From positions 32,001 through 96,000 of the IMG/VR virus record IMGVR_UViG_3300048014_000353: a stretch of DNA of 64,000 nucleotides, one strand, 5' to 3'. The notes below the pieces were generated by a model. That model saw only the letters and a list, made by a program, of their open reading frames with translations. It did not search any database and was not told the origin of the DNA. The translations under genes and the position numbers were made by a program. This stretch comes from a virus. Below are positions 1 to 64,000 of the stretch, one piece after another (the first letter of the stretch is position 1; each line of letters begins with the position of its first letter).

Positions 1-26
1 AAGGGCGGGTAACCAGGAGGCGGAAG

Positions 27-1091
27 ATGCCGAACGTCAACAAAGACATGCTCGTGCTCGCGCGCGAGTCGAGGCGCCTTACGCAGGAAAATCTGGCAAA
101 GCTGGCAGGAGTTGGGCAGGGAACGATTTCAAAGGCCGAGGGCGGCTCTGGCCCAAGCGACGATCTCGTTGCTGCGTACGCGAAGCACCTCCGGTACCCG
201 GTCGAGTTCTTCTACGAGACCCCGCCATCGACGCGGCTGCCGGTCGCCTTCTACCGGAAGAAGAGGTCGGTGGACGTGAAGCACCTTCGCGCCATCGACG
301 CGCAAATGCGCATCTTGCGCATGCACTTGGACAAGCTCCTTCGATCGGTGGAGGCGCCTCCGATGCGGGTCCCTCTGGTGAACCTTCTCCGCGACTATCG
401 CGGCTCGGCGAGCGACCTCGCTCAGGAGTTGCGGCTGCGGTGGCACGTGAAAAAGGGGCCTATCGAGAACATGACAAAGCTCGCCGAATCGCTCGGCGTC
501 TTCGTCATTCGTTGGCACTTCGACACGCCGGATGTCGATGCGCTCAGCATGCACGAGGATGGCTTGCCTCCCGTCATCGTGATCGATGCAGCGATGTCGG
601 GCGACCGCATGCGTTTCACGATCGCGCATGAACTCGCGCATATCATCATGCACCACCATCTCGCGCTCCCAGGGGCCGACTACGAAGCAGAGGCAGACGA
701 GTTTGCGGCGGAGCTGCTGATGCCGAGGGACGAGATAAGGCCATTCCTGCGCGGACTGACCGTCGAAAAGCTCGCGCACCTGAAGGCTCACTGGCGCACC
801 TCGATGGCGTCACTTCTACGTCGGGCCGGCGACCTGGAGGCGATCTCCGAGAGCCAGAGCGCAAAGCTCTGGTCGGTCATGTCCCACCTTGGGTTCAAGC
901 GAAGTGAGCCCGTCGACGTTCCGCAGGAAGAGCCGACGCTCGCGAGGAACCTAGTCGCCTTCCACATGAAGCGGCTCGGCTACAGCGCGAAGGAAATGAG
1001 CTTGATGCTTCCTTGGAGCGAAGAGGAATTCGCTCGCACATATCTGGACGGCGCCACTCGCCGCGCAGGACTCCGAGTCGTGAAGTGGTGA
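27..1091 (+). CDS. XRE-family HTH fused to ImmA/IrrE (Peptidase_M78) metallopeptidase
   Basis: N-terminal HTH (LTQENLAKLAGVGQGTISKAE); RMRFTIAHELAHIIMH with HEXXH and downstream EAEADEFAAELLMP; GGAGG RBS upstream. Confidence 0.92.
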   Translation: MPNVNKDMLVLARESRRLTQENLAKLAGVGQGTISKAEGGSGPSDDLVAAYAKHLRYPVEFFYETPPSTRLPVAFYRKKRSVDVKHLRAIDAQMRILRMHLDKLLRSVEAPPMRVPLVNLLRDYRGSASDLAQELRLRWHVKKGPIENMTKLAESLGVFVIRWHFDTPDVDALSMHEDGLPPVIVIDAAMSGDRMRFTIAHELAHIIMHHHLALPGADYEAEADEFAAELLMPRDEIRPFLRGLTVEKLAHLKAHWRTSMASLLRRAGDLEAISESQSAKLWSVMSHLGFKRSEPVDVPQEEPTLARNLVAFHMKRLGYSAKEMSLMLPWSEEEFARTYLDGATRRAGLRVVKW

Positions 1092-1129
1092 AAACAACGC
1101 CCGAGCGAGGTGACTCGCTCGGGCGTTTT
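1091..1129. terminator. Bidirectional intrinsic terminator-like hairpin
   Basis: AACGCCCGAGCGAG (1096-1109), GTGA loop, CTCGCTCGGGCGTT (1114-1127): 14-bp perfect stem with an A-tract on the left and a T-tract on the right. Confidence 0.8.
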
Positions 1130-1224
1130 GGAAGCTTCGCCGTTCACTGGCGTGATTGAGGGGCTCTACATCCCGAGGCCCGCGGCTGGTACCCGCGTGG
1201 GGTTCGATTCCCGAAGCTTCCGCC
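1130..1224 (+). tRNA. tRNA-Sec-like allo-tRNA, 9/3 acceptor/T-stem, putative CUA (amber) anticodon
   Basis: Acceptor GGAAGCTTC (1130-38) pairs perfectly with GAAGCTTCC (1213-21), followed by G-CC; long D-stem with TGGC tetraloop; loop CT-CTA-CA (1164-70); long variable arm CGCGG/CCGCG; T-arm GGG-TTCGATT-CCC. The ends resemble selC (GGAAG...CTTCCGCC). Confidence 0.8.
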
Positions 1225-1231
1225 TCCGATT

Positions 1232-1540
1232 CTAACTCCGCTTCTTCGCTTCGTCCGCCAGGATCGAAGCGCGCACGGCCATGACCGGCCCGTCCACGGG
1301 CGGCACGCCGAGGATGGCCTTGAAGCGCCGCCGCGTGCCCTCGACGAGAACGCTCCAAGCATACGCACGCGTCGCGCCGCTCGGATGCCCAGCGAGCGCG
1401 AAGACCTTCACGGCGCCCTGCCAGACGATCTCGCCCTTGAAGCGCTCGTCCACCTCGACGGTCTCGACGTAGGTCGCTGGTACCCCGTGGAGATGCTCGA
1501 CGGCCTCGCGCAGTTCGTCGATCGAAACATCGTCGTCCAT
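1232..1540 (-). CDS. Hypothetical protein (102 aa)
   Basis: GC3-rich codons, globular alpha/beta composition, converges on the tRNA 3' end; no recognisable motif. Confidence 0.75.
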   Translation of the reverse strand: MDDDVSIDELREAVEHLHGVPATYVETVEVDERFKGEIVWQGAVKVFALAGHPSGATRAYAWSVLVEGTRRRFKAILGVPPVDGPVMAVRASILADEAKKRS

Positions 1541-1896
1541 GCGGGCGAGTCTACGCGAGCGCGGACGATGCGCAGCGCGTCACGAAAGTTCAAAACCGAC
1601 CAGTGCCGGTGGTAGCGGTCGGCGGCGTTCCTCCATTTCCGGTGCTTTGGAAAACAAGCGTCGTGATTGCCGGCGATGAGGTGGTGGCGGCCGTTGAGCC
1701 GCGGGAGGTAGTCGCGGACGAGGCGGTCGTCGAGGCTGAAGTCTCCGAGGTGGAACGTCTCGTCCTCGGGGCTCACCCGATCGTTGAACCGCGCGACCAG
1801 CGCCTCGTTCATCTCGGCCACGTCGGCAAACGGGCGGCTCGCGTACCGGATGACGGCCGCGTGGCCGTAGTGCTGGTCGGAGGTGAAGAAGATCAA
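1408..1896 (-). pseudogene. Phage calcineurin-like metallophosphoesterase, 3'-truncated
   Basis: FTSDQHYGH, HLGDFS and IAGNHD motifs are present; the C-terminal H...GHxH motifs are missing, and the frame turns to non-family sequence after ...AADRY (~1600) and runs into the next gene. Confidence 0.75.
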
Positions 1897-2369
1897 ACGA
1901 AGGTAGGTCCATACATTCGTCGCAGCGGCCCAATGGCTTCCAACGATTCGCTATCGAATGTCTCGGTGAAGAGTCGGTCCTTTCGAAACCAGGTGCAACG
2001 AACGGTATAGTGGCTGACGGTCTCGTACTCCCGCTCGGAGAGCGTGGCCTCGACCGTCATCCAAGGGCCTCCGGACTTCAGCTTGACGATCGCGCCGCGG
2101 CACCAGTAGGGCGGCCGCTGCTCCCCCTTGAGAGCGGGCTCGTCGCTTGACGGGCCGAACAGAAGCTTCGCGTCGGCTTCGGTGAGGAGGGCGACCACCG
2201 ACATGAGCGTGCAGTCGGCCTCGGCGAGGCGGTAGAGGATCTCTTTGTAGTTCCGCTCCTCCTTCGTGTTGAGCGAGCCGTCGCTGAGGCGCGTCTTGAC
2301 CAGACCGAAAATCGCCGGGAGCGCCGACGGCGGCGGATCCTTCACAGGTATCCTGTCGTCGCCGTCCAT
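1893..2369 (-). CDS. Protein with C-terminal DUF2158/YodC-like domain
   Basis: GAIVKLKSGGPWMTV...VRCTWF...ETFDSESL; start coupled to the upstream stop by a TGATG overlap at 2367-2371. Confidence 0.75.
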   Translation of the reverse strand: MDGDDRIPVKDPPPSALPAIFGLVKTRLSDGSLNTKEERNYKEILYRLAEADCTLMSVVALLTEADAKLLFGPSSDEPALKGEQRPPYWCRGAIVKLKSGGPWMTVEATLSEREYETVSHYTVRCTWFRKDRLFTETFDSESLEAIGPLRRMYGPTFV

Positions 2370-4018
2370 CAGTCCCACCGATCCAGTTCGTACGCCTGGG
2401 TCATCCCCCTGAAGTGCGCGCGCACGCGGAGACCACCCCCGCCGCCCGGTTTTTGCAGCGCGATCCCGCACGCGGTCGCCGACGTCGCCCCGGCGATCGT
2501 CTTGGTGCGCGAGTACGCCTCGAGCACCGCGCGCATCCCGTGGTACTCGCTCTTCAGAATCTCGGGCAAGAGCCCGAGGCCACAGTCTGCGCTCCGCAGA
2601 TCGCGCGCGCCTCGCAGAACGAAGAAAGCTCCCTCGCCGCGGTTGGTGAGATCACTCGTCCAGCACGACGGCTGCAACGTGACGCACTCCACCTCGGTCC
2701 AAGCTCCGGGCGTGAGGTTGAACGTGTGCGCCGGCGAGCCTCGGAGGTGGAAGTACCAACTCACCGGGTTGCGCTTCTCCGTGTGGTCCCACTGGAGGAT
2801 GGGAGGCGCCTCCGGATCGACAGCGGTCACGAACGCGAAGAACGGCGCCGGCATCGAAGGCGTGAGGACCTCGATGCGTTCGGCGTCCGGGAGCACGGTC
2901 CGCGCGAACTTCTCCCACGTGAGCACCTGCGGAGCGGTGACCTCGAGCGGCGCGTTGGCCGCCTTCGCCTTCTTCAGGTGCCCGAAGAGCCCGGCGTCTG
3001 CCGCCGCCGTGGCTGGCGGACCGGGCCGCCAGAGCGCGTGCGGGAGCACGTCCTCGAGCAGAGCGTACCGACGCGCGAAGGCGCCGCCGCTGGCGAGCAT
3101 CGCCATCTGCCGTTCGGCCGCCGCGATCTGCCCGTCGGTGGGGGCCGCCTGCGGCCGCCGGTACTGCGCGGGGTTCATCTTCCCGTCGAACGCGCTCTTG
3201 ATGTCCGCGGCCGACTTGTTCGCCGCGAGATCGTCGAGCAACGTTCCGATCATCGTCGTCCGAACGTGGCAGAAGCCTGCGGGCGCGGTCGCCACCGCGC
3301 GCCACACGAGGTTCTCGCGGCGCGTCCGGTCCGCGGTCGCCTTCCGAGCGTTCTGCAGCGCGAGCAGCCACTCGGCGACCGCGATGCACGACTCTGAGCG
3401 GTACAGGTCCCCGCGCGTGAGGAGGGCGTGGGCCTTCTCGACGAGCTCCAGCGGGTACTCCCCGAGCGCCCGGGAGAGCGTCTGAAAGTCCTGGCCCTTC
3501 TCGGCCATCGCTTGGTCGGCTGAATGGATCGATCCACGGTAGATGCGGTCGAAGCCGGGCTCGACGTGCATGTGGTGCCAGACGCCCCCCTCGGCTTTGG
3601 GGCTCGCGTTCGCCGGGAGCCCCCACACTTTCTCACTCGAAAGGAACACGCCGCGGACGAGCGCGCGGGACACGCGGGTGCGCACAGCGCGGATCGAGGT
3701 CGAGAAGAACGGCGGAGGAATCGCCATGCTCCAGAGGAGCGACGTGGTTTCACCCTTCTCGTCGATGCGGACGAGGCCCCCGAAGTGGTCGACAAAGCGA
3801 CGGCACGCGCGACACTCGTAGTGCGCGCGCCGGTACGCAGGCAGCACTCCGAGGAAGAGATCGTACAGACCGACCCCCATGCTGGTCGTGAACAAGGGCT
3901 CGTCTTTGGGAACGTTCCCCAGCCGCAACGCGTTGAGCAGGAGCGTGAGGAGGTGCTGGTAGTCCTCGTCTTCGCTCGAGTGGCGGGTGTCGGCCGCGAG
4001 AGATCCGATCGTCGTCAT
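2369..4018 (-). CDS. Conserved phage hypothetical protein (~550 aa)
   Basis: Long GC3-rich ORF with HYECRACRRFVDHFGGLVRIDE motif (CxxC); GGAGAGG RBS upstream of ATG 4018. Confidence 0.8.
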   Translation of the reverse strand: MTTIGSLAADTRHSSEDEDYQHLLTLLLNALRLGNVPKDEPLFTTSMGVGLYDLFLGVLPAYRRAHYECRACRRFVDHFGGLVRIDEKGETTSLLWSMAIPPPFFSTSIRAVRTRVSRALVRGVFLSSEKVWGLPANASPKAEGGVWHHMHVEPGFDRIYRGSIHSADQAMAEKGQDFQTLSRALGEYPLELVEKAHALLTRGDLYRSESCIAVAEWLLALQNARKATADRTRRENLVWRAVATAPAGFCHVRTTMIGTLLDDLAANKSAADIKSAFDGKMNPAQYRRPQAAPTDGQIAAAERQMAMLASGGAFARRYALLEDVLPHALWRPGPPATAAADAGLFGHLKKAKAANAPLEVTAPQVLTWEKFARTVLPDAERIEVLTPSMPAPFFAFVTAVDPEAPPILQWDHTEKRNPVSWYFHLRGSPAHTFNLTPGAWTEVECVTLQPSCWTSDLTNRGEGAFFVLRGARDLRSADCGLGLLPEILKSEYHGMRAVLEAYSRTKTIAGATSATACGIALQKPGGGGGLRVRAHFRGMTQAYELDRWD

Positions 4019-4227
4019 GGTGCGCCTCTCCGTCGTTCCCACGAGATAGCGCGCGCAAGGCGAGGCCGTCGATTCGGTACTCCATGGGCCGCGGTCGAAT
4101 CTCGCCCGGGGGCAGGGGAGGGGTCACCTCAGGACGAGGTTTTGGTCTTCGAGCTGTCGAACCCGCATGCGGGGTTCCTCGACCTGGGCTTCGAGCGACT
4201 GCACCTGCCGATGCAGGCGCACGACGT

Positions 4228-4473
4228 CTAAGCCTTCTCGGTGGTGATGGCCTTGACCTTCGGCTCGCCGACCGTCTCGACCCGTGGGCAATTCTTAGGC
4301 GCTATGCCGTTCGACCAGCCGTCCACCGCCAGCGCGGAGCGCAGAACACCAAGTGCGCTCTCCTTGGCCTGCTTGTGCACCTGCGCGACGGTGCAGTCCT
4401 CGCCCCACGAGTCCGGCACCTGGATACGAAGGGTGACGTCGACCGTCGCGTAGGCTGAGACCTTGCCGCTCAC
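4228..4473 (-). CDS. Hypothetical protein
   Basis: GTG start overlapping the upstream TGA; GC3-rich codons. Confidence 0.6.
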   Translation of the reverse strand: MSGKVSAYATVDVTLRIQVPDSWGEDCTVAQVHKQAKESALGVLRSALAVDGWSNGIAPKNCPRVETVGEPKVKAITTEKA

Positions 4474-4955
4474 GGCGCCTCCGTTGCACCGGTCGGCTCC
4501 GAAGCCGCCGCGTCGAGGTCCGCCAGGTATTTCCGCATCAGCGCGATGTCCTGCTCCCGAAAGACCACGTGCAGCCGCGCGTCGCCTCCGAGGTGGAAGA
4601 TCTCCTTGCCGGTCTGCGTGATCTCGATCACCCCTCCGAGCTCGCGGTAGGTGTCGAGCGTCTGCTGGAAGCAGAGCCGGTTGTAGACGCGCTCCCCCAG
4701 CGTCGGGCACGACTTGATCAGCTCGTTGTATCCGACGAGCGTGGCGAGGCACCGGTGCCGGATGATTTGCTCTCGACGTTTTGCGTCGTCGGCCGTGGCT
4801 TCCTCGAAGAGATCGGGCGCGTTCTCTCCCAAGAGAATCGCCAGCGCTTTCTGGTCCTCTGACGAGAGCGCCTCACTGCGCGGGCTGCTCGCGAGGTAGG
4901 CAAGCCGCGCGCGCTGTTCCGGGCTCAGGGTCGTCGCAGGCTTGTCATCCAGCAT
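4470..4955 (-). CDS. Hypothetical protein
   Basis: MLDDKP... start with GGAGG RBS; coupled to neighbours. Confidence 0.7.
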   Translation of the reverse strand: MLDDKPATTLSPEQRARLAYLASSPRSEALSSEDQKALAILLGENAPDLFEEATADDAKRREQIIRHRCLATLVGYNELIKSCPTLGERVYNRLCFQQTLDTYRELGGVIEITQTGKEIFHLGGDARLHVVFREQDIALMRKYLADLDAAASEPTGATEAP

Positions 4956-5376
4956 GGTCCAGCCTCCGGGACGTGTCGCGTTCGGGGGAAAGGTCGCGCG
5001 TCGAGATGCGCTCCGCCCCCGCGGGCACGTCTTGCTCGCTTCCGAGAACGTGTACGCCGTAGCCAATAGGAGCCGCACGCGAAATCAGGTCGACGACCGC
5101 CATCGTTCCGACGACCTCGTCGCAGACGACGTAGAGCGAGCCCCATTCCTCGTCGTGCGCGCTCACGAAGAGCGACCGGACCCCTGGGACCTTCGCGAGC
5201 CCGTGGAACCGTCGCTGCATGCGTTCGCTGGCGCGTGCGCGGTCGGACTCGGGCACCGCCTCGGCGCGGAGCTCGGCGGTCAACGCTCGGCGCGTGAGCA
5301 CCAGCGCGCGCCACCGAAGGGCGACGCTCGCGGTCCAGAACAAGACCCCGATCGCGAAAAGCACCCATGCGCTCAT
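4945..5376 (-). CDS. Membrane-anchored hypothetical protein
   Basis: N-terminal hydrophobic helix (WVLFAIGVLFWTASVAL); ATGA overlap with the dnaB stop. Confidence 0.7.
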   Translation of the reverse strand: MSAWVLFAIGVLFWTASVALRWRALVLTRRALTAELRAEAVPESDRARASERMQRRFHGLAKVPGVRSLFVSAHDEEWGSLYVVCDEVVGTMAVVDLISRAAPIGYGVHVLGSEQDVPAGAERISTRDLSPERDTSRRLDHAG

Positions 5377-6836
5377 CGGTCGTCGTCCTGGCGTTCGTAA
5401 TACTCGCCCTCGGGCAGATCCTCGAAGCGGGTGTACCGCGCGTCGAACTTCACCTTGACCGTGTCGGTCGCGCCGCTGCGTTGCTTGGCGACGATGATCT
5501 CCGCGACCCCCGGCTCCTTCGACTTTTCCTTCATGTAGTAGTCGTCGCGGTAGAGAAGGACGACGTTGTCGGCGTCCTGTTCAATGGCGCCCGATTCACG
5601 GAGGTCTGCTAGACCAGGTCGCTTGTCACCGCGCGACTCGGTCCCGCGATTGAGCTGGGAGAGCACCACGAACGGAAGGTTGCTCTCCTTCGCGAGCCCC
5701 TTCAGCCCTCGGGTGAGGGCCGAGATCTGCTGCTCGCGATTGTCCTCGTCCCCCGGCGCCATGAGCTGCAGATAGTCGATGACGACCAGGCCCAGCCCTT
5801 TGGGGAGTCGGGCGCGGTCGGCCTCGCTCGCGCGCTCATAGATCCGCGCGATCTCCGCTTGCTTCCGTCGCACGCGCGCCCGGATATCGAGCAGCCCCAT
5901 CGACGGCTTGTCGTCCACCCAGATGGGGAGCCTGGAAAGCTCGAGCGCCGCCGCCGACCAGCGTTCCCATTCGGTAGGATTGAAAATTCCCGTCCGAAGT
6001 TTCGACCAGTCCGCACGCCCACGGGCGCACGCCATGCGGTTGCAGATCTGGTCGGCCGGCATCTCGAGCGAGAAGAAGAGGACGCCCGCCGGCGGGCACT
6101 TGTGCGCGAGGTCCCCCTCGGCCACGTGGACCGCGATCTGCGCCGCATAGGAGGTCTTACCGAGCCCCGGCCGCGCGGCGACGATCGTGAGGTCCTTGTC
6201 ATGGAGACCGGAGGTCAAGCGGTCGAGTCGTGCCAGGCCGGTCGCTCGACCCGAAATCATGCGACCGCTCCCGGAAGTCTCGAGGATCTTCTTGCCGCTC
6301 GCCTTCAGCACGGCCTTGATATGAAAGCTGGTCTCGACCTGTCCCTCGTGCGCGATGGCGTAGATGCCGCTCTCGGCGCGTTCGATGTACTCGGCGGCGT
6401 TCTGCGACTCGACGTAGCCGCGGGCGGCGATCTGCTGGCACTCGAGGATGAGGCACCGGATGCGGTACTTGTCGGCGACGATGTTCGCGAGCGCGGGCGC
6501 GGTGTTGGCCGAATGCGCGGTCGTGAGCACCGTGCCCAGGTACGGCATTCCCCCCACCTGCGCGAGGCGGTCGCGGTCCTTCAGCCACGAACTCACCGTG
6601 ACCGCGTCGAACTTCTGCCCCTTGCCCCAAAAATCGAGGCAGGCCTCGGCGATGCGCCGGTTGGCCTCGTCGTAGAACATCTCCGGTCGAACGATGTCGG
6701 CGGCGAGGTCCACGAAGGCGTTGTCCACGAGCCAGAGATTCAGAAGCGCTCGCTCGGCGACCACGTCGTTCGGCGGCACGCGCCCCTCGAACGTGGCCGG
6801 GACCACATGCGGTACTTCTCGGCGGGCGTCACGCAT
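5373..6836 (-). CDS. dnaB: Replicative DNA helicase DnaB
   Basis: RVPPNDVVAERALL N-terminus, Walker A AARPGLGKT, VIDYLQLM, LSQLNR, DLRESGAIEQDAD, IIVAKQRSG. Confidence 0.97.
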   Translation of the reverse strand: MRDARREVPHVVPATFEGRVPPNDVVAERALLNLWLVDNAFVDLAADIVRPEMFYDEANRRIAEACLDFWGKGQKFDAVTVSSWLKDRDRLAQVGGMPYLGTVLTTAHSANTAPALANIVADKYRIRCLILECQQIAARGYVESQNAAEYIERAESGIYAIAHEGQVETSFHIKAVLKASGKKILETSGSGRMISGRATGLARLDRLTSGLHDKDLTIVAARPGLGKTSYAAQIAVHVAEGDLAHKCPPAGVLFFSLEMPADQICNRMACARGRADWSKLRTGIFNPTEWERWSAAALELSRLPIWVDDKPSMGLLDIRARVRRKQAEIARIYERASEADRARLPKGLGLVVIDYLQLMAPGDEDNREQQISALTRGLKGLAKESNLPFVVLSQLNRGTESRGDKRPGLADLRESGAIEQDADNVVLLYRDDYYMKEKSKEPGVAEIIVAKQRSGATDTVKVKFDARYTRFEDLPEGEYYERQDDDR

Positions 6837-7845
6837 CGACGTCGTTGTCCAACTCGGCGAGCTTCGCAAGGGCCCAGGCGGGGTCTATCTGTTTGGCGTC
6901 GGGCGCAAAGACCGCCGGAACGGCGCGCGGCGCATTCGAGACGGCGACGGGCTTGGACAAGGTCCAGCCGTTCGCGTTGAGCCATTCCGCCCAACCCTTG
7001 GGCTGAAGGCCGCCCTTGACGTACGGGTTGCCTCGGTTTTGTTCCAAAAAGCGCCGCACGCTGAACCGCATCCGCGCGACGAGCTCCTCCCGCGAGAGCC
7101 CCGGCGGAGCGAAGCCGTTGATGGCCGCGAGGATATCGCCGACGGCCGAGTTGGGATTCACCAGCGCGTACCCGTCGAGAATCTCTTTCGCGATGTTCCC
7201 GAACGTCTCGAGCGCGAAGTGCGTTCCCGCGCCACGCGAGATGGGGGTCACTCCGCGGCGTTCTTCCGGGATCTCGGTCTTTGCTTCCGTCCGTTCGATT
7301 CGCCCATTCCCCCCCTCGGGGGGTAGGGGGGATCTGATCTCTTCTATTCTCTTCTCTTCTTTAGTGACCACTTGTGACACCGCGTGACTTTTCGTGACCA
7401 ACGGTCCCGATTCGTGACCATCCGTCACATCCCTTGACGAGCGGTCACGATCCGTGACTTCACCCTCATCGGGGTTTGAGCCGCCGACCGGTTGGCTTGC
7501 TCGGGTCCGGGCGCTGTCGCGCGACTTACGCTTCCTGGCCGCGTCGCTCTGCGTCGCGCTCTGCGCCTCGATGTGGCTCGGCAGAAGAACCGTCCCCGCG
7601 TCGGCGTTGAACACGATCCGCTCGGCCGCGACAAGTTCCTCAAGTGGAGCCTTCAACTCCTCCCACGGAGCGCGCAGGATGACCGCCACCCCCTTCAGGC
7701 CCAGCTTTCCGACCGCGAGCACGCCCGCGCGGTCCACCTTGCGGATCAATTCGAAGAACAGGCACCGCGCCTGCCAGGACAGCAGGAGGAACTCCGGGGT
7801 GTCGCGCGTGTAGACCTTCACGTACGCCTCGTCCTCCCACCTCAC
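6829..7845 (-). CDS. Phage replication initiator (lambda O/replisome-organiser type)
   Basis: Directly upstream of dnaB; N-terminal winged-helix-like domain, AARKRKSRD linker, repetitive VT-rich segment, KEEKRIEE...PLPP motif; GTG start with GGAGG RBS. Confidence 0.8.
   Translation of the reverse strand: MRWEDEAYVKVYTRDTPEFLLLSWQARCLFFELIRKVDRAGVLAVGKLGLKGVAVILRAPWEELKAPLEELVAAERIVFNADAGTVLLPSHIEAQSATQSDAARKRKSRDSARTRASQPVGGSNPDEGEVTDRDRSSRDVTDGHESGPLVTKSHAVSQVVTKEEKRIEEIRSPLPPEGGNGRIERTEAKTEIPEERRGVTPISRGAGTHFALETFGNIAKEILDGYALVNPNSAVGDILAAINGFAPPGLSREELVARMRFSVRRFLEQNRGNPYVKGGLQPKGWAEWLNANGWTLSKPVAVSNAPRAVPAVFAPDAKQIDPAWALAKLAELDNDVDA
7364..7458. repeat. Iteron-like array, candidate phage replication origin
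   Basis: GTGAC/GTCAC pentamers start at 7364, 7374, 7384, 7394, (7404 GTCCC), 7414, 7424, (7434 TTGAC), 7444 and 7454: an exact 10-bp period inside the initiator gene. Confidence 0.75.
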
Positions 7846-8153
7846 GTCGTCCTCCACTTCAGTTCGATTTGCCGCAAGTCGGCCATCTTGCGAAGAGGCG
7901 CCCCGCACACCGCGCGGATGGCGCGGTACCAGGCGCTCGAGACCCGCCGCCGCCCCACGACGTCGTCGGGAAGGTAGTGGGACAGCATCTTGAGACGCGC
8001 GGCGCGCATCTCGTGGCGCACCTGCCGACGTGTCCAGAGCGACGCCTTGGCGACCTCCACGAGCCGGGCCACGCGGCGCTCGCACCGCAGCCGGAGCTCG
8101 GAGCGGATCGCGCGGGGCTTGGGGCCGGTGCCGATCGGGCGCGGCTTCTTCAC
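7842..8153 (-). CDS. Basic hypothetical protein
   Basis: GTGA overlaps at both ends; Arg-rich helical sequence. Confidence 0.6.
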   Translation of the reverse strand: MKKPRPIGTGPKPRAIRSELRLRCERRVARLVEVAKASLWTRRQVRHEMRAARLKMLSHYLPDDVVGRRRVSSAWYRAIRAVCGAPLRKMADLRQIELKWRTT

Positions 8154-8645
8154 TCGACCCTCTCGGGCCAAACGCCATCGTTGGCGACATGCGCCAAGGC
8201 CTGGAGCAGCTGCATGGCCAGCGAAAGCACCTGCAAGCCACGCATCGCGCGCACGTCGCGCGGCTCGAGATACACGATCGCCTCGGTCGCTCCCCACGCG
8301 ACGATCACGCGTCGGAGCGTGACCGGGTCCGACGGTGGCTCGTAGCCGCTCGCGAACGGGTTGAAGCGGGGCGGGGGCTCGATCCGGAGGGTCTCCCGAA
8401 TCGCGCCATCGGCGCTGCGCCAGACGAGGCCTGGCTCCCATGGGGGAGCCCACCAGCTTCCGAGGAACGTCATCGACACCACCGGGGGGGTCTCGCACAT
8501 GGGCGGGCGGGACGAGCGGCGGCACCTTGTAGACGAGGAGGTCCAGACGTCGATCGCCTTCGTCGGAGACGAGGCTCACCGGAACCCACTCGACCGTCTG
8601 CGACCAGGGGTTGGAGAGGTACATGCCCACCGGGGACCCGGTCAC
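8150..8645 (-). pseudogene. Hypothetical gene with one extra base in a C7 run (frameshifted)
   Basis: Coupled start and stop span 496 nt (3n+1); the GC3-rich frame switches at the G7/C7 run 8484-8490; C6 would restore one ORF. Confidence 0.6.
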
Positions 8646-10447
8646 GGGGTCACCTCGGGCGTGACGACGGCTTCACCACGCGTCCGGAGATAGGCGGCTG
8701 CGAGCTTCTTCACGTGGTCGGTGTCCACTTCGAGCGCCTCGACGATGTCGGCGTTCGGGTCGAGTACGCCGTCGAGCTGCTGCTTCTTCACGCCGAGGAT
8801 GTCCATCACGATGGGGTCGCTCCCCTCGGCGCTCTCGAGGTAGTAAGCGAAGACGGGATGGGCCTGGCCGTCGCGGTACACGCGCGCGGTCCCCTGCATA
8901 TGGACGGCCGGCGAGAAGTCGAATTCGCCGTACACGACCCGCGAGCAAACGTTCTGCAGGCCGTCGAGCCCCGCGCCCGCGCGCAGACTCATGATCATCA
9001 GCCGCGTCTCACCCTCGATGAACCGCCGCTTGCTCTCCGCCTTCTGCTTGGGGGACTCTTCCCCCGTGAAGAACGCCGGGTGGAAGTCTCCGAGAAGCTT
9101 CGCCCAGATGTCGTAGACCGCGCGGTGCCAGCCGTACAGAAGGACGCTTCCGCCCTCGCTCCCATCGAGGAGCATTCGAATGAAGTGCGCGACCGCCGGC
9201 GCCTTCGCGATCCCCGTCGCCTGCCGGAGCTGCATCGAGAATTCGCGGCTCGCCATGAAGCGTTGGCCCTTGAAGGCGTCGCCGCTCCCGAGGATGATCT
9301 TCGCGAGCTCCGCGCACGTCCCCCCGACCTTGTCGAGCTCGTCGGGGTTGGCCTCGACGGGCTGAACGATGTTCTGGAGCTTCGGGAGCTCACGCCCGAC
9401 CTCCTCCACCGTCCGCCGAAGCATGAGGCCGTTGTCCCGAAGGAACGACCCGAACGCCTTGGGGTCCTTCACCCGATTCGTCCCGCCGCCCCACTCCCGC
9501 ATGAACTCGTCCCGCTCACCGAGCGCGCCCGGGCGCACGATCTCCAGCACATTGAAGAATTCGTCCCCGTGGTTGTGGATGGGGGTCCCCGAGAGCGCGA
9601 CGCACACCTGAACGCTCGCGCGGACGTAGGCCGCCGCCCGGTAGCGCGCCGTCTCCGGATGGCGGACCTCCTGCGCCTCGTCGAGCACGAACGACCGCAG
9701 CCCCATCTTCGAAAGGTGATGGCCCCAGCCCTGCAGCTTGTGCCAGTTGCCGATGATGACGTCGGGCATCGTCGTTGCGCGCCCGTGGTAGACGTCGTCG
9801 CGACTCGCCCAGCACCGCGTGCACCGCAGGCCGTGGTTCATCTGGGCGAAGACGTGCTTGCGGCACACGCGCCCCTTGGGGCCGACCGCCACATCGTACG
9901 GCGTCATCCCGTCGAGGACGTGGCACCGCAGGTTCGGCGCGAACTTGTCCACTTGCTGCGCCCATTGCGTCGGGAGCGCGGTCAGCGTCATGACGAGGGC
10001 GGGGAGCGCCTCGGGACGCGCGATCGTGCCGATGGCCGTCGCGGTCTTTCCGAGACCCATGCTGTCGGCAACGAGCAGCGACCCTGTTCGCACCGCGAGC
10101 GATGCGGCGACCTCTTGGTAGTCCCTCAGCGGAAGCGCCAATGCGAACGGCAGTCGCTCCACGCGCTGCGCGAGCGTGTCCTCGATGAGCTTCTCCTGCG
10201 CGACGTGCTCGCTCGCGCGCGCCCGAAGGCGCTTCTCGACCCGCGGCGCCATCTCGAGCGGGTAGCGCTCGATGAACCACACGAGGTCGCGCGCGACGTC
10301 CATCGTGTCCGACAGATGCAGCGCGCCGAAGTCACCGGCGCTGATGCGCGCGAACACGCGCTTCAGGCGGAGGCAGACGTCGGGCGTCGCCTCGATCGCC
10401 CACTTCTCTTGGTCCGCGTCGTAGGAGATCGTGCCGTAGGTTTTCAA
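8642..10447 (-). CDS. SNF2-family (SF2) helicase
   Basis: LVADSMGLGKT, FVLDEAQ, LSGTPIHN, SLRAGAGLDGLQ, QGTARVYRDGQ; TTG start overlapping the upstream TGA. Confidence 0.92.
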   Translation of the reverse strand: MKTYGTISYDADQEKWAIEATPDVCLRLKRVFARISAGDFGALHLSDTMDVARDLVWFIERYPLEMAPRVEKRLRARASEHVAQEKLIEDTLAQRVERLPFALALPLRDYQEVAASLAVRTGSLLVADSMGLGKTATAIGTIARPEALPALVMTLTALPTQWAQQVDKFAPNLRCHVLDGMTPYDVAVGPKGRVCRKHVFAQMNHGLRCTRCWASRDDVYHGRATTMPDVIIGNWHKLQGWGHHLSKMGLRSFVLDEAQEVRHPETARYRAAAYVRASVQVCVALSGTPIHNHGDEFFNVLEIVRPGALGERDEFMREWGGGTNRVKDPKAFGSFLRDNGLMLRRTVEEVGRELPKLQNIVQPVEANPDELDKVGGTCAELAKIILGSGDAFKGQRFMASREFSMQLRQATGIAKAPAVAHFIRMLLDGSEGGSVLLYGWHRAVYDIWAKLLGDFHPAFFTGEESPKQKAESKRRFIEGETRLMIMSLRAGAGLDGLQNVCSRVVYGEFDFSPAVHMQGTARVYRDGQAHPVFAYYLESAEGSDPIVMDILGVKKQQLDGVLDPNADIVEALEVDTDHVKKLAAAYLRTRGEAVVTPEVTP

Positions 10448-10812
10448 AACAGCCCCGTAGGAAGATGCACGGCGAGAATCGCCTTGCCGTTGAGGGAGGG
10501 AGGACACGCCGACGCGAGGCGGGCGCGCGTCGTCACGAGCACCAGCTCGGTCACGGCGTCGAACTCCGCGTACCGCGCGAGTTGCCGGAGTAGATCGTTG
10601 GACGAGGAGGTCATCTTCACCTCGACCCCGATGCGGCCGACCATGAAGTCGATGCGGTCTTTGCGCGACAGGACGACTTCGCGCTCGAACGCCATCACGT
10701 CCTCGGTGAACGCTTTGGCGATCCCCTCCTGAAGGGTGCGCTCGTCGGGCGCGCGGAACCGGCGACGCCGCAGCGCCACGCCGATCTTGAGCGCGAGATG
10801 GCTCGGCGTCAC
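10444..10812 (-). CDS. PD-(D/E)XK nuclease-fold protein
   Basis: E...RIDF...GVEVK...QLARY motif pattern; adjacent to the SNF2 helicase. Confidence 0.7.
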   Translation of the reverse strand: MTPSHLALKIGVALRRRRFRAPDERTLQEGIAKAFTEDVMAFEREVVLSRKDRIDFMVGRIGVEVKMTSSSNDLLRQLARYAEFDAVTELVLVTTRARLASACPPSLNGKAILAVHLPTGLF

Positions 10813-11444
10813 GGCACGACCACCTTTCCGAAACGCGTGAACACTCTCTGGAACGAGCGCGTCATCACCGGCCCCTCGGGGCCGATCGGCGGCAGGAGCA
10901 CAAGCACGTTCGCGTGGGTCGGCGCGTCGCCGGCGACAAGGCCGGGCGGCGGCGGCTCGTCCACCTCTCCTACGAAGAGGGCCGACTGCCGGAGCTTGCT
11001 AGCAGGCTCCTCGGTCGCGACCCAGAACGGGATGCGCTCACGCGGAATGCAGAAGGGGAAGTCGAGCGGGATCGGGCCGGTCGGCCGGTTCTGGGTCGAC
11101 TGGAGGATCTCGATCGAGAACCCGAGGAACATGGCCGCGCCGACCCGGCGCGCGTGCCACTCGGCCGCGAGGCGAAACCAGAACGCCTTGGCGAGGCTGC
11201 GCTCATTGTCGGTGGAGCCGCCCGGGGGGTTCAACCAAGCTGTCCGTGAGGTCCAGTCGCAGCCCCGGCGAAGTGAGTTGTCCCGCTGGGTGTAGAAGCG
11301 CGCCGCGCGCACCATCTCGTTGGCTTGCGCGCAGCTCGCCGGGTCGAGTTCGATGCCGCCCAAGACCTCGCGCGCGGCGTCGAGATAGTTCTGGGGTGTG
11401 TAGTGGTGGACCGACTCGGAAGAGTGCTTCGCGTTCGGCGCCAT
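10809..11444 (-). CDS. Phage N6-adenine DNA methyltransferase-like protein
   Basis: HYTP...GGIELDPASC...WLNPPG motifs of the phage Dam-like family; TGATG-coupled start. Confidence 0.75.
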   Translation of the reverse strand: MAPNAKHSSESVHHYTPQNYLDAAREVLGGIELDPASCAQANEMVRAARFYTQRDNSLRRGCDWTSRTAWLNPPGGSTDNERSLAKAFWFRLAAEWHARRVGAAMFLGFSIEILQSTQNRPTGPIPLDFPFCIPRERIPFWVATEEPASKLRQSALFVGEVDEPPPPGLVAGDAPTHANVLVLLPPIGPEGPVMTRSFQRVFTRFGKVVVP

Positions 11445-12109
11445 CACGCGCAACCCTTCAGCGACGACTGGCCCTTCTCGTAGAAGGTGACCGCGCGCAT
11501 CGGGTATCCAAACCCCATGGAGAGACCAAACGCCTTGACGAAGACGCAGCCCTTCGGGGCGTTCGGCACGATGTAGTGCACGAACCCGATTCGCCCGTTC
11601 GGACACACGACACGCGCGGCCTCGCGAAGGAGATGCGAGGGAAGCGGGTAGCCCGTGCCGTACAGCTCCTTCGCGTAGTGCTTGGTGTACGGAGGGTCGA
11701 GAAGCACGCCCGCCATTGACCCGGTCGCGAAGGGGAGATGTCGTCCATCGGCGACGATGTCCGGCTTCGCTTCCGGTCGGATGTCCACGCGAATGCCTTC
11801 GCCCTTTGGCAGACCCCCCGAGCAAACGTGCAGAAGCTCGCTCCGGTCACACTTCAACCACGGGAGGACCTTCGTGATGAACGACGCCGGGTACATGCCG
11901 AGCACGCCGGTCTCTTCGACCGGGTCGCCGAGGTCCTCGAAGAGCATCGAGATGACCGGCCGGCGGGGAGTCCGTCCCTCGATGTTCACCGGGAACGAGG
12001 TTCCGTCGGGTCGCTGCACGCGCGCTCGCTTTGGATTTGGCGTGCGATTGCCGGTCATCGGCCGCTCGCGCCCGGGATGCGGGATGTCCCGCTTTGCGGC
12101 GTGCTTCAC
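11444..12109 (-). CDS. SAM-dependent DNA amino-methyltransferase-like protein
   Basis: LLHVCSG, RVDIRPE...DIVADGRHLPF, LLDPPY, LLREAARV. Confidence 0.75.
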   Translation of the reverse strand: MKHAAKRDIPHPGRERPMTGNRTPNPKRARVQRPDGTSFPVNIEGRTPRRPVISMLFEDLGDPVEETGVLGMYPASFITKVLPWLKCDRSELLHVCSGGLPKGEGIRVDIRPEAKPDIVADGRHLPFATGSMAGVLLDPPYTKHYAKELYGTGYPLPSHLLREAARVVCPNGRIGFVHYIVPNAPKGCVFVKAFGLSMGFGYPMRAVTFYEKGQSSLKGCA

Positions 12110-12603
12110 GGGCCACCAAACGGGATCGGCGTGCGGTCGTACCCGATGTAGAGCGGGTGCTGGGGCGTCCCGTCGCCGTTCAGTTGGAGCGCGAACGTCT
12201 CGCGCCCCGCCGCGTTCAAAAGTCCGAGCACGTGCCTGGCACGCGCCGGCTCGGCGTTCTTCCCCCAGCCGCAGATCACCGGTCCCCCGGCGGTCCCCTC
12301 CACGATGTAGCGGTCGTTGTCAGGGCCGACCGGGTCCTTCACGGTCTTCAGCAACCCCGGGTCCGTCGAGACCCAGGCGTACAGATTCACGATGCGCACG
12401 CGCCGAAAGCCGAGCCTTTGGGCAAAGCCCTGGATCTTGCGACTCGTTGGGTCCTCGATGCCGTCCTCGGCCGCCTTGCTCGGGTTGAGCATGCAGAAGG
12501 ACACCACGTCCCCCTTGTGCTGCTGGAAGAGGTCACCGGTCGGCGCGACCTCGCGCTCGAGCAGGTAGCGGTACGACCGGCAGAGCGAGAAGACTGCGCT
12601 CAT
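12106..12603 (-). CDS. DUF1643 family protein
   Basis: YRYLLER...MLNPS...DPT...VNLYAWVSTDP...GWG...PQHPLY. Confidence 0.88.
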   Translation of the reverse strand: MSAVFSLCRSYRYLLEREVAPTGDLFQQHKGDVVSFCMLNPSKAAEDGIEDPTSRKIQGFAQRLGFRRVRIVNLYAWVSTDPGLLKTVKDPVGPDNDRYIVEGTAGGPVICGWGKNAEPARARHVLGLLNAAGRETFALQLNGDGTPQHPLYIGYDRTPIPFGGP

Positions 12604-12830
12604 GCCGCGCTCCATCGCCCACGGCGCTGGCCGTGGTGCGTGTCGTACTCGACGCGCAAAAGGCCCTCGCGCACAAGGAGTGCGAGGGCGTTCGAGCACG
12701 ACCCAAGCAGGTTGTTCTCGCGCTCGATCTCCCGCTTCGTCGCGCGCGGGTGGTCCTGCACGTACGCGAGCACCGCCGCCCGCGTGGGGGCGATGCGCTT
12801 GTAGTCCGTCGCAACGTTCTCGGGGTTCAT
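12600..12830 (-). CDS. Small winged-helix DNA-binding protein
   Basis: AVLAYVQDHPRATKREI...ALALLVREGLLR pattern. Confidence 0.65.
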   Translation of the reverse strand: MNPENVATDYKRIAPTRAAVLAYVQDHPRATKREIERENNLLGSCSNALALLVREGLLRVEYDTHHGQRRGRWSAA

Positions 12831-13135
12831 GGCCAAACCTCCACAGTGCAAACCTTCGCCAATCCGCAGCACACGAGCGCGCCCTGCACGCTCCCGTCCG
12901 GAGAGGTCCCGCGCGCCTCGTAATAGGCGTCGTCCGAGGTCGAGCAACCTTCTTCGCCCGTGGCGATGCCGTCCCCCATGACCGTCACGTTCGTCCAGCC
13001 ATGCATCGCCAGCACGCGCGTCGCGATGCCGCGGTCCCCCGGTCGAAAGAACGCCGTCAAACCCGCGCTCAGAAGGCACGCGAGAACCGCGAGCCACACC
13101 ACCACACCCATCCCTTCTTGCTCATCGCGTCGCAT
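12827..13135 (-). CDS. Membrane-anchored Cys-containing phage protein (paralog of 15192-15482)
   Basis: N-terminal TM helix; GW..VTV...GC..D...ARG...G...A.VCCG..K.CTV. Confidence 0.7.
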   Translation of the reverse strand: MRRDEQEGMGVVVWLAVLACLLSAGLTAFFRPGDRGIATRVLAMHGWTNVTVMGDGIATGEEGCSTSDDAYYEARGTSPDGSVQGALVCCGLAKVCTVEVWP

Positions 13136-13153
13136 GGATCCTCCGGAAGGAAT

Positions 13154-13171
13154 CGACTCAAAAACGAGTCA
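13154..13171. promoter_or_regulatory. Operator-like palindrome, family A
   Basis: CGACTCA-AAAA-CGAGTCA just upstream of the GGAGG RBS of 12827-13135; TTGACG (-35-like, minus strand) at 13179-13184. Confidence 0.65.
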
Positions 13172-13180
13172 CATCATCCG

Positions 13181-13450
13181 TCAACGGGCCGCCTCACCCG
13201 CCGCGCACCGGTAGAGGAAGGCACGCCCCGGCAGCCTCGCGCGAGTCGCAAGCCCGAGCCTCCGCAGGTCCTCCAGCTTGTTGTTCGCGCCGCCCGGACT
13301 CCCCTTCGCGCCGAGCTTCGCGTGCAACTCTACGGGCGTCAGCGTTTGGTGGACGCGCAGGAGGTCATAGGCTCTTTGGAGCTTCGGCGGCAGGTGCGCG
13401 AGTCCCGTGCCCTGGCAGGCGCGGCAAGGAATCTTGGTCTTCTCTTTCAT
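13181..13450 (-). CDS. CxxCxGxG zinc finger plus winged-helix protein
   Basis: PCRACQGTG followed by LTPVELHAKL...NNKLEDLRRLGLATR. Confidence 0.7.
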   Translation of the reverse strand: MKEKTKIPCRACQGTGLAHLPPKLQRAYDLLRVHQTLTPVELHAKLGAKGSPGGANNKLEDLRRLGLATRARLPGRAFLYRCAAGEAAR

Positions 13451-14031
13451 CGGGTCCCTCGAAGAAGTTGATCGATCCGTGCGTAGAGCTTGGGAGCCGA
13501 GCCCGTCGGCACCTCCTCTTCGTAGAGCCGCGAGAGCTCCGGCCACGCGGCGATGAAGGGGGCCCACTCCGGGTGCGCGACGGCGACCTCGGCGAGGCGT
13601 TCGGTCCAGCCGTCGGCGCAGCGGAGCAGGCGATAGCACCGCCCGAAGTCGCCGTGGTCGTAGGGGACGCTCGCGAGCGGCTTGCCGCCGAAATAGGTGT
13701 AGACGTCGGGGCGCCGCGCGAGCACGGCGAAGATGACGCGCGAGCTCGCGCCGGTGTCGGGCCCGGCGAGCCACTCGGCGGGGCTCTTGGGGTGCAGGAG
13801 CGCACAGTCGCTTGGCGCGTGGCCGCGCAGGCTGCAATACGTGCACACGTTCCCGTTGGGGTGCGGCTCGCACCCGCCATGGGCTTTGGCGAATTCCGCC
13901 GAGGTCTGCCCCCAGACGAGGATGTCCGAGCGCTCCAGCACCTGGAAGGCGCCGCAGCGCAGACACTCGATCCGGTTGCCCTTCACGGTGTTGATGACCA
14001 GCCAATTCAAGTTCGCGGTTTCCTTAGACAT
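13447..14031 (-). CDS. Conserved phage hypothetical protein with zinc-knuckle-like motifs
   Basis: CLRCG, CTYCSLRGHAPSDC, and W...DTGASS...PYDHGDFGRCYRLL pattern. Confidence 0.75.
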   Translation of the reverse strand: MSKETANLNWLVINTVKGNRIECLRCGAFQVLERSDILVWGQTSAEFAKAHGGCEPHPNGNVCTYCSLRGHAPSDCALLHPKSPAEWLAGPDTGASSRVIFAVLARRPDVYTYFGGKPLASVPYDHGDFGRCYRLLRCADGWTERLAEVAVAHPEWAPFIAAWPELSRLYEEEVPTGSAPKLYARIDQLLRGTR

Positions 14032-14641
14032 GAAGCGCCCCTTCGATCCCTTCTCGTTCCGCGGCGAGGTCGGCCTCCGATGGCATCCCTGCGCCGGCGG
14101 CGATGGCCTCGTCGATCGGCAGTCCCGCGCGGAACGCTTCCGCAGCAAAGCGGAGCCGCGCCACCGTGAGGAGGCCGCACTCCTCCGAACACACGACGAG
14201 GCGCTTCTCCGGTGGAGCCGTAGGCTCCGCAACGCCCGTCGGAGCTGCCTTCGTGACCATGGCGCGCTGGCAGCCGACGCACACCGCGACCTCGTCACCG
14301 AGGTCTTGTCGGAGGTGCTTGTAGTGGACGTCGCTCATGCCGCGCGCCTGCTCGCGGAACTTCTTCTCGAAGCGGGTCACGAAGCGCGAGCGCTTCCACA
14401 TGCGCGCGGCGCCCGTCACGAGTTCGAAGACTCCCTGCGCGACGATGCCTAAGACGAAGAGCGCCACGGGCGGCCCAAAGAACAACCAGACCCACAGCCA
14501 CTCGGGCTCGTCGTCGTCGATCGGCTGCTGTGTCTTGGCCCAGCGAAACGCGGCGATGACCCCGACGCCGCTGGTCATCCAGCCGGCGAGCACCCAAAGC
14601 GTGACAACGGCGACGTGGACGCCGTGCGGAGAAGGGTTCAC
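14024..14641 (-). CDS. Membrane protein (two TM segments) with C-terminal Cys motifs
   Basis: Two hydrophobic stretches, then CVGC...CSEEC; GTGA-coupled start. Confidence 0.6.
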   Translation of the reverse strand: MNPSPHGVHVAVVTLWVLAGWMTSGVGVIAAFRWAKTQQPIDDDEPEWLWVWLFFGPPVALFVLGIVAQGVFELVTGAARMWKRSRFVTRFEKKFREQARGMSDVHYKHLRQDLGDEVAVCVGCQRAMVTKAAPTGVAEPTAPPEKRLVVCSEECGLLTVARLRFAAEAFRAGLPIDEAIAAGAGMPSEADLAAEREGIEGALHV

Positions 14642-15195
14642 GCGGCGCTCCGCGTGCGCTTCGGCCCCAGGCGGCGCATCTCCGCCTGGAGACACCCGCA
14701 CGAGCTCGTCCGCCCGTCCTCGAAGTACCGGCCGAGGACGACGACGAGCTTTCCGCACGTGCAGCGGCATTCCCACTGCGCGTGGCCGTAGCGGTCCTTG
14801 CCGACTTGCCGCACCGCCGTGAGCCGGCCGTCCTCTTGGCGCTTGCCGGCGAGGTCCCGCGGGCGCTCGCTGGGGTGAAACTTTTCCGGGGCGTGCGCGA
14901 GCTGCGTCGCGACGAGCGAGGCGAGCGGAAGGCGGTAGTCCCCGAGCCACGTGCGCCCCTCGGCCGTGAGCACGTGGGAACCTGAGGCCGACGCGATGAG
15001 ACCTTCGAGGTCCAGCCAGGAGAGAAGGTTCGCGGCCTTGGTGACCGGGGCGCGGTGGGCGACGGTGAAACGCACGACGTCTTGGAGCGAGCGCGGCTCG
15101 CGCAGGAACGCCGCGAGGGGGCGAGCCCATTCGGCCCAGCGCGGATCGGAGGACGCCGGGCACGAGGCGCCTCCGACGGACACCGCGCTGGTCAT
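14638..15195 (-). CDS. wHTH-like domain fused to an HNH-associated N-terminal zinc domain (no nuclease core)
   Basis: DLAGKRQEDGRLTAV...WECRCTCGK...GRTSSCGCL is the typical N-terminal domain of phage HNH endonucleases. Confidence 0.7.
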   Translation of the reverse strand: MTSAVSVGGASCPASSDPRWAEWARPLAAFLREPRSLQDVVRFTVAHRAPVTKAANLLSWLDLEGLIASASGSHVLTAEGRTWLGDYRLPLASLVATQLAHAPEKFHPSERPRDLAGKRQEDGRLTAVRQVGKDRYGHAQWECRCTCGKLVVVLGRYFEDGRTSSCGCLQAEMRRLGPKRTRSAA

Positions 15196-15482
15196 CGTGG
15201 GGTCCTCACCGTGCACCCCTTGCTGCTGAAGCCGCTGCTGCTGAAGCCGCCGCAGCAGACGATGGCCCGCGCGGGGCGCCCGACCGCATCGAGCCCACGA
15301 GCCACGAACTTGGCGCCGTCGTCGTCGCCGCAGCCGGTGCGAAAGAAGGAATCGTCCTTCTGAACGGTCACCTGCGACCAGCCGAGGAAACGAACCGCGC
15401 TCTCCGCTTCGGACGGAGGAACGTCGTCGCACGCCACCACGAGACAAGCCGCGAACGCCGAGGCAATCAACGGGAGTTTCAT
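15192..15482 (-). CDS. Phage lipoprotein (paralog of 12827-13135)
   Basis: Signal peptide with lipobox LVVA-C; same Cys pattern as the paralog. Confidence 0.75.
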   Translation of the reverse strand: MKLPLIASAFAACLVVACDDVPPSEAESAVRFLGWSQVTVQKDDSFFRTGCGDDDGAKFVARGLDAVGRPARAIVCCGGFSSSGFSSKGCTVRTPR

Positions 15483-16636
15483 GCAACCTCCTTCGGGAAT
15501 TGACGGACGTGGAGATCGAGCGGGAGCTCCGCGAGGTCGCCCCCCTTCCGATCAAGAAGCTGGAGACAATTGGAGCTCGTCGCGACGCCGATTGGTGTTT
15601 CGCGCGGGAGGCCGAGGACGCTCGGGTGCAACCCCGTCATCGCCGCCATGGCGACGGGCCCCATGGCCTCGGGGTTGGTGACCACGACGTGCACGGGGAT
15701 CGACGAGTCGAAGGGGCGCGCGCCCGCCTGCTTGAAGAAGGCGGGCGTCCCCGCCTTGGCGCAGTCGGCGAGGATGCGGCGTGCCCATTGGAGGTCGAAG
15801 GGGCGGGAACCCGGCCCACTCTCGCCCCCCACGATGACCCAAGATCGCGGACGCGCGTGGCGGAGGAATCCTCCCGGGACCCATTCCATCGTGTCCCGAT
15901 CGAGGTGGCCGCTCTCCCAGAGAAACGCGCCGATGTCGACGCGCTCCAGCAGCGGCTCGCACGAGAGGAAGCGAATCGCCGCGGGGATTGCGCAGAGGTC
16001 CGGGATGCGCTCGTCGGCGCGCTTCTGGTCTTCCACCGACACCCCGAGGTGCACGTTGGGAAGCGGCCAGGGGACCGCCGCCCCTTCCTCGCTGACGACC
16101 AGGTAGTCCGGCGCGCCGGTGTCCTCCGGCGGGAGGCCGAAGTACGCCTCGATGCGCCTCGATTCCGCGAGGCGCTTGAACATTGCCACCTGCGCTCGGA
16201 ACGCGGGCGAGAGCATCACCTCGCGCATGCGCGTGGAGCGCTTGGTGAGCACCTGGAACGTGTGCCGCGGCGCCGCGGCCATGACGCCGAACACAGCCGC
16301 GATCTCGTCCACGTCGACCTCCTCGTAGAAGAGGTCCCCCATGTCGGCGACGAAGATGCGCGAGGGCTTCCGGAGCTTCAGCGGCATCGTGAGATCCGGC
16401 AGCCAGAGCCGCGACTCGCCCGTCCACTGCGGACCGTGCGCGGTGAAGGTCGCGAGCCCTCCGTACTTCTTCGTCTTACGCAGACGAGTCGAGATGAGCC
16501 GCTCGGCGTAGCAGCCGCCGACCCCGCGGGCGCCCCCGCAGCCGGGGCTCACGCGCCGGCAGCCGTTGACGATGGGCCACGAGTGGCCGAGCGAGCCGTC
16601 GTCGTTTCTGCACCATTCGATCGTCGTCTTGCCCAT
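15479..16636 (-). CDS. DUF5131 / phage Gp37Gp68 family (three-Cys, radical-SAM-like)
   Basis: TTIEW...GCRRVSPGC...CYAE, IFVADMGDLF, HTFQVLTKR, GVSVEDQ, FLSCEPLL, WVIVGGESG. Confidence 0.92.
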   Translation of the reverse strand: MGKTTIEWCRNDDGSLGHSWPIVNGCRRVSPGCGGARGVGGCYAERLISTRLRKTKKYGGLATFTAHGPQWTGESRLWLPDLTMPLKLRKPSRIFVADMGDLFYEEVDVDEIAAVFGVMAAAPRHTFQVLTKRSTRMREVMLSPAFRAQVAMFKRLAESRRIEAYFGLPPEDTGAPDYLVVSEEGAAVPWPLPNVHLGVSVEDQKRADERIPDLCAIPAAIRFLSCEPLLERVDIGAFLWESGHLDRDTMEWVPGGFLRHARPRSWVIVGGESGPGSRPFDLQWARRILADCAKAGTPAFFKQAGARPFDSSIPVHVVVTNPEAMGPVAMAAMTGLHPSVLGLPRETPIGVATSSNCLQLLDRKGGDLAELPLDLHVRQFPKEVA

Positions 16637-16644
16637 GGCGGCCC

Positions 16645-16998
16645 CTACGCGCTCTCGCGGTCCCACTCGACCGGGAGCGTGTCGTGGGTCGTGTCCATCA
16701 GCGACGCGACGTCGTCGGTGGGGCGCGCCTCGGAGGGCTCGCCCGGCCGTCCCGACCCCGACACCCGCGCGAGCTCGACGAAGCGCGCCGTGACCGTCCC
16801 GTCCGCGCTCGTGTCGCGCACGAGCCACTCGAGCACCGCGCCCCGGCCACCTGTCTCCCGCAGCGTGTCCATCATCCCCTCCAGCGTCCCGCCGAGCGCG
16901 ATCCGCCGCGCGCCCCGGCGCACCTGGTAGAGCGGCGGCCGCACCCGAGCCCGAATCTCCACGCTCTCGACCGCAGCTTCGTTCGATACGGCTTCCAT
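16645..16998 (-). CDS. Hypothetical protein
   Basis: GGAGG RBS and GC3-rich codons. Confidence 0.6.
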   Translation of the reverse strand: MEAVSNEAAVESVEIRARVRPPLYQVRRGARRIALGGTLEGMMDTLRETGGRGAVLEWLVRDTSADGTVTARFVELARVSGSGRPGEPSEARPTDDVASLMDTTHDTLPVEWDRESA

Positions 16999-17045
16999 CC
17001 TGGCCTCCCTCGTTTGAACCCCACACGGCCACGCCACGACCCTTT

Positions 17046-17912
17046 TTACGCCGCCGCCTCCTGCGCCTCGCGCCGCCGGCAGCGGCTCCCCGGCCGCGCC
17101 ATCCGGTCGGCGACGACGGCGTCCACGGCCGCGCACGCGAGCACGTACGGCTTCTTTTTCATGGGCAGGAGCCCGCCGTCGCGGAGCCAGATGCGCAGGG
17201 TCTCGCGCGAGATCCGCACGCGGAGCTCCGCCTCCCGAAGGCTCTCGGTCCCCTCGGTGGGCGGGTCGCGGCGCTCGGCGACGATCTGGTCGATGACCAC
17301 GCTCGGCACGCGCCAGGACGTTCCGCGCGCTCCCTTCCGCGCGACGCCCGCTTCCTTCAGCCAATCCCGGAGCGTGCTCGACGAGATGCCGCGCGCGCGG
17401 GCGGCCGGATGCACGATCTCGCTTGCGAGCCACGCCTGCACGGCGTCGTCGGCGTCCATCGAATCGACGAAGCGCTTGGCCGCCCCCTTCCGCGCCCGCG
17501 TCCCTCGGTGGAAGGTCTGGATGCGCTTGGTCTTGATCCCCATGGCCGCCAGGATTCGGCGGAAGGACGCGCCCGTATATCCGCAGCGGGCGGCCGCCGC
17601 GCTCACCGACTCGCATCCTTGCGGCACGCCGCGCGGCAGCTCGAGTTGGCCCACGCGCTCGTAGACCGCGTAACGACCGCGGCCGAGTCGGCGGGCAATC
17701 TGGTCGAGCGTTGCCTCCTGCCACTCGCTCCGAAGGAACTGGTCCTCGTCCGCGGTCCAGTGCCGCCGGACTGCGAGCCCGAGGACACGGACACGGTGAA
17801 AGACCGCCGCGCGCGAGCGGTGCGGGAGCGCGGCGTGGGTGGCCTTGACGCTCTTGGCGTAGAGCGCGCGCAAGATAGCGTCCTCCTCCGAGGTCCAGCG
17901 CACGCCGTTCAT
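17046..17912 (-). CDS. Multi-HTH DNA-binding protein (2 Myb/SANT-like plus 3 excisionase/MerR-like repeats)
   Basis: WTSEEDAIL and WTADEDQFL repeats; SVSAAAARCGYTGASFRRIL, AARARGISSSTLRDWLK, SLREAELRVRISRETLRIWLR. Confidence 0.75.
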   Translation of the reverse strand: MNGVRWTSEEDAILRALYAKSVKATHAALPHRSRAAVFHRVRVLGLAVRRHWTADEDQFLRSEWQEATLDQIARRLGRGRYAVYERVGQLELPRGVPQGCESVSAAAARCGYTGASFRRILAAMGIKTKRIQTFHRGTRARKGAAKRFVDSMDADDAVQAWLASEIVHPAARARGISSSTLRDWLKEAGVARKGARGTSWRVPSVVIDQIVAERRDPPTEGTESLREAELRVRISRETLRIWLRDGGLLPMKKKPYVLACAAVDAVVADRMARPGSRCRRREAQEAAA

Positions 17913-18061
17913 GCGCGCCTCCGAAAGGCCGTGACGACGTCCACGCTCGGCGTCTCGGCGCGCCGGGCGACCACAGGCCCCTCGTCGCTTCGACGAAGGA
18001 GGTGCCGCCGGTACAACCAGCCAATGACCAATGCAACCGCGACAACGTCGGACACGTACAT
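17909..18061 (-). CDS. Small single-TM protein
   Basis: MYVSDVVAVALVIGWLYRR; ATGA overlap downstream. Confidence 0.5.
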   Translation of the reverse strand: MYVSDVVAVALVIGWLYRRHLLRRSDEGPVVARRAETPSVDVVTAFRRRA

Positions 18062-18075
18062 CCTGCGCTCCTGCA

Positions 18076-18093
18076 TGACTCGCAAACGAGTCA
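18076..18093. promoter_or_regulatory. Operator-like palindrome, family A (perfect)
   Basis: TGACTCG-CAAA-CGAGTCA. Confidence 0.7.
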
Positions 18094-18211
18094 GTCCATC
18101 CACGGGGCACACGCTCGCTCGAGATGCGTCGGCCACATCCGAGGGCAACGCGATCGGCTAGAACGCCACGTCTCAGCCGACGCGTCGTTCGTCGCGGGGC
18201 AAGCCCCACGT

Positions 18212-18229
18212 TGACTCGATTACTAGTCG
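18212..18229. promoter_or_regulatory. Operator-like palindrome, family A
   Basis: TGACTCG-ATTA-CTAGTCG in an AT-richer intergenic gap. Confidence 0.6.
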
Positions 18230-18334
18230 AGTGTGAGCGGTGGGGGTAAGTTTCAATGGCGTCTCAATGGTAGAGATGAGGCGAATTTGTGCGATCTCCG
18301 CGTGAGACGAGGCGTATTCGCGCCGACCGTGTCT

Positions 18335-18787
18335 TCAACCTTCGTCGGGCACGAGGCGCGGTAGATCGCCGTGGTGCACGCGGCTCGCGTCGGCGATCGA
18401 CGTGCCGCACCGGTAGCAGCCCGCGAGCGCTTTGGCGCTGGCGGGGATCGCCTGCGAGTAGAGCTCGTCGTCGTTGCAGAACGGACAGAGCGGCCAGCCG
18501 TCCTCGCGGAGCGCGCAGACGTCATAGCGGTGAAGGCCGTCCTTGCCGCCGAGCCCTTGCAGCTTCTTGGCATCGGCCTCGGCATCCGCGCGCGTCACGA
18601 AGCGGCCGTGGGCGCACGACGAAAGGAAATAACCGTGCTCGCGTCGAGCGCGGCACTTCAGGCACGGCGTCTGGACGCAGGAGACGACGACGGCCCACCG
18701 CGCGATCTCGCCCGCGCAGTCGGCGCATGGGCACCGCGGGACCCACGCGGGGGGCTTTTCGAACGCATCGTCCCTCACCAGCCCCAC
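18335..18787 (-). CDS. Cys-rich zinc-binding hypothetical protein
   Basis: Several CxxC pairs (CADC, CLKC, CPFC, CYRC). Confidence 0.65.
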   Translation of the reverse strand: MGLVRDDAFEKPPAWVPRCPCADCAGEIARWAVVVSCVQTPCLKCRARREHGYFLSSCAHGRFVTRADAEADAKKLQGLGGKDGLHRYDVCALREDGWPLCPFCNDDELYSQAIPASAKALAGCYRCGTSIADASRVHHGDLPRLVPDEG

Positions 18788-19311
18788 CAGCCTTTGATCT
18801 TGGCGACGGGAATCTCGTACAGCATGCCGTTGCCCCCTTCGCCGTAGATCCCCGTGACCGAAACGTTGCTCATGTAGGCCCGAAAGCGTGCCTCAACAAT
18901 CGAAGGAGAGTCGTCGGTCGAGAAACGGCCGAGCGCGCAGTCGGAGGAATCGCAGTCAAACCAGAGATACCACCACTCATCCCGCGGATGGCGAGCGGGG
19001 CGGCAGAGAAGCGCGACGTCGTCACCGAGCTCTCCGAGCCTCGTATGGTGTTGGCCCATGTTGGCGACGTTCGCCGCGAGCTTGAACGGGTCGGGCTCGT
19101 AGCGCGAGATCAGGAACGCGACGACAGGCGTGAGGTACGGCGTCCATGCGGAGAGGAACGACTCGGCGACGTACTCGACCTTCCACCCCGTGTTCCTCCT
19201 AGTGAGGTCGATCCGCATGTCTTCCCAGTCCGTAGGGTCGGGATATTCGCACCGCGAGGGCATGTAGTTGAAGAACGCGTCCGTGTCGTCGCCCGAGGAG
19301 ATCATGGACAT
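18775..19311 (-). CDS. Hypothetical protein
   Basis: Globular, aromatic-rich ORF overlapping both neighbours. Confidence 0.7.
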   Translation of the reverse strand: MSMISSGDDTDAFFNYMPSRCEYPDPTDWEDMRIDLTRRNTGWKVEYVAESFLSAWTPYLTPVVAFLISRYEPDPFKLAANVANMGQHHTRLGELGDDVALLCRPARHPRDEWWYLWFDCDSSDCALGRFSTDDSPSIVEARFRAYMSNVSVTGIYGEGGNGMLYEIPVAKIKGWWGW

Positions 19312-19838
19312 GCGGGAGCCTCCAGCGACTTCATCGCCTGCACGTACCAGACGTTGTCGATGTCCTTGTCCGTGATCTGCACGAGGTCCTCGGGCTTGCC
19401 GAGCACGCCCCACCACGACTCGCATCCGAAGACGATGCGCTTCAAGTCGGGCACCCAGATGGCCGGGTTGTGGAACGCATGGGAGACCTCGAGCACGCCG
19501 GTCTGCGCGTGGAATCGGGCGGACGCCTGGAGCGCGATGTCGCCGAGGTAGATCCCGAGGTACGTCTTCTTCTCGTCGGTGCAGGGGCGTACCGCCACGA
19601 AGCGGCCGACGGTCTTCCGTCCGTAGTGGATGACCTCTGACTCGGCGTTCGTGATCCCCATGACCTCGATCGGGTACGTGATGCGCTCGAGCGGCTCCGC
19701 GAGCATCTCAGCCATCCAATCGACGCACGCCTTCTTATCGTCGGGCGCCGTCAGCGACGCCTTGTAGGCGGCGGCGATCTTCGCGTCGATCGCTTTTTGC
19801 TGCGCGTGGAGCTTCTTGAGTTCTTTCTTCGGATTCAT
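19302..19838 (-). CDS. Conserved hypothetical protein
   Basis: FVAVRPC...KTYLGIYLGD...NPAIWVPDLKRIVFGCESWW...ITDKDIDNVWYV. Confidence 0.75.
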   Translation of the reverse strand: MNPKKELKKLHAQQKAIDAKIAAAYKASLTAPDDKKACVDWMAEMLAEPLERITYPIEVMGITNAESEVIHYGRKTVGRFVAVRPCTDEKKTYLGIYLGDIALQASARFHAQTGVLEVSHAFHNPAIWVPDLKRIVFGCESWWGVLGKPEDLVQITDKDIDNVWYVQAMKSLEAPACP

Positions 19839-20176
19839 GGGGACCCTCGGCGCCGGCGCGCCCGTTCGATGCGTTGAAAGACGTCCGCGCGTGTCGCGCA
19901 TTCGCATGGGGCGCCCACATTGGCTTCGCAAAGCGCGCGAACCTCGGGCCAAGGCTTCGCATGCAGCGCGAGCTCCGCGCGCAACGCCGCGCGCGCTTCG
20001 CTCTCTTTGCGGCGAACATCGGCGAAGAAGTCGCGGGTCTCGTCGACCACGCGGCGCTGTCTGTCCTCCTCAATGGCATCGGCTTCACGATGCCTACGCT
20101 CGACGAGCGCCGAAACGGCGAACACGAAGACGAGTTCGAACAAGACAGCGCAGCCGAGGATCGGTAGGTCGCTCAC
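19835..20176 (-). CDS. Single-TM hypothetical protein
   Basis: N-terminal TM helix followed by coiled coil. Confidence 0.6.
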   Translation of the reverse strand: MSDLPILGCAVLFELVFVFAVSALVERRHREADAIEEDRQRRVVDETRDFFADVRRKESEARAALRAELALHAKPWPEVRALCEANVGAPCECATRADVFQRIERARRRRGSP

Positions 20177-20604
20177 GCTCCGCAGCCTTCCTCACGGTTG
20201 GCGCGCGCGAGGGCGCGCCGAATGGCATCGGCTCTTGCCTCCGAGAGTCCCACGCCCTCGAACGCCGCGAGCACCGCGACCCACCGCGGCGGGTGGCTGA
20301 GGTCGAGGAACATCGGCCACCCCCCAAAGCAGGGCGTTTCCGAACACCCCAACGTGGACAGGGACATCGCGTCGATGTCGGCGCCCGGCTTTGCGAGGGT
20401 GAAGGCGAGCAGGCTCGCGAACGCGTGCGCGCCGAGGGTGAGCCCGTGCACCTTCAGGCCCTCATAGCGGTAGGCCTCCACGAGGCGCAGGGCACGGTCG
20501 GGCGCCGACGCGTCGTAGGGGATGGTCGCGGGGGGAGTCGGGGGCCCAGGAGGGGCCCCTGGCAGCCTGTATCGCCAGTCCGGTGTGCTCGGGTAGACCT
20601 TCAC
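20173..20604 (-). CDS. Hypothetical protein
   Basis: GTGA-coupled start; GC3-rich. Confidence 0.55.
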   Translation of the reverse strand: MKVYPSTPDWRYRLPGAPPGPPTPPATIPYDASAPDRALRLVEAYRYEGLKVHGLTLGAHAFASLLAFTLAKPGADIDAMSLSTLGCSETPCFGGWPMFLDLSHPPRWVAVLAAFEGVGLSEARADAIRRALARANREEGCGA

Positions 20605-20981
20605 GTGGTCGTCGTCGCGCGTCTCCGCTTCCGCTTGGAGCATGCCAGCTCCCCCTGTCGTCGCAGCGCGCGGTTCTCTTCGAGAAGCGCGGAGCACCGC
20701 GCCTGGGTGGATGAGAGGTTGTCGAGCATCGTGTCGTGGTCGGCGATGACGTGCGCGATGGCTTCGTTGACGGTGTCGTCGTGGGCGACGAGCTCGCGCA
20801 GGCGGACCACCGCGCTTCGGAACGTTGGCCTAGCCTCGATGGCAGGGCCGTCCGACTTGAACGCCCCGCACGCTTCGCACCCGGCTTCGACGACGGGGCT
20901 AGCGTTGCGGTGGTCGCAGACGGGGCAGACGCCCCGCTGCGCGTCGGGTCGAACGTCTCTCACGGTGAGGGTCTTCGTCAT
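20601..20981 (-). CDS. Zinc-ribbon plus coiled-coil protein
   Basis: CPVC...CEAC followed by heptad repeats. Confidence 0.6.
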   Translation of the reverse strand: MTKTLTVRDVRPDAQRGVCPVCDHRNASPVVEAGCEACGAFKSDGPAIEARPTFRSAVVRLRELVAHDDTVNEAIAHVIADHDTMLDNLSSTQARCSALLEENRALRRQGELACSKRKRRRATTTT

Positions 20982-21421
20982 CGGCGGTCTCCTTCGGCGG
21001 CGAGCGGAAGCGACTCCATCCACTGGCGGATCTCTTCCATGCGGCCCCGCGCAGCGTCCATCCGCTCGTGGGTCTCGGCGTACGTCTTGTCCGTGACGCC
21101 GGACGTACTGAGGTCTCGACGGAACGCGCGGACGTTGCGGAGCTCGTAGTGAATGGCGGCGAGCATCGACGCCTCGCGCACCTCCATCGGCGTCATCTGC
21201 GTCGAATGGATCACGCTCTCGAGCATGTCCACCACGTGATGGAACGCGACGTCGTGTTCGTAACGGTACTCCGGCGGGTACAGCGGACGTGCGGCTGCGC
21301 GCTGCGGAGCTTCGACGAGCGCGGGGGAAGGGGAGATCTCGACGCCGCAGCCGGGGCACGTCGGGTCGTTGGGGGCGATGACCGCGCCGCACCGGCAGCG
21401 GGAGGATGTGCGGACGCTCAT
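20978..21421 (-). CDS. Zinc-ribbon hypothetical protein
   Basis: CRCG...CPGCG at the N-terminus; ATGA overlaps. Confidence 0.65.
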   Translation of the reverse strand: MSVRTSSRCRCGAVIAPNDPTCPGCGVEISPSPALVEAPQRAAARPLYPPEYRYEHDVAFHHVVDMLESVIHSTQMTPMEVREASMLAAIHYELRNVRAFRRDLSTSGVTDKTYAETHERMDAARGRMEEIRQWMESLPLAAEGDRR

Positions 21422-22323
21422 CGGCCCCGCGCGCATGCGATGCGTTCAGCGCGGAAGATCCGAACGGCGCGCCGAAGCGCCTCGTGTCGAAGCGCGCGTT
21501 CGCGCTGCCAGGCGACCACGAAGGCGCGCGCACGTCGATCGTCCGTGTCGGCCGTTCGATCGTGGTACGGCGCGTCCCCGAAGGTGGCGAGCTGGGGTCG
21601 ATTGGCGTGCCAGCCGTCCGGTGACGTCGGCCTGTAGGAGTTGTATGGGAGCCCCTTGCCGGACCTGTTGCGGACCGTCTCGCTCACGCGTTCGACGATC
21701 GCGATGACGCGCGGATCGGTGTTGAAGATGGCTCTCGCAAGGTGCTTCACGTCGAAGATGCGATAGTCGGACTTCCGCGAGGGCATCGGTGCGCAACCAT
21801 GGTCTGAGCTCGGCTCCATGAGCGAGTCGGCGATCGGAGCAGGCTCAATGGGCTGCGTCGTCGCTCTGGCCAGCAGAAGCCTCGGTTGTTGCAAGCGCCA
21901 GCGCTGGGCCGCAATCATATTTCTCGGCCCGTAATCGACTAGGTCCATCCACTGATCGGCTGTGACCTTGCTGGTCCAGTCGTCTTCCGAACGATCGAGG
22001 ATCGTAAGGGTACGTGGGCCGAGCATCGACACGGAGGTCAAGTCACAACCCTGGAGCCGGGTGCCAAGGTCCCACTCGAACGTTGCGATGGCGTTTTCGA
22101 TACCTTGTGCAACGCGCAGCCTGTCTTCGGTACTGAGTTCGCGCCAAAGGTCTGATGCGTAGAGGACGTCACCTACCAGTGTGCGAAGCCGCCTGGGAGT
22201 TACGAACTGGACCGGCAACGCCGGCGCATCGAGTGCTGGGTCGTACGCGCAGGGAAAGCCTCGCAATCGTACGACCTCGTCGTCCAGCGCGAGCTGCAAG
22301 AGCTGAAGGTTCGCTGTCGTCAT
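21418..22323 (-). CDS. Hypothetical protein (301 aa, atypical codon usage)
   Basis: Long ORF coupled at both ends; more A/T third positions than its neighbours (by eye). Confidence 0.6.
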   Translation of the reverse strand: MTTANLQLLQLALDDEVVRLRGFPCAYDPALDAPALPVQFVTPRRLRTLVGDVLYASDLWRELSTEDRLRVAQGIENAIATFEWDLGTRLQGCDLTSVSMLGPRTLTILDRSEDDWTSKVTADQWMDLVDYGPRNMIAAQRWRLQQPRLLLARATTQPIEPAPIADSLMEPSSDHGCAPMPSRKSDYRIFDVKHLARAIFNTDPRVIAIVERVSETVRNRSGKGLPYNSYRPTSPDGWHANRPQLATFGDAPYHDRTADTDDRRARAFVVAWQRERALRHEALRRAVRIFRAERIACARGR

Positions 22324-22745
22324 CCGGTCGTCTCCTTCGGTTCGGTGCTTTCAGGCAGTCGGTCCCCTTCGCCGAGCGTCATCGTGAGGAGCGGGTCGCA
22401 CGAGGAACGAAGGACCGGGTCGCACTCGGAGAGATTCGCGCGCGCCTTGGCGAGCGCGAGGGCGACGGCGCGCACTCGCTTCGCGAGCGTGTGGAGGTTC
22501 TCGTCTTCGAGCGCGCGCTCGAGTTCCGTGAGGCCGGCGTCGTCGATCGCCTGGTCGCGATCCTCACGGAGTCTCTGCACCGTCCGGCGTTCGGCGTCGA
22601 GCGCGCTCAGTAGCCGCCGTACGGCCTCCTTCGTGATGTCCGTGTGGCAGACGTAGGGGTCGGCGAACCACGCGCGGATCTGCTCCACAGTCTCGAGCTT
22701 CGACAGGACTGCGCGGGTCTCGTCGTCCCAACCCCGGTTCGTCAT
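22320..22745 (-). CDS. Coiled-coil hypothetical protein
   Basis: Heptad-rich central region; coupled to the downstream gene. Confidence 0.6.
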   Translation of the reverse strand: MTNRGWDDETRAVLSKLETVEQIRAWFADPYVCHTDITKEAVRRLLSALDAERRTVQRLREDRDQAIDDAGLTELERALEDENLHTLAKRVRAVALALAKARANLSECDPVLRSSCDPLLTMTLGEGDRLPESTEPKETTG

Positions 22746-22796
22746 AGCGGCTACTCCCACGTTTCCTTTGCCTGAATAATCTGCGACGGATGCACT

Positions 22797-23138
22797 TCAC
22801 CGGCCATGGGCTTCTCTTTCTTCGGTCGTCGTCGCGAGGTCTTCCCCGGCCGCACGCGCGCGAGCCATGCGAATCGCGGCCTCTTTGGACTCGAAGCGAG
22901 CGGTGTTCGTGCCATCGACCGTCCGTGCGACCCAGTAGCCTGGGCGGATCTCGAAGACCTCCCAATCGTCCCGCTTCCCCTTGAAATGGAAGCACGTCGC
23001 CGACGCGAGCGCGCGCTCCTCCGCTTCGTCGAGCAGCTGCGCGAGGGAGGCGCGGTCGCGCCCGTACGCCCAATCACTCCGGTCTTTGGCGAGGCCGTTG
23101 GTTCGGAGCCACGCGCCCGCCCGCTCGAGGTTCGTCAT
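22797..23138 (-). CDS. Hypothetical protein
   Basis: ATGA overlap with the DUF4419 stop. Confidence 0.55.
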   Translation of the reverse strand: MTNLERAGAWLRTNGLAKDRSDWAYGRDRASLAQLLDEAEERALASATCFHFKGKRDDWEVFEIRPGYWVARTVDGTNTARFESKEAAIRMARARAAGEDLATTTEEREAHGR

Positions 23139-24220
23139 CGCGATCGCCCTTCTTTCGACGCCTCTTGGTCCGCGATGCCCCATCCGATGGTCGGCCGCAC
23201 GGCCAGCGTGAGGGGGTCCTGGGTCGCCCCTACGAAGCCCCCGAGAAAGTGCATCTCGTAGGTGGTCGCGAAGTAGTGCCACTTGAATGGCACCTTCGCG
23301 AGACCGACCGGGAAGTCCCCCGTGCTCGGAAGACGCCCGAAACGCGGACTACCTGCCGGCTTCTGCCAGGCGACCGCTAGGTCGTTCGGTCGGAGCCCCG
23401 GGCCTCGGCCCACGAGGTATGGGAAGAACGCGTTGACCGCGCCGCTCACGAAGGGGCCGCCCGAGCCGCCCGCTGTCTTGTAGAAGCTCTCCCAGAACGC
23501 GGGGTCGGCGTTCCCCCTCATCGCCGAGACGAAGTGGTCGAGCACGCCGGTGAGCGACGCGATCCAGGGCTCGCACTCGTACTCGCCGAGCGCAGACGCG
23601 CGTTCGCGGATCTGCCGCCAATCGTCCTGGGTCCCAAGGAGGGTGATGCTCGGGATCCCGCAGCACGTTTGCATGCCGTACGTGAAATACTGGCGCATCG
23701 CGTCCAGGAGCACGATCTCAGAGGCCGCCTTCTCGACGACGCCCGTGGTCGAGAACGCCGAAACGACCAGGTCGCGTTTCTTGCCGATGTGCTCGGCGAT
23801 GCGGTCGGAGAATTCCCCGAACGCGCCCGTCCAGTCGTTGTCCAGCGAGCCTTTGACGAAGTCGTCGCGTCGGATCTCGATGTACTTCTGCCCCTCGTGC
23901 GTCACGAAGCGCGAGCGGAGCTTTTCCGCGTTAGCGTTCACGTAGTGGGCGAAGCCCTGCGCGATCGCCAGCCACACGTCGTCCGGCGAGAGCACGAGCG
24001 GGTAGTGGTCCGCGTACGCGCGATGGACGGCGTTCAGAAAGCCGTTGGTCTCGGAGGCATAGAACCGCTCGTAGCGGCGTTCGCCGATGACCTCCTGGCC
24101 GTTCGCCCCGAAGGCCTCGACCTGCACACGGCAGGTGCCGTGAATCGCTAGGGCGACGGGCCCCTGAGAGAGCTTGCCCGGCTCCCCCAGCGCAACCTTG
24201 CTCACGTCGAACGTTGTCAT
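23135..24220 (-). CDS. DUF4419 family protein
   Basis: GFLNAVHRAYADHYPLVLSPDDVWLAIAQGF, FSTTG, CGIPSITLLGTQDDW, GGFVGATQ. Confidence 0.88.
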   Translation of the reverse strand: MTTFDVSKVALGEPGKLSQGPVALAIHGTCRVQVEAFGANGQEVIGERRYERFYASETNGFLNAVHRAYADHYPLVLSPDDVWLAIAQGFAHYVNANAEKLRSRFVTHEGQKYIEIRRDDFVKGSLDNDWTGAFGEFSDRIAEHIGKKRDLVVSAFSTTGVVEKAASEIVLLDAMRQYFTYGMQTCCGIPSITLLGTQDDWRQIRERASALGEYECEPWIASLTGVLDHFVSAMRGNADPAFWESFYKTAGGSGGPFVSGAVNAFFPYLVGRGPGLRPNDLAVAWQKPAGSPRFGRLPSTGDFPVGLAKVPFKWHYFATTYEMHFLGGFVGATQDPLTLAVRPTIGWGIADQEASKEGRSR

Positions 24221-24245
24221 GGTGGTTCCCTTTCCCTGGGAGTCG

Positions 24246-24620
24246 CTAGCTGCCGTCGATGCTGGTCTTCCCGTCGTCGCGCGTCTCGCTGAAGACGATG
24301 CCGGCCGCGAGCGATCGGAGCTTGCTGGGCTTCACCGGTGTCCGGCGAAAGCGGATCGTGAGGGTCGAGCCGTCGTGGCACTCGGCCTTGAAGGTCCCAA
24401 GCGACGGGTTTTCTTTCTTCGCCGCCTCGACCAGGCGCGCGACGGCCGCCGTGAGGCTGTCGGTGTGAATGTCGTAGGGGGTCTCGGGAGCCAAGAGTCG
24501 GGCGCGAAGCACACGCACGCATTTCATCGGATTGTCGTGCGAGCCGAGGTTGTCCGGACCGACGATGACCCCATCGCAATTCACGCAGACGTTCGCCTCG
24601 GCCACTTGCCCCGTCGTCAT
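24246..24620 (-). CDS. Hypothetical protein
   Basis: CVNC...H...C motif; ATGA-coupled start. Confidence 0.6.
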   Translation of the reverse strand: MTTGQVAEANVCVNCDGVIVGPDNLGSHDNPMKCVRVLRARLLAPETPYDIHTDSLTAAVARLVEAAKKENPSLGTFKAECHDGSTLTIRFRRTPVKPSKLRSLAAGIVFSETRDDGKTSIDGS

Positions 24621-25213
24621 TCGGCCTCTCCATCGCAAGCGCGGGCGAGCGCCGCCCGAAGCGCGGTCCGCAGGTGGTCACGTTCCTTCGTGAGCTCGTC
24701 GCAGCGGGTCTCGGCGAGCGCGAGACGTCCTTTCAGCGTTCGGACGTAGCCTCCGATCCACTCACGAAGCGACTCGACCCCGCGCACAAGCCCAAGTGAC
24801 TCGGCTTCGACCGACGACGCGTCGAGCGCGGCGCGCGCCCCGCGAAGGTCGCGGCTCTCGTTCCACGCGGCCCGGAGCGCGGCAGCCATCTCGGCCACGT
24901 CCGCCCATGCGAACGCGAGGAACGTCGCGTCGGCGAGGATCTGCCCGTCGTCCCGGTAGTCGTTCGGGTCGAACCGCAGATGCGAGGAACGAGCCTCCCC
25001 AAGCGAGCCGCTCATCCACGCGAGGAAGCGCGGAGAGGGCGAGGGGCGCCCGGACTTCTCTGCCGGCCAAACGAAGTCCTGCGCGGTTCGGATCCAGTAG
25101 TGCACGGAATCTTCGTGCACACTCTTCTCGACGCGGAACGGCCCCGCGGTCGCAGCCCGGTGCCGCGCCTCGATCGCCTTCAGCCACGCTTCGCCCCGCG
25201 TGTCGTCAGCCAT
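24617..25213 (-). CDS. Ead/Ea22-like protein
   Basis: LKAIEARHRAATAGPF...DATFLAFAWADVAEMAAALR followed by coiled coil. Confidence 0.6.
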   Translation of the reverse strand: MADDTRGEAWLKAIEARHRAATAGPFRVEKSVHEDSVHYWIRTAQDFVWPAEKSGRPSPSPRFLAWMSGSLGEARSSHLRFDPNDYRDDGQILADATFLAFAWADVAEMAAALRAAWNESRDLRGARAALDASSVEAESLGLVRGVESLREWIGGYVRTLKGRLALAETRCDELTKERDHLRTALRAALARACDGEAE

Positions 25214-25250
25214 GCTGCCTGCTCCCCGCGCGCGCAACGCTCGCGCCGAA

Positions 25251-25268
25251 CGACTAGTATCCTAGTCA
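25251..25268. promoter_or_regulatory. Operator-like palindrome, family A
   Basis: CGACTAG-TATC-CTAGTCA upstream of 24617-25213. Confidence 0.65.
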
Positions 25269-25465
25269 CACGAAAAAGTGAAGAGGGATTCGCGCGCAGG
25301 CGCGTTCATGGCAACGCGAAGGGGGGGCGGGAGTCTCCGGCGGGCGGCCCAGATCGTCACGGGAACTCCCCGCCGTCTTCGCGCATGTACGCCTCGAACT
25401 CCGAGAGAAACGTCCTCGCAACGTCGACGTTACCGACAAACAGACCAACTCGTGCTCGTCTTCGC

Positions 25466-25648
25466 TCATCGGAGCAGCCTTTCCGAAATCACCTTCCCGA
25501 GGAACAAACCAAGTGCTGTGCCCACGATGACCAAAGCGACCCGGAGCCGATACGATTGTTCGCCAATTCGTCGGACTCGCTCCGCGATGGCGTAGGGCGT
25601 GAGCATCGCGGGACGAGCGCTCGTTCGGTACAGATTTTCATTCTTCAT
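25466..25648 (-). CDS. Small C-terminal-TM protein
   Basis: ALVIVGTALGLFLG hydrophobic helix; ATGA-coupled. Confidence 0.5.
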   Translation of the reverse strand: MKNENLYRTSARPAMLTPYAIAERVRRIGEQSYRLRVALVIVGTALGLFLGKVISERLLR

Positions 25649-25875
25649 CGCGCGCACCCCTTTGGACACGGTCGAATCTCATGCCGGCGCGCCCCTTCGC
25701 GCAGGCGACCCACACGGGTCGTGGGGAAGCGGTACGGCATCCACTCGCTCCAGTCCCAGCGCCCGGCGCCCCACCGAGCGACCAGACCCGAGCCACGGCA
25801 GTCGGGGCAGGAGAGGGAAGACGTGGCGGACGTGGCGGTCACGGGCGGGCTCCCCAGGGATGCGGGTAGGCCCAA
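25645..25875 (-). CDS. Small CxxCxGxG zinc-finger protein
   Basis: CPDCRGSG and C-terminal CPKGC. Confidence 0.5.
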   Translation of the reverse strand: MGLPASLGSPPVTATSATSSLSCPDCRGSGLVARWGAGRWDWSEWMPYRFPTTRVGRLREGARRHEIRPCPKGCAR

Positions 25876-26120
25876 TGCCCCTCCAGATTGATGCCGGGCA
25901 TCCTCACGTGCTCGGACGCGAACTGGAGCGCCCTGGTGGCTGCCTCATCGGGTTTACCTGCCTGCGCCTGGCATCGATCCCCGTTGATCAGGCTCGTGAT
26001 TCGGCACTCCCAGTAGTGGTATGGCTCCTCTCCGACCTTGCGGAGCGCCACGCGAACCTTCTTCGGGTCCGCGCGGAAGCGAACATAGGTCCCGATCCTC
26101 AGGATGATACTATCGCTCAC
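25839..26120 (-). CDS. Hypothetical protein
   Basis: GGAGG RBS upstream; beta-rich globular composition. Confidence 0.55.
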   Translation of the reverse strand: MSDSIILRIGTYVRFRADPKKVRVALRKVGEEPYHYWECRITSLINGDRCQAQAGKPDEAATRALQFASEHVRMPGINLEGHWAYPHPWGARP

Positions 26121-26250
26121 AACGTGCCTCCGTCCAACACCGCCGGCACGCAGCGATCCCCTTCGGCGATGGCCCCGCCACGTCCCTCGCAGAGGCCGCT
26201 CCTGCGCTCCTCCGGGAGCACGATCCGAATCTCGACGGTCTTCGCGCCGC

Positions 26251-26496
26251 TCACGTCGCCACCGACACGCTCGTGCGCTCCGGCACGTCGATGTCCACGT
26301 AGCGGTGCGCCCCCGGCGTCACCGTCAACGTCGAGAGGCGCGCCCCCTCCCCGAGGAAGATGAGCAGCTCCTCCACCAGGCTCGCGGTCGCGGCCTCGGA
26401 GGTCGGCCCCTCGGCCGAGACGTCCGCGTCGTAGCAGGTGGCGACGAAGACCCCGTCGCTCCCATTCACCTCGGCAAAGAACCGCTTGATCGCCAT
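26251..26496 (-). CDS. HicB-like antitoxin domain (no HicA partner seen)
   Basis: DGVFVATCYDADVSAEGPTSEAATASLVEEL matches the HicB N-terminal pattern. Confidence 0.55.
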   Translation of the reverse strand: MAIKRFFAEVNGSDGVFVATCYDADVSAEGPTSEAATASLVEELLIFLGEGARLSTLTVTPGAHRYVDIDVPERTSVSVAT

Positions 26497-26571
26497 GCGC
26501 GCCCGCCTCCCGATCCTCGCCGGAGACCCTAGGAGGCGCCATGGAGTAACCGCGAGCGGAAAAGCGCGCAC

Positions 26572-26799
26572 CTACTTCTTTTTGCGGTCCAACTGCGCGA
26601 TGGCGAGCGACACGACCGCCGACCGGCTCAAGCCCAAGGATTCCGAGAGCCGAGCGATCATCTCCACGGTCTCGGTCGCCAACGAAAACGTGACGTTCGG
26701 GCGGCCGGCCGCCGCGCGCGCGGCGTAGGAGCGCGACGTTCCCGAGCGAGACTTCTTGGGCGGCATAGATGTCGGGGGCGTGTGGGTGTCGGAGCTCAT
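26572..26799 (-). CDS. Ribbon-helix-helix (CopG/Arc-like) regulator, copy 1
   Basis: NVTFSLATETVEMIARLSESLGLSRSAVVSLAI. Confidence 0.8.
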   Translation of the reverse strand: MSSDTHTPPTSMPPKKSRSGTSRSYAARAAAGRPNVTFSLATETVEMIARLSESLGLSRSAVVSLAIAQLDRKKK

Positions 26800-27098
26800 C
26801 GCAGGTGATCCCTCGCCTCGACCGAGACGACCACAAGCAGTCGCCCCTCGCGGAGGACGCGCGCGCTCACGTCGATCTGCGTCGCGCGCGAGCGTGCACG
26901 GATGCGCATCGGAGGCGCCTCGTCGAGGACGCGCGCGTCGAGGAGCAGCTCCGTCAGCTCGCGGCGTGCCTCCTCGATGCGGAGGCTGCGCTGCTTGGCG
27001 TATTGCTCGGCGGCCGTCAGGGTGACGTACACTTGGCCGAGCGTCGCGAGACGCGGGCGGTCCGCGTCCTCCGAGGGGGGACGGCGAAGAGCGGTCAT
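26796..27098 (-). CDS. Hypothetical protein
   Basis: ATGA-coupled to ibrB and to RHH copy 1. Confidence 0.65.
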   Translation of the reverse strand: MTALRRPPSEDADRPRLATLGQVYVTLTAAEQYAKQRSLRIEEARRELTELLLDARVLDEAPPMRIRARSRATQIDVSARVLREGRLLVVVSVEARDHLR

Positions 27099-27748
27099 GA
27101 TCGATCCTCTGGCTCCCACGCTTCACTGTACTCCCGATCGGCGAACAACTCACGGAGACCGGTGATCTGCTTCAAGCGCAGCACTTCGTCCGGATCCATC
27201 CCGAGTTCTTTCACGATCGCCTTGTCGTCCCACCCGGCGCGCGTCAGGTCAGCGACGATGTCCATCATCGACGATACGGCATGCTTGCCGCGAGCTCGAT
27301 TGTGCCGAATCGTGGCTGCGACGCGATCCTTCCGGTCGGCTCGCTCCGCTTTGATGCGCACGACCGGAAGATGTCCGTGAAGACGAGCGGCAATGGATTC
27401 CACCTCTTTACCTACGCGATGACGGTGGAATCCGTCGACGACCTCATCCACGTCATCCACATGGTGCGCAACGATGGGTTGTGTATATCCATCGCACTCG
27501 ATCGAGTGCGCAAGGAGCTTCATCTCGGGCGGCGCGACTCGGTTCGGGTTGTAATCGTTTCCGCGGACGAGTGGGCCCGGCAGCCAAAGGACCAGGTCCA
27601 CGGGCTCTGACGCAAATGGGCTCACCGCATGAAGGGCCGAACGCACGGCATTCAGCGCCTCTATCCGGTCACCGACATCCGGTAGATCCACGATCGCCCC
27701 CGCCAGTTCGGACGCCAGCTTCAGAATCAACCCTGCTCCAGTCGCCAC
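27095..27748 (-). CDS. ibrB: IbrB-like ParB/Srx-domain protein
   Basis: NDYNPNRVAPPEMKLLAHSIECDGYTQPIV, VVDGFHR, ATIRHNRARGKH, ELGMDPDEVLRLKQITGL. Confidence 0.92.
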   Translation of the reverse strand: MATGAGLILKLASELAGAIVDLPDVGDRIEALNAVRSALHAVSPFASEPVDLVLWLPGPLVRGNDYNPNRVAPPEMKLLAHSIECDGYTQPIVAHHVDDVDEVVDGFHRHRVGKEVESIAARLHGHLPVVRIKAERADRKDRVAATIRHNRARGKHAVSSMMDIVADLTRAGWDDKAIVKELGMDPDEVLRLKQITGLRELFADREYSEAWEPEDRS

Positions 27749-28983
27749 TTCAACCTCCGCTCACGCATCGCGCGCTTGTACTTGTCGAATGCCGTCGAAC
27801 TCTGCTGCGAGAAACTGAGCCCCTTGCAGATGCGATCGTTCTTCAGGATCACCTTGCAGATTCGACGCCAGGATGGCGCTTTTCGCGCCGCCTCCAATTT
27901 CGGATCGGCCTCGTCCGCAACAGGGATTCCCTTGTTCGACCACCAATGGAGGAAGATGTCGATCTTGGTCTCGTAGTGCTCGCGCTCCGCATCGGGCAGC
28001 GAGTCGAGAAGGAACCGCGCATAGGACTGCCACGTATGGCCTTCCGGAAGCGATACCTTGCCGTTACCGAGAACGTTGCCGCGTTCGCGTGCGTAGAGCG
28101 CGCCGCTGTTGGCGCCGTAGACCCGGTTGACGACCCGCGACCACGTGTCCGGCTCCAGCACATGGTACAGCCAGAGGCCCTTGCGCTGGTCGTCGCCGTA
28201 CGGCTGGCAGATGCGCATCTGGTGCGGGCTCAGCCCGGCCAGGTGCATCTGATCGTAGATCCGGTTGTAGATGCATCCCTCTCGTGATGTGTAGGTCCAG
28301 ATGTCCTCCGTCCTCCAGTCATAGATCGGATAGACGTTGTAGACAGCGCGCCCCTTCCACGACGTCCATGGTCGCCCGTCGAATCGCGAGTTTCGGCGTT
28401 GCGCGATGGCGCGCCAACGGTTGAGCGATTCCGCCGTACGGATCCCAACCAGGCATGCCGTGGCTTTGCCGGCCCCGTACCAATGGCCGAACTCCGCGAC
28501 AAACTCTTCGAACTCCATACCAGGTCGAAAAAATGGAAAGCGAGAGCCATCGCCGATGGCCTCCGTCGGCATGGGGCGCACCCAGTCTTCTCGCCGCTCG
28601 GGGTCCCAGCACGTCCAGAACGGATGCGCTGTGCTGACGGCGTTTCGCAGATTCAGTGGCAAAGCGAGCCAGTACGGCTCGATGACGTCTGCGTACTCGG
28701 CGAACATCTCCCGAACGCAGTCGATGGTCGCGAGGTACTGTGCCTCCAGGTCAAGGTAGAGGACCCCGAGTTTGCGACCACGCCGGCGAGCCTCTCGCGC
28801 GGCGATGTGCATCATGACCGTGCTGTCCTTGCCGCTCGGTCCAGACAGGTAGACGCGTGGAAACGTGTCGAAGGTCCACGCGACCCGCTGCTCCGCGGCC
28901 TCAACTACGCTGATGCCGAGATTGCGACGGTCGGCGCGTCGAGCGCGGCCAACGACTGCCGGATCGTTTCGTCCCTCGTGCAT
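27727..28983 (-). CDS. ibrA: IbrA-like PAPS-reductase/PP-loop protein (DUF3440)
   Basis: SVVEAAEQRV, GKDSTVM, DLEAQY, LPLNLRNAVS, FEEFV, VGIRTAESLNR, YPIYDW..EDIW, MRICQPYGDDQRKGL, PSWRRICKVILKND. Confidence 0.92.
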   Translation of the reverse strand: MHEGRNDPAVVGRARRADRRNLGISVVEAAEQRVAWTFDTFPRVYLSGPSGKDSTVMMHIAAREARRRGRKLGVLYLDLEAQYLATIDCVREMFAEYADVIEPYWLALPLNLRNAVSTAHPFWTCWDPERREDWVRPMPTEAIGDGSRFPFFRPGMEFEEFVAEFGHWYGAGKATACLVGIRTAESLNRWRAIAQRRNSRFDGRPWTSWKGRAVYNVYPIYDWRTEDIWTYTSREGCIYNRIYDQMHLAGLSPHQMRICQPYGDDQRKGLWLYHVLEPDTWSRVVNRVYGANSGALYARERGNVLGNGKVSLPEGHTWQSYARFLLDSLPDAEREHYETKIDIFLHWWSNKGIPVADEADPKLEAARKAPSWRRICKVILKNDRICKGLSFSQQSSTAFDKYKRAMRERRLKWRLEQG

Positions 28984-29312
28984 TGCGCTTCCTCCAGGAT
29001 TCGCGTGACATCGTCTTGAGCCACACCCACGACATCGCCGGCGCCGTTGACACGAACAAAGAATCGCTCCTCCTTTGCGCGCGTCCGCCACCGATTCACT
29101 TCGTAAAGGCGCCCGTGCTCCAGTTGAAAGTAGAGCTTCGTACCGCGCCCCTTCCGATCGGCATCCGTATAGTCGCGCGAGCCGTTGACGAACCGGCGTT
29201 CGTAGCCGCGTTTGGCGTCTAGCCCCAAAAGTTGGGCGACCCACGGTCGTCGCTCCGGCCCTCGCCCACGCGGATGGGGCCCCCACTCCTCCAGACCGTA
29301 GAGGGCAATCAT
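28905..29312 (-). CDS. Hypothetical protein upstream of ibrA
   Basis: PWVAQLLG...ERRFV...RDY...LYEV; overlaps the ibrA start. Confidence 0.65.
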   Translation of the reverse strand: MIALYGLEEWGPHPRGRGPERRPWVAQLLGLDAKRGYERRFVNGSRDYTDADRKGRGTKLYFQLEHGRLYEVNRWRTRAKEERFFVRVNGAGDVVGVAQDDVTRILEEAQCTRDETIRQSLAALDAPTVAISASA

Positions 29313-30547
29313 GCCCGCTCCGCCAAGCGCCATTGCGCCAGTCTCCCCGCAGTTGTGAAACTAAGGACGCGTCGGAACCCATCGAGCCATTCGACCAGCG
29401 GCTCGAGTTCGAGAGCGGCGACGATGAGCGTCTCTGCATCGAAACCCGCTAGACGAAGAGCGCGGGCGGCAGACCACGGACGACCTGACGCTAAGTCACG
29501 TCGGGCGCGCCGAAGACTATCGACGCCACTCATCGCGCGTTCGTCATAGCCCCAATTCGTTGCGTTGCCGCCGCGGCTCGCAACCTTTGCGATGCTCACG
29601 AGATCGAGGTCTTCTTTTGAAGCGAGATGCTCAAGTTGGCGCGCCACATCGTCAAGCTCTTTCGCTTCCGCACGCTCCCGTTTGGTCTTCTCGCGTGATC
29701 GAACATCTGCCGCACGTCGGTAGTTACGGGATGCGAGAGCGAGGCGTCGTCGAAGGAGTTTCTCCGCTGCCCCAATGGCCCGCTCGACTCGGGCCATCTC
29801 TTCTTCCTGCGACGCTCTTGGCAATCCGGTCTGGTCGCCCACGCAGTCCAGACCACCGACCATCGCGTCGACGATCGTCACGCTGGTGCCCTCGATCCAC
29901 GGCGGAACGCCTTGGGGCCAGAGGCGATCCCACGTGTGCGTTTTTGCGAGCATGGGATGCTCCATGACCTTTCCGAGGCGTCCGTAGCAGGTCCTGAGTC
30001 CCTGCGCGACGAGCCGAGGTCGGATCCACTGCTCCGGCGGGAACTCCGTCTCCGGCACATCCTGATACGGCGATCGACCACCGTAGCCACGCCACGTCGG
30101 AAGCGCGATCTGACGCCAACCCGTTGGCATCGTGGGAGTGAGAGTAACGCCGTCCTTGACGGCGGCGCCGTCGCGCTGGACGAGCTCTCCGTCGAAACGC
30201 ACGTCCCCCTTTGGTGCATATGCGGCAGCGTAAGACTTCTCGGAGAATAGCCCTAGATCTTCCACGCCCGGGTGAGCCGCCACGCCCGTGTCCCACGCCG
30301 TTCCGTCTGCAACGTTGAGGATCCCGATAGTCCCAGCGTCCGTGAGGCACGGGAGCACGTGCCACTGCGACGCGCCCATCATGTCTCCGCGCCCGTACAC
30401 GCGCGCTACCACTACGCGCAGCTGCGCGGCGGCAGCGGTTCGCGAAGCGTCGACCGAGCGCGCGACCTCCGAAACCAGCGCCGCCGCTGCGAGATCGCTG
30501 TCGTGCATCCCGCGAGCCTCACCGATCGTAAAACCATTGGTTTTCAT
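29309..30547 (-). CDS. Hypothetical protein (412 aa)
   Basis: Long ORF with GGGAG RBS, ATGA-coupled at both ends. Confidence 0.65.
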   Translation of the reverse strand: MKTNGFTIGEARGMHDSDLAAAALVSEVARSVDASRTAAAAQLRVVVARVYGRGDMMGASQWHVLPCLTDAGTIGILNVADGTAWDTGVAAHPGVEDLGLFSEKSYAAAYAPKGDVRFDGELVQRDGAAVKDGVTLTPTMPTGWRQIALPTWRGYGGRSPYQDVPETEFPPEQWIRPRLVAQGLRTCYGRLGKVMEHPMLAKTHTWDRLWPQGVPPWIEGTSVTIVDAMVGGLDCVGDQTGLPRASQEEEMARVERAIGAAEKLLRRRLALASRNYRRAADVRSREKTKRERAEAKELDDVARQLEHLASKEDLDLVSIAKVASRGGNATNWGYDERAMSGVDSLRRARRDLASGRPWSAARALRLAGFDAETLIVAALELEPLVEWLDGFRRVLSFTTAGRLAQWRLAERA

Positions 30548-30771
30548 TCGTCGTCTCCCTGGTTCGAATACTCGTTATTTATCGTGCGTCCGTGGAGGGC
30601 GAGCGCCAGGCAGTCGCGCGACTCCTCCGACAAGGGGACGAAGCGCGGATCGTCGTAGACCACGCCATGCCCGTCGCAATCAGGGCAGAGCGGAGAGCCG
30701 TGGTCCTCATCGGGCACGTGTCCGGTGCCGTCGCAGCGCGGGCAGTCACGGCGCGTGGCTTGGGCGCTCAC
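30544..30771 (-). CDS. DnaJ-type double CxxCxGxG zinc-finger microprotein
   Basis: CPRCDGTG and CPDCDGHG. Confidence 0.7.
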   Translation of the reverse strand: MSAQATRRDCPRCDGTGHVPDEDHGSPLCPDCDGHGVVYDDPRFVPLSEESRDCLALALHGRTINNEYSNQGDDE

Positions 30772-30944
30772 GACAGGGCCTCGCGTGTCCGCGTCTGGCA
30801 CCAGAGCCCATCGACACGTGTCAGATCCTGGCGCAGCACCTCACGCACCTCGCGCGCGTGCTTGCTCTCGACGAGCACCTCGCGGACCCCACCGTCCGCT
30901 TGCGGGATGCGCGCGACAACTACCCAGGCCATTTTGATCGTCAT
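30768..30944 (-). CDS. Small hypothetical protein (58 aa, below the ORF-track cutoff)
   Basis: MTIKMAWVVVARIPQ...; GAGGGG RBS; GTGA overlap with the next gene. Confidence 0.45.
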   Translation of the reverse strand: MTIKMAWVVVARIPQADGGVREVLVESKHAREVREVLRQDLTRVDGLWCQTRTREALS

Positions 30945-31023
30945 CCCCTCATCCTCCTCTGCGGATCGATGGCCGCGTCCCGGGTCGCCTCACGACGGCC
31001 CGGACCGCGGTCCGCGAGCGCTC

Positions 31024-31296
31024 TCAGCAGTGCCCGCACTCTCCATCCTGCGTCAGCGGCCCGTACGCACCGCACTCCCAGCAGCTCCCCGTTTTGACGT
31101 AGCGCTCGCCCGAGTAGCTACGGCGCGCGTACGACCCACGTCGTCCGGAGGACGGTGCGACGGCACTCGGCGTGGTGGACGGAGCGCAGCTCGCGTGGCT
31201 AGCCTTGACGCCCCTGGACCAGTTGACCTTGGAGCCGACCTGGATAGCAAGTCCGCAGCAGGGGCACTTCGAGTCGAATTTCGCGGTGATGACCAT
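31024..31296 (-). CDS. Small zinc-binding protein
   Basis: ITAKFDSKCPCCG...HASC and CWECG...CGHC. Confidence 0.7.
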   Translation of the reverse strand: MVITAKFDSKCPCCGLAIQVGSKVNWSRGVKASHASCAPSTTPSAVAPSSGRRGSYARRSYSGERYVKTGSCWECGAYGPLTQDGECGHC

Positions 31297-31377
31297 GGGA
31301 GAACCCTCCACCAAGTGAGCCGCCCCCGGTCGGGGCGGAGATTCGTGGGCGACATCGTCGCCGCGCACGCCAGCGTG

Positions 31378-31423
31378 TTGCTGACCAGACTCAATCTAGC
31401 ATGCGGTACATACCGCGCAAGCC
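31378..31423 (-). promoter_or_regulatory. Family B sigma70-like promoter with a spacer operator, copy 1
   Basis: Minus strand TTGCGC-N16-TAGATT with TGn extension; GCGGTA-CA-TACCGC palindrome in the spacer; 45/46 nt identical to 32760-32805. Confidence 0.75.
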
Positions 31424-31623
31424 TATTTTACCTTTTTCTTTCGGTCCAACTGCTCGATCGCGAGCGTGACGACCGCCGATCGGCTGAGGCCCAAGGATTC
31501 CGAGAGCCGAGCGATCATCTCCACCGTTTCGGTCGTGAGCGAGAGCGTGACGTTGGGACGCCCCGCCTTGACGCGCTCGCCGTAGGAGCGGGACGTGCCC
31601 GACCGGGACTTCTCAGGCGGCAT
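31423..31623 (-). CDS. Ribbon-helix-helix regulator, copy 2
   Basis: 55/64 aa identical to copy 1 by manual alignment. Confidence 0.8.
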   Translation of the reverse strand: MPPEKSRSGTSRSYGERVKAGRPNVTLSLTTETVEMIARLSESLGLSRSAVVTLAIEQLDRKKKVK

Positions 31624-31912
31624 AAGCGCCCCCGTGGTTCTTTCCCGCGCAGGAGCACTCGCACACCGTGCCCGTCGACGCCTGGCACTTGGCGGAGCAG
31701 ACGTGCGTGGCGCTGAACGTCCCGCGAACGAGCTTCGCCACGCGGGGCTCACCGCACGTGCGGCAGTCGAGCACGATCGAGCCGGTACGGTCGTGTGTGT
31801 AGACCGACCCGGCGCGCTGGGGGTCGGCCTTCGCACGGCGTGCGTCTTGTCCCACGGAGAGGCCCGAGGTCACGCACGCGCAGGCGCGGCACTTGGCGAG
31901 GTAGCGGCTCAC
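31613..31912 (-). CDS. Cys-rich phage protein
   Basis: CSAKCQASTGTVCECSCAGKNHG motif plus CxxC pairs. Confidence 0.7.
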   Translation of the reverse strand: MSRYLAKCRACACVTSGLSVGQDARRAKADPQRAGSVYTHDRTGSIVLDCRTCGEPRVAKLVRGTFSATHVCSAKCQASTGTVCECSCAGKNHGGAYAA

Positions 31913-32352
31913 GGTTGCGCCTCCAGGCTCCGGCGCTCCCAAACCGAGTCGAAGTCCTCATCCGACTCCGACCAGAGCGGGTCTCCATTGGTCTCGATCG
32001 CGCGCGTGCCGTTGGCGCCTCTCCAACCGACCAGGCGCCCGTCGCCCTCACCACTTTCCCATGCGACCTGCGCGCCGCCGGCCTCACGCGACCACTCGCG
32101 AATCTGCGCGCTTCCCGGCACGGCCTCCGACGATAGGTAGTCAGCGAGTGCCGCCACGTACTCGCGCCAGCCCTCGGCGCGATCCTCGTCGGCACCGTCC
32201 AGGCAAAACTCGAGCAGCGACGCTGCCGTCTGCGCACCCGAGCGGAGTTGCGCGAGATCGTCGAGCGGGAATGCACCCGTCTCGTCGATGTTCGCCTGCG
32301 CGGCCTGGGAGAACCGGAGGGTCCGACCGTCGGACATTGCGTAGCCGCTCAC
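31909..32352 (-). CDS. Acidic hypothetical protein
   Basis: GC3-rich, coupled to neighbours. Confidence 0.6.
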   Translation of the reverse strand: MSGYAMSDGRTLRFSQAAQANIDETGAFPLDDLAQLRSGAQTAASLLEFCLDGADEDRAEGWREYVAALADYLSSEAVPGSAQIREWSREAGGAQVAWESGEGDGRLVGWRGANGTRAIETNGDPLWSESDEDFDSVWERRSLEAQP

Positions 32353-32735
32353 GACTGAACCTCGCGCTGTACCAAGCGCACGACGCGCGCAATCGCCCCC
32401 AGAGGGACCCGCACGTGCTCGTACGGCAGATCGACGCCACCCTCGCGCCGGAGACCCGCCGAAGCTTGCGTACCATCGTTGTATCGGCGAACGGTCTCAG
32501 TCGGCTCACTCACCACGCGACCATCGTCGTCGACGTACGCAATTACATCGCGGCCACCCCACAAGGGTCCTAGCTCAACAATCGCCTCGCGCATCCACAC
32601 GGTCGTGCGTGCCCGCGTCACCGAGCGATGCGCGCCGCATTCGCAGTACTGGAGGTCCGCCAGCGTACGCACCGCGACATGCGCATGCACACCAGACCTC
32701 ACTTCCCGAGCCGCGTCACAAGTCGAAAACGCCAT
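32349..32735 (-). CDS. Hypothetical protein
   Basis: First gene after promoter B copy 2; GGAGG upstream; H...CECG motif. Confidence 0.6.
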   Translation of the reverse strand: MAFSTCDAAREVRSGVHAHVAVRTLADLQYCECGAHRSVTRARTTVWMREAIVELGPLWGGRDVIAYVDDDGRVVSEPTETVRRYNDGTQASAGLRREGGVDLPYEHVRVPLGAIARVVRLVQREVQS

Positions 32736-32759
32736 CCCCGCATCCTCCTCGCCAGCGCC

Positions 32760-32805
32760 TTGCTGACCAGAATCAATCTAGCATGCGGTACATACCGCGC
32801 AAGCC
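32760..32805 (-). promoter_or_regulatory. Family B promoter/operator, copy 2
   Basis: TTGCGC-N16-TAGATT with the same palindrome. Confidence 0.75.
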
Positions 32806-32868
32806 CTGTCGTCTGTTTTCTTCAAAAAAAGGTGCGGCATCCTGGCGGTGGTGAATCGTTCGCGCGCT

Positions 32869-33072
32869 TTAGGTGGACCCCGAGACCGCCGGCCGCCCCA
32901 TTTTGCAGCCGTCGCACCGACCGAACTTCGGCCCATGGTCCTCGCACCAGCCACTGACGCGCCGGTACTTGGCGACGCAGACGTCGCACACCCCGAACCG
33001 TGACGTCGTGACCGTCCCGCAGTCGTGGCAGCGACGCTCGATGCGCGCCCCGGGCAAGTCTGCGCCTCCCAT
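32869..33072 (-). CDS. Small Cys-rich protein
   Basis: CHDC, CDVC, CEDH...CDGC. Confidence 0.55.
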   Translation of the reverse strand: MGGADLPGARIERRCHDCGTVTTSRFGVCDVCVAKYRRVSGWCEDHGPKFGRCDGCKMGRPAVSGST

Positions 33073-33077
33073 CGTCT

Positions 33078-33344
33078 TCACGCCGCCATCTCGAACGGAG
33101 AGACCGTGCGCGGAATGAGCGCGTAGACGGTCCACTTGGCCGAGTGCTCCTCGATCTCCGCGAACTCGAGCGCCATGCGTTCGGTGAGGGCGCCCACGTC
33201 GGCGTCCGCCTTCCGCCCCTCGGCGTTCTTCGCGTCGCTCTTGCCGAGCGCCTCGGCATACGACCGAACGTACGCCGCCCGCGCCTCCACCACCGTCCGC
33301 GCCGCCAATTTCCAGTTCCCAATCGCGTCCTGAAGAGTGCTCAT
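33078..33344 (-). CDS. Helical hypothetical protein
   Basis: First gene after promoter B copy 3; GGGGAG RBS. Confidence 0.6.
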   Translation of the reverse strand: MSTLQDAIGNWKLAARTVVEARAAYVRSYAEALGKSDAKNAEGRKADADVGALTERMALEFAEIEEHSAKWTVYALIPRTVSPFEMAA

Positions 33345-33391
33345 CGTCGGTTCTCCCCGTGGGCCCCCGGAAGGGCCAGTGTCTAAGAGAT

Positions 33392-33419
33392 AGGATAGCG
33401 CGCGGTACATACCGCGCAA
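33392..33419 (-). promoter_or_regulatory. Family B promoter/operator, copy 3
   Basis: TTGCGC-N16-TATCCT; perfect GCGCGGTA-CA-TACCGCGC palindrome at 33400-33417. Confidence 0.75.
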
Positions 33420-33682
33420 GGGCGAGAGCATCCAAAATCGAAAATATCTGCGAAGTCACTCAACCGATCGATCCCACTGACAAATTCGCCGGTTTTGGCC
33501 TCGTGCGCGACGATGCTGGAAGATCGTGGAGCGTTTCTCCCTCCCGAGGGTGTGGGCGGGCGCTCGCTGGTCGTGCGCCTCGCCCTGGACGGATTGTCTG
33601 CCAGGCGTCAAGCGCTTGAGCGGAACCCGTCGGGGTGGCCGGCAACCGCAGCAGGCGGACCGCATCGCGCGGTCGTAAGCAC

Positions 33683-33892
33683 ATGAATCCTTTGCGCCGG
33701 CAAGTCGACTTCTCCACCATCCGTGTCTTCGACACGACCTTGGCGGAGTCGTCTCACGTGGACGCGCTCCAGCGACTGGGGCGCACGATGGGCAAAGCCC
33801 TCGTCCTTCTCGACAAGAAGGTCCACGAGGCCGGGACCGCCATCGACCGCGAGCTCCACCTCGCCTCCCGGCCCCCCAAGCCGCAGCTCTGA
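33683..33892 (+). CDS. Hypothetical protein
   Basis: In a short rightward operon; TGATG-coupled to the next gene. Confidence 0.55.
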   Translation: MNPLRRQVDFSTIRVFDTTLAESSHVDALQRLGRTMGKALVLLDKKVHEAGTAIDRELHLASRPPKPQL

Positions 33893-34212
33893 TGCGCGTC
33901 CCCTGCGACATGCAGATCGAGAGCCTCGCGACCGCCCTCGTCAACGAGCGGGAAGCGAGCCGCTGGGCGATCCAGATGCAGGCCGAGCACATCGCCCGCA
34001 TCGAGGCCGAGCTCGACGCCGAGATCGGCGCCCGCGCCGCCGCCGAACGGCGAGCCGCCGCCCTGCAGGACGTGGTCGATGCGCTCCGCCCCCCGGCGGC
34101 CCCCTCGCCCCCGCTTCCGCCCCCGAGCGCGCCCGTCGTCACGCACGGCGGCCCTCGCTGCACCAAGCCGTCGCTCGCCAAGGTCTACCCCAGCCCCGGC
34201 CACACGATCTGA
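33892..34212 (+). CDS. Coiled-coil, Pro-rich hypothetical protein
   Basis: Heptad repeats followed by a PP-rich tail. Confidence 0.6.
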   Translation: MRVPCDMQIESLATALVNEREASRWAIQMQAEHIARIEAELDAEIGARAAAERRAAALQDVVDALRPPAAPSPPLPPPSAPVVTHGGPRCTKPSLAKVYPSPGHTI

Positions 34213-34219
34213 CCCCCCG

Positions 34220-34420
34220 ATGAAGCTCGCCCAGTACCGGTTCCTCTCGCGCGTCCTCCGAGGCGAACGCCTCCCGGTCACGCGCTTCTTCAACGCCAGC
34301 ATCGCGGCCAGCGTCGCACGCGGCGATCTCCACGCGCACCACGGCCGATGGGCCGCGACCGAAGCCGGTACGCTCCGCTTCCTCGACCAGAAGCCGAAGA
34401 CCAAGCCGGCCGCCTCGTGA
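34220..34420 (+). CDS. Small hypothetical protein
   Basis: GC3-rich; GTGA overlap downstream. Confidence 0.5.
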   Translation: MKLAQYRFLSRVLRGERLPVTRFFNASIAASVARGDLHAHHGRWAATEAGTLRFLDQKPKTKPAAS

Positions 34421-34724
34421 CTCTTTACGCGGTCGAGCGGACGGAGATGGACGGGTGGTTCGCCTGGGCCGGAGAGGTCGCCGCCGTTCGGCGCGCCGGA
34501 CGCTCCACGCCACCGCCGCTGACGCCGGCCTGCAGTTCTCAGCCGTTCACCTTTGCCACTGCGGCATGGGTCTGGCGCGCTTCCGCGGTGTTCCTTCCGA
34601 GGCCCCGTGGGTCTGCGCGACGGTCCTCCGTGGCGCGACCTCCGCCCCCGGACACCTCCGAAACGTTGCGGCCGTCCACGTGCCGCACGAGCAACCCGGC
34701 ATCTCGACCCGCCTCCCCGCATGA
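34417..34724 (+). pseudogene. Hypothetical gene one base short (frameshift near 34495)
   Basis: GTGA-coupled start and ATGA-coupled stop span 308 nt (3n+2); the GC3-rich frame switches near 34495. Confidence 0.5.
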
Positions 34725-34987
34725 ACCCCGACTTCCCCTTCCCCCCGCCGCCCCCCTCGGCGTTTCCGACCTGGAAGCTCCCCGACGTGCTCGAGCTCCT
34801 CGCGCTCGCGCGCGACACGGGCGCCTCGCCGGGCCAGCTCCACGAGGCGATCGTGACGCTCGTTCGGGAGAACCCTGGCACCGAGCCCGCGCAGTACCTG
34901 CTCTGCCTGCGGCTCGGAGCGATGACCGCTCTCGCGGAGAAGCGCCGCGCCGAAGACGCCATCGCTAGGGGGCAGTCCGCAGAATGA
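34721..34987 (+). CDS. Hypothetical protein
   Basis: MNPDFPFPPPP... helical ORF. Confidence 0.55.
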   Translation: MNPDFPFPPPPPSAFPTWKLPDVLELLALARDTGASPGQLHEAIVTLVRENPGTEPAQYLLCLRLGAMTALAEKRRAEDAIARGQSAE

Positions 34988-35129
34988 CCGCGATGCCCGT
35001 AAGTCATTGATCCTGCGTTTACTGCTCGCCAAAAGCAGTGTCACTGTACTTTCGTTCACGACACAACGAAACGCGCGAGACCCGTTCGGATCTCGCACGT
35101 CGAACTGTCGTCGGATGTAGGCGCAGGCC

Positions 35130-35978
35130 TTAGGCTGCGCGCGTCGCGCCGGCCGCGAGGAGCTCGAGGCGGAGTGCCTTCAAGGCCTTCTCCATCATCT
35201 CAAGCTTCTGCGCGAGGACGCCGTTTCGGCCGTCGGTCGTCTGCGCGAGCGCGGCGATCTCCGCCCGGGTGAGCCCACGGCCGATGCGCTCTGCCAGTCC
35301 CTCGATTCGCGCAAGCGCGTCGAGCGCGCGGTCCCGGCTCTCCCCGTCGTCCTTCGGGACAGCGAAGAGATCGACTTGAGCCTCGGCGTCAAGGTGCGCT
35401 TGCACCGTGCGCCGAAGTTCCGCGTACGAGCGGCACTTGCCCGCGCCGATGGCGTCGAAGACAAGGCGCTGTCGGAGCGGCGGGAGTTTCGCCATCTCGA
35501 ACGCCTGCGACGGCGTGAGGATGCCGCGGGCGAGCGCGTCCTGGTACTCTGGAGTCAACTTCAAGAGAGCCGTCCTTTCTGTGACACGCCAGACCTGCTT
35601 CAGGCCGAGCCGCTGAGCGAGTTCCTCGGGGGTGAGCCCCGCGTCGAGGCGACGCTGGAACGCGCGCGCCTCCTCGAGCGGGGTGATGTCCTTGCGTTGC
35701 AGGTTCTCGACGATGGCCGCGTCGGCCATGTCGTCGTCCGTCATCTCGACAACCTCGGCCCGGATGGTCTCGGCGCCGAACACCTGGTGCGCGCGCCACC
35801 GTCGCTCGCCGCAGACAATTTCGTAGCCGTCCCCGGACGGACGGACCTTGATCGCCTGGAGAAGGCCTCTGGCCTGGATGCTTGCTGCGAGCTCCTCGAG
35901 TTCGGCCCGCGGGAAGATCTTCCTCGGCTGATGGGGGTTCGGGCGCACCATGCCCATCGGCAGTTCCCGAAGCGTCAC
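35130..35978 (-). CDS. parB: ParB/RepB/Spo0J family protein
   Basis: PNPHQPRKIF...ELAASIQARGLLQAIKVR...YEIVCGERRWRA...VENLQRKDITPLEEA plus HTH. Confidence 0.93.
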   Translation of the reverse strand: MTLRELPMGMVRPNPHQPRKIFPRAELEELAASIQARGLLQAIKVRPSGDGYEIVCGERRWRAHQVFGAETIRAEVVEMTDDDMADAAIVENLQRKDITPLEEARAFQRRLDAGLTPEELAQRLGLKQVWRVTERTALLKLTPEYQDALARGILTPSQAFEMAKLPPLRQRLVFDAIGAGKCRSYAELRRTVQAHLDAEAQVDLFAVPKDDGESRDRALDALARIEGLAERIGRGLTRAEIAALAQTTDGRNGVLAQKLEMMEKALKALRLELLAAGATRAA

Positions 35979-36295
35979 GACGCCACCTCGTACTCTTCGC
36001 CCTTCACCGGGTCGAAGAAGTCGGCGATGCGCTCGGCGTCTGCCTCGAGCGCGTCCAGCCGGGCCCGCGCCTCCCGCGCGCTCGCCGCGATGCCACGGTA
36101 CGCCCGTGCGCGGCTCACCTCGGTCGCAAGACCGACCTGCGGTGTGCTCCCGAGGCGCGCTGCCTGGAGTTCGGCGTCCCGGAGCAATCGGAGTACGCCC
36201 TGAAGTTTCTTCGGAAACGATTCGTTCACGTCGGACCTCGCTTGCGAGAACTCCGTGGAGTTCGTGTGGGTGGATGGGAAACGAGGGTCACTCAC
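35975..36295 (-). CDS. Hypothetical protein
   Basis: GTGA-coupled at both ends. Confidence 0.55.
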   Translation of the reverse strand: MSDPRFPSTHTNSTEFSQARSDVNESFPKKLQGVLRLLRDAELQAARLGSTPQVGLATEVSRARAYRGIAASAREARARLDALEADAERIADFFDPVKGEEYEVAS

Positions 36296-36546
36296 CACTG
36301 GGCGAGTTCGTTCTCGAGGAAGACGCGGCGCCCGCCGCGATCGTGCGCGATGAGGTAGACCCACGAGCCGGCCTGCAGCGTGGTCTTCCCATCCGGGTGC
36401 TTATCGCCGGCCCCGCGCCACTGCCCGTCCCCGATGAGGTGGCCCAGGTAGCGGACCGGCCCTACGGTCCTGCGGACCATGTCACCGCCGCCGAACTTTG
36501 CTTTCGTGATGGTCTTCGTGGCGGCGTTGGCTGCGCTGCTGTTCAT
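36292..36546 (-). CDS. Hypothetical protein
   Basis: First gene after promoter C copy 1. Confidence 0.55.
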   Translation of the reverse strand: MNSSAANAATKTITKAKFGGGDMVRRTVGPVRYLGHLIGDGQWRGAGDKHPDGKTTLQAGSWVYLIAHDRGGRRVFLENELAQW

Positions 36547-36552
36547 ACGTAT

Positions 36553-36584
36553 AACCTAGCACAATGAAGACAGTGTGCACGAGA
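36553..36584 (-). promoter_or_regulatory. Family C promoter/operator, copy 1
   Basis: Minus strand GTGCAC-N16-TAGGTT with TGn; shares TAGCAC...AGACAGTGTGCAC with 37287-37314. Confidence 0.6.
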
Positions 36585-36687
36585 TAGGCGCACGCGTATT
36601 CGAAGTTTTTTCTCTCGCGGTTTCAGCAGCCTGCGCGCAGGGTCCCCCTTGCGCGGGTGGGGCAGCACCACCGACCGCTCCAAATAA

Positions 36688-36780
36688 CCACGGGCCCTCG
36701 CGCCTCTTGCCGCCGAGCGCATCGGAACGGCGAAGGGGACGCGAGGGCCCGTGGAAGCCCGGATACCGCGCTTTCGGGCT
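36688..36780 (-). terminator. Long hairpin(s) 3' of the DUF488 gene
   Basis: Perfect 15-bp inverted repeat 36688-36702 / 36740-36754 followed by TTATTT on the minus strand; second hairpin at 36756-36780. Confidence 0.55.
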
Positions 36781-37247
36781 CAACCCGTAAAGAGCGTGCC
36801 TTGGCGTTTGATGTCGAGGGAGCCGGGCGCGGGCGGCTTGGAGATGTCGATCTCCTCGCCGAGCAGCGGTTGCTTGTCCTTGCCGAACGTCAACTCGCCC
36901 ACCTTGACCTGAAGGTGGCGCTCGAACCACGCCGCCACGAGGCGGCGATGGCACCAGTTTTTACCGCCACCGGGTTCGTCGAACGGCGGGATCTCGTAGC
37001 AGAGCAGCACGGGCTCGGCGCCCGCCGCCAGCGTGTGGAGCTCATCCCAGACCGTCTTCGGGTCGAGCGGCCCCAAGATCTCCTTGGCGAAGAGTTCCTC
37101 GTAGCGCGTGCGCGCGACGCTGTTGAACCAGGAGCCAGGCGCGAGCGCCTTGAACTGCCGGTAGCCGGCGGGTGTCCCCCGCGGCGCGAACCGCGCGATC
37201 GAGATGCGCCCCGGCCCCTTGTACGTACGGAATGACCCCGTTTTCAT
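36780..37247 (-). CDS. DUF488-family protein
   Basis: RISIARFAP...LAPGSWF...RYEELF...LDP...LLCYE...CHRRLVAAWF. Confidence 0.82.
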   Translation of the reverse strand: MKTGSFRTYKGPGRISIARFAPRGTPAGYRQFKALAPGSWFNSVARTRYEELFAKEILGPLDPKTVWDELHTLAAGAEPVLLCYEIPPFDEPGGGKNWCHRRLVAAWFERHLQVKVGELTFGKDKQPLLGEEIDISKPPAPGSLDIKRQGTLFTG

Positions 37248-37286
37248 CGTCTTGTCCCTTCGGGTGGATGGTGAGTGGCATTGACT

Positions 37287-37314
37287 AATGTAGCACTGTA
37301 CAGACAGTGTGCAC
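37287..37314 (-). promoter_or_regulatory. Family C promoter/operator, copy 2 (divergent gap)
   Basis: GTGCAC-N16-TACATT with TGn; palindrome CACTGT-ACAG-ACAGTG at 37294-37309. Confidence 0.65.
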
Positions 37315-37338
37315 AAGAATTAGACGATCGCGAGCCGA

Positions 37339-38691
37339 ATGTTCGTAGGCGCCATCCCCATCGAGTGCATCGAGCAACTCGCGGCCGTGATGCCGGTCGA
37401 GTCGTGGCGCCTGGTCTACTCGTGCTGCTCCGGAAGCTTCCGTGCTGACGAAGCGCTCGGGTCACGCTTCCCGATGCTCAGCATCACGTCGAACGACGTG
37501 GCCCTGCTGTCGTGCGCGATCGGCAAGCTGGCGGTCGGAGATGAACTCCCGCTCACGTTCAAGGAGCGCCTCGCGTTCGCCGAGGACGCGATTGGCGGCG
37601 CAAAGGCCGACCCGATGGACCGCGTCGCGGCCGTGATGGTCGCCTTCGCGATGAGCAAGTTCAAGGGGAACAATCTCTTCGCGCAAAAGCACTTCGCGCA
37701 CTACCAAGAGCACTTCGCGCACTACGTTGCGGGTGCCCGAGAGCGCCTCGAGAAGCGTCTCAGTTCGATTCGGATTACTGGCTTCAACGCCTGCGACTTC
37801 CGGGAGCACGCCAAAGAAGGCATCGCGCGCGGCGCGGCCATCGTCGCCTTTCCACCCACGTACAAGCGTGGCTACGAGGCGATGTACAAATTCCTCGAGC
37901 AGAACGTCAACTGGACCCCGCCCACCTACGACCTCTGGGACCCGGAGCTTCTGCCGGAGTGGGTCACGAGCCTCGACGAGGCCGGTGCCAAGTACGCCAT
38001 CTGGGCCGACCACCTCCTGCCGGGGCGCGAGCCAGTCGCGGGCTTCTTCTCCAGCACCAACAAGCCCGTCTACCTGTACGGGTCGAGCACGCAGGCGAGC
38101 GTGCGCCGCAAGGTGCATCCGGTCGAGGCCTTCCGCTACGTCGCGGTCACCCCGGAGCAGGTGAAGAAAGACGCCACAGTGTCCGTCGTGCGCGCGACCA
38201 GCGCGCAGATGAACTTCCTGAAGGACCACTACCTCGCCAAGGGGATCGCGCACATCTCGGGGCAGTTCAACTTCCTCGTGCTGCTCTCCGGGCGTCTCGT
38301 CGGCGGGTTCATCCTCGCCCGCGACAAGTTCGGTCACGGCGACTCCGCGTACCTCCTGAGCGACTTCTCGATCGTTCGAGAGAACCGACTCTCCAAGCTC
38401 GTCGCGATGATGGCCACGTCTAGGCCGGTCATCGACATCGTCGAGCGGGCTCTCTTCCAGCGAATCCGCAAGATCTCCACGACGGCATTCACCGACAAGC
38501 CGGTGAGCATGAAGTACCGCTGGATCTTCACCCTCGTGGGTCGCAAAGAGAAGCATCTGAATTACGAAAGCGCCGTGAGGCCTGGTGACTACCAAAGCAT
38601 CTACCGGGAGTGGTTCCGAAAGTACGCCCAAGCCGGCGACCCCGGGGGTCGAGCCGCTCCGGGTGGAGCCGCGCAAGGTTCGCCTTCGTGA
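37339..38691 (+). CDS. Antirestriction-type adenine methyltransferase-like domain fused to a GNAT/Mom-like domain
   Basis: SAM-loop-like SCCSGSF and FPPTY (DPPY variant); C-terminal DHYL...LVGGF...YLLSDF...RLSKLV...TTAFT..PVSMKYR has a GNAT-like element order (inference). Confidence 0.7.
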   Translation: MFVGAIPIECIEQLAAVMPVESWRLVYSCCSGSFRADEALGSRFPMLSITSNDVALLSCAIGKLAVGDELPLTFKERLAFAEDAIGGAKADPMDRVAAVMVAFAMSKFKGNNLFAQKHFAHYQEHFAHYVAGARERLEKRLSSIRITGFNACDFREHAKEGIARGAAIVAFPPTYKRGYEAMYKFLEQNVNWTPPTYDLWDPELLPEWVTSLDEAGAKYAIWADHLLPGREPVAGFFSSTNKPVYLYGSSTQASVRRKVHPVEAFRYVAVTPEQVKKDATVSVVRATSAQMNFLKDHYLAKGIAHISGQFNFLVLLSGRLVGGFILARDKFGHGDSAYLLSDFSIVRENRLSKLVAMMATSRPVIDIVERALFQRIRKISTTAFTDKPVSMKYRWIFTLVGRKEKHLNYESAVRPGDYQSIYREWFRKYAQAGDPGGRAAPGGAAQGSPS

Positions 38692-39376
38692 TCTGACTCT
38701 CCTCGAGAAGGAGAAGAACCCCCGGTACATGACCGGGCCGCAGTTCAAGCAGCTTACGAGCAACCTCGAAGCCGACGGTGCCATGACGAGCACCCCGACC
38801 GTCCACAAGGGCATCGTCCTCTCCGGAAACCACCGGGTCGAGGCCGCGCTCAAGGCCGGCATCGAGGAGGGGTGGGTGCTCGAGATCCTGAACGAGGATC
38901 TGCCCGACGATCGAAAGATGGCCATCCAGCTTTCGCACAATGCGATCACTGGCCAGGACGACCCCAACCTACTCGCCGACTTCTACAAGAACCTCGACTT
39001 TAGTTGGGCGAAGTACTCCGGCCTGACCGACGACGTTCTCAAAGCAGCGACCAAGCTCGAGAGCGTGTCACTGACAGTCGGCCCCCCCGAGTACACGGAA
39101 CTGATGATGGCGTTCCTACCCGAGGATGCCGACCGGTTCCTGGCCCACATCGACAAGGTGGCCAAGCACGCGGGACGCCGCCACGTGATGGCGGCGCGCT
39201 TCGCCGACTTCGACAAGGCGTTCGACGCGATTGTGCGCGTCAAACAGCTCAAAAACATTCAGAACATCGCCGTCACGTTCGCCACTCTCGTTGAGATGGC
39301 GCTGGAGCGCATCGAGCAGCTCGAAGCCGAACGGGACGCCGAAGGGGAGGCCGCAGTCTCGGCCCCCGTCCCGTAG
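38585..39376 (+). CDS. ParB/Srx N-terminal-domain protein
   Basis: KNPRYMT...LTSNLEADG...LSGNHRVEAA...QLSHNAITGQDD; exact start uncertain. Confidence 0.8.
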   Translation: MTTKASTGSGSESTPKPATPGVEPLRVEPRKVRLRDLTLLEKEKNPRYMTGPQFKQLTSNLEADGAMTSTPTVHKGIVLSGNHRVEAALKAGIEEGWVLEILNEDLPDDRKMAIQLSHNAITGQDDPNLLADFYKNLDFSWAKYSGLTDDVLKAATKLESVSLTVGPPEYTELMMAFLPEDADRFLAHIDKVAKHAGRRHVMAARFADFDKAFDAIVRVKQLKNIQNIAVTFATLVEMALERIEQLEAERDAEGEAAVSAPVP

Positions 39377-39391
39377 TGCGGTAGGTTTCCG

Positions 39392-39967
39392 ATGTCTCCC
39401 AACGACAATGAAGGCGGGACGCCTTCCCCCGAGATCGCGCCCGTCGTCCCCTCCATCATCGGAGGCGATGGGCCTCCGGGTGGAAGCGCGCCGCCACCCA
39501 CCAAGCGCCGGAGTCCCAACCCCAAGGGGCGAAAGCCGCGCTTCACGATCGCGCAGGTCGAAGAGGCGCTGCGGCACGGCGGCGGACTCTACACGTACGC
39601 CGCGCGCATCCTACACTGCGCGCCGAACACGATCGCGAACTACGTCAACCGGAGCGAGCGTCTTCAGGACGTCCTCTCGGAGTTGAACGTGACGATGCTG
39701 GACCTGGCCGAGGCCAACCTCTTCAAGCACATCGTCGATTCGAACCTGACCGCGCTCATCTTCTATCTGAAGTGCAAGGGGAAGCTGCGGGGCTACGTCG
39801 AGCGTCAAGAGGTCTCCGGCCCTGCCGGCGCGCCGATCGGAGTTCAACTCACCGACGGCGAAGTGGCGAAAATGAGCGACGAGGACATCCTCAGCCGTAT
39901 CGAACAGATCGGGCAGAAGAGTGGGTCCGGAGGAGCAACTTCTTCGTCTAGAGCTCGAAAGGCGTAG
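39392..39967 (+). CDS. terS: Terminase small subunit-like protein
   Basis: HTH (ALRHGGGLYTYAARILHCAPNTI) then LDLAEANL...LIFYLKCKGKLRGYVERQEVSG; directly upstream of TerL. Confidence 0.8.
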   Translation: MSPNDNEGGTPSPEIAPVVPSIIGGDGPPGGSAPPPTKRRSPNPKGRKPRFTIAQVEEALRHGGGLYTYAARILHCAPNTIANYVNRSERLQDVLSELNVTMLDLAEANLFKHIVDSNLTALIFYLKCKGKLRGYVERQEVSGPAGAPIGVQLTDGEVAKMSDEDILSRIEQIGQKSGSGGATSSSRARKA

Positions 39968-41378
39968 GCGTCGGCGCACCAATGAGCCACTCGTGGACTA
40001 TGTCCACGACGTCACTCCTCGTTGGGAGCGCCCCGAACACCTCCTTCCGATCTGCTCGCTCTTCGAGCGAATCAAGAACGGCGAGTCGCTCTTCGCGTGC
40101 ATCTCGGTTCCGCCGCAGCACGGCAAGAGCCAGACGATCCTCCACGGCTGCGCGCAGCTCTTTCAGCGCAACCCGACTGACACGATCGCCTACGTCTCCT
40201 ACGGCGCGACCATCGCCGAAGAACAGAGCCGCGATTGCCAGGCGATCCTACGGCGCGCTGGGGTAGCGCTCAACCCGAATGCGCTGTCGGCCGGAAGCTG
40301 GCAGACCGCCGCGGGTGGCCGCTTCTATGCGGTCGGCGTCGGCGGCCCGCTCACAAGCCGGCCGATCACGCGCCTGCTCATCGTCGACGACCCGTACGAA
40401 AACCGGCAGCAGGCCGAGAGCGCCATCACACGAAACCACATCGTCAGCTGGTTCTCGTCGGTCGGCGTCACTCGTATCCACCCGGGCGCCAGCATCATCG
40501 TAGTCCACACGCGGTGGCACGAAGACGATCTCATCGGTCGGCTCACCCGCGGTCTTACCACCGAGGGCATCCCTGGATGGGAGTACGTCAACCTGCCGGC
40601 GATCGCCGACGGAACGGACCCATCACGTCCCGTAGGGACTGCCCTTTGGCATGCACGGCCGCTCGAACTCTTCACGCGCATTCGCGCGAGCGGGTCGCTC
40701 ACGGACCACGACTGGGAGTCGATGTACATGGGGCGCCCGCGCCCCCGTGGAGCCCAGCTCTTTCGCGGCGTCACATACTACAGCGAGCTTCCCAAGACGT
40801 ACCGCGTCGGCAAGGGCGTCGACCTCGCCTACACGGCCAAGAGCCGCGCCGATCACTCGGCCGGCATCGTGGTCCTGCAGGCGGATGAGAAGTTCTACGT
40901 CGCGCACGTCGAGCGTCGCCAGCTGGAACTCGACCAGTTCATCCCGTACCTCGTGGCCCAGTCACGAACGTACAAGGGGGTCTACCGGTTCTCGACCAGC
41001 AGCACCGAGAAGGGCATCGCCCAGCTCTCGAAGCTGCTACCCGCGGACTCCATCCGCATCCATGGCGAGCTCGCCATGAGCGACAAGTTCACCCACTCGC
41101 AGCGCAGTGCGACCGAGTGGAACGCGGGTCGCATCATGGTCCCCGACGAAGCGGCGCAAGCTCAGCTTCGTGCGCTTGGTCTCGACACCGATTGGGTGAA
41201 ACCGTTCGTCGAGGAGATGAACCGCTTCACCGGTGTCTCTGACCGCGAGGACGACCAGTGCGACGCGCTCTTCAACGCGATCGACACCTTCCCAGCCAAG
41301 AAGAGCAAGCCCCCCGTGACCGGTGGCGGCTTCTATCCCGGCATCCAGCACGACGACCTGCCTGCGGGTTACGGCTGA
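39921..41378 (+). CDS. terL: Terminase large subunit
   Basis: Walker A PPQHGKS, Walker B LLIVDDPY, TRWHEDDL, GVDLA, DDQCDA nuclease motif. Confidence 0.95.
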   Translation: MGPEEQLLRLELERRRRRRTNEPLVDYVHDVTPRWERPEHLLPICSLFERIKNGESLFACISVPPQHGKSQTILHGCAQLFQRNPTDTIAYVSYGATIAEEQSRDCQAILRRAGVALNPNALSAGSWQTAAGGRFYAVGVGGPLTSRPITRLLIVDDPYENRQQAESAITRNHIVSWFSSVGVTRIHPGASIIVVHTRWHEDDLIGRLTRGLTTEGIPGWEYVNLPAIADGTDPSRPVGTALWHARPLELFTRIRASGSLTDHDWESMYMGRPRPRGAQLFRGVTYYSELPKTYRVGKGVDLAYTAKSRADHSAGIVVLQADEKFYVAHVERRQLELDQFIPYLVAQSRTYKGVYRFSTSSTEKGIAQLSKLLPADSIRIHGELAMSDKFTHSQRSATEWNAGRIMVPDEAAQAQLRALGLDTDWVKPFVEEMNRFTGVSDREDDQCDALFNAIDTFPAKKSKPPVTGGGFYPGIQHDDLPAGYG

Positions 41379-41434
41379 TGCCTTTCCACTGACCCGCGCC
41401 ACGACTGGCGCGCCCGAGAGAGCGCGCGAGCGGA

Positions 41435-43753
41435 ATGGCCACCAAGCGAACCAAGCTCCGTCGCACGCCGAAGACCGTGCCGATGGCCTCGCGCGGGACG
41501 CGCCCCGCGTCCTCGGTCATGCCGAAGACCAAGGCGGCGCCCGAGCCGACGTTCCCGATCGCGGTCAATCCGACCCCGGGCGTCCTCGCCCCGCCGCCGC
41601 TCATCGACCGCTACCCCCTCGTCCAGGGGCAGCAGCTCACCTTTACCTATCTCGCGAGCATCTTTCGGCTCGCGACGACGGGCTACCGTCAGCAATTCGT
41701 CGACCTGCTCCGCGAGCTCGTCGAGAACGACGGGCACCTCCTCTCGGTCCTTCAGAAGCGGATCCTGGCAGTCGCAAACGGCCGGATTCGGTTCACGCCT
41801 GCGGTGGATGAGGACCATCCGGAGTCGGAGCTCGCCAAAGAGGTCTGCGAGCTCTGTGAGATTGAGGTCCTCCGGATCCCGAACCTCACGCAGTCGCTGG
41901 CGACGTTGCTCTGGGCGATCTACTACGCGGCCAGCTGCGCAGAGATCATCTGGTCGCGCGATACCGCAGGCTGGCACGTCGACCGGCTCGAGTTCGTGCA
42001 CTCGCGCCGCATTTCGTGGCCGGACTCTCAGTCCTGGGACGCCTACATCTGGGACCAGGGCCAGGTCTACGGGTGGCAGTCCCCGTGGGGCGCGGCGGCC
42101 ACCAATAGCGGTGTTTTCGGTCTTCGGATCGGAAACTGGCCCGGCAAGTTCGTCTTCTACGCGCCCCAGATTCAGGGCGATTACCCCACGCGCGACGGCC
42201 TCGGCCGTCAGGCGGCCATCTTCGCGCTCTTCAAGCGCATCGGTGTTCGTGGCGCCAGCTCGTATCTCGAGCGGTTCGCCAAGGGGTTCATGGACGTCTC
42301 GTACAAGACGTCCCACTCTGACGAACATCCGGACGCCCCCCGCGAAGCGACCGCCGACGACATCGCGATCGCCAACCAGATCGCCGCAGCGCTCGGACCG
42401 GGGAGCGGCAGCTACGCCGCTCACCCGGACTCGATCTCCATCAGCCCGCAGTCGTTCGACGGCGGGTCATCGACCAAGATCACCTGGCAGGAGTGGATCG
42501 GCCTCTGCAACGCGGAGATGAGCAAGCTCGTTCTCGGCGGCACGCTGGGAACGGAAGCGGGCAAGGGCGGCGGCAACCGCGCCCTCGGCGAAGTGATGGA
42601 GCGCGGCGAGGTCGAGCTCCAGCAGTTCGACGCGACGACGCTGGCCGAGACGCTCAAGCGCGACCTGGTCTCGTGGATCGTACGGCTCAATCGGCCCGAC
42701 GCGATTCACCTCGTTCCGAACATCGCGATCCACACGGAGAGCGACCCGGACCCCAAGGCGCTCATCGAGAACGCCGAACGCGTCACGGGGATTGGTGGAG
42801 CGGTCGATCTCGACCAGCTGGCTGAGGACACGGGCGTGCCGCTCGTTCCGAACGAGACGGGCAAGCCGCGTCGCTCGTTCAAGAGCGACATGATCAAGCC
42901 GGAGCTCGTGCAGGACGACCTGCTCAGCCCTGAAGCCAAGAAACAAGCCGCCGCCGACTCCAAGGCCAAGCTGGCCGCCGCCACGCGCCCTCAAGTCGTT
43001 GCGTCCACGCGCTCCAACGGCGTGGACACGGACGACGACCAGGCCGACGACGGCAAGCGCGACCCGAAGAAGGCCCCGGCCGCGAAACCCAACGCCAAGC
43101 CCTCGGGTAAGGTCGCCCCTAAGCCGTCCAAGTCTTCCAAGTCGTCCCCCAAGGACAAGGCCGAGAAGGCGGAGAAGCCTTCGAAGGTCAAGAAGGCGAC
43201 CGACGGTCTCTCCTGCGAAGAGGTGGCGCAGGCCGATGCCTTTCGGAAGTTCCTCTTGTCGTCGAAGCGCGACGACAAGGAGATGGCGTACGCCGTCTAC
43301 GAGGAGCTCCTCGAAGATTATCCGCCCGCGGCGCTCGATTGGATCCTTGCCGCGCACTGGGAGGGTCCGATGGAGATCCCGCTCGACCAGATCGACTTCT
43401 CCCAGAGGAAGACCTGGCGCGCGGACACCGACGACCTCACGCCCTACCGCGACCGCCTCAACAAGGCGCTGGCGGGCAACGGTCCGCGCAAACCCGTCAT
43501 CATCGTCAAGACCCCGGGTAATCCGCTCTACCTCATCGTTGACGGCCACCACCGGACGCTCGCCTGCCTCCTGGAGGGCGTTCCTGCCTGGGCCTACGTC
43601 GCCGAGGTACACGTCGACAACGGCCCGTGGCGCCGGCTGCACGCCGAACAGAAACGCGGCAGCAGCAAGAACGACACGTCCGTCGTCGGCTCCTCCCACG
43701 TCTACAGCCCGGACGGTGATGACGGCCTGCCGGAACACGACGACGAGAGCTGA
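41435..43753 (+). CDS. Portal protein (DUF935/Mu gp29 type) with C-terminal ParB/Srx domain
   Basis: ENDGHL..VLQKR, MSKLVLGGTLGTE..GGG..ALGEV; Lys/Pro/Ser linker, then PVIIV...LIVDGHHRTLA. Confidence 0.88.
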   Translation: MATKRTKLRRTPKTVPMASRGTRPASSVMPKTKAAPEPTFPIAVNPTPGVLAPPPLIDRYPLVQGQQLTFTYLASIFRLATTGYRQQFVDLLRELVENDGHLLSVLQKRILAVANGRIRFTPAVDEDHPESELAKEVCELCEIEVLRIPNLTQSLATLLWAIYYAASCAEIIWSRDTAGWHVDRLEFVHSRRISWPDSQSWDAYIWDQGQVYGWQSPWGAAATNSGVFGLRIGNWPGKFVFYAPQIQGDYPTRDGLGRQAAIFALFKRIGVRGASSYLERFAKGFMDVSYKTSHSDEHPDAPREATADDIAIANQIAAALGPGSGSYAAHPDSISISPQSFDGGSSTKITWQEWIGLCNAEMSKLVLGGTLGTEAGKGGGNRALGEVMERGEVELQQFDATTLAETLKRDLVSWIVRLNRPDAIHLVPNIAIHTESDPDPKALIENAERVTGIGGAVDLDQLAEDTGVPLVPNETGKPRRSFKSDMIKPELVQDDLLSPEAKKQAAADSKAKLAAATRPQVVASTRSNGVDTDDDQADDGKRDPKKAPAAKPNAKPSGKVAPKPSKSSKSSPKDKAEKAEKPSKVKKATDGLSCEEVAQADAFRKFLLSSKRDDKEMAYAVYEELLEDYPPAALDWILAAHWEGPMEIPLDQIDFSQRKTWRADTDDLTPYRDRLNKALAGNGPRKPVIIVKTPGNPLYLIVDGHHRTLACLLEGVPAWAYVAEVHVDNGPWRRLHAEQKRGSSKNDTSVVGSSHVYSPDGDDGLPEHDDES

Positions 43754-43838
43754 GACCGCGCGCGCCTGAGAACGGCGCGCGCGCCGACTCCGCGCGGGCG
43801 CACACGCCCGCCTCACACCCTTCCGAGGACACACGACC

Positions 43839-44270
43839 ATGCAAGTCAACAACGTCAACGACGTCGGCATCACGCTCGCCACCGCCTGCCCGCTCTTCTC
43901 CGCGCAGATCGCAGCCGGCACCACAGCGGTCGCCGAACAGTCGGTCGGCTCGGTCGGCCCCGGCCCGCAGCAGGTCGCGATCGGCGCGATCATCCTCCAG
44001 CCCACCGGCGCGCTCGCCATCTCGGGCTCGGCGTACATCACGGTCAACGTCTACAAGCGCACGGCCGGCGGGTCGCAGACGCTCATCGGCACCATGACGA
44101 CCTTCACCGGTGGCACCGCGCTCGTCGCGTTCACGCCTGTCATGCTGACGCTCCAGTCGGGCGCGGGCTCGTACCTGTCGCCCGGCGACACGGTCACGAT
44201 CGCCGTCACCAACACCGGCGCCGCGTCGCAGCCGCAGTTCTCGATCAGCGGCTTCACGAAGGCCAACTGA
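43839..44270 (+). CDS. Beta-rich virion (head decoration-like) protein
   Basis: Thr/Gly/Ala-rich beta-sandwich-like composition within the head module. Confidence 0.6.
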   Translation: MQVNNVNDVGITLATACPLFSAQIAAGTTAVAEQSVGSVGPGPQQVAIGAIILQPTGALAISGSAYITVNVYKRTAGGSQTLIGTMTTFTGGTALVAFTPVMLTLQSGAGSYLSPGDTVTIAVTNTGAASQPQFSISGFTKAN

Positions 44271-44278
44271 CCCGGCAC

Positions 44279-46843
44279 GTGCCCGCCGTGACGACGAAAC
44301 CCATCCTGCTCGACCTCGCGCCGAGCGACGTGCACACGCCGTCGTCCATGGCGACGGTGAGCGCCGCCAAGCCGGGTCTCCTGGCCAAAGCCGCGCTCGC
44401 CGTCGTCCACGACGACGGCGGTCGCATCCTCACCGTCGCCCGCCCCGAGCCGCCTCACGAGATGGCCCTTCCGGGCGGGATGATCGAGGACGGCGAGACC
44501 GAGGAAACCGCCGCCGCCCGCGAGCTGACCGAGGAAACCGGCATCAAGGCCGATGTCCTCGAGCACATCCTCGACACCCGGAGCCCCGTCGACGGCCGCG
44601 TCGTCTCGATCTTCCGCGTCACGCGGTGGTCGGGCGAGCCGTCCGCCGCCGAGGGCAACCCGGTCCAGTGGATGAAGCCGATCGACCTTGTGGCCCAGGC
44701 CACCCACTTCCGCCCGACCTTGAGGGAACTCATGCCGCACATCCTCCCCGAGGGCGAGATGGCCGAGCGCGCGAACCTCATCGACGCCGCCAAGCGCAAC
44801 GCCCTGGCCGAGTCGAAGTTCGCGCTCCCCGCCCAGCGCAAGTACCCGATCGACACGGCCGCCCGCACGCGCAACGCCGCCGCGCGTCTTGAGCAGCAAA
44901 GGAAGGCCGGCAAGATCTCCGACGCCGACTACAAGACCGCGCGCGTTCGTATCGCCGCCGCCGCGAAGTCGTTCGGCATCGACAGCGAATTCAACGCGCG
45001 CGCCGGCTCGCCGCCGGCCGCCGCCGCCAAGCGACCCGCAGGACGCGGGCGCGGAACCATTCACGTCCGGGCCGACCTGGCTCCCGGGGGAGCTCTCCAC
45101 GTGCGCCATATGACGACGAGCGAGGACGGCGCGCAGGCCTTCGTCCAACTGAGTGACGGAAGCATCGGCCTCCGCGACATCCGCGCGATCAAGCAGGGCG
45201 ACGAGGTCGATCCGGCCACCGCGGGCGTGAAGCTCATCGGCAAAGCCACCTGGAGCGACGGGACGCCCAAGACCCTCGTGTGGATTCAGGTGGCCGAGTG
45301 CGGCGCCTGGCGCGGTCACCCGGCCGGTCCGTTCGAGATGACGCCCAAGACGTTCGCCGAGATCAAGGCCAACTTCGACCAGCGCGGTCTCCCGGTCCCC
45401 TTCGACTACGAGCACGCGAGCGAGCAGGACGCGACGAGTGGCAGCATCCCGATCTCGGGCGCGCCCGCGCCGGGCTGGGTCCACAAGCTCGACAACCGCG
45501 GCATCGGCGGGCTCTGGGGCCTGGTCGAGTGGCTCGACGCCGCGCGCAACGCGATCAAGGAAGGGTCCTACGCCTTCCTGTCGCCTGCCATCCGCTTCGG
45601 GTGCAAGCACCCGGTGACGGGGCAGCCCATCGGCGCGCGGCTCACGTCGGTGGCGCTCACCAACCAGCCGTTCCTGACGTCGCTCGACGACCTTCGCGCG
45701 GCGAAGGACGACTCGGCGCGCGAAGCGCTGCTCGCGAAGTCGCCGCTCCTGTTGAAGGGCTTCGGTGAGAACGTCATCGCCGCCGGCGGCAGCGCGCTCC
45801 TCGACCGTATGGTCCATTCCCCGTCGGGGATCCTCCCCAAGATCAAGGCGGCGCTGAAGCTGCACCCGCTCGCGACGCTGGACGACGTGTCGGGGCATCT
45901 CGGCAAGCTCCGCGAGGCCTGCATGTCGGCCGACGCGGGCGGGTCGTACTGCGGCGAGCCGCTCAGCGACTACTTGGGGCCGCTCACCGACCTCGCGAAC
46001 CCCGGCCTTGGGGCGACCTACACCAACGTCCTCGACGCGCTCGACGCGTTCGTGGACGCCGAGATCGAAAAGCACGTCTTCCAAGGCGTGCCCATGCCGG
46101 ACCCGCCTTCTGCGGCGATGGACGACGACTTTGATGACGGCGGAGGAGACCTCTCCGACCGCCCGGAGAAAACCATGTCCGACAAGACCGCCACGACCCT
46201 CAAGGACGCTCAGGACGAACTCGCCAAGGTCACCGCCGTCAAGGAGTCGGTCGAGGCCGAGCGTACGCAGCTCCTCGCCGACAAGCAGACCCTCGCGACG
46301 GAGAAGACCAACCTCCTGGCGGACAAGGTCAAGCTCGAAGGCGAGAACTCGACGCTCACCCTGCAGCTCCGCGACGCGACGCAGAAGGCGACCGAGGCGG
46401 GCGAAGCCCTTTCGACTGCGAACGCGTCGATCGCCGCCGCTTCCACTGCGCTCGTCCTGAAGGACAAGGAGACGCTCGCCGAGGGTGCCGCGCGCATCGT
46501 CGCCGACAACGTGCGCCTGGCGAAGGAAGTCGCCGACATCAAGGAGGCGGGGCTCGTCGCTGCCGTAGACGACGCCTTCGCGGCGTACAGCGAGAGCAAG
46601 AAGCTCCGCGCCGAGGACAAGCCCATGATGCTCCGCTCGGCCCGCGCCGACCGCGAAGCGTTCGATGCGCTCTACCCGCCGGTCAGCGCCGCGCACCGTC
46701 ACCTCCTCACGACCGTCGTGACCCCCGAGAAGCGCCCGGAAGTGGAGCAGGCGGAGGCAAGTGACCCGATCAAGGTCATGAGCGAAACCGGCTGCAATTA
46801 CGCCGAGGCGCTCGCGCGTATCAACCGCAAGAAGCCCGAATGA
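44279..46843 (+). CDS. NUDIX + DUF6582-like + Mu gpI-type prohead protease + scaffold fusion
   Basis: Nudix box LPGGMIEDGETEETAAARELTEETG; RKYPIDT...RNAAARL; PFDYEH...PAPGWV...LWGLVEW...YAFLSP...LTSVALTNQPFL; C-terminal coiled coil. Confidence 0.88.
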   Translation: MPAVTTKPILLDLAPSDVHTPSSMATVSAAKPGLLAKAALAVVHDDGGRILTVARPEPPHEMALPGGMIEDGETEETAAARELTEETGIKADVLEHILDTRSPVDGRVVSIFRVTRWSGEPSAAEGNPVQWMKPIDLVAQATHFRPTLRELMPHILPEGEMAERANLIDAAKRNALAESKFALPAQRKYPIDTAARTRNAAARLEQQRKAGKISDADYKTARVRIAAAAKSFGIDSEFNARAGSPPAAAAKRPAGRGRGTIHVRADLAPGGALHVRHMTTSEDGAQAFVQLSDGSIGLRDIRAIKQGDEVDPATAGVKLIGKATWSDGTPKTLVWIQVAECGAWRGHPAGPFEMTPKTFAEIKANFDQRGLPVPFDYEHASEQDATSGSIPISGAPAPGWVHKLDNRGIGGLWGLVEWLDAARNAIKEGSYAFLSPAIRFGCKHPVTGQPIGARLTSVALTNQPFLTSLDDLRAAKDDSAREALLAKSPLLLKGFGENVIAAGGSALLDRMVHSPSGILPKIKAALKLHPLATLDDVSGHLGKLREACMSADAGGSYCGEPLSDYLGPLTDLANPGLGATYTNVLDALDAFVDAEIEKHVFQGVPMPDPPSAAMDDDFDDGGGDLSDRPEKTMSDKTATTLKDAQDELAKVTAVKESVEAERTQLLADKQTLATEKTNLLADKVKLEGENSTLTLQLRDATQKATEAGEALSTANASIAAASTALVLKDKETLAEGAARIVADNVRLAKEVADIKEAGLVAAVDDAFAAYSESKKLRAEDKPMMLRSARADREAFDALYPPVSAAHRHLLTTVVTPEKRPEVEQAEASDPIKVMSETGCNYAEALARINRKKPE

Positions 46844-47901
46844 TCCTCGTCCGCGACATCCAAGGGAACCCCCTCTTCTATCTGGAGGGGGATGTCGCGC
46901 GCGACAGTAGCGGCAAGCCCGTGGCCGTCGCGGTCGACAAGGACGGTGAGTCCAGACGGCTCACGAAGCACGCCGCGCGCGTGATGACCGCCACGTCGCC
47001 GGAGAGCGTCCTCATGGACCTAGCCCCGGGCGACGTGGTGACGCCGTCAACGCAGGACGTCTACGCTATGCCCTTCGGGGACTTCGTCGCCGACCAGGTT
47101 AGCCAGGTTCGCTACGTCAAGAACGATCGCGGCGTCTACTACGCCGAGAACGTCGCCGATGCGACGAGCCTCGTCATGGCAGTGGCGGCTGCCGACGGGA
47201 CGCCGAGCGAGATCAACCCGGGCTTTGGCTCCGGATCGTTCAAGACGACAGGCTACGCGCTTGCGACGCGGCTCTCGCGTTCGCTCGTCAACAACGCCGA
47301 CTTCGACCTCAAGGCGATCGCGCTCCACCGGCTGATCATCGCGCTCCGGCTCGGGCGCGAATACCGGCTCGCGCAGCTCCTCACGACCGCCGCGAACTGG
47401 GCGACCAAGAACCAGATCACTGCGACCGCGAAGTGGAATGGCGGCATCACCGCGAACCCGCTCGCGGACCTTTTCGCCGCGCTCGCCGCTTCCGCGCTCC
47501 CCGCCAGCATGGTGGTGATGCCGGAGCTCGCCGCGCAATACTTTTTCCAGAACGCCAACTCCACCGCCATGCGCGACTACGTGCAGTCGGGCGGTGAGAT
47601 GCCCAAGGTCGTCTTCGCCCGCGCGAAGTTCACGAGCGCGGGCAACGCAGCGTACATCTGGGCGCCGACGCTCCCCGCGAACGTCGCGATGGTGCGCTCC
47701 ACCGACCACTTGCCGACGACGACCACCTACCGGTGGCTCGGCGACGACAAGTGCAAGGACGGCGAGCGCGCCGAAGGGATGCTCGTGCGGCAATTCTGGA
47801 GCAACACCGATGATTCGTACTGGATCATCGCAGCTCACAACGATGCCGAGCTGATGATCGCACCCACGGTGGGAGCCATCATCACCGGCGCGATGGCGTA
47901 A
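46840..47901 (+). CDS. Capsid-fold protein, paralog 1
   Basis: Aligns by eye with 48543-49841 (VAD, VYY, EINPG, YAL, NAD, RL.REYR.A.LLTT..NW, W.GG..A.PL). Confidence 0.78.
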   Translation: MILVRDIQGNPLFYLEGDVARDSSGKPVAVAVDKDGESRRLTKHAARVMTATSPESVLMDLAPGDVVTPSTQDVYAMPFGDFVADQVSQVRYVKNDRGVYYAENVADATSLVMAVAAADGTPSEINPGFGSGSFKTTGYALATRLSRSLVNNADFDLKAIALHRLIIALRLGREYRLAQLLTTAANWATKNQITATAKWNGGITANPLADLFAALAASALPASMVVMPELAAQYFFQNANSTAMRDYVQSGGEMPKVVFARAKFTSAGNAAYIWAPTLPANVAMVRSTDHLPTTTTYRWLGDDKCKDGERAEGMLVRQFWSNTDDSYWIIAAHNDAELMIAPTVGAIITGAMA

Positions 47902-48066
47902 CCAACCGATAGGGCCGCGCCCGCCACGAATGCGTGGCGCGGGTTTCCACAACCACAGGGCGGCCATGCGTGGCCTCCGGACACGTCCTCCCATGCGCGC
48001 ACTAGGGCGCGCGGAGCGGGCGCGTGCGGGGGACGGGCGCCTTTTTGTCTCGTCAAGGAGTCCTCC

Positions 48067-48492
48067 ATGTCCGCGACCGATTTCATTTGGGGTGGGCTGC
48101 CGATCTTCGGCGCCGACTGGACCGTCAAGAACACGAGCGGCACGGCCATGACCTCGGGTCAGACCGTCAAGCTCGACGCCTCCAACCCGCTCTCGGCGGC
48201 GCAGGCCGCGCCCGGCGTCGTCCTCACGGCCGCCGTGACGGACTACCCGCTCGGGGTCCTCATCGAAAACATCCCCGTCGCGTCGTACGGCCGCTGCCGC
48301 GTCGAGGGGGGAGCCGTGGCCATCGCCGCCGGCGCGATCTCGGCCGGCGCCATCGTCGGCCCGTCGGGCGCGACCTCGGGTGACGTCACGACCTACACGG
48401 CCGGCGACCCGTCGCTCGGCCAGGCCCTGTCGGCCGCGCTCAACGCCGCCGACCCCATCGCCGTCCGCATCGCGATCTCCAAGAACGCCTGA
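48067..48492 (+). CDS. Capsid cement/decoration protein (DUF2190-like)
   Basis: G..VKLD...PLGV...GRCRVEG...AAGAISAGA.V...G.AL.AA pattern; directly upstream of the MCP. Confidence 0.75.
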   Translation: MSATDFIWGGLPIFGADWTVKNTSGTAMTSGQTVKLDASNPLSAAQAAPGVVLTAAVTDYPLGVLIENIPVASYGRCRVEGGAVAIAAGAISAGAIVGPSGATSGDVTTYTAGDPSLGQALSAALNAADPIAVRIAISKNA

Positions 48493-48542
48493 GCGCGGGA
48501 CGCGGTCCTTTTCCACCTTTCACACGTTCGAGGACATTCCGA

Positions 48543-49841
48543 ATGTCGACGCAAAAGCTCGTCTCGCTCAAGGACGTCAAGTCCAACAAGATCCAGTATC
48601 TCGACCTCGCGAGCGGCGCGCTCTACGCCGATCCGGAGGGTCGCCGCACGATCCGTCAGCTCACGCCCACCGAGGTCGTCCTCGGCGACCGCGGGGAGCC
48701 GGTCCGTCACCCGAACGGGGATCTGATCCACTGCTCGGAGCTCGCGAACATCGCGGTCGAGCACTACGCGCGCGGCATGGCGATCTCGATGGGTCGTTCC
48801 GTGCCTTTCGAAGTCACGCGGATGGACGGCTCCACGTCCAAGATGATGTCGTTGCGTGACGGACGCGTCGTCACCATGGACCTCGGTATCTCCGACGTAC
48901 ACACGGCCGCGACCCTGCCGAACTACGTCGGCGGGTACCACATCGCTGACGGGGTCGCGGACATCGCGTCGCCCAGCATCCTCGTGCCGAAGGCCACGGA
49001 CGTCTACTACACGTGGAACGCGACGTCGGACTTCAACCGGAAGATCCCGAACATCACGTCCCCCGGCGGGGCCGTGCCCGAAGTGAACCCCGGCATCGCG
49101 AACGCGACCTACAACACGGTCAACTACGCGCTCGGCGGGTTCCTGCCGACCGAAGTGCAGTCCAACGCGGACGCGCCCCTTCGCCCCTTCGCGAAGATGA
49201 CGCAGATCATCGTGGACGGCATCCGGCTCGAGCGCGAGTACCGCGTGGCGTCGCTGCTCACGACGAGCGGCAACTGGAACAGCAACCTGGTCCAGACCAT
49301 CGCGGCAGGCGCGCAGTGGGACGGCGGCGCGGCAGCCGACCCGCTCTACGTGCTGCACAAGGCGATCGAGCAGTCGTACATGGAGGACAACCTCCGGATC
49401 ATCTGCTCGACGCAGCTGCTCCACGACTTCCTGCGGTCGCCGGCGATCCAGAAGTACTTCCAGTTCAAGGACAGCGTCGCAGGCGTTCCGTCGGCGCAGG
49501 CCGTCGCCGACACCCTGGGCCTCCCGCCCATCTACGCGGCGCAGATGAAGTACATCACGGGCGGCGCGCTCAACTACGTGTGGGGTTCGTCGGTCCTCCT
49601 CGTGCGCGTCCCCAAGGAGACGCCCCCCACGAGCCAGATGGAAGTCGGCACGTCGTACACCATGCGGTGGAACGGCGGCGACGCCCCGGACGGCACGGTC
49701 TCGGGCGGGCTCCTCGTCCGCACGTACTACGACCAGAAGCGCGGTGGGCGCGGCGGCACTCAGGTCGTCGTCACGCACAACGACAGCGAGCAGATGACCT
49801 CCGGCCTCGTTGGCGGACTCCTGCTCAACGTTCACCAGTGA
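48543..49841 (+). CDS. Major capsid protein (HK97 fold, gpE-like), paralog 2
   Basis: Size, position, strong codon bias; ~115 aa N-terminal extension before MDLGISDVHT. Confidence 0.85.
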   Translation: MSTQKLVSLKDVKSNKIQYLDLASGALYADPEGRRTIRQLTPTEVVLGDRGEPVRHPNGDLIHCSELANIAVEHYARGMAISMGRSVPFEVTRMDGSTSKMMSLRDGRVVTMDLGISDVHTAATLPNYVGGYHIADGVADIASPSILVPKATDVYYTWNATSDFNRKIPNITSPGGAVPEVNPGIANATYNTVNYALGGFLPTEVQSNADAPLRPFAKMTQIIVDGIRLEREYRVASLLTTSGNWNSNLVQTIAAGAQWDGGAAADPLYVLHKAIEQSYMEDNLRIICSTQLLHDFLRSPAIQKYFQFKDSVAGVPSAQAVADTLGLPPIYAAQMKYITGGALNYVWGSSVLLVRVPKETPPTSQMEVGTSYTMRWNGGDAPDGTVSGGLLVRTYYDQKRGGRGGTQVVVTHNDSEQMTSGLVGGLLLNVHQ

Positions 49842-49846
49842 GCCTT

Positions 49847-49931
49847 GTGAGACGTGACTCGAAAGCGAGGCGCGTCTCACCTCGCTGCTGTACGTCCTGC
49901 CGCCTTGAGGTGCGGGACGTACGGCGGCGAG
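49847..49931 (+). terminator. Two tandem RNA hairpins after the MCP gene
   Basis: GTGAGACG...CGTCTCAC (49847-80) and a ~20-bp stem with G-U pairs (49881-49931), then a C/T-rich tract. Confidence 0.6.
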
Positions 49932-49962
49932 CACCTTCTCTCTCTTTACGAAAGAAAGACGA

Positions 49963-50400
49963 ATGCCTCCCAAGAGCCTCGCTGGTTGGTACAAGCTGAA
50001 GAATTGGCTCTTCCGCGGTGGCGTTCATCACGCACCCGGAGATGTCGTGGAACTCTGCCACGAAGATGCCGAGACGGTGCTGAAGCACGGTACGGCGGAG
50101 TCTCACGCGCCCGTCCCGCCCGCGTCCGCCAAGGCCGTGGAGCCCGCGCCCGAGGCCCCCGCAGCCTCCGACCCGCCGGCGCCTTCGGCCGTGACGAGCG
50201 TGTCGATCACCCCCTCCGCACCCGACGCGCAGTCCGGCAAGCGCGGCGGCCCGCAGGGCCGTCCGTCGCAGGCACCGAAGGCCGACCGGTCTGTGTCCGC
50301 CAAGGACGAGAAGCCGGCGGCGAAGGACGACGACAAGTCGCCCGAGGCCGACAAGGCCGCGTCATCGGCGCAGGGCACGCTCAGCGCTACCTCCAAGTAA
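49963..50400 (+). CDS. Small head-associated protein with a low-complexity tail
   Basis: HHAPGDVVELCHEDAETVLKHG domain followed by a P/A/S/K-rich tail. Confidence 0.65.
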   Translation: MPPKSLAGWYKLKNWLFRGGVHHAPGDVVELCHEDAETVLKHGTAESHAPVPPASAKAVEPAPEAPAASDPPAPSAVTSVSITPSAPDAQSGKRGGPQGRPSQAPKADRSVSAKDEKPAAKDDDKSPEADKAASSAQGTLSATSK

Positions 50401-50527
50401 TTCGCCGCTCCGTACCGGAGCAGCAGCTCGGACCGTGATCGGGAACGTCGTCCTGGTCCGGGCTTCGTGTGTGCCGTGACGTTTCCGCCCTCGTCTAGGG
50501 GCGCCTGCTCCCGTGAGACCCGACCCC

Positions 50528-50974
50528 ATGAATTCCACTGCGTCCGAGTCGCCGAAGAAGCCGAAGAAGGCGAAGAAGTCCCTCGCTACGCCCGCCGCCG
50601 CCGCGCCCCCCCCCGCGAAGGCCCCCCCCGGCGTGCGCGTGCTCAAAGAGGGCAACGGCGTGATGAGCGACGAAGACCGTCTGCTCCGCACCAAGAAGCC
50701 GACCGCTGCGGAGCGCAAGCTCGGCGGCCAGTATCGGCTGATTCACGGCAGCATCGTACTTCCGGTCCCGGAGTCCGAGCGACTTCTGCCGGACGGTACG
50801 CTCAACCCGAACGTCCAGACCGTGCGCTACGTGCAGGCCGGCGCCGAGATCGAGCTCGACGACGAGGAGGCGGCGCGTCTCGAGGACGCGGGGCTGATCG
50901 AGCCCCTGAGCGTGAGCCCCCGCCACAGCCGCCTCGGCAAGGTGTGGAGCCCGCCGGTCAACCAGCGGATGTGA
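50528..50974 (+). CDS. Small head-associated protein (related domain)
   Basis: VQAGAEIELDDEEAARLEDAGLIE resembles the motif in 49963-50400. Confidence 0.6.
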   Translation: MNSTASESPKKPKKAKKSLATPAAAAPPPAKAPPGVRVLKEGNGVMSDEDRLLRTKKPTAAERKLGGQYRLIHGSIVLPVPESERLLPDGTLNPNVQTVRYVQAGAEIELDDEEAARLEDAGLIEPLSVSPRHSRLGKVWSPPVNQRM

Positions 50975-51012
50975 TTCGGCCCGTCCCGTTCCCCTTTCGG
51001 AGGTCTTGAGCC

Positions 51013-51507
51013 ATGGCGTCGATCTTCGGCCTCACGGCGACCGACCTCGCGAACGCGACGAGCAACGACACGTTGCTCGCGTGTACGGACGACTCGACCC
51101 CGACGTCGCCCGGGGGGACCGGAACGCCGAACCCCACCATCATCGCGGCTCTCATCGATCGCGCCGAGCAGGAGGTCATGTCGTGGCTCGTCACCGAGCT
51201 CGGCCCGCCTCCGCTCAGTAGTGTGCTCATGGCGCAGCTCGCGGCCGACCCGTTCCTGAAGTACGCGGCGCTCGAGTACGCCGTCGCGCTCATGTACGAC
51301 CGGCACCCGGAGTATACACGCACCGGCACCGATCGCAGCGAGCGCATGAAGCGCGCCGACCAGCGCATGGAGCGCGTGCTCGACGCGCGTCAGCGCCCAC
51401 CCACGGTCCCCCAACCGCCGGCGAACGTCGGCGGCACGGTCGTGGACAACGGGCCGCGCATCTACATCGACAGCGCAAACGGCACAAAAAATGCCGGCGA
51501 TTACTAG
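51013..51507 (+). CDS. Head-tail adaptor (Mu gp36/DUF1320-like)
   Basis: TDD...IIAALIDRAEQEVMSWL...LKYAALEYAVALMY. Confidence 0.78.
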   Translation: MASIFGLTATDLANATSNDTLLACTDDSTPTSPGGTGTPNPTIIAALIDRAEQEVMSWLVTELGPPPLSSVLMAQLAADPFLKYAALEYAVALMYDRHPEYTRTGTDRSERMKRADQRMERVLDARQRPPTVPQPPANVGGTVVDNGPRIYIDSANGTKNAGDY

Positions 51508-51528
51508 CCCGCGCGCGTGGAGGCTCCG

Positions 51529-52011
51529 ATGACGTCTCCCATCACGATCACCATCGAGGGGCCGGAGGAGATCGACCGCGCGTGGAAGTCGGAGTTCGTG
51601 CCGCACCTGCGCGTCGCCTGCCTTCGCGCGGCGATGGCGGCGGCGAACGAAGGCGCCGCGCTCGCCAAGCGCCTGGTGCCCGTGAGCCTCGTGCCGCGCG
51701 GTAGCCACCTCCGCGACGTCATCTACGCGCGCATCGTGGACGTCGACGAGAAGGGGGTAACGACGGAGATCGGTGCGCCGAAGCCGTACGCCATCTTCGT
51801 CGAGCAGGGGACCAAGCCCCACACGATCACCGCCAAGAGCGGCAAAGCTCTCCGGTGGACCGGCCCTGACGGCGCGGTGCACCTGGCCAAGAGCGTCCAC
51901 CATCCCGGTACGAAGCCGCACCCCTTCATGGGGCCGGCGTACCTGAAGGCCGAGCGCGCACTCCCGGCCGTCCTCGAGACCGAGATCGAGGCGGTCATCG
52001 AACGCTTCTGA
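51529..52011 (+). CDS. HK97 gp10-like neck/tail-completion protein
   Basis: PYAIFVEQGTKPH...VHHPGTKPHPFMGPA. Confidence 0.85.
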   Translation: MTSPITITIEGPEEIDRAWKSEFVPHLRVACLRAAMAAANEGAALAKRLVPVSLVPRGSHLRDVIYARIVDVDEKGVTTEIGAPKPYAIFVEQGTKPHTITAKSGKALRWTGPDGAVHLAKSVHHPGTKPHPFMGPAYLKAERALPAVLETEIEAVIERF

Positions 52012-52028
52012 ACGAGGACCATCCGCAC

Positions 52029-52496
52029 ATGCCGCGCTACTCCATCGGCTTCACCCAGGCGACCGCGCCTTCGACGCTGGCCCCCTGGGCGGTTCTTCGT
52101 GCGCCCGCCGGCGGCCGCGTCCTGCGTGTCCGGCAAATCCAAGTCGTGACCGCCGCCGCGACGGTCGCCCAGGTCGGTATCGCCTGGGCCGGGGCAACCG
52201 TCACCCCGGTCGTCTCGAGCAGTCAGTCTCCGCCGCCGCGCGACCCGCGCGACGTCGCTGCGACCGCGCTCCTCGACGTGGCGTGGGGCACTGCGCCGCA
52301 GCTTCCTTCGGTCCCCGTGTACCTGAAGGAAGCGCTCATCGGCGGCGTACAGGGCAACGGCGCGACGTTCCCCTTCGACGAGCCTCTCATTGTGGTGCCG
52401 AGCGCGCTGCCGAACGCGACGGGGATGCTGGGCATCTGGAACATGGGCGGCGGCAACGGGCCCAGCCTGCTCATCAACGTCGACTACGACGAGTGA
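52029..52496 (+). CDS. Beta-rich virion protein
   Basis: Position in the neck module; composition. Confidence 0.55.
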   Translation: MPRYSIGFTQATAPSTLAPWAVLRAPAGGRVLRVRQIQVVTAAATVAQVGIAWAGATVTPVVSSSQSPPPRDPRDVAATALLDVAWGTAPQLPSVPVYLKEALIGGVQGNGATFPFDEPLIVVPSALPNATGMLGIWNMGGGNGPSLLINVDYDE

Positions 52497-52516
52497 TCTG
52501 AAGAGGAACGACGCCC

Positions 52517-53629
52517 ATGATGCTCGGCGACAGCACGTTCCTGACGCCGGGGCACGTGGAGGGGGCGGAGGCGTCGGCGCTCCACGCGCCCCCGCCGCCC
52601 CCCGTCCTCACGTCGCTGGATCTCGGCGCGGACGTCGTCCCCTTCGAGGGGGTGGCCGAGATCTGGGGGTCGGTCTCGATCCCCACCCAGCCCGCGATCG
52701 CCGGGCAGGTGAGCGGCGACGGTCTCCTCAGCATCTACCTCTCGTACCTGAAGGCGTTCCTCCAGACGGACGGCAACGCGACGGGGGGATGGAGCGCGAT
52801 CGCGCCCGGTCGCCCCATCGTCAACCGGGTGCGTCCTCACAACCCAAACGACTCCGACGCCGAGCCCGACGGCCTGGGATTCGACACCAAGGACCTCCCG
52901 GCGCTCTACCTGTGGCGCGGCGGGCAGCACGAGAGCACCAAGGTCGAGTACATCGCGGAGGACTGGCAGATCGGCACCGCGATGCTGAAGCTCCTCTGGG
53001 TCTTCCCCCTGGGAGTCATCTCGCACCAGCGCGTGCGGCAGTCGTTCGGCGACGCCGTCGCCAAGGCCATCATCACGGCGATCGAGCTCGGTCGGACGCC
53101 GAGTTGGCAGTGGCCCGGGGACCCCGATCCGCTGGCGCCGGCGTTCGGGTCGTTCGTGCACACGTTCACCAACGTGTTCTCGCTGAACGTCACCGAGTGG
53201 AAGCCGGAGTCGGTGGACATCATCATGACCGCCGACGACAAGAGCTCTCGGCGACTTCGCTACCCGGCGATCGAGGTGACTCTCGAGCTCGTCGAGAACC
53301 GCCAGCGCGACGTGCGGCGCTGGAGCGCCCCGTCCGCGCTTCAGCAGACGTTGACCGGCGGTCGCCCTTCGCTTCCCGCGTGGGCTCCGGGCCAGGTCTA
53401 CGCGTCGAACGACTTCATCCAGGCGACGCCCGTCGGGTCGAGCACGCCGTTCGCCTACAAGGCGTACTCGCTCTCGGGAATGGGCGTCACCGGCAACCAG
53501 TCCCCCGCGTGGCCGACGGTCGTGGGGGCGACGGTCGCCGACGGCGCGAGCCTGACCTGGACGTGCAAGGGCGCGGTGCCGCCGTCGGTCATCAGCCGAG
53601 TGGGCGAGGGGGGCGTGGCCATCCAATGA
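52517..53629 (+). CDS. Tail terminator-like protein with C-terminal CBM5/12-like module
   Basis: DLPALYLWR core; PAWAPGQVY...YKA...GVTGNQSPAWPTVVGATVADG.LTWTC. Confidence 0.62.
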   Translation: MMLGDSTFLTPGHVEGAEASALHAPPPPPVLTSLDLGADVVPFEGVAEIWGSVSIPTQPAIAGQVSGDGLLSIYLSYLKAFLQTDGNATGGWSAIAPGRPIVNRVRPHNPNDSDAEPDGLGFDTKDLPALYLWRGGQHESTKVEYIAEDWQIGTAMLKLLWVFPLGVISHQRVRQSFGDAVAKAIITAIELGRTPSWQWPGDPDPLAPAFGSFVHTFTNVFSLNVTEWKPESVDIIMTADDKSSRRLRYPAIEVTLELVENRQRDVRRWSAPSALQQTLTGGRPSLPAWAPGQVYASNDFIQATPVGSSTPFAYKAYSLSGMGVTGNQSPAWPTVVGATVADGASLTWTCKGAVPPSVISRVGEGGVAIQ

Positions 53630-53895
53630 TGCACGAGGAAGCCTCCATCTCCCCGGCCGAGCTCCTGCGCGAGATGCGCGCCTGGTTCCCGCGAATCGAG
53701 CGCGGCGCGGCGGTCGACTTGGTGCTGAAGCACGACGAGCTCGGCTTCACGCTCTCGGCCGCGCGCGCCGACAACGGCCGCCCCGTGCACGCGAAGACCT
53801 TCACCCCCGCGTCGATCGCGGCGTTCCCCCGCCGCCCCTGCGACCACGCACGCGACTTCCTGCGCGAGTGCCTCGTCCGCCGGGGGGCCGCATGA
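53626..53895 (+). CDS. Hypothetical protein
   Basis: ATGA-coupled; GC3-rich. Confidence 0.55.
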   Translation: MMHEEASISPAELLREMRAWFPRIERGAAVDLVLKHDELGFTLSAARADNGRPVHAKTFTPASIAAFPRRPCDHARDFLRECLVRRGAA

Positions 53896-54150
53896 CGTCC
53901 ATCGATCGGGACCTCGCGCGCTGGACCATGGCGACCATCGCCTTCGGCACCGCGTTCTTCGCGTCGGCCGCGTGGCTCTGGCTCACGCAGTAGCGCGCCC
54001 GCCCGCCGGTCTTTAGGCCGCGCGCCCGCCCGCGCCTTTCTCGCCGCCGTCTCGCCGCGGGCGAGAGGCGCGCCTTTCCACTCACGACCTCAGGAGCAGC
54101 TGCCCGCCGCGCGAACGCGCGCGCGCGTTGGCCGCGGAGACACGACGCCC

Positions 54151-54861
54151 ATGCCGAAGCTTCCCACGCTCGCCGTGTATGCCAACCCGTGGCACGGCCC
54201 GCTCGATCACAACCACCGTGCGTGCTCGGCCGTCCCCTGGGACCCGAGCGACAACCCGCAGCGCGTGCACGTGGGCGCCGCTCACCGCATGGTCGGCTCC
54301 GGCGAGCAGGCAGAGATCTACTTCGAGTACTCCCAGTACGAGGGGACCGACGGCGTCGCGCTGACGCTCCGCAAGGGTCACGAGGGCATCACCCTCCCGG
54401 CGACCCGCTACTTCCTCGAAGCCATCCGCAACGGCTCGCTCTGGCCGGCGGACGAGAAGACCCACAAGCTCGCCTTCGGCAACCTCGCGCACTACCGCCC
54501 CGTCGCGGACCGCGCGAAGGAAGCGCCGGGCCACGCGCTCGCCGGTCATAAGTACCGCACGGGCGAGGACGCCGAGCCCTCGCCGCGCCCCGCCGTGGGT
54601 GAAGGGGGCCTCGGTCCGCAGCACGCGCACCGCCTCCTCTCCAGCGTGAACACCGTGCACGCCGCGGCGCAGGAGGAGCTCCGCCTCGCCCTCGCCGAGA
54701 GCGCCAAGAAGCAGACCGACGAGGTCGAGAAGACGCGCCTCGTGCTCGCCGACGAGCGCGCGAAGCACGACGCGGCCGATGCCGCGCCGGCGCCGACGCG
54801 CATCGCGCTCACGGCCGACGCCCACCCCGATGACACCGCGCACGAAGGAGGTCACCAGTGA
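54151..54861 (+). CDS. Hypothetical protein preceding the sheath
   Basis: GGAG RBS; GTGA overlap with the sheath gene. Confidence 0.65.
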   Translation: MPKLPTLAVYANPWHGPLDHNHRACSAVPWDPSDNPQRVHVGAAHRMVGSGEQAEIYFEYSQYEGTDGVALTLRKGHEGITLPATRYFLEAIRNGSLWPADEKTHKLAFGNLAHYRPVADRAKEAPGHALAGHKYRTGEDAEPSPRPAVGEGGLGPQHAHRLLSSVNTVHAAAQEELRLALAESAKKQTDEVEKTRLVLADERAKHDAADAAPAPTRIALTADAHPDDTAHEGGHQ

Positions 54862-56558
54862 GCCCCCAATTCGTCATCGCTGGCTTCCCCAGCACCGACT
54901 TCACCCCTGGCGCGTACGGCAAGGTCTCCTACGGGGGCGGCGCCACCAGCGCGGCCAGCATCCCGCTGAAGCTCCTGGTCGTCGGCATGAAGGCCTCGAA
55001 CACGAGCGGCACCTCCGTGCAGGACTCGGAAGTCGACCAGGTCTTCACCGTCTCGCAGGCCGACACCCTCTACGGCATGGGCGGGCAGATCACCCGCGCC
55101 TGCCAGGCCGCGCTCCAGACCCAGGGCGTCAGCGTCTACGGCGCCCCGTGCGCCGTCCCCGCGAGCCCGACCCAGGCCTCGATCCAGTTCTCCATCGTTG
55201 CCGCGCAGACCATCGCCGGCACGCTGACCGTGCGCCTTGGCGGCCTGTCGGTGCAGTGCGGCGTCGGCTCATCGGACACGGCGACCACCATCGCGACGAA
55301 CCTCGCGGCCGCCATCAACTCGGTCCTCCGAATGCCGTTCACGGCCACGTCGTCGGCCGGCATCGTCACCGCGACCTGCATCACGCCCGGCGCCGACGGC
55401 AACGCCTACTTGGGCGCGGTGGACGTCACGCAGTGCGCGGGCGTCACCTGCTCGATGACCGGCACGGTCCGCGCGAACACGACCGCGTACCTCCTCAACG
55501 CGCTCGTCTCGCCGGCCACGGCCAACGGGTACTACTACCAGGTCACGACCGCAGGCACGACCGGCGCAACCGTCCCCACGTTCCCGACGACGATCGGCAC
55601 GACGGTCAGCGACGGGTCTGCCGTCCTCACGTGCGTCGGCAAGGTCCTCACCGGAGGCATCGTGACGGCGTTCGGCGGCGCGGGCGTCGAGAGCGTCGCG
55701 AACGTCCTGGCCGTCATCCAGAACCAGCAGTTCGACCGCATCGCGCTCTGCCAGAACGACGCGACGAACCTGGGGCTCTGGCACACGCAGGTCGATGCGC
55801 AGGCCGGCCCGCTCTCCATCATCCTGCAGCACGTCGTGTGCGCGACCAACGGCACGCTGGCGACGGCGACCTCCCTCGCGCAGACCACGCTCAACGACCA
55901 GCGCTTTCAGGTCATGTGGTACCTGAACGGTGAGACGCACTACTCCGAGATGGCGGCGACCTTTGCCGCGATCCGGACGTCGTACGAGCAGACCGATCCG
56001 GACCACGCGTACGACAACATGGTCCTGCCGGGCGTCGCCCCGCAGTCCCAGCGTCCCGACTGGCCCATCCACGCGACGCTCGTGTCGGCGCTCAACAACG
56101 GCGTCACCCCCATCGGCACGACCCCGTCGAGCCAGGCGTACGTCGTCCGCAGCATCACGAGCCACTCGCTCAACGGCACGACGCCCGACTACTCGTGCCT
56201 CGACACGTCCGAGTCCGTGGTCGCCGACTACTGCCTGGTCTCGCTGCTCCTCTACTGGACCAACGTGTTCCTGCCGAGCAACCCGCGCTGCGGCCCGGAC
56301 CTTCCGGCCAACCAGCCGGCGTACCCGTCGGGGGTCGGCTACCCGACGCTCTGGAGCAAGGTCGCGACGGCCGTGCTCATCGACTTCGAGAACGGCAGCG
56401 TGGGTGGCGCGACCATCCCGCCCATTCTCTACAACGTCGAGGCGAACCCGGTCGTGTCCTCCTGGGACCCGGTGGCTCAGCGCATCATGAGCGCGGTCAC
56501 CGTGCATCCGATGCCGAATCAGCATCAAATCGGAGTATCGGTGAGCCAAAGCCCTTGA
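54858..56558 (+). CDS. Contractile tail sheath (Mu gpL-like) with inserted CBM-like module
   Basis: TPGAYG...LLVVGMK...ADTLYGMGG, TCITPGADGN, NNGVTPI...VVRSITS, HQIGV C-terminus. Confidence 0.9.
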   Translation: MSPQFVIAGFPSTDFTPGAYGKVSYGGGATSAASIPLKLLVVGMKASNTSGTSVQDSEVDQVFTVSQADTLYGMGGQITRACQAALQTQGVSVYGAPCAVPASPTQASIQFSIVAAQTIAGTLTVRLGGLSVQCGVGSSDTATTIATNLAAAINSVLRMPFTATSSAGIVTATCITPGADGNAYLGAVDVTQCAGVTCSMTGTVRANTTAYLLNALVSPATANGYYYQVTTAGTTGATVPTFPTTIGTTVSDGSAVLTCVGKVLTGGIVTAFGGAGVESVANVLAVIQNQQFDRIALCQNDATNLGLWHTQVDAQAGPLSIILQHVVCATNGTLATATSLAQTTLNDQRFQVMWYLNGETHYSEMAATFAAIRTSYEQTDPDHAYDNMVLPGVAPQSQRPDWPIHATLVSALNNGVTPIGTTPSSQAYVVRSITSHSLNGTTPDYSCLDTSESVVADYCLVSLLLYWTNVFLPSNPRCGPDLPANQPAYPSGVGYPTLWSKVATAVLIDFENGSVGGATIPPILYNVEANPVVSSWDPVAQRIMSAVTVHPMPNQHQIGVSVSQSP

Positions 56559-56724
56559 GTTACGAGTAGTTAGCGCCGCCTCGGCGGCGCTCCTCGCTTT
56601 CCCAATCGCGCGGTCCTGAGCCCCTTGCGTCGCCGTCTACGGCGCGAGGGCGCTCGGGGGTGCGCGCCCACGTCTCCGTCTCTCAGCCCGCGCAGCTCTC
56701 GCGCGTCGGCTTCCGCGAGGAACC

Positions 56725-57099
56725 ATGGCGAACATCAAGGTCAAAGCCGCATCGATCTTCATCAACAGCAAGAAGGCCGGCACGCTCGAGGGAACGGACT
56801 ACGAGTACAACTCGGGCGACGAGCCGGTGTTCGGCGACCCGGGCTACGTGACGTCGTCCGACGGCGCCATCACGACGCGCGTGACCGCGACCGGCTTCAA
56901 CCCCGTCCCCGGAAGCGGACTTCTGCTCTTCCAGGCGATGAACAACAAGCAGGACGTGGACGTGTCGCTCTTCCCCATCGACGGGGGTGTGCACACGATC
57001 ACCATGCGGCCGCTGACGGGCAAGGCGCAGTCGAGTCACAAGACCGGCATGCAGTCGAGCAATTACACGTTCATCGGGGGCCAGCCGAAAATTTCTTAG
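56725..57099 (+). CDS. Tail tube protein, paralog 1
   Basis: Follows the sheath; 124 aa beta-rich; 69/124 identical (ungapped) to 57983-58408. Confidence 0.8.
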   Translation: MANIKVKAASIFINSKKAGTLEGTDYEYNSGDEPVFGDPGYVTSSDGAITTRVTATGFNPVPGSGLLLFQAMNNKQDVDVSLFPIDGGVHTITMRPLTGKAQSSHKTGMQSSNYTFIGGQPKIS

Positions 57100-57926
57100 T
57101 GACTCGAAAGCTTGGCGCCACGGTATCGGCTGCCACCGGGTGGAAGTATCGGCGTTGTGATCGCTTCTTCCGGCGTCATTCCGCGAAAAAGGCGGTTGCG
57201 GAGCACGTTGGTCGTGGTACCAAGATGCTTCGCCCATTCGGCGAGAGTCATCAACTCGCCGTTGACGTCGATCTTGCCGAGCTTCCGTCTCACCGGAATC
57301 GTCACGGCATCTTCCTCTGACCAGCCGGTTCGCAGACGTGCCGACACGGTGATGCGGTCTGTAACGAGTTCATCCGCCCATCCGGCGAGATGTCTCCGCT
57401 CACTGTTGACCGTAACGAATCGGTTGTTCGAGCGATTGCGACCCTGCTGCTTCGGGCTGGCCCAGCAGCAATTCGTTTGAAGGATGCCGCGCGATACGCA
57501 GTCGTCGCAGTGGCCGCACGCGTAATTGCCGTCATTGTCGATTCGCTCCAGCCAGAGTCCTGGATGCGGCTTGATGCCGATATCGAAAGCGAAGTTCTCA
57601 TAGCCCCACGGCCGTTGCCATCTTGCGCAGACGGAGATGCCTCGAGCCCCATACCGTTTGTAGAACGGATGCTCCGGCCGGAAGCAGCGGTCGAGCATTG
57701 CTTCCCACGCTTTGTGGGTCGCCCTCCGAAGCGGGTCGAGCTTCTCCACTCCGCGGTCTGGCAAAGGAGTCGTGTCGCACCAGTAGCAGGCGACCGGAAT
57801 CGGTGCGCCACCAGGCGTGCAGAAGACCAGAAGCTCGCGGCCACAATCGCAGCGTGCCAGCCGTGTGTTGCGAATCGAGGAACCGGTCAGGATTTGGAGC
57901 ATGGGGCCGACGGGCGTAAAGGCCAT
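57096..57926 (-). CDS. Free-standing HNH (homing-type) endonuclease with C-terminal HTH repeats
   Basis: RCDCG, WEAMLDRC...YKRYGARGISVCARW...LERIDNDGNY...NCCWASPKQQGRNRSNN; antisense to the tail operon. Confidence 0.9.
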   Translation of the reverse strand: MAFTPVGPMLQILTGSSIRNTRLARCDCGRELLVFCTPGGAPIPVACYWCDTTPLPDRGVEKLDPLRRATHKAWEAMLDRCFRPEHPFYKRYGARGISVCARWQRPWGYENFAFDIGIKPHPGLWLERIDNDGNYACGHCDDCVSRGILQTNCCWASPKQQGRNRSNNRFVTVNSERRHLAGWADELVTDRITVSARLRTGWSEEDAVTIPVRRKLGKIDVNGELMTLAEWAKHLGTTTNVLRNRLFRGMTPEEAITTPILPPGGSRYRGAKLSSH

Positions 57927-57982
57927 CGGTCCACTCTGGCAGAGCGGTCGAGTACCGCAATCGGTAAACGGAAGGAGCGGCC

Positions 57983-58408
57983 ATGGCGAACGTCAAGGTC
58001 AAGGCCGCCTCCATCTTCCTGAACGGGAAGAAGGTCGGCAACCTGCAAGGCACCGAGTACGTCGTCGAGAGCGGCGACGAGCCCGTCCTCGACTGGTCCG
58101 GCTGGGCCGGCACCACCGACGGCGTCACGACCACGCGCGTGACCGCCTCGGGGTTCAACCCCGTGCCCGGCGGCGACGTGGACATCTTCGCGCAGATCCT
58201 CGCGCACTCCGACATCGACGTCGCGATCTTCCCGATCGACGGCGGCATTCACGTCGTGACGATGCGCGCCCTCAACGGCACGGCGTCGTCCAATCACAAA
58301 TCCGGCTCCCAGGCCTCCAAGTACGTGCTGGTCGGCGGCGCTCCCAAAGTGCTCGGCCGCCGCAACTCGGCGGGCGCGAGCAACGGCATCTCCAGCAACG
58401 GCTCCTGA
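57983..58408 (+). CDS. Tail tube protein, paralog 2
   Basis: Homologous to 56725-57099, with a 17-aa C-terminal extension. Confidence 0.8.
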   Translation: MANVKVKAASIFLNGKKVGNLQGTEYVVESGDEPVLDWSGWAGTTDGVTTTRVTASGFNPVPGGDVDIFAQILAHSDIDVAIFPIDGGIHVVTMRALNGTASSNHKSGSQASKYVLVGGAPKVLGRRNSAGASNGISSNGS

Positions 58409-58435
58409 CGCTTCCCCTCCCGCGATAGGACACGG

Positions 58436-59107
58436 ATGAAGTTCGCCATCGCCCTTCAGGGCAAACGGGCGGAGCGCAAGCTCTCGTTCCCCGTGCCGTC
58501 GAACGACGGCACGATGAAGCCACTTGCGTGCGTGTGCGTCCCGCTCACGTCCACGGAGGAATCCGAAGCGCTCGAGTACGCGATGGCGTTCTCGCGGCGC
58601 AAGGGGGTCGAGGCGCCCAAGGTCACCGACCCGCTCTACGACCTCGGGTACATGGCGAAGATCGTGTCGATCGCCGTGCGGGATCCGGACGCCGGCGTCC
58701 CGGGCGAGCGGCCGCCGACCTTCTCGGACGTCGAGGAGGTCCACTCGCTCACGCGCGAGACGGTGACCTACCTCTACACCATCGTGTCCGCGTGGTGCGA
58801 CGAGTGCTCGCCGCTCCGCCGCACCCTTTCCGACAGCGCGATCTACGCAGGAATGCGTGCGCTGGCGAGCGAAGGGGATGACGGTGCGCGTTTTTTCGAT
58901 GGGTTGGGGCCCGCTTTGCAGCGCAACTTCATGCGTATTTTGGCGCGCCAGCTTCTCAGCTTTCTCGAGCCCAAATCGCCGCCTGGCACGCCGCCAGCGA
59001 GCTCGGACACGAAGAGCCCCGCTACGTCGTCGCCCTCACGGCCGCCCAATACAGCGCGTTCAAAGAGCGTGCGTCGGGTGACGCCGAAGGCGACGCGCAA
59101 AAGCTGA
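58436..59107 (+). CDS. Tail assembly chaperone (G form, zero frame)
   Basis: Lies between tube and tape measure; helical; contains the slippery heptamer. Confidence 0.75.
   Translation: MKFAIALQGKRAERKLSFPVPSNDGTMKPLACVCVPLTSTEESEALEYAMAFSRRKGVEAPKVTDPLYDLGYMAKIVSIAVRDPDAGVPGERPPTFSDVEEVHSLTRETVTYLYTIVSAWCDECSPLRRTLSDSAIYAGMRALASEGDDGARFFDGLGPALQRNFMRILARQLLSFLEPKSPPGTPPASSDTKSPATSSPSRPPNTARSKSVRRVTPKATRKS
58891..58897 (+). other. Programmed -1 ribosomal frameshift site giving a G-T product (58436-59172)
   Basis: In-frame T TTT TTC; the -1 frame stays open with GC3-rich codons to TGA 59170-72, overlapping the next ATG; hairpin GTTG...CGCT-TTGC-AGCG-CAAC 5 nt downstream. Confidence 0.8.
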
Positions 59108-59168
59108 AGGACGCGATCGCCGCCCGCGACGCTGACAACGAGATCCCTCTCGACCGAAGACCCAAACC

Positions 59169-59813
59169 ATGAGCGCATTCACCAAGGTCACCGTCCGCAA
59201 GCCGGCCCGGACCCTCGTGATCCCGGTGACGATGTTCGCCGACGATTGGTACGGCAGGCCCACAGCGTCGATCGCTGTGGGCCTTCGTCTTTTGTCCGAG
59301 CACGATCTGGAGGTCGCGACCGCCTGCGCCCACCGCTTCGTCGCGGACATGCAGGATCCGGAGCGGCCGGAGAACCGGCTCTACGAGGAGGTCTTCGGTG
59401 CGCGCCTCGCCGCCGAGGCGGTCGCCCGCGCCATCTGCGACCCGAACGACGTGTCGATGAGCCACTCGGTGTTCCCCGCGAGCGAGGACACCATCCCGAC
59501 CGCGCTCACGCCGAAAGGCATCGAGCACGTGTGGGCCGCCCTCGAGCGGATGCACATCGAGCTCAACCCCGCGCTCCTGCCCATCCGGGACCCGGGCGTG
59601 CGGCTGCTGCGCGCGCACCTGCGCGCCGGCTCGCTGGATCGATTGGGAGAGGCGGGACTCGGCATCCGCAAGCTCCTCACCGTCGTGCTCGAGAAGTTCG
59701 TCGAAGCGGCCCCCACGGTCACCGCGGCGGACGTGGACGACGAGGACGCGGAAGACAGCGGAGAGCCGCTCTCGACCTACGCCGTGACGCTGCATGCAGG
59801 AGTGGCTCAGTGA
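59169..59813 (+). CDS. Second tail-assembly-chaperone-like protein
   Basis: Same layout as 58436 (LS/LT..E..A..A..F...Y...V..A..DP...F...LT...W..E.S/NP). Confidence 0.6.
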   Translation: MSAFTKVTVRKPARTLVIPVTMFADDWYGRPTASIAVGLRLLSEHDLEVATACAHRFVADMQDPERPENRLYEEVFGARLAAEAVARAICDPNDVSMSHSVFPASEDTIPTALTPKGIEHVWAALERMHIELNPALLPIRDPGVRLLRAHLRAGSLDRLGEAGLGIRKLLTVVLEKFVEAAPTVTAADVDDEDAEDSGEPLSTYAVTLHAGVAQ

Positions 59814-60004
59814 GCGACGCGAACGACTACGAAGAGCGCTTCCCGTACGGCCTGTATTCGCGGCCGGCGGCGCACGTGGCGGACCGCGCGCCGTTGGATA
59901 GGGAGGCCTTCGACCTCTGGCGCCAGGTGGCCGAGAACGGAGGGCTCGTGCTCTACACGCTCGCTGACGGCGAGGTCGTCGTCTACGCGCAGGAGAGCCG
60001 ATGA
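59810..60004 (+). CDS. Small hypothetical protein
   Basis: GTGA/ATGA-coupled. Confidence 0.5.
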   Translation: MSDANDYEERFPYGLYSRPAAHVADRAPLDREAFDLWRQVAENGGLVLYTLADGEVVVYAQESR

Positions 60005-60125
60005 GCCGCGCACGCAAGGCGTGGCGCTGGCTGGCGCTCTGGGTGCTCGGCCCCGCGTGCCTTCGGCAGCGGGAGCGCTGGGCCCCGAGTCTGCACCGTA
60101 CGCTGTACGCGGGGCGTGACCGCGC

Positions 60126-60512
60126 GTGAGTACGACCGCTCGCATCTTGGTGGCGGGCGTCCCCTCCGGCGGCAAGACGACCTTCGCGCGGAAGCTCGCG
60201 GCGCTCTCCCACGTACCCGTGCGCGCGACCGACGACCTCATCGATCTGGGATGGTCGGAGGCCAGTGAGCGCGTCGCGCAGTGGATGACCGAGCCGGGGC
60301 CGTGGATCATCGAAGGCGTCGCCGTCGGGCGCGCGCTTCGCAAGTGGTTCAGTGCCCACCCGACCGGGCGCCCCGCCGACCGCGTGTTCTGGCTGGGGCG
60401 TCCCCACGAGAAGCTGACCGATGGCCAGTGCCGAATGGCACGCGGTTGCGAAACCGTTTTCAAGGAATGCACGCCGGAGCTCCTCGTGCGGGGGGTGCCG
60501 ATCCTCTACTAA
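60126..60512 (+). CDS. P-loop NMP-kinase-like protein
   Basis: ILVAGVPSGGKTTFARKLA, TDD, WIIEG. Confidence 0.75.
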   Translation: MSTTARILVAGVPSGGKTTFARKLAALSHVPVRATDDLIDLGWSEASERVAQWMTEPGPWIIEGVAVGRALRKWFSAHPTGRPADRVFWLGRPHEKLTDGQCRMARGCETVFKECTPELLVRGVPILY

Positions 60513-62852
60513 ATGGCCGCGACCGTTAGAATTCGGATCGTCGCGAACGTGGACGCCTCCTTGGCGAACGTGTTCACGCCCCTCACCACCGCGGCGAAGC
60601 GTGCGCGCGCCGCCGTGGGCGAAGAGATGGGCGCCGCTGCGGCGGCGGTCGGTCCGTACCGCACCGCCGCCCAAGGGGCTGCCGCGGCGACGACCGCGAT
60701 CGCGACGACGGCGAAGCACACACAGACGGCGCTCGGGTCGCTCGCCGATGGCGCGGGCGAGAAGTTCGCGCATCTCGCGCGCGGCATCAAGGAGCTCCCG
60801 GCTGACCTCCGCACCGTGGCCTCGGTCGCGCAGGCGGAGCTGGCGAAGATCGAGCGCGCGCAAGCACGCGCGGCGCTCGGACTCGGGCCGCAGCCGGGTG
60901 CGGCGTTCGCGCGATCGCTCGGCGGCGGCATCGGTCGCCAGATCGGCGGTCCGATCGGCAGCGCGCTCGGGCGCGAAGCCGGTAGCGCGCTCGGCGTCGG
61001 CGGCATGATCGCGGCGTTCCCGCTCGCGCGCCTCGCCATGGGCGCGGTGTCGGGCGCGGCGCGTCTCGGCGGGGACCTCATCCAGGGGCTCGGCGTGAAC
61101 ACGGACATCTCGTCGATGTTCGCGCAGCAGAAGAGCCTCGAGAGCCTCGCGACCAACGTGAGCGCGTTCGGTTACATGCCGAACGATCCACGCAACAGTA
61201 CGCGCGTCGACTCGCAGGAGCTGGTCCACGAAGCGCGCGCGATCGGCGTCAGGACCGGCATCGATCCCACCCAGGCGCTGGAAGGCCTCGAGAAGTTCGT
61301 CGGCAAGACCGGCGACCTCAAGACCGGCCGCGATGCGCTTGAGGACCTCGCGCGCCTCTCGAAGGCATCCGGCGCAAACCTCAACCAGATGGTCAGCGCG
61401 GCGGGCGACGTCTCGAACGTTCTCGGCGACATCCCAGACAAGGGGAAGGTCATCTACGACGTGATGAAGCAGGTCGCCGGCGAAGGCAAGACCGGCGCCG
61501 TGCTCATCAAAGACCTCGCCACGCAGATGGCGAAGGTCGCGTCGGCCGCGCAGATGTTCGAGGGCGATCGCTCAAAGAACATCGGCGTCCTCGGCGCCAT
61601 CGCGCAGGAGGCACGCGGACGCGGCGGCGCGGCGAGCGCCAACCAGGCCGCGACCGCCGTGCAGGGGTTCACGAACGTCTTCGGCAAGCACGCGCGCGTC
61701 GAGGCGTTCAAGGGCTTCGGCGTCGAGCTCCGCGGCAAGACCGGCCAGCTCCGGGAAGCCGACGACATCATCGTGGACACGCTCAACGCCGCCATGCGTG
61801 GCGGAACGAAAATGAGCGGAGGGAAACACTCTCACGCGGTGAAGATCGACGGCGGCGTCAAGGAGTACGCGAACAACTGGCGCCAGATGTTCGCCGACGT
61901 GAGTTCCCAGCGGGCCGTCGCCGGCTTCAGCGCCACGTACCTCGATGCCTACAACGCGTCGAAGGCCAACACGCAACAGGGGCGGATGGAGGAGGCGACT
62001 GCCGCGGTCCGCGCGGAGTTCGAGCGCCTCACCTCGTCCGCCATGAGCGAGAAGGAGGTCCAGGACTCCTTCGCGAAAGCGATGGCCACGAGCGAGAGCC
62101 AGGTCACGGTCTTCAACAACCAGATCTCCGACACCGCCGCGAACCTCGAAAAGGCACTCCTCCCGGCGCTCCTCGAACTCGCGCCCGACCTCGTTCTTCT
62201 GGCGCAGGGGGCGGCCGGCGCCGCCGCCGCGCTTCTCGGCGTCAGCCTTCCGAAGCCGAAGAGCGCCGAAGACCGCGAGCTCGATCGGGACAAGGGCGGC
62301 GTGCGCGCGGCCCAGGAGGCACTCGACAAGGTGCAAGCCGCCGACGACGCGCGTGCGGTCCCCGGTCAGGAGTTCGAGTACGGCAAGGGGCCGATCGCCC
62401 CGAACAAGCTGCTCGACCTTCCGCTCCCGGTGAAGCCGACGCCGTTTCCCGACGAGGTCGCGCGCCAGATCAAAGAGACCGAGGCGCGCGAGTTTGGAGA
62501 GCGGACCGAGGGCGAATCGAAGATCGCGGGCGCCCGACAGAAGCTCGCGGCGCTCGGCGTCCCGGTGGACAAGATCACCGACGACGACCTCCAGAACCTC
62601 ACCAAGTACGGCTCGTCGGGAATCACCGACGGGATGCACATCGACGCGACTCAAGTGCAGGAGGCCTCCAAGCAGATGCAGGAGGGCAAGGCCGAGGTCG
62701 CCGACGCGCAGAAGAACATCGACCTCGCCAAGGCGGTCGAGAGCGGCGTCGTCGCGGCCTTCAACCGCGGCCTCTTCGTGAAGACCGACGCTCCGCCGGT
62801 GACCGCACCGGACCCGAACGCCAGCAAGCGTATGCCGGCCGACTCCCAGTGA
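60513..62852 (+). CDS. Tape measure protein
   Basis: 779 aa Ala/Gly-rich helical ORF with core ALEGLEKFVGKTGDL...LARLSKASGANL...AATAV. Confidence 0.9.
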   Translation: MAATVRIRIVANVDASLANVFTPLTTAAKRARAAVGEEMGAAAAAVGPYRTAAQGAAAATTAIATTAKHTQTALGSLADGAGEKFAHLARGIKELPADLRTVASVAQAELAKIERAQARAALGLGPQPGAAFARSLGGGIGRQIGGPIGSALGREAGSALGVGGMIAAFPLARLAMGAVSGAARLGGDLIQGLGVNTDISSMFAQQKSLESLATNVSAFGYMPNDPRNSTRVDSQELVHEARAIGVRTGIDPTQALEGLEKFVGKTGDLKTGRDALEDLARLSKASGANLNQMVSAAGDVSNVLGDIPDKGKVIYDVMKQVAGEGKTGAVLIKDLATQMAKVASAAQMFEGDRSKNIGVLGAIAQEARGRGGAASANQAATAVQGFTNVFGKHARVEAFKGFGVELRGKTGQLREADDIIVDTLNAAMRGGTKMSGGKHSHAVKIDGGVKEYANNWRQMFADVSSQRAVAGFSATYLDAYNASKANTQQGRMEEATAAVRAEFERLTSSAMSEKEVQDSFAKAMATSESQVTVFNNQISDTAANLEKALLPALLELAPDLVLLAQGAAGAAAALLGVSLPKPKSAEDRELDRDKGGVRAAQEALDKVQAADDARAVPGQEFEYGKGPIAPNKLLDLPLPVKPTPFPDEVARQIKETEAREFGERTEGESKIAGARQKLAALGVPVDKITDDDLQNLTKYGSSGITDGMHIDATQVQEASKQMQEGKAEVADAQKNIDLAKAVESGVVAAFNRGLFVKTDAPPVTAPDPNASKRMPADSQ

Positions 62853-62867
62853 GGCTGACGTGATCCG

Positions 62868-63809
62868 ATGCCCGGACCTTCCCCGCAGGACAGCCTTCAG
62901 CCGTTCTCCTTCGCAGGGAGCATCTTGCCCTGCGAGGACTATGAGGTGGAGGGCGGTCTGAGGGACCACGTCCACGAATACAGCCACGTGGACGGCGGAG
63001 ACCCGGAGAAGCTCGGCCGTTCGCTCTACCAGATCACGGCGACCATCAACTTTCAGGCGAAGTTGACCCGTTATCCGGGGCTCTGGCCGAACATCCTCAA
63101 TGCGCTCACGACGATGTGGGAGCAGGGAACGACGTCCACGCTGGTCGTTCCGTCGATCGGTCCCATCCAAGCCTACGCGCTGAAGTGGAACCGGAAGTGG
63201 ACCGCGCGCGTTCGAAGCGGCGAGCGCGTCACGCTCCGCTTCCGCGAAGACGCCACCAACCTCCCGCTGCCCATCACGGTGAGCCAGCCCTCGCCGGCGT
63301 CGATCGCGACGGGCGCGAGCGCGTTGTCGGCCACGCTCGCCCAGGCGCAGGGTCTCGACACGACAGACACGAACCTGTTCGACCAGCTGCAAACGCTGGT
63401 CAACAGCCTCACCGCCGTCACCGACACCGCGTCGCTCTACGGCAACCTCGTCGCCGCGCGCGTGCAGCAGCTCATCTCGCTCTGCCAGCAGATCGACGCG
63501 CTGCCGCATATGCAGTCGCCGCTGAACTGGCCGGTGATGGAGGCTCTCCACCAGGTCTGGGGGAGCTCGGTGCAGTACTCGACCGACCTCCAGAGCCAGA
63601 ACCTCACGCTGTCCTTCTGGACCGTGCCGACCCTCATGACGATCGCCGCCATCTCCGTCCGCCTCTACGGCGACTCGAGCCAAGTGCCGAACCTCCTCGC
63701 CAACAACACCGGCGCCTTCGCGGACCCCCTGGCCATTCCGGCTGGCACCGAGATCGCGTACTACCCGTCGGTCGCGAGCCTCGCCCTCAGCAATCGGGTG
63801 AGCGGATGA
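62868..63809 (+). CDS. Mu gpN-like DNA-circularisation/tube-initiator protein with C-terminal LysM-like region
   Basis: FSFAG...VEGGLRDHVHEYSHVDGGDPEKLGR...LVVPSIG; ISVRLYGDSSQ...LLANN...IPAGTEI. Confidence 0.85.
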   Translation: MPGPSPQDSLQPFSFAGSILPCEDYEVEGGLRDHVHEYSHVDGGDPEKLGRSLYQITATINFQAKLTRYPGLWPNILNALTTMWEQGTTSTLVVPSIGPIQAYALKWNRKWTARVRSGERVTLRFREDATNLPLPITVSQPSPASIATGASALSATLAQAQGLDTTDTNLFDQLQTLVNSLTAVTDTASLYGNLVAARVQQLISLCQQIDALPHMQSPLNWPVMEALHQVWGSSVQYSTDLQSQNLTLSFWTVPTLMTIAAISVRLYGDSSQVPNLLANNTGAFADPLAIPAGTEIAYYPSVASLALSNRVSG

Positions 63810-64000
63810 CGCGCGGGCCGGATGTCGGAGGGATCAACGACCGCGTGCGCCTGATCCTGGGCGGCGATGAGGTACTCATCGCGGAAGACTGGGACGTGTA
63901 CGAGGGCGTGCTCGAGACCCCCGGCACGTTCTCCCTCACGCTCGGCGCCAACACGCCGTTCGTGGACATGTTCATCCGGCCGCAGCTTCAGAGCCCGTAC
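63806..64000 (+). CDS. Baseplate hub (Mu gpP-like), truncated by the window end
   Basis: VRLILGG...WDVYEGVLETPGTFSLTL; expected position after the gpN-like gene. Confidence 0.65.
   Translation, partial: MTRGPDVGGINDRVRLILGGDEVLIAEDWDVYEGVLETPGTFSLTLGANTPFVDMFIRPQLQSPY

Follow-up and report, generated by a model that had tools for sequence, protein, structure and literature searches.

An amber-anticodon variant of the 9/3 allo-tRNAs carried into a phage genome by an IS1-related transposon

The locus and its carrier transposon

The window analysed here is a stretch of 64,000 nucleotides from a virus (positions 32,001 to 96,000 of IMG/VR record IMGVR_UViG_3300048014_000353), and it holds near its left end a 93-nt tRNA-like gene with a protein gene on either side (Table 1). 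The three genes are cargo of a 3,756-bp IS1-related transposon (genome 29852-33607), bounded by 32-nt inverted repeats, whose arms are 81% complementary overall and perfect over the terminal 19 nt, and by an 8-bp target-site duplication. Excision of the element in silico restores a single open phosphoesterase frame of 208 codons, the two halves of which match phrog_547 (phosphoesterase) at profile positions 31–118 and 137–201. The RNA entered the phage as cargo of the transposon, and it was this insertion that split the phosphoesterase gene; the tRNA is not native to the phage, although an earlier note on this DNA had read it as a phage-borne tRNA.

Table 1. Features at the left end of the window (positions in the window unless marked genome)
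Feature	Position	Strand	Remarks
208-aa cargo ORF, 3' end; possible RosmerTA toxin	1..12	+	Remainder left of the window, genome 31386-32012
XRE-HTH and M78 peptidase gene	27..1091	+	RosmerTA antitoxin RmrA-like, spr1629-family antitoxin-like; immediately upstream of the RNA
Perfect 14-bp GC-rich hairpin	1096..1129	.	Arms 1096-1109/1114-1127; AAAACAA upstream, TTTT 1126-1129 downstream
9/3 allo-tRNA-like gene, 93 nt	1130..1222	+	Sequence, Rfam tRNA-Sec, family model R1, covariation
Acceptor	1130-1138/1213-1221		9 bp, all paired
D arm	1141-1158		4 Watson-Crick pairs (TCAC/GTGA), U-U mismatch, G-U, C-G; tetraloop UGGC
Mismatch beneath the 4-bp anticodon stem	A1159/G1175
Anticodon arm	1160-1174		GGGG 1160-1163/TCCC 1171-1174, one G-U; loop CUCUACA
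Anticodon CUA	1166-1168		C37 at 1169
V arm	1181-1197		CGCGG 1181-1185/CCGCG 1193-1197
T arm	1200-1212		GGG 1200-1202, TTCGATT, CCC 1210-1212
3' end	1222-1224		Discriminator G1222, CC at 1223-1224, then T
Conserved 102-aa protein gene	1232..1540	-	Alpha-beta4-alpha fold; converges on the RNA
Right terminal inverted repeat	1576..1607	.	Ends ...TTCAAAACCGACCAGTGCC; left repeat genome 29852-29883, outside the window
Target-site duplication GGTGGTAG, 8 bp, right copy	1608..1615	.	Left copy genome 29844-29851
Phage metallophosphoesterase, N-terminal 111 codons, split by the transposon	1616..1950	-	C-terminal 96 codons genome 29563-29850

Like IS1-family elements, the carrier has an 8-bp target duplication and terminal repeats whose first letters are GG, and it encodes a DDE transposase that matches IS1 models (Pfam DDE_Tnp_IS1, E 8.6e-7; IS240, E 2.5e-6). 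It differs from them in that its transposase scores below the cut-off of the NCBIfam model transpos_IS1 (64 versus 100 bits), and in its length of 3.76 kb, with a cargo made up of a RosmerTA-like antitoxin, a possible toxin ORF and the genes for the tRNA-like RNA and a small protein. The antitoxin-like gene contains the Pfam domains HTH_3 and Peptidase_M78 and matches RmrA in PADLOC (E 5e-60) and the spr1629 family of NCBIfam (E 5e-24). The 208-aa ORF matches neither RmrT nor any other family in PADLOC, Pfam and NCBIfam; weak relatives of it adjoin RmrA-like genes in two other loci (L377 and L367). Matching pairs of inverted repeats are present in most of 78 related loci, and some of these IS copies have irregular tRNAs within the repeats. 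RNA of the family described below was found in only one of the 78 viral loci of the transposase-anchored sample, and it is therefore not integral to the IS family. Relatives of the RNA are found on bacterial and metagenomic contigs, where their neighbours are transposases of the same family and copies of the small protein.

The contig is that of a phage with a cluster of 29 tRNA genes, and many of its ORFs with high GC3 seem to be interrupted by TAG, as might be expected if the RNA had evolved in the phage as a suppressor for TAG-recoded genes. We regard that origin as very improbable. The earlier note had seen no TAG-interrupted phage gene, and this holds: the TAG-rich frames are shadows, antisense to genes that end in TGA, and were rejected as recoding, and three in-frame candidates were rejected in turn, being either separate genes or cases in which the TAG precedes the start codon. 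No in-frame TAG was found in the transposon genes or in the phage genes tested, and TAG ends about 20 ordinary genes of the phage. Moreover, the transposon that contains the RNA was inserted recently, at a site distant from the tRNA cluster. The suppressors of stop-codon-recoded phages are, like the gene considered here, CUA-anticodon tRNA genes on large phage contigs; they are, however, canonical 7/5 molecules that serve in-frame TAG codons, whereas this one is transposon cargo in a phage without recoding.

Fold, family and kinship of the RNA

Inspection of the sequence bears out the cloverleaf proposed in the earlier note, feature by feature. All nine acceptor pairs and all three T-stem pairs can form, and an 8/4 or 8/5 fold does not fit because G1213 is already paired in the acceptor. 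The marks taken to be of the serine type (long V arm, G73) and the CUA loop are present, and so are the weaknesses that had been pointed out, that is, an anticodon stem of 4 bp with one G-U, the A-G mismatch, C37, and an upstream hairpin and TTTT that stop at 1129 and abut the 5' end of the RNA. In most family members a similar hairpin precedes the RNA by 4–12 nt. The z-score of the single-sequence minimum free energy is only -1.41, and the anticodon arm is absent from that fold.

A local search with the Rfam model of tRNA-Sec (RF01852) recovers the RNA with 33.3 bits (E 3.7e-5), in agreement with the likeness to tRNA-Sec claimed earlier, yet below the gathering score of 47. Rfam at gathering thresholds reports nothing, and ARAGORN with default settings calls no tRNA in the window; at a threshold of 80% the candidate is listed, but among 383 calls. 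A model of the published 9/3 allo-tRNAs with the anticodon masked has the candidate as its sole match in the 64-kb window (34.7 bits), although, with 20–58 bits for the family and 36–44 bits for true selC genes, this model does not separate the family from tRNA-Sec. The candidate scores 89.5 bits with our family model, R1.

Thirteen further members of the family were found in metagenomes, in viral contigs and in one Phycisphaerae MAG. When the RNA was compared by BLAST with 50,697 phage records, only its T arm found matches; an exact 22-nt pattern had no match in IMG/VR, and an anticodon-free pattern retrieved one member (L253) from species genomes and zero from IMG/VR. Many CUA tRNAs of the 7/5 type with a long V arm are present in the latter collection. 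With R1, the genomes of 150 Myxococcota and 150 Planctomycetota yielded only true selC genes, bar the one Phycisphaerae MAG, and neither the XRE-M78 gene nor DnaB led to related loci in synteny searches.

Across the family, 14 of the 19 base pairs show changes on both sides and 97.7% of cells are paired, in support of the proposed fold; 0 of 500 shuffles reached the observed value, and slid controls gave 39–61%. RNAalifold, applied to a plain MAFFT alignment, recovered the acceptor, D, anticodon and T stems. Thirteen of the 14 members preserve the 9/3 division, with compensatory changes, L317 being 8/4-like. Acceptor pairs G1-C72 and G2-C71 are invariant and A3-U70 is present in 13 members, while pairs 4–9 vary; in L201, which is internally 89% identical to the candidate, each of the four acceptor pairs that differ is compensated. 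The D stem has 4–7 layers, with covariation at all four core pairs, and its loop retains an invariant or almost invariant UGG (tetraloop UGGC or UGGU). The V stems, of 4–8 bp, have a different sequence in each member, and the T arm with its loop (GGGTTCGATTCCC) is invariant in the first 12 members found, L318 having UUCGAAU. Position 73 is G in 12 members and U in two, and CCA is encoded in three (L188, L201 and L318). The loop CUCUACA is identical in 14 of 14, which includes three members found independently of its sequence, one (L253) through the anticodon-free pattern and two (L318 and L317) through the neighbouring protein. The anticodon stems consist of 3–4 standard pairs followed by the recurrent A/G mismatch, and C37 is conserved.

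Double compensations in widely differing stems, combined with an invariant loop and invariant identity positions, amount to purifying selection on the RNA and not to drift. These same observations speak against an inert hitch-hiker, in other words, a pseudogene derived from tRNA-Sec or an allo-tRNA that is copied along with the transposon and is now functionless. Such a relic would accord with the weak anticodon stem and C37, with a promoter search that found no promoter-like site for the gene, and with visibly degraded versions of the RNA in L317 (where a second irregular tRNA-like gene adjoins the family member) and L333; moreover, an allo-tRNA pseudogene next to a transposon-related ORF was described by Mukai et al. 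(PMC5389517). We nevertheless find it improbable. Comparative analysis shows that the gene at positions 1130–1222 is intact and belongs to a small, conserved family of 9/3 allo-tRNAs derived from tRNA-Sec.

As in the published (9/3) allo-tRNAs (PMC5389517; PMC7590224), a 12-bp branch is divided into a 9-bp acceptor and a 3-bp T stem, the long D stem is tRNA-Sec-like with a UGGY tetraloop, the V arm is long and position 73 is G or U (SerRS identity elements), and the molecule resembles the tRNA-Sec covariance model without being tRNA-Sec. Both come from soil, peat and sediment metagenomes, in association with toxin-antitoxin and transposon-related genes. In contrast to the published molecules, the candidate has a CUA anticodon naturally, the 9/3 species of the 2017 survey being only Arg, Leu and ochre (PMC5389517); it has C37 in place of A37; its anticodon stem, with 3–4 pairs and the recurrent mismatch, lacks the greater-than-canonical length described for the class; its family has an invariant 7-nt loop, whereas the anticodons of the class are highly diverse; and it has a defined IS1-related carrier and a recurrent, convergent gene for a protein of about 100 aa. 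The allo-tRNA(UAU) group and the irregular tRNA polycistrons (PMC5389517) share with our family irregular cloverleaves, destabilised stems, links to transposable elements and toxin-antitoxin genes and a doubtful role in translation, but are mostly 8/4 with UAU and not 9/3 with CUA. Nor is the RNA a canonical class II tRNA (Ser, Leu or Tyr), having no 7/5 branch and no default ARAGORN call. The family is an amber-anticodon variant, previously undescribed, of the published allo-tRNA class (Mukai 2017).

The source of the family was probably a bacterial tRNA-Sec, judging from the features shared with selC (RF01852), which include the 5' GGAAG and 3' CUUCCG ends, a D loop of the CUGGUG type, the T arm GGGUUCGAUUCCC and the long V arm; the true selC genes of Myxococcota and Planctomycetota have these ends and the same D and T loops. 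The resemblance could also be read as that of an att-site relic of a host tRNA gene, or of a true selenocysteine tRNA that reads UAG, but there is hardly any likelihood of either. selC is 8/5 with the loop CUUCAAA (UCA, A37) and exceeds the Rfam threshold, in contrast to a 9/3 molecule with CUCUACA that falls short of it. The att-site relic, raised as an alternative in the earlier note, is excluded because the gene is complete, with both halves, and internal to the transposon, 354 bp from the right repeat and inside the boundaries set by the inverted repeats and the target duplication; no integrase was found among the Pfam-scanned neighbours.

The convergent small protein gene

The TAG stop of the small gene (1232–1234) lies 9 nt past G1222 and 7 nt past the CC at 1223–1224. 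Homologues with 46–62% identity lie beside the RNA and converge on it in L142, L220, L223, L318, L317 and L201. Altogether, the two genes converge in 7 of 15 loci, in six of these within a range from a 10-nt overlap to a 51-nt gap (L142, L220, L223, L318 and L317 among them) and in L201 at about 400 nt; in L197 the small gene is about 860 nt from the RNA and in another orientation. The protein has 131 database homologues, but no family in Pfam, NCBIfam, PHROG or PADLOC, no sequence relative in the PDB and no Foldseek match; a match to Chlorophyllase was weak and was judged spurious. AF2 predicts a compact fold with confidence (pLDDT 92), for which the best VIA Z score is 6.3, to generic cystatin/NTF2-like folds, with no enzyme-like match.

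This arrangement raises the possibility, doubtful but deserving serious consideration, that the RNA is non-decoding and forms a two-part module with the convergent protein, in which CUCUACA would be not an anticodon but a site of recognition. Binding of the RNA by the protein is one conceivable mechanism, and a cis-antisense effect of the RNA on the 3' end of the protein mRNA is another; in either case the module would serve the transposon in, for example, addiction, immunity or the control of transposition. In line with this, the hairpin at 1096–1129, beyond the RNA as seen from the small gene, scores as a terminator on the minus strand, and the mRNA of the small gene would therefore carry the antisense of the RNA. 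Conservation of C37 and of the A/G mismatch, neither of which varies at random, and the inactivity in translation of related irregular allo-tRNAs also fit a module, as does the confidently predicted, compact fold of a protein unlike known enzymes. However, the protein often occurs without the RNA, as in six Myxococcota genomes (no RNA within 1.5 kb), in L319–L323 and in the mini-element of L321, and L163, L188, L207 and L245 have the RNA but not the protein. Moreover, the RNA has kept acceptor pairs of the SerRS type, G73, U33 and a loop of 7 nt, which answers to the needs of a tRNA and not obviously to those of a ligand. No second TGTAGAG, a possible target of the loop, was found inside the transposon. 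That the RNA and the cystatin-like protein of about 100 aa are a functional unit of this IS1-related cargo-transposon family, and not, or not only, a decoding system, seems to us rather unlikely.

Weak amber suppression as the favoured reading

We favour, tentatively and with slightly less than even confidence, a reading in which the RNA is transcribed, matured and charged with serine and reads UAG weakly, giving rise to low-level read-through in the cell that carries the transposon. The transcript, possibly with the hairpin at 1096–1129 as its leader, would be matured by RNase P and the CCA-adding enzyme and would take on the L shape, for which the GG of the D loop and a canonical T loop are retained. 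Charging by the SerRS of the host is predicted from the long V arm, G73 and the pairs G1-C72, G2-C71 and A3-U70, and weak reading of UAG from the invariant CUA anticodon. The predicted decoding is weak because of C37 and the anticodon stem of 3–4 bp. The outcome would be serine, at a low level, at the amber stops of any cell with the transposon; the phage, in whose own genes TAG is an ordinary stop, would be an accidental carrier.

Almost all tRNAs that decode have a purine at position 37. Both the conserved C37 and the short, mismatched anticodon stem argue against efficient decoding, and they weaken the suggestion in the earlier note of suppression or sabotage of host or competitor genes. 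Scaffolds of the 9/3 allo-tRNAs, when given a CUA anticodon, are efficient amber suppressors in E. coli, inserting Ser with G73 (PMC5389517; PMC7590224), but all of them have A37 (PMC7590224), and the published allo-tRNAs are described with long anticodon stems (PMC5389517). Mukai et al. changed six irregular allo-tRNA(UAU) species to CUA and found them to have no activity in E. coli (PMC5389517). Further points against decoding are the lack of a promoter-like site in the search described above, the start of the RNA straight after the hairpin and TTTT, and the lack of in-frame TAG in the transposon genes and the phage genes tested. The stop codon of the small gene is TAG in only three of the eight RNA-linked copies, and its use does not track the presence of the RNA. 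The invariance of CUCUACA would fit recognition by a protein or by an RNA equally well.

Allo-tRNAs are a published class that is functionally unexplained; engineered versions with CUA are efficient suppressors of amber codons and for this reason have found use in synthetic biology. To this class we add a natural 9/3 family in which CUA is already present, the loop is frozen and C37 is expected to weaken decoding. A protein partner recurs beside the RNA, and the vehicle has exact boundaries, being an IS1-related cargo transposon whose insertion has broken a phage gene. An apparent phage suppressor tRNA can thus be an accidental passenger. The family offers a concrete system in which to ask whether mobile elements spread tRNAs that alter the code or use tRNA-shaped RNAs for themselves. 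If the RNA and the protein do form a unit, DDE transposons would have an RNA component of a kind not described before, one that serves the maintenance, immunity or control of the element.

Fold and relatives of the candidate RNA

The window covers bases 32001-96000 of an IMG/VR virus record of 138,550 bp (67% GC, completeness estimated at 82%). Its plus-strand sequence at positions 1130-1222 agrees exactly with the earlier note, which had proposed a 9/3 allo-tRNA with an amber loop. The note was also right that neither an 8/4 nor an 8/5 fold fits, because G1213 is already used by the acceptor stem, and the T-tract that it placed just before the RNA is the tail of a hairpin. The anticodon loop reads C32 U33 C34 U35 A36 C37 A38, and the RNA fits the structural definition of (9/3) allo-tRNAs, save for the long anticodon stem.

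Features of the candidate RNA and its carrier (window coordinates unless marked genome)
Feature	Position	Strand	Details
Upstream hairpin	end at 1129		perfect 14 bp, followed by TTTT
Acceptor stem	1130-1138 with 1213-1221	+	9 bp, GGAAGCTTC with GAAGCTTCC, perfect pairing
D arm		+	4 Watson-Crick pairs TCAC/GTGA, loop UGGC, extension U-U, G-U, C-G
Anticodon arm		+	GGGG/UCCC with one G-U; loop CUCUACA
Variable arm	3' of anticodon arm	+	CGCGG/CCGCG
T arm	1200-1212	+	GGG/TTCGATT/CCC, 3-bp stem, canonical T loop
Discriminator	1222	+	G, then CC-T
Small gene	1232-1540	-	102 aa
Transposon	genome 29852-33607 (window -2148 to 1607)		bounded by 32-nt imperfect inverted repeat
DDE transposase	genome 30421-31263	-	281 aa; Pfam DDE_Tnp_IS1 and IS240
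XRE-HTH + M78 peptidase gene	transposon cargo		PADLOC RmrA, E 5e-60; NCBIfam spr1629-family antitoxin

ARAGORN called no tRNA in the window, and Rfam reported nothing there at gathering thresholds; a permissive local Rfam search gave a tRNA-Sec match of 33.3 bits (E 3.7e-5; gathering score 47). Allo-tRNAs themselves were first recognised by sub-threshold scores against that model (PMC5389517). The single sequence is not unusually stable (folding z-score -1.41) and its MFE fold lacks the anticodon arm; therefore, the case rests on comparative evidence.

Close homologues were found neither in GenBank phages nor, with the exact pattern, in IMG/VR. Scanning of metagenome contigs with the pattern CTCTACA-N26-40-GGGTTCGATTCCC yielded 108 loci, 11 of which passed a simple fold screen (9-bp acceptor and 3-bp T stem, correctly spaced); ten perfect 9/9 acceptors were observed, against about 0.6 expected by chance among ~130 loci. 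The screened members share features that were not selected, namely GGA-start/UCC-G ends, a UGGY D loop, G73 and a conserved U after the D stem. The nearest relatives of the candidate are in loci L220 (87% identity over 95 nt) and L201 (89% over 74 nt), and the four acceptor pairs that differ in L201 are all compensated. Given an unmodified MAFFT alignment, RNAalifold reproduces the stems of the acceptor, D, anticodon (3 bp) and T arms. Covariation across homologues, named as a check in the earlier note, is seen in a 14-member alignment that is model-fitted and in which acceptor pairing was a selection criterion for 11 members: both sides change in 14 of 19 pairs, 97.7% of cells are paired versus 78.8% in shuffles, observed values are reached by none of 500 shuffles, and sliding the pairing partners leaves 39-61% paired. 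All four pairs of the D stem, which lay outside the screening criteria, covary, and the V-stem sequence is different in each member.

When the family model was run on 300 genomes of Myxococcota and Planctomycetota, it found true selC (tRNA-Sec) genes only, save for the Phycisphaerae MAG of L253. Since those selC genes have the same GGAAG/CUUCCG ends and the same D and T loops as the RNA family, the comparison points to an origin of the family from tRNA-Sec. With the anticodon masked, a model of five published 9/3 scaffolds gave the candidate 34.7 bits, and true selC scored equally well, so that this model does not discriminate between the two. A tRNA inserting Sec at UAG is a most improbable reading of the candidate.

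Conservation of the amber loop and serine-type marks

The metagenome search pattern itself fixed CTCTACA, and members were therefore sought by loop-independent routes. An anticodon-free pattern (GGAAG...GGGTTCGATTCCC-N4-CTTCC), run over 185,579 species genomes, hit a single member (L253, from a Phycisphaerae MAG), whose loop is again CUCUACA. The same loop is found in two members reached in IMG/VR via the neighbouring small protein, the 102-aa product of the small gene: L318 (79.6 bits), whose T loop, UUCGAAU, makes it invisible to the metagenome pattern, and L317, an 8/4-like variant. A truncated tRNA-like remnant in L333 also has a loop identical to that of the family. Retention of CUCUACA in members found independently of the loop, a small sample of three loci, argues for selection on the whole 7-nt loop, including C37; stems 4-9, D and V, unlike the loop, are free to drift. 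Fold and loop of the family have been kept by selection, and we regard an inert pseudogene as an unlikely identity for the candidate.

G1-C72 and G2-C71 are the same in every member, A3-U70 is present in 13 of the 14, and the base at position 73 is G in 12 members but U in two. According to work by Normanly and colleagues on E. coli tRNA-Ser identity, such acceptor pairs, together with G73 and a long V arm, reportedly make up the SerRS set. L317 also holds a second, weaker irregular tRNA-like sequence (3451-3548, minus strand; 17.7 bits), 4 nt upstream of the 8/4-like member, a pair reminiscent of the 'polycistrons of irregular tRNAs' in PMC5389517.

A transposon carries the RNA with a recurrent partner gene

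When all phage ORFs were compared with the family loci by tblastn, two neighbours proved common to them, the DDE transposase and the 102-aa protein. The earlier note had taken the RNA for a phage-borne tRNA; it is not a phage gene but transposon cargo, as inverted repeats, a target duplication and a restorable target frame attest. The terminal 19 nt of the inverted repeat (GGCACTGGTCGGTTTTGAA) are perfect, and an 8-bp direct repeat, GGTGGTAG, lies on both flanks. Once the element is removed in silico together with one copy of the direct repeat, a single frame of 208 codons results, in which DxH, GD, GNHD and GHVH motifs are present; the halves of the split gene match phrog_547 (phage phosphoesterase), one at profile positions 31-118 and the other at 137-201. 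The transposition into this phage phosphoesterase gene was clean and recent; that the RNA is an att relic is highly improbable. The split gene is adjoined by one of 433 aa (genome 28203-29501, minus strand; 2203-3501 of L269, a piece of the phage record) whose product has an RlaP domain, of the RNA repair pathway DNA polymerase beta family, and the two may form a phage RNA-repair gene pair.

Within the element, the order is transposase (minus strand), a 208-aa ORF, the XRE-HTH + M78 peptidase gene, hairpin, RNA and small gene. The NCBIfam IS1 match of the transposase (64 bits) is under the cut-off. From its profile matches, the XRE-HTH + M78 gene is predicted to encode a RosmerTA-like antitoxin, and the 208-aa ORF upstream of it is a possible toxin gene. 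Transposase copies (47-68% identity) adjoin the RNA in L163, L142, L220, L188 and L317; the copy by the closest RNA homologue (L220, 11456-12098) matches in two overlapping frames and is probably frameshifted.

A transposase-anchored sample of 78 IMG/VR loci, most of them with an inverted-repeat pair (consensus GGTAGTG..C.AGTTTGA), contains related elements of ~1.5-5 kb whose cargo sits between one end and the transposase. RmrA-like genes are present in nine loci, the small protein in four and irregular tRNA genes in at least five (L338, L343, L354, L373 and L396, at ~3120-3380 in each), the latter 120-283 nt upstream of the transposase and, in L338 and L354, within the mapped repeat pair; ARAGORN calls them Tyr-AUA/GUA, Gly-UCC, Cys-ACA or undetermined. 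The CUA family RNA occurs in only one of the 78 (L375, on a contig shared with L317), and is therefore optional cargo and no core component of the IS.

The small gene is convergent on the RNA in seven of 15 loci, with ends ranging in six from a 10-nt overlap (L318) to a 51-nt gap and lying ~400 nt apart in L201; in an eighth, L197, it is ~860 nt away in another orientation. Copies of its product (46-62% identity) are found in L142, L220, L223, L201, L197, L318 and L317, and in L201 (12047-12553, plus strand) the frame is open further upstream, with CxxC...CxxC zinc-ribbon-like motifs before the conserved domain. Databases contain 131 homologues of the small protein, the only named one being from a Polyangiaceae MAG, and its alpha-beta4-alpha fold is predicted with confidence (pLDDT 92); searches assigned it to no family and found no relative by sequence in the PDB, and its structural matches were uninformative (best VIA Z 6.3, to generic cystatin/NTF2-like folds).

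In most loci, a GC-rich hairpin of variable sequence lies 4-12 nt upstream of the RNA. The phage copy of the hairpin scores as a minus-strand terminator, so that the small-gene mRNA would include the antisense of the RNA. A search for a sigma-70-like promoter was negative. A non-decoding, tRNA-shaped RNA acting with the small gene, or antisense to it, is the main rival to a decoding role and a serious possibility, weakened by the occurrence of RNA and small gene each alone as well. In L321 (2704-3493), a 790-bp mini-element has the small gene alone between two inverted repeats (GGTAGTGTCCTAATTTGA...) of the same IS family, with neither transposase nor RNA.

UAG codons and the role of the RNA

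Most phage genes end in TGA, and TAG is the ordinary stop of ~20. The earlier note had seen no TAG-interrupted phage gene, and this holds: TAG-broken high-GC3 ORFs are antisense shadows (GC1 < GC2, with long TGA-ended genes opposite), the in-frame pairs of ParB-like and next gene and of head-tail adaptor and tail completion are each two separate genes, and in a third candidate the TAGs precede the start codon. The four genes of the transposon have no in-frame TAG, the transposase frames of four RNA-bearing elements contain no stops, and TAG is the stop codon of the small gene in three of eight RNA-linked copies versus three of five RNA-less ones. Thus, no client codon for UAG read-through was found in the tested phage and transposon genes, and we give very little weight to a role in phage TAG recoding. 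A gene at window 37336-38688 (plus strand) joins phage DAM-like domain 1 and a phage GNAT-like domain (phrog_7858) in one product, and the ParB-like nuclease gene that follows ends in TAG. To the right of the window (genome 127821-132244), 29 canonical tRNA genes are clustered; together they serve most amino acids, and a CUA anticodon is absent from all of them. Canonical 7/5 CUA tRNAs with A37 and a long V arm with CUGAAG occur on many viral contigs (for example IMG/VR loci L035, L081, L018, L055, L049 and L074); they resemble the usual amber suppressors of phages and are unrelated to the family of the candidate.

We lean, tentatively, towards a chargeable Ser-type tRNA that would be charged as such and then read UAG weakly, because the RNA has the nucleotides of tRNA tertiary contacts, SerRS-type marks and U33 in a 7-nt loop, and because 9/3 scaffolds bearing CUA suppress amber in E. 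coli, by experiment (PMC5389517; PMC7590224). Efficient decoding is argued against by the conserved C37, where all published scaffolds have A37, by the 3-4-bp anticodon stem with its recurrent A/G mismatch, and by the finding that irregular allo-tRNA(UAU) species are inactive (PMC5389517). In the parts of the literature available to us, natural 9/3 allo-tRNAs serve Arg, Leu and ochre codons only (PMC5389517); to these the present case adds a natural 9/3 family for amber, whose CUCUACA loop is frozen and which has a defined IS1-related carrier and a partner protein.
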